A stretch of 10,294 nucleotides of DNA, taken from Armatimonadota bacterium. Lineage in GTDB: Bacteria; Sysuimicrobiota; Sysuimicrobiia; Sysuimicrobiales; Humicultoraceae. Below are positions 1-10,294 of the stretch, in pieces; position 1 is the first letter of the stretch; the number at the start of each line of letters is the position of its first letter. The notes beneath the pieces are model-generated. The model did no database searches. It was not told where the DNA came from and saw only the letters and a program-made list of their open reading frames with translations. Both the position numbers and the translations under genes were made by a program. The stretch is taken from NCBI GenBank assembly GCA_037446215.1, contig JBBIJB010000016.1:8292-18585 (forward strand), in the 5' to 3' direction.

Positions 1-2
1 TG

Positions 3-566
3 AGCACCGGGGGGATCGGGGGAGTCCATCTCGGCGAGGGCACGGGAGACGTCTCCGCAGACCTGGGCGCGCTCTGCAGGTACCCCGTGGTGGTCGTCTG
101 CAGTGGGGCCAAGGCCATCTGCGATACAAGGAAGACCGCCGAGGCTCTGGACTCCCTCGGCGTGACCGTAGTCGGGTTCCGGACGGGCTGGATGCCTGCA
201 TTCCTGGCGAGATCGGAGAGGGTCGCGGTGCCGCACCGCGCCGACTCGCTAGGAGAGATCGCCTCCATAGCGACGGCCAAGCTGGAGATGGGGAGTAGGA
301 CGGCGCTGTTGGTGGTGCAACAGCCGCCCGAAGAGACGGCACTAGAGGAGAGCGTCCAGGATCGGGCTGTGGCGGGAGCGATCGCTCGCGCCCGCGCGGC
401 CAGAGTTGAGGGTGCCGCGCTCACACCCTATCTCCTGGCTGCCATCCTCGAGGCCACGGACGGCAGATCGCTCGGCTCCAACCTGGCGCTGCTCGAAGAG
501 AACGCCCGGCTCGCGGCGGCTATCGCGGTCGAGTTGGCAGTACGCGACGAACCGGCGGGCCGGTGA
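3..566 (+). CDS. psuG: Pseudouridine-5'-phosphate glycosidase, 3' part (5' end outside window)
   Basis: Frame is open from position 3 and reads STGGIGGVHLGEGTGDVSADL...VVVVCSGAKAICD...LTPYLL...SLGSNLALLEENARLAAAIA. This matches the PsuG/IndA family motifs TGGIGGVH, DxSADL, CxGAK, TPxLL and NxALxxxNA. Stop is TGA 564-566. Confidence 0.9.
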   Translation, partial: STGGIGGVHLGEGTGDVSADLGALCRYPVVVVCSGAKAICDTRKTAEALDSLGVTVVGFRTGWMPAFLARSERVAVPHRADSLGEIASIATAKLEMGSRTALLVVQQPPEETALEESVQDRAVAGAIARARAARVEGAALTPYLLAAILEATDGRSLGSNLALLEENARLAAAIAVELAVRDEPAGR

Positions 567-662
567 GGCGGGAGCCCACCGGAGGGAATAAAAGCCCGCG
601 CGGGGAAAGACCGAACAGCGTGTGCGCGCTGGCACGGACCAGACCGGAACCGGGAGGACGGC

Positions 663-1496
663 TTGACCGCGAGGACGGTGCGGGGCAGGGGAGAGGGCGG
701 CGAGAGCGCCGGGGCGACGATACGGGCGGCCAGGGCCGCTCGGGGCATGTCGCTCGCGGATCTGCACACGGCCACGAAGGTGGCGGTGCGACTGCTGGCC
801 GCACTGGAGGAGGACCGCTACGAAGAGCTGCCTCCGATCGCGTTCACGCGGGGCTTCGTGAAGTCCGTTGCTCGTGAGCTGGGCCTGGACCCGGTACCGT
901 TGCTCCGTGCCGTGGAGTCCGCGATGGGAGCGGCAGCCCGCACCAAGCCCGGGGTGGCATCCCTGGAGGTAGCGGTCGTCCTGGCCGCCAGGAGATCGGG
1001 CCGGCGACGCCTCCTCGCGGTGGCCGGGGCTGCCGCGATCTTCCTGGCTGCGGCGGTGTCCTACTCCGTCTATCGTCAGGTCAGGGAGTTCGACCTTCCC
1101 TTCCCAACCGCGGTCACACCCTCTCCGGAGCCGGTCTCGCCCGCGGCTTCCCCGCAGGCGGCACCTTCTCCTCAGGTCGCGTCCCCGGCGCAGCCGGCCA
1201 CAGCGGCCTCGCCGCCGACGGCCGACATCGGGTCGCAGGCTGGGGCAGGCGCAGGGGCGAGCGTTACGATTGAGATGAGCGCCACGGGGCGTTCGTGGAT
1301 ACGCGTCTCTGCCGGGGGCAGGCTGGTCTACGAGGGGTTCATCGGGGCGGGCCAACAGCGCAGGTGGCAGGCGAGCGGCCCGGTAACGGTCCGCCTGGGC
1401 AATGCGGGCGCGGTGGCCCTCACGGTGAACGGGAGGGCGCTGGGAGTGATTGGAGGAAGTGGTGAGGTCGTTGAGCGCACGTTCGGCGGTGAGTAG
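663..1496 (+). CDS. rodZ: RodZ/YmfM-like protein: N-terminal XRE-type HTH, one TM helix, Pro/Ala/Ser linker, C-terminal DUF4115-like domain
   Basis: HTH: GATIRAARAARGMSLADLHTATKVAVRLLAALEEDRYEELPPIAFTRGFVKSVARELGLD. Basic patch RRSGRRR precedes hydrophobic LLAVAGAAAIFLAAAVSYSVY. C-terminus SWIRVSAGG...VRLGNAGAVALTVNG is RodZ-like. SD GGAGG 653-657 precedes TTG 663. Confidence 0.85.
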   Translation: MTARTVRGRGEGGESAGATIRAARAARGMSLADLHTATKVAVRLLAALEEDRYEELPPIAFTRGFVKSVARELGLDPVPLLRAVESAMGAAARTKPGVASLEVAVVLAARRSGRRRLLAVAGAAAIFLAAAVSYSVYRQVREFDLPFPTAVTPSPEPVSPAASPQAAPSPQVASPAQPATAASPPTADIGSQAGAGAGASVTIEMSATGRSWIRVSAGGRLVYEGFIGAGQQRRWQASGPVTVRLGNAGAVALTVNGRALGVIGGSGEVVERTFGGE

Positions 1497-1535
1497 CAGG
1501 GGCCTTCCGTACGGTTCTGGCAGGCAGGACACGCC

Positions 1536-2777
1536 ATGAGAGCCGAGATCGTCTCAGTGGGGACGGAGCTGCTCCTCGGTCAGATCACAGACACCAACGC
1601 CACGTTCCTGGCCCGCGTGCTGGCAGAGCATGGGATCGGCCTCCTGGCCAAGCAGACCGTCGGCGACAACCTGGCACGCATCACAGCATCCATCCGGCTG
1701 GCCCTCGGCCGGTCAGATCTGGTCATCACGACCGGAGGACTGGGCCCGACGGAGGACGATCTGACCGCGGAGGCTGCTGCGGCCGCGGTCGGTGTGGCCA
1801 TGGTCTTCGACCAGGAGGTGGCCGACTCGATCTCCCGCTTCTTCTCGAGGCGGAGGCGGCAGCCCCCGGACTCGGTCTTTCGACAGGCCCGGATACCAGA
1901 GGGAGCAGAGGTCGTCCCGAACCGCCACGGCACGGCACCCGGCCTGATCCTCCCCGTTGGTGACGGCCGGACCATCTTCATGCTGCCCGGAGTCCCCCGA
2001 GAGATGGAGGGCCTCGTAGCCGATGGCCTGCGGCCCTGGCTCGAGTCCCGGGGAGGGGCCGAGGTCATACGCTCCAGGGTCCTGCGGATCACCGGCCTCG
2101 GCGAGTCCGCCGTCGAGGAGCTGGTGAGGGATCTGATCCACGGTGAGAACCCGACGGTGGCACCGCTGGCCAAGCTCGGCGAGGTGAACCTCCGTATCAC
2201 CGCCAGAGGCACTCCGACAGACGTGGAGGGTATGCTGGATAGGGTCGAGCAGGGGCTCCGCGATCGGCTCGGTGACGCGGTCTTCGGTAGGGACGGGGAG
2301 AGCCTCGAAGGGGTGGTGGCAGGGACCCTGATAGCGAAGGGCCTGACGCTCGCGCTCGCGGAGTCGTGCACAGGGGGCCTTGTGGCCGCCCGCCTGACCG
2401 ACGTGCCGGGAAGCTCTGCCTTCATGCTCGCCGGGTACGTTGCTTACAGCAACGAGGCGAAGGCGCGCGACCTGGGCGTTCCCCTTGATCTGATCGAGGG
2501 CCACGGTGCGGTAAGCCGTGAGGTCGCCGCTGCCATGGCGACCGGGGCGCGATCGAGGGCGGGCGCGGACATAGGCCTCGCGATCACCGGCATAGCCGGG
2601 CCGACCGGAGCCACTGAGTTCAAGCAGGTAGGGCTCGTCTACATAGCGATCGCCACCGACGGAGGCGAGATGGTCCGAGAGCTGCGCTTGGGCAGCGAGC
2701 CGGGGAGAAAGGCGCTGCGTCACCTGGCAAGCCAGGCCGCCCTGAACGCGCTGAGAATGGAGGTCGCGAGGAGGTGA
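1536..2777 (+). CDS. cinA: Competence/damage-inducible protein A (MoCF-like domain plus NMN deamidase PncC domain)
   Basis: N-terminal SVGTELLLGQITDTNA, TGGLGPTEDDLT, GTAPG and LPGVPREM. C-terminal AESCTGG, YSNEAK, GAVSREVAAAMA and ITGIAGP. The position upstream of recA is typical. Confidence 0.95.
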   Translation: MRAEIVSVGTELLLGQITDTNATFLARVLAEHGIGLLAKQTVGDNLARITASIRLALGRSDLVITTGGLGPTEDDLTAEAAAAAVGVAMVFDQEVADSISRFFSRRRRQPPDSVFRQARIPEGAEVVPNRHGTAPGLILPVGDGRTIFMLPGVPREMEGLVADGLRPWLESRGGAEVIRSRVLRITGLGESAVEELVRDLIHGENPTVAPLAKLGEVNLRITARGTPTDVEGMLDRVEQGLRDRLGDAVFGRDGESLEGVVAGTLIAKGLTLALAESCTGGLVAARLTDVPGSSAFMLAGYVAYSNEAKARDLGVPLDLIEGHGAVSREVAAAMATGARSRAGADIGLAITGIAGPTGATEFKQVGLVYIAIATDGGEMVRELRLGSEPGRKALRHLASQAALNALRMEVARR

Positions 2778-3364
2778 CGCTGTACCGGACGTTCATCTCC
2801 GTGGAAATCAGCCCCGAGACCAGGGGCCGAATCGCCACCGTCCAGAAGCGGATGCAGGGGGCGGGAGCCGAGTTGCGCTGGGTGAGGGAGCACAACCTCC
2901 ACTTCACGCTGAGCTTCCTCGGTGAGATCCCGGCGGCGCAGGTCGCCCGGGCGGTAGTGGCCGCGCGTACCGTCGCGGAGAAGTTCCGGCCGTTCAAGGT
3001 AGAGGTGGGAGGCCTGGGCGCCTTTCCCAGCATGGAGCGGCCGCAGGTGGTCTGGGTCGGGACGCGCGAGGGAGGCGACGGGCTCGAGCGGCTCGCGGGA
3101 GCGCTGGCGGCGGCCCTTGAGCAGAACAGGGTACGGACGGACGGAAGGCCCTTCCGGCCCCACATAACAATAGGCCGGCAGCGCGATCAGAGGCAGTGGG
3201 GCGAGGTCGTCCGTGCGCTCCGTGAGCATCGGGACGACCGGTTCGGAACGGAGAGCGTGGAGGCGATCTCGGTCATGGAGAGCCGCCTGACCCCGGAGGG
3301 TCCTATCTACTCGACCAGGGAGCAGGTTCCCCTGGGAGCTGGGTTGAATGCTCCCCCTGGCTAG
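2774..3364 (+). CDS. thpR: RNA 2',3'-cyclic phosphodiesterase (2H phosphoesterase, LigT/ThpR)
   Basis: Two HxT motifs (NLHFTLSFLG, FRPHITIGR), plus GLGAFP, VVWVG and C-terminal ESRLTPEGPIY. GTG start overlaps the cinA stop (GTGA 2774-2777). Confidence 0.93.
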   Translation: MTLYRTFISVEISPETRGRIATVQKRMQGAGAELRWVREHNLHFTLSFLGEIPAAQVARAVVAARTVAEKFRPFKVEVGGLGAFPSMERPQVVWVGTREGGDGLERLAGALAAALEQNRVRTDGRPFRPHITIGRQRDQRQWGEVVRALREHRDDRFGTESVEAISVMESRLTPEGPIYSTREQVPLGAGLNAPPG

Positions 3365-3409
3365 GCCCCAAACCCCTTACATCGTCACACGCTGCCGCCA
3401 GTTGCATTG

Positions 3410-3438
3410 TTGACATGCGAACATTTGTTTGGTATTCT
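3410..3438 (+). promoter_or_regulatory. sigma70/sigmaA promoter of recA
   Basis: TTGACA 3410-3415, 17-bp spacer, TATTCT 3433-3438 with extended -10 TG at 3430-3431. It lies in an AT-rich patch within GC-rich sequence. Confidence 0.85.
3418..3431. promoter_or_regulatory. LexA operator (Gram-positive-type SOS box, GAAC-N4-GTTY)
   Basis: CGAAC-ATTT-GTTTG lies between the -35 and -10 elements of the recA promoter. Confidence 0.85.
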
Positions 3439-3473
3439 GGCGCCAACCGCGGTCAAGCAGGAGGTCGGGGAGG

Positions 3474-4541
3474 ATGACTGAGCGCCAGCGGGCACTGGAC
3501 CTGGCCCTTTCCCAGATCGAGAAGCAGTTCGGCAAGGGCTCGATAATGCGGCTGGGTGAGGCCTCGGCCAAGTTGCAGGTGGATGTCATACCCACCGGGG
3601 CGTTGGCGCTGGACCTCGCCCTGGGTGTAGGCGGGGTGCCGCGCGGGCGCGTGGTTGAGATATACGGGCCTGAGGCCTCCGGCAAGACAACGCTTGGATA
3701 CCACATAATAGGCGAGGCGCAGCGTGAAGGTGGAGTCGCCGCGTTCATCGACGCGGAGCACGCCCTAGATCCGGTCTACGCGCGCGCCGTCGGCGTGGAC
3801 GTCGACAACCTTCTCCTCTCCCAGCCGGACAGCGGTGAGCAGGCGCTGGAGATCGCCGAGACGCTCGTGAGGAGCGGAGCCATCGACGTCGTAGTCGTGG
3901 ACTCGGTGGCGGCGCTGGTGCCCCGTGCCGAGCTCGAAGGGGAGATGGGCGATTCGCACGTGGGACTGCAGGCGAGGCTGATGTCCCAGGCACTCCGCAA
4001 ACTCGTCGGCACAATAAGCCGCTCTCGCACGACGGTCGTGTTCATCAACCAGATCCGCGAGAAGATCGGGGTGATGTTCGGCAACCCGGAGACGACGACA
4101 GGGGGGCGGGCGCTCAAGTTCTACTCCTCGGTCCGGATGGAGATCCGCAAGACCGAGAACCTGAAGAGCGGCGACGAGGTCAAGGGCATGCGCGCGCGCG
4201 TGAAGGTCGTCAAGAACAAGGTCGCGCCGCCGTTTCGGGACGCGGAGGTTGACATCATCTACGGGCATGGCATCTCGCGAAGCAGCAGCATCCTCGACGT
4301 AGCCGTCGCCAAGGGGCTTGTGACACGGTCTGGAACCTGGTTCAACTACGGCGAGATGCGCCTCGGTCAGGGAAGGGACAACGCCAGGGAGTTCCTGGAC
4401 ACCAACCCCGAGGTCATGCGCGAGATGGAGCATCGCGTGCGCGAGGCTCACGGGTTGGTGCGTCCCCAGCCAAGGGTAGCGGCCCAGGAGCCTCCGGCCG
4501 AGCCCGCTCCGCGACAGGCGCAGGCTCGGGTCAAGGGGTAG
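3474..4541 (+). CDS. recA: Recombinase A (355 aa)
   Basis: [22 protein letters not shown], Walker [62 protein letters not shown] and [11 protein letters not shown] 3474 follows SD AGGAGGT (3459-3465) and is preferred to the ORF-track start at 3429, which lies inside the promoter. Confidence 0.99.
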
Positions 4542-4586
4542 CACACGGCTGAACCTCCGGCGTCAGGCCGAGCGAGCCAACCTGGC

Positions 4587-5234
4587 ATGAGGGTGCGCAC
4601 CCCTGCGGGGAACCCTCGAATCCGCCGTGTAGAGATCGAGGGTGCAGGCGTCTTCACGATCGACGCCGAGGATGCCAGCAGGCTCGGTCTCACAGACCTG
4701 TCCCAGGTCGATGCGCAGACCGCCGAGCGCGTGGCCAGGGTCGCGCTGCTGCGGTCGGCCCGGGCGGCCGCGCTGCGCCTCCTGGACCGCCGTCCCAGGT
4801 CCAGGGCCGAGATCCAAGCCGCGTTGGGGCGCCGAGTCCCGCGGGGGATCGCGGCCGCGGTGGTTGCCGGACTCGCCAGGGAGGGCTGGCTGGACGACGC
4901 CAAGTTCGCGCAGGCCTGGATACGTGATCGCATCGCGCTCCGCCCCATGGGGCGCCGCAGAATAGCCGCCGAACTCCGGAGGCGTGGGGTGCCGGCCCCG
5001 ATCGTGGAGGCGCAGCTCGACGCCCTCCTGCCGCCGGACCGCGAGGAGCAGGAGGCGCAGGCTTCCGCGAGAAGGCGATGGGCGACCATGCGAGGGCTCT
5101 CCCCGGACGCTGCCCGTCGGAGGCTGGCCGGCTGGCTGATGCGCCGAGGCTACTCAGCGGGCGTCGTTGCAGGTGTGCTCAGGGGCATCGACGCCCAGCG
5201 TGATCGGGGAGGGGGTGAGCCCCCTGATGAGTGA
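4587..5234 (+). CDS. recX: Regulatory protein RecX (start uncertain; see findings)
   Basis: AALRLLDRRPRSRAEI, GWLDDAKFA, GRRRIAAELRRRGV and RRLAGWLMRRGYS are RecX helical-repeat motifs. The gene lies directly downstream of recA. Confidence 0.9.
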   Translation: MRVRTPAGNPRIRRVEIEGAGVFTIDAEDASRLGLTDLSQVDAQTAERVARVALLRSARAAALRLLDRRPRSRAEIQAALGRRVPRGIAAAVVAGLAREGWLDDAKFAQAWIRDRIALRPMGRRRIAAELRRRGVPAPIVEAQLDALLPPDREEQEAQASARRRWATMRGLSPDAARRRLAGWLMRRGYSAGVVAGVLRGIDAQRDRGGGEPPDE

Positions 5235-8200
5235 CGCAGGACCTCACGGGATCGGACAGCTCGCCCTGGACCTCTCCGCCCGGGGGCCCGCAGGCGACCC
5301 CCTAGGTCCGGAGGAGCGCACGGTCGAGGGCCTCACCCCCGCGCAGGCTGCTGCCGTAACCCACGGCGAGGGACCGCTGCTGATCGTCGCCGGCGCGGGA
5401 ACCGGAAAGACCACTGTGATAACCCGGAGGATAGCCTGGCTGATCGCCACGCGCCGCGCCAGGCCCTCAGAGATACTTGCCCTGACGTTCACCGACAAGG
5501 CAGCGGCCGAGATGGAGTCGCGGGTTGACGAGCTGGTGCCGTACGGCTACGTGGATGCGTGGATCGGCACATTCCACGCCTTCGGGGACCGTCTCCTGCG
5601 GGAGCAGGCGCTCGAGGCAGGGCTCCAGCCGGACTTCCGGGTCCTCTCACGGCCGGAGCAGTTCATATTCCTGCGCGACCGGCTCTTCCAGATGCCGCTC
5701 GAGCGCTACAGGCCGCTGGGCGACCCTAGCAGATACGTCCATGCCATACTGAGGCTCATCGACCGCGCCAAGGACGAGGACATCTCCCCCGGGGCCTACG
5801 CGGACTACGCAGCGCGCCTTCGCGCATCTGGCGCGGAGGCGGATGGAGCCCCGGCGGGGGAGGGCCGCGAAAGCGAGGCGGCGGCCTCCCACGAGGAGCT
5901 GGCGGCCACGTACGCAGCGTATGAGGCGGCGCTGCGGGTGGCCGGCTGCGCGGACTTCGGAGACCTGATAGCACTGCCTCTGCGACTCCTGAGGGAGCGC
6001 ACTGACATCCTGAGGCGCTACCAGGAGCGGTACCGCTACATCCTCGTTGACGAGTTCCAGGATACCAACCACGCGCAGTTCGAGCTGGTGAAGCTGCTCG
6101 CCTCACCGCACGGCAACGTGACGGTGGTGGGCGACGACGACCAGGCGATCTACAAGTTCCGGGGCGCGGCGATAAGCAACATCCTCGGCTTCTCGACCAC
6201 GTACCCACGGGCCGCCCGGGTCGTGCTGACCGATAACTTCCGGTCGCCGCAGTCGGTACTGGACTCCGCCTACCGGCTCATTCAACACAACAACCCCGAT
6301 CGCCTCGAGGTACGCGAAGGCCTCGACAAGCGCCTGGCGAGCGCGATCGGAGCCGGGCTGCCCGTGGAGCAGACGCAGTTTGCGACGATGAGCGACGAGG
6401 CAGACGCGGTAGCGACGGCGATCGCGGAGCACGTCTCGGCAGGGGGAAGACGGTCCGACTGCGCAATCCTCGTGCGGTCCAACCAGGACGCCGATCCGTT
6501 CCTGCGCGCGCTGAACGTCAGGGGCATCCCGTGGTGGTTCTCGGGAACGAGAGGCCTCTACGATCGTGAGGAGGTCAGGGTCGCGCTGGCGTTCCTGCGC
6601 GTCCTGGCCGATCCCGCGGACAACCTGAGCCTATATTACCTGGGTACCTCGCCGCTCTACCTGGTCGACTCGAAGGACATGGCCCTGGCTCTCGCGCACG
6701 CCAAAAGACGCAACAGGTCGCTGGAGCACACGATTCGCCGGCTCTGGGACTCCCCGGAGGTCGGCGGAGAGATGTCCCCTGAGAGCAGGGCCGCGGTCGG
6801 CAGACTCGCCGAGGATCTGGATGAGATGCGGGCATTGATGCGCCAGCATCCGACGGGCCGTGTCCTCTACGAGTACCTGGTGACCCGCACCGGCTACGTC
6901 CGAAGGCTGGCCACGTCGGAGCAGCCCGGTGACGAGGTACGGGTGGCGAACCTGGCCAGGCTGTTCGACGTCATAGCCAGGCACGGCGCGGTCTCGGTGT
7001 ACGACAGGGTTCCCGAGTTCGTGCGCAGGATGGAGGACCTCATCGCGGCGGGGGACGATCCGCCTTCGCCGCCCCCCGACCCGGAGTTCGACGGCGTTCA
7101 GGTCCTCACCGTCCACAAGGCAAAGGGCCTGGAGTTCCCTCTTGTCTTCATGGTCAGCTGCGTTGCGGACCGCTTCCCACTTCGCAGGCGGGGCGATCTC
7201 CTCGACCTGCCGGACGAGCTCGTGCGTGACCGGGAGGTGCTACCGTCCGGGGACAGCCACCTGCAGGAGGAGAGGAGGCTGTTCTACGTGGGCATGACCC
7301 GCGCCAAGGAGAGGCTGGTGCTGACAGGAGGCCAGGACTACGGGGGGGTAAGACCGCGCAAGATCAGCCGGTTCATCCTGGAGGCCCTGGATCGCCCTTC
7401 GCCAGGGGCGGTGGCAGCCCGCTCGTCTCCGGCAGAGGCCATAGAACGCCATGCTCCGCCTGCGGGGACTGACTCGGTCCTTCCCGGGCTCCTTCCCGCG
7501 CGCGGCACCGTCACCCTCTCGTTCAGGCAGGTGGACGACTACCAGGCATGCCCGCTGAAGTACAAGTACACCCACATCCTCCGCGTACCGCTGCTGCGCG
7601 ACCACAGGGTCGTCTACGGGGCGGCAGTGCACGCGGGTGCCATGGAGTACAACCGGCGCCGGGCGCGCGGCCAGGCGGTGGGCCCGGAAGACCTGATCCG
7701 GGCGTTCGAGAGGGTGTGGGTGTCGGATGGCTTCATCAGCCGCGAGCACGAGGACCGGCGGCTTGCCGAGGGGAGGACAGTGCTGCGCGCTTTCTTCGAC
7801 TACCAGGCCGCGAGCGGAACGGTTCCGACGATGGTGGAGAGCAAGTTCTCGTTCCAAACAGGCGACACGCGCGTTCGCGGAAGATGGGACCGTGTGGATG
7901 TGAGGTCGGCCGGGGGCGAGACAGTGGTAATCGACTTCAAGACCAGCGATGTCAGGACCCAGAAGGATGCCGACCGGCGATCCCGGGAAAGCCTTCAGCT
8001 GTCCATCTACGGGCTCGCCTACGTGAGGCAGTACGGAGCGGTCCCCGACCGGCTGGAGCTGCACTTCCTGAGCCCGCGTGGGGTCCTCGTCGGACGATCG
8101 TCGCCCGCGCCTGAGAGGCTGGAGGAAGCCGAAACCGAGATCGCCGCCGCCTCGGAGGGCATACGCCAGGCCAGGTTCGCGGCCACTCCCGACTACTACC

Positions 8201-8258
8201 GCGCCTGCCGCTACTGCGCCTTGCTTCGATCTGTCCCTACACCGCGGGGAGGGACTAG
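5227..8258 (+). CDS. UvrD/PcrA-family SF1 helicase with C-terminal RecB/AddB-like PD-(D/E)XK Fe-S nuclease; apparent 1-nt frameshift near the 3' end (as read, the frame continues into rmuC to 9444)
   Basis: Helicase motifs: AGAGTGKT, LTFTDKAA, TFHAF, LVDEFQD, VGDDDQAIYKFRGA, NFRS, ILVRSN, TVHKAKGLEF, EERRLFYVGMTRAK. Nuclease motifs: YQACP, GRWDR, IDFKT, QLSIY, CRYC. ATG 5227 overlaps the recX end and follows GGAGGGGG. The -1 frame from 8223 reads ASICPYTAGRD and stops at TAG 8256-8258. Confidence 0.85.
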
Positions 8259-8259
8259 A

Positions 8260-9444
8260 GTGATTGATCTGAACGTACTGGTGGTACTGGCGGTGGCGGC
8301 GGCCCTGGGTGCCGCGGTCGCGGCGGCACTGATCGCGCGGCGGCGGCCCGAGTCCGACTCGGGCATCGCACTGCTCCAGCAACAGGTCGGAGAGCTGCGG
8401 GGGCAGGTGATCAGCAGTCTCGATGGGGCTTCCAGGAACTTGGCCGCGCGCACGGAGGCCTTGGAGGCCCGGATAGACGGACGGATCGAGGCGGTCACGC
8501 GCGCCGTGAACGATCGCTTGGCAGAGAACGCCGAGGCCATGCGCCGCGTCGGTGACGGCCTAGGTCAGCGCCTTGACACAAACCTGCAGGTGGTCGGGCA
8601 GCGCTTCAGCGAGACCTCGGGGATGGTCACAGACGTGCGGGAGAGGCTTAGGGGACTGGAGGAGGCCGCCGGCCGCATCTTCGAGCTGGGCAAGGATCTG
8701 GCCTCCCTCCAGGAGGTGCTCCGCCCGCCCAAGCTGCGGGGCGGCGTGGGTGAGGTCCTGCTGGAGAACCTCCTGCGAAACGGCCTGCCCCAGGGGCAGT
8801 ACGAGATGCAGTGGCGCTTCGCAACAGGAAACACAGTGGACGCCGTCATAAGGCTCGGTGATAGGCTGGTGCCCGTGGACTCGAAGTTCCCCCTGGACGG
8901 GTTCTACGCCATTGCCCGCGCCCAGAGCGATGAGGAGCGGTCGAAGGCGCGCAGGGAGTTCACAAGGCAGGTCGCCGGCCACGTGAAGGCGGTGGCGGAG
9001 AAGTACATCCTCCCGGAGGAGGGAACCTACGACTTCGCCCTGATGTACGTGCCTGCGGAGAGCGTCTACTACGAGGCGGTGGTGCGCGCCGAAGACCCTG
9101 CGGGGCTCTACGGGCAGGCGCTGAGCCAGCGGGTGGTCGTCGTGTCCCCGACCACGTTCTACGCCTACCTCGTGGCCCTGGCCTACGGCCTGAAGGGAAT
9201 GCAGGTCGAGCAGCAGGCGGAGCAGATCCGCGAGGGGCTCGCTCATCTGACCCTGGACATAGAGAGGTTGCGCGATCCCATGGGGAAGCTGGGAGGCCAG
9301 CTCCGCCACGCGCAGAACAACTTCGAGTTGGCCAGGCGGGCCGTGGACCGCTTCGGAGACAGGCTGGCCAACCTGAGCGGCCAGGCGCTTCCCGAGGGCG
9401 GCGGCACTCCTGAGCTTCCCGGGGGAGAGCCTAACGCTCCTTGA
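8260..9444 (+). CDS. rmuC: DNA recombination protein RmuC (N-terminal TM anchor, coiled coil, restriction-endonuclease-like domain)
   Basis: GTG 8260 has SD GGAGG 8248-8252. Hydrophobic N-terminus VLVVLAVAAALGAAVAAALIA, then heptad-rich segment and motifs RGGVGEVLLE, VDAVIRL, VDSKFP, DFALMYVPAESVY and SPTT. Stop is TGA 9442-9444. Confidence 0.9.
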   Translation: MIDLNVLVVLAVAAALGAAVAAALIARRRPESDSGIALLQQQVGELRGQVISSLDGASRNLAARTEALEARIDGRIEAVTRAVNDRLAENAEAMRRVGDGLGQRLDTNLQVVGQRFSETSGMVTDVRERLRGLEEAAGRIFELGKDLASLQEVLRPPKLRGGVGEVLLENLLRNGLPQGQYEMQWRFATGNTVDAVIRLGDRLVPVDSKFPLDGFYAIARAQSDEERSKARREFTRQVAGHVKAVAEKYILPEEGTYDFALMYVPAESVYYEAVVRAEDPAGLYGQALSQRVVVVSPTTFYAYLVALAYGLKGMQVEQQAEQIREGLAHLTLDIERLRDPMGKLGGQLRHAQNNFELARRAVDRFGDRLANLSGQALPEGGGTPELPGGEPNAP

Positions 9445-9471
9445 CAGCGCCGCGGCCGCCGGTGGTATTAT
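9441..9471 (+). promoter_or_regulatory. Probable sigma70/sigmaA promoter for valS
   Basis: TTGACA 9441-9446 overlaps the rmuC stop; extended -10 TGgTATTAT at 9463-9471. The 19-bp spacer is longer than optimal. Predicted +1 is near A9478. Confidence 0.6.
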
Positions 9472-9477
9472 CTACCC

Positions 9478-9602
9478 ACGTCATCTGCCGGGACTCGCCC
9501 GTTACCGCGAGCAGAGTGCCCGCCCTCGGTCCACAGGGGCCGGCGATCAGGGTGGTACTGCGGAGCGCCGCTTCGCCCTTGGCGAGGCGGCGTGTTGCAT
9601 TT
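9478..9602 (+). ncRNA. T-box riboswitch leader of valS (truncated/atypical)
   Basis: T-box motif GATCAGGGTGGTACTGCG at 9545-9562. Antiterminator: CAGGG/CCTTG, bulge TGGTACT, GCGGAGC/GCTTCGC. CCCGTTA (9498-9504) sits in a IIA/B pseudoknot, followed by AGAGTG (9513-9518) and Stem III (~9521-9545). The element lies upstream of an aminoacyl-tRNA synthetase gene. Confidence 0.8.
9566..9602 (+). terminator. T-box terminator hairpin, mutually exclusive with the antiterminator
   Basis: CGCCGCTTCGCC-CTT-GGCGAGGCGGCG forms a 12-bp stem with one G-U pair, followed by a weak U-tract TGTTGCATTT. Confidence 0.7.
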
Positions 9603-9616
9603 CGAGGAGGGTCCGC

Positions 9617-10294
9617 ATGAGCGAGGAGAGCGGGAGGCAGCCAGCGCAGGCCGATCTTGGGCCGGGTGGGTCCAGGGAGCGGGCGGCGCCCTACGATCCG
9701 CTGAAGGTTGAACCGGCCCGGTACGCACAGTGGCTCCAGAGCGGGCTGTTCGGCGCCCCGGTCGATCCATCGAGGACGCCTCACACGATAATGATGCCGC
9801 TGCCCAACATAACCGGCACGCTCCACATGGGGCACGCTCTCAACCACACGATCCAGGACCTTCTGACGCGTTGGAAGCGAATGGCGGGCTACAACGCGAT
9901 GTGGCTGCCGGGCACCGACCATGCCAGCATCGGCACGCACGTCGTCATGGAGAAGGAACTGGCGCGCCAGGGACTGACCAGGTTCGATCTGGGCAGGGAG
10001 AAGTTCCTGGAGTTCGCGTGGGAGTGGAAGGAGAAGTACGGCGGGCTGATCTACGGCCAGATACGCAGGATGGGCTCCGGGTGCGACTGGGGCCGCGTGA
10101 CGTTCACCATGGATCCCGGGTACTACGATGCGGTGATTGAGTGCTTCCTGAGGCTCTACGAGAAGGGGTACATCTACTACGGCAAGCGTATGATCAACTG
10201 GTGTCCCAAGGACCTGACTAGTGTGTCCGACCTGGAGATCGACCACCAGACGGTGAACAGCCACCTCTGGTATGTCAGGTACAGGGGGGCGGAG
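9617..10294 (+). CDS. valS: Valine--tRNA ligase, 5' part (runs off the window, so absent from the ORF track)
   Basis: Manual translation: MSEESG...YDPLKVE...MPLPNITGTLHMGHALN (HIGH motif)...RWKRMAGYNAMWLPGTDHASI...DLGREKFLEFAWEWKEKYGG...GSGCDW...FTMD...INWCP...SDLEI. SD GAGGAGG at 9604-9610. Confidence 0.96.
   Translation, partial: MSEESGRQPAQADLGPGGSRERAAPYDPLKVEPARYAQWLQSGLFGAPVDPSRTPHTIMMPLPNITGTLHMGHALNHTIQDLLTRWKRMAGYNAMWLPGTDHASIGTHVVMEKELARQGLTRFDLGREKFLEFAWEWKEKYGGLIYGQIRRMGSGCDWGRVTFTMDPGYYDAVIECFLRLYEKGYIYYGKRMINWCPKDLTSVSDLEIDHQTVNSHLWYVRYRGAE

Follow-up and report, generated by a model that had tools for sequence, protein, structure and literature searches.

The valS leader in this genome, which belongs to a subsurface Armatimonadota genus, is most plausibly a 5'-truncated, decaying derivative of its family's canonical transcriptional valS T-box, acting as a largely tRNA-blind, leaky attenuator; we put the probability of this reading at roughly two in three. 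The 3' half of the T-box is intact ahead of valS, at positions 9489-9603 of the window (the whole stretch of 10,294 nucleotides analysed here, all features being on the forward strand), and is homologous to the full T-boxes of relatives. We read the leader as a deletion derivative because 26 of the 29 relatives' valS loci have full-length T-boxes with the Stem I specifier GAAC-GUC-R, and because the same -10 box precedes valS in other members of the genus.

Results

The gene valS (valyl-tRNA synthetase) starts at ATG 9617 and leaves the window at its end, so that only its 5' part (9617-10294) is covered. It is an essential gene, and the source genome (G000) holds a single copy, a second match lying on a redundant contig (C7). 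Its Shine-Dalgarno sequence, GGAGG (9606-9610), lies outside the terminator hairpin. Upstream is an open reading frame of 1425 aa (5167-9444) with UvrD helicase, PD-(D/E)XK nuclease and RmuC domains, whose TGA stop (9442-9444) overlaps the candidate -35 hexamer; in other members of the genus RmuC has an open frame of its own (375-439 aa), located 25-30 kb away from valS. These genomes have lon 5' of valS, but in G000 lon is followed by an RNase Y-like gene. Between the upstream frame and the leader, the scan recognised no terminator except a weak 5-pair hairpin.

The original prediction placed CGGG at 9489-9492 and CCCG at 9498-9501, CTCG at 9494-9497 and CGAG at 9508-9511, AGAGTG at 9513-9518, a GUC at 9480-9482 and a small hairpin at 9462-9479, and all of these coordinates agree with the sequence. 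The first two pairs of segments form Stems IIA and IIB of a pseudoknot (9489-9511) that includes an F-box-like CCGTTA (9499-9504). Both stems are fully paired here (4/4 each); across 26 leaders, 25 form every IIA pair and 19 every IIB pair, the latter with 12 pair combinations. IIB covaries among relatives, and covariation exceeded all 500 shuffles and all slid controls. The pseudoknot is followed by the purine string GAGUG (9514-9518), an RRRxG motif as defined in the review PMC7583486 (cited throughout from excerpts), and by the Stem III hairpin at about 9517-9545 (-17.2 kcal/mol), both placed by fold and alignment. GAUCA then precedes helix A1, as in several full relatives.

The antiterminator (9549-9580) consists of helix A1 (9549-9552 with 9577-9580), the bulge (9553-9559) and helix A2 (9560-9565 with 9571-9576), and is 93% paired. 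Its bulge reads UGGUACU, as against UGGUACC in 25 of 25 aligned relatives; T9559 thus stands for a C that is invariant in these relatives and present in the nine other T-boxes of G000, and the excerpted review states of the bulge ACC that it 'stabilizes discriminator structure' (PMC7583486). The UGGU of the bulge matches A73 of all three tRNA-Val genes, as originally proposed, a correct but unspecific fit given that 16 of the 32 tRNAs detected in G000 carry A73. The terminator (9565-9603), found by scan and fold, comprises a hairpin of 13 pairs (9565-9593), a possible 5-pair extension (9559-9563 with 9595-9599) and an interrupted U-tract, GUUGCAUUUC. It overlaps the 3' strand of the antiterminator, the two being mutually exclusive, and is 86% paired with seven covarying pairs; folding gives -32.0 kcal/mol for the terminator as against -14.5 kcal/mol for the antiterminator.

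A profile built from the 3' halves of 26 relatives' valS T-boxes matched 9491-9602 over profile positions 2-112 (E=5.8e-19), and the G000 3' half aligns end to end with the relatives' valS T-boxes. The corresponding Stem I-II profile matched nothing in the window, where its best E was 1.5 (at 3428), although it detects four other G000 T-boxes at E<=0.0012, bearing out the earlier statement that neither Stem I nor Stem II is recognisable. Only 11 nt separate the predicted transcription start from the pseudoknot, and the K-turn and specifier loop of a Stem I are absent from them. Stem II with its S-turn, an optional part of the T-box family, is likewise absent, and is present in all full valS relatives. 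No orphan valS Stem I-II half was found elsewhere in the G000 genome.

A partial, 3'-only match to the Rfam T-box model had been expected. In fact RF00230 gave no match whatsoever, whether at its gathering threshold (93 bits), at E<=10 on 9200-9700 or for the valS leader in a whole-genome search. This threshold is harsh for the clade, since eight of the nine other G000 T-boxes also score below 93 bits. Weak matches to other Rfam models on 9521-9604 (CC1840, mir-43_2 and others) lay far under their gathering scores and merely reflect the Stem III and terminator hairpins. A second candidate for a Stem I-less T-box, ahead of leuS (contig C109), was rejected: the G000 copy merely ends at the contig edge, and the relatives' leuS leader is a complete Leu T-box whose Stem III has a tRNA-Ala gene nested in it.

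A near-consensus promoter, as judged from sequence, would start transcription near 9478. It comprises a candidate -35 hexamer, TTGACA (9441-9446), a 19-nt spacer and a candidate extended -10 element, TGGTATTAT (9463-9471), recognised by comparison with other members of the genus. The promoter put forward in the original prediction was not called by a consensus scan, which allowed spacers of 16-18 nt, but the 12-mer GGTGGTATTATC (9461-9472) recurs letter for letter as the -10 region of the valS promoters of other genus members. Since the MAFFT alignment (A2) misplaced the G000 promoter, the homology is taken from direct reading of the identical 12-mer and not from alignment columns.

The predicted 5' tail of the transcript, ACGUCAUCUGC (9478-9488, 11 nt), coincides with the deletion junction region and holds GUC at 9480-9482, followed by A9483. 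Three of four folds starting at 9478 leave it unpaired, and in the full-leader fold its first six bases are unpaired and its last five paired. The chance probability of GUC followed by a purine in an 11-nt tail is 0.07-0.08, and that of any GUN followed by a purine 0.22. The GUC may be a chance occurrence or a remnant of the old specifier, the latter because ACGUCA matches the specifier context AACGUCA of the genus leaders L017, L021 and L024.

Twenty-five of the 26 full-length relatives cover the profile in full and one falls slightly under the threshold. A truncated leader of the G000 type was present in no other locus among the 189 examined (L011-L199, three partly overlapping sets), which were classed as 59 full, 10 partial or at a contig edge and 120 undetected by the clade profiles. 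The partial or edge class counts two loci twice (L013 and L015, again as L124 and L128), and these together with L021 and L043 represent four further deletion forms; the other four loci (L028, L044, L059 and L134) are edge or threshold cases. Loss has thus recurred in the genus, five of its nine distinct leaders (G000, G003, G006, G007 and L043) bearing different deletions. Promoter and terminator are kept in all five, and the four deletions other than that of G000 remove the antiterminator bulge, so that G000 is the only form sparing the whole discriminator. G003, G006 and G007 each have one open valS frame of 905-965 aa. Because four lineages have lost the antiterminator and kept an intact single-copy valS, tRNA control of this gene looks dispensable in the genus. 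The metagenome and genome contig scans returned no relative above about 85% identity in the ValRS N-terminus, and the G000 deletion is therefore undatable, but the intact look of the retained half may point to a recent event.

Discussion

One or two deletion events would have taken out everything between a point about 3 nt past the transcription start and the 3' end of Stem II. With this segment the entire tRNA-decoding module would have gone: K-turn, specifier loop and distal platform, along with the S-turn of Stem II. The parts left are the promoter, the pseudoknot IIA/B, the purine string of Stem III, and the antiterminator with its terminator. Stem I is called 'obligate' in the excerpts of PMC7583486, which add that truncated Stem I's bind tRNA barely detectably in the absence of Stem II. 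Without Stem I, tRNA-Val would presumably not be recruited to the nascent RNA via its anticodon, and the response to tRNA would be lost. The terminator, being much more stable than the antiterminator, should then be the default fold. Such a strong default terminator needs explaining ahead of an essential, single-copy gene, and we assume that valS is expressed, driven by the near-consensus promoter, because polymerase constitutively reads through a hairpin whose U-tract is poor, the element probably being on its way to being lost.

The original prediction had considered the leader to be either an ultra-minimal T-box whose specifier is single-stranded, a general sensor of uncharged tRNA that has no specifier, or a decayed element. 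The full T-boxes at most of the relatives' valS loci, a finding that the prediction itself had named as refuting, speak against the two novel readings, and the decayed element is thus the option supported. The single-stranded specifier finds no comparative backing; the relatives carry their GUC in Stem I. Counting against decay are the structural perfection of the retained half (pseudoknot, purine string, Stem III, A1, A2 and UGGU), the standing of G000 as the one deletion form with a whole discriminator, and the GUC and purine in the 5' tail.

It is unlikely that the leader still works as a sensor through its discriminator, with Stem III and the antiterminator binding, with low affinity and no reading of the anticodon, the free 3' ends of uncharged tRNAs that carry A73, giving a weak general boost to valS read-through. 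The leader has every discriminator feature that the review names (RRRxG, Stem III, a UGGN bulge, A1 and A2), half of the detected tRNAs carry A73, the deletion is the sole one in the genus to spare the discriminator, and a co-crystal of a discriminator with tRNA but without Stem I exists (6PMO; legend of Figure 2 in PMC7583486). Against this, the excerpted review holds that transcriptional T-boxes need fast capture of tRNA by Stem I, and that disabling the distal platform alone abolishes read-through in vivo (PMC7583486). In the two-step model, moreover, anticodon binding promotes folding of the discriminator (PMC12647780). The bulge also has ACU in place of the invariant ACC. Sensing is evidently unneeded for viability, given that four genus members live without any antiterminator, and support from conservation is nil. 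The broader claim of a natural T-box that lacks Stems I and II, still controls the single-copy valS and senses uncharged A73 tRNA 3' ends, possibly aided by the GUC beside the pseudoknot, is in our judgement quite unlikely.

Very improbable is an ultra-minimal Val T-box in which the single-stranded 5' GUC-A (9480-9483) pairs with the anticodon of tRNA-Val(GAC) beside the pseudoknot and so replaces Stem I. The triplet lies in a mostly unpaired tail, tRNA-Val(GAC) is present in the genome, and ACGUCA equals the specifier context of three genus leaders. However, the chance probability of a GUC followed by a purine in such a tail is 0.07-0.08, and the junction of CACGT, from the start region of other genus members, with the downstream sequence explains the letters equally well. 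The excerpts of PMC7583486 report that the affinity for tRNA is barely detectable even in a short, structured Stem I lacking Stem II, and list the pseudoknot, which serves for docking Stems I and II, with 'no known partner'. The form is also unique to one genome among all loci examined.

An artefact of assembly or library preparation, for example polymerase template switching across GC-rich structure in an organism that has a full T-box, is highly improbable. Five different deletions in one structured leader of about 70% G+C across related MAGs are unusual, and all four runs supporting the G000 junction come from one study. Nonetheless, a redundant 2358-bp contig, 99.8% identical, carries the same leader, so that the same junction stands on two assembly contigs differing at 0.2%. 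Logan per-run contigs also span it (X2, 9406-9750 with 0 differences; X3, 9250-9552; X4, 9314-9553), with no loose end or alternative joint, and since they derive from three further samples, the junction did not arise in assembly. By our reading of the alignment, the microhomologies are 3-5 nt, far under assembler k-mer sizes, and the G003-type junction recurs in an independent run contig (X4 record 9). Finally, a decoding domain further upstream, in the 3' end of the RmuC-domain frame and used on a longer transcript, is scarcely credible: read-through transcription is possible because the gap before the leader has only the weak hairpin, but neither RF00230 nor the clade Stem I-II profile matched nearby and no conserved folded Stem I with a Val specifier was found upstream of 9441.

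If the leader is only a decaying relic, its value is evolutionary, as one of five independent, apparently recent deletions eroding the valS T-box in one genus. That all five forms keep a promoter and a terminator hairpin ahead of an essential gene suggests that the 'terminator' must either leak or have some other function. The leader is also a natural construct for asking whether a T-box discriminator can function in the cell without Stem I; should it do so, it would be a sensor of tRNA charging lacking the stem that decodes the anticodon and that is regarded in the field as obligate. Rfam-based annotation misses such T-box remnants entirely.

Compared with the canonical valS T-boxes of the family (RF00230), the leader shares the -10 box, the IIA/B pseudoknot with its F-box, GAGUG, Stem III, the T-box sequence, a nearly identical terminator (GAGCGCCGCTTCGCCCTTGGCGAG..CGGCG) and the downstream valS, but it differs in lacking Stems I and II, in its ACU bulge and in having no RF00230 score. 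In the literature searched, which lay mostly outside subscription journals, we found no report of a natural Stem I-less T-box leader. The actinobacterial 'ultrashort' ileS T-boxes are similar in their naturally shortened decoding domain and in keeping the IIA/B pseudoknot and discriminator; as described in the excerpts of PMC7583486, they have a short Stem I, which includes the specifier loop and K-turn, and a Stem II with S-turn, and regulate translation (Sherwood et al., 2015). The G000 leader, in contrast, has neither stem, and its hairpin leaves the Shine-Dalgarno sequence uncovered. Two short T-boxes elsewhere in G000 (C51 and C112) match RF00230 over all 219 model positions with 46-50 bits, and apparently retain a small 5' hairpin. 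Glycine T-boxes of the glyQS type are a precedent for the natural loss of whole T-box domains, as their long Stem I is retained while Stem II and the IIA/B pseudoknot are naturally missing (PMC7583486, PMC4574755, both in excerpt), but the loss is the opposite one, the G000 leader having dropped Stems I and II and kept IIA/B. Closest to what remains in G000, Stem III and antiterminator without Stem I, are laboratory discriminator-only constructs such as that of Geobacillus kaustophilus glyQ co-crystallized with tRNA (6PMO; Li et al., 2019, as listed in the excerpts of PMC7583486), yet these are engineered fragments used at high concentration, whereas the G000 leader is a natural one that stands ahead of its gene.

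Results

The valS leader (9441-9616) belongs to genome G000, in which the window occupies positions 8292-18585 of contig C16. It lies between a 1425-aa open reading frame with UvrD-helicase, PD-(D/E)XK and RmuC domains (5167-9444, forward strand) and valS itself (forward strand, ATG at 9617; Pfam tRNA-synt_1, E=2.6e-52). In 5 relatives the homologue of RmuC stands alone as an open frame of 375-471 aa; the uninterrupted G000 frame could reflect a true fusion, the loss of a stop codon or an error in sequencing. Every motif of the original prediction was re-read in the window sequence at the coordinates claimed: pseudoknot helices IIA (CGGG 9489-9492 with CCCG 9498-9501) and IIB (CTCG 9494-9497 with CGAG 9508-9511), AGAGTG (9513-9518), the T-box core GGGTGGTACTGCGG (9550-9563) and GTC followed by A (9480-9482). 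A hairpin scan placed the terminator hairpin, of 13 pairs, at 9565-9593.

The expected 3'-only partial Rfam match did not materialise: no T-box match was returned for the window at the gathering score, or for 9200-9700 even at E<=10, and the valS leader was absent from a whole-genome search of G000 with the T-box model RF00230, which listed 9 other candidates. Two profiles were built on 26 relatives' valS leaders. That of the 3' half matched 9491-9602 across profile positions 2-112 (E=5.8e-19); that of the Stem I-II half, which does recover 4 other G000 T-boxes (E<=0.0012), found nothing near the leader (best in window E=1.5, at 3428).

We sought valS in 40 relatives and fetched 29 loci (L011-L039); the relatives with names are Armatimonadota MAGs. 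Direct reading found a full-length T-box before valS in 26 of the 29, the 5' half comprising the K-turn start, Stem I AG and GGUG boxes, a specifier region GAAC-GUC-R and Stem II, and the 3' half the IIA/B pseudoknot as in G000, Stem III, TGGTACCGCG and a terminator that hardly varies. Unpublished genomes G015 (L030) and G024 (L025) supply 2 of the 26 alignment and profile rows, and no claim hangs on them alone. The leader had been proposed to be ultra-minimal, specifier-less or decayed; with full T-boxes in these relatives the last option stood and the others lost ground. Classification by profile coverage of a wider valS collection (L011-L199, three partly overlapping sets) put 59 loci in the full class and 10 in the partial or contig-edge class; the other 120, mostly from distant organisms, went undetected. 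The 10 include duplicates (L013 = L124, L015 = L128), four real deletion forms (L013, L015, L021, L043) and edge, insertion or threshold cases (L028, L044, L059, L134); the G000 form, with the 3' half intact and the 5' half gone, is in none of them. At locus L129 (Ca. Fervidifonticultor octavus), whose contig stops 189 nt upstream of valS, unrelated DNA stands where its own closest relative, L019, has the T-box terminator, which may reflect an insertion or further loss.

Pairing in the G000 pseudoknot is complete (IIA 4/4, IIB 4/4); of 26 leaders, 25 pair IIA in full and 19 pair IIB in full, the latter helix occurring in 12 different combinations. On A1, the alignment of relatives' valS T-boxes, pseudoknot and terminator were 87.9% paired with both-sided changes at 10 pairs, and their covariation was stronger than in any of 500 shuffles or any slid control. 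The antiterminator was 93.1% paired, against 45-78% when slid, its conservation being too high for covariation. Of the discriminator, G000 retains the RRRxG string GAGUG, the Stem III fold and the purines ahead of helix A1. Its bulge reads UGGUACU, the last position being C in 25/25 aligned relatives and in the 9 other G000 T-boxes; the bulge ACC trinucleotide 'stabilizes discriminator structure', according to PMC7583486. The terminator may extend by 5 more pairs, one of them a U-A pair contributed by the bulge U. Folding predicts -32.0 kcal/mol for the terminator against -14.5 kcal/mol for the antiterminator, and the U-tract GUUGCAUUUC is interrupted in G000, likewise in relatives. Alignment A1 also showed that the terminator sequence is unusually invariant between genera, and that the helix A2 pair adjoining the bulge is G-C in the family's valS T-boxes (..ACC-GCGGAG/CUUCGC-CC.., columns 119-135), unlike the G-U wobble of the general consensus, to which the cited T-box review assigns the primary role in sensing the aminoacyl group sterically.

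Ten genus-level leaders aligned from promoter to start codon represented 9 distinct lineages (L045 has the G002 form), four with full-length leaders (G001, G002, G004, G005) and five with mutually different deletions. Stems I and II are missing in G000. G006 (L021) has lost the segment that runs from Stem II to the T-box, and G003 (L013), G007 (L015) and the metagenome contig L043 have lost nearly all that separates the K-turn region from the T-box. Junctions, read by eye from the alignment, show 3-5 nt microhomologies, and the G003-type junction recurs in X4 record 9, an independent run contig. In G003, G006, G007 and L043 the antiterminator bulge is destroyed, with promoter, terminator hairpin (invariant columns) and Shine-Dalgarno retained; valS is a single open frame of 905-965 aa in each of the first three. 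Flanks are near-identical between deleted and full forms (G003 versus G004, L043 versus G005), so that the deletions look recent. Antiterminator-destroying deletions before an open, single valS suggest that tRNA-dependent antitermination of this gene would be dispensable in the genus, at least in the short term, and that the hairpin could not be a tight terminator.

In genus mates lon stands upstream of valS, whose promoter has a -10 region, GGTGGTATTATC, identical to window 9461-9472; in G001, G002 and G006, rmuC and valS are convergent with 25-30 kb between them. The lon gene of G000 is on another contig, followed by an RNase Y-like gene. From these gene orders we infer a rearrangement in G000 that put the valS promoter behind the RmuC-domain frame. 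Within the leader there is a separate deletion, which begins a few bases past the start and reaches as far as the 3' end of Stem II. No orphan 5' half (Stem I-II) of a valS T-box was found elsewhere in the G000 genome.

Discussion

Sequence comparison makes the G000 leader a homologue and a descendant of a canonical valS T-box. It lacks the decoding feature that defines the T-box family, and is probably a degenerate variant whose likeliest function, at a probability of about 0.68, would be that of a tRNA-blind, leaky attenuator in decay. According to PMC7583486, Stem I is the 'obligate' decoding domain, Stem II is optional and the discriminator essential; disabling the Stem I distal platform alone costs up to 60-fold in affinity and eliminates in vivo read-through, and without Stem II tRNA binding by truncated Stem I's is barely detectable. 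The review describes the pseudoknot as a geometric hub that has 'no known partner'. PMC12647780 supports a model of two steps: the anticodon is bound first, and this binding promotes folding of the discriminator. No natural Stem I-less T-box was found in the literature searched, which took in few subscription journals.

The main rival, in which the intact discriminator would sense acceptor ends weakly and without specificity, is unlikely though of some weight. A discriminator-tRNA co-crystal is known, and tRNA binding by the antiterminator requires Stem III (PMC7583486). The tRNA-Val species of G000 (anticodons GAC, UAC and CAC) each have A73 and an encoded CCA, bearing out the earlier remark that UGGU fits tRNA-Val A73; the bulge gives no Val specificity, because A73 occurs in 16/32 tRNAs detected in G000.

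We consider a Val-specific, single-stranded specifier improbable. The chance of GUC plus purine in the 11-nt tail is 0.07-0.08, and that of any GUN plus purine 0.22. The tail, CACGUCAUCUG, could be the genus mates' start-proximal CACGU joined to the Stem II end (..CUGCCGGG), or the product of two successive deletions, the first at an ACGU microhomology and sparing the old specifier ACGUCA.

Slightly less probable still is that the organism has a full T-box and the deletion was made by assembly or library. Contig C7 of the same assembly (2358 bp) is 99.8% identical across 2134 bases, with a leader identical in form, and Logan per-run contigs from 3 other samples span the upstream-ORF end, promoter and pseudoknot (X2 record 5, 9406-9750 with 0 differences; X3 record 6, 9250-9552; X4 record 8, 9314-9553), with no joints or loose ends at the deletion junction. 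All 4 runs are of one study, X1 possibly being the source sample; we regard the truncation as real, with a small residual risk of a systematic artefact of the libraries. A decoding domain encoded upstream of the leader is the least credible reading.

The G000 leader matters mainly because it belongs to a naturally occurring series of deletions and offers a test construct made by nature. In G003, G006, G007 and L043, valS would have to be expressed from behind a terminator hairpin that no antiterminator opposes.

Other T-boxes were noticed. The G000 leuS leader (L200/L201; about C109:6740-6906, minus strand) is cut by the contig end; relatives' leuS leaders L207 (G001), L227 (G030; specifier CUC) and L228 (G018) are full Leu T-boxes. 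These leuS T-boxes score 52-76 bits with RF00230, short of the 93 bits required for gathering. In the leuS T-box Stem III loop, an insertion of ~134 nt carries a bona fide tRNA-Ala(GGC) gene (G3:U70, encoded CCA), an arrangement shared by at least 4 genomes from 2 families; no tRNA was present at the leuS loci of the 26 other relatives. The leuS loci L202, L203 and L206, read individually, had no T-box motif within 420 nt upstream, and regex matches at L211 and L225 were rejected as lying inside coding sequence. At G000:C28:10007-10502 (minus strand), tRNA-Val(GAC) lies ~150 nt upstream of a T-box with bulge UGGA and a probable Thr specifier ACC, which precedes a small lipoprotein-like ORF. 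Two T-box candidates of ~150 nt precede a threonine-synthase-like gene (G000:C51:82-232, plus strand) and proS (G000:C112:6236-6384, minus strand), the latter with a doubtful ARAGORN tRNA-Ile call inside it (C112:6280-6354). Both seem to retain only a small 5' hairpin, with candidate loop specifier ACA or CCC by eye, and recall the actinobacterial 'ultrashort' Stem I forms.
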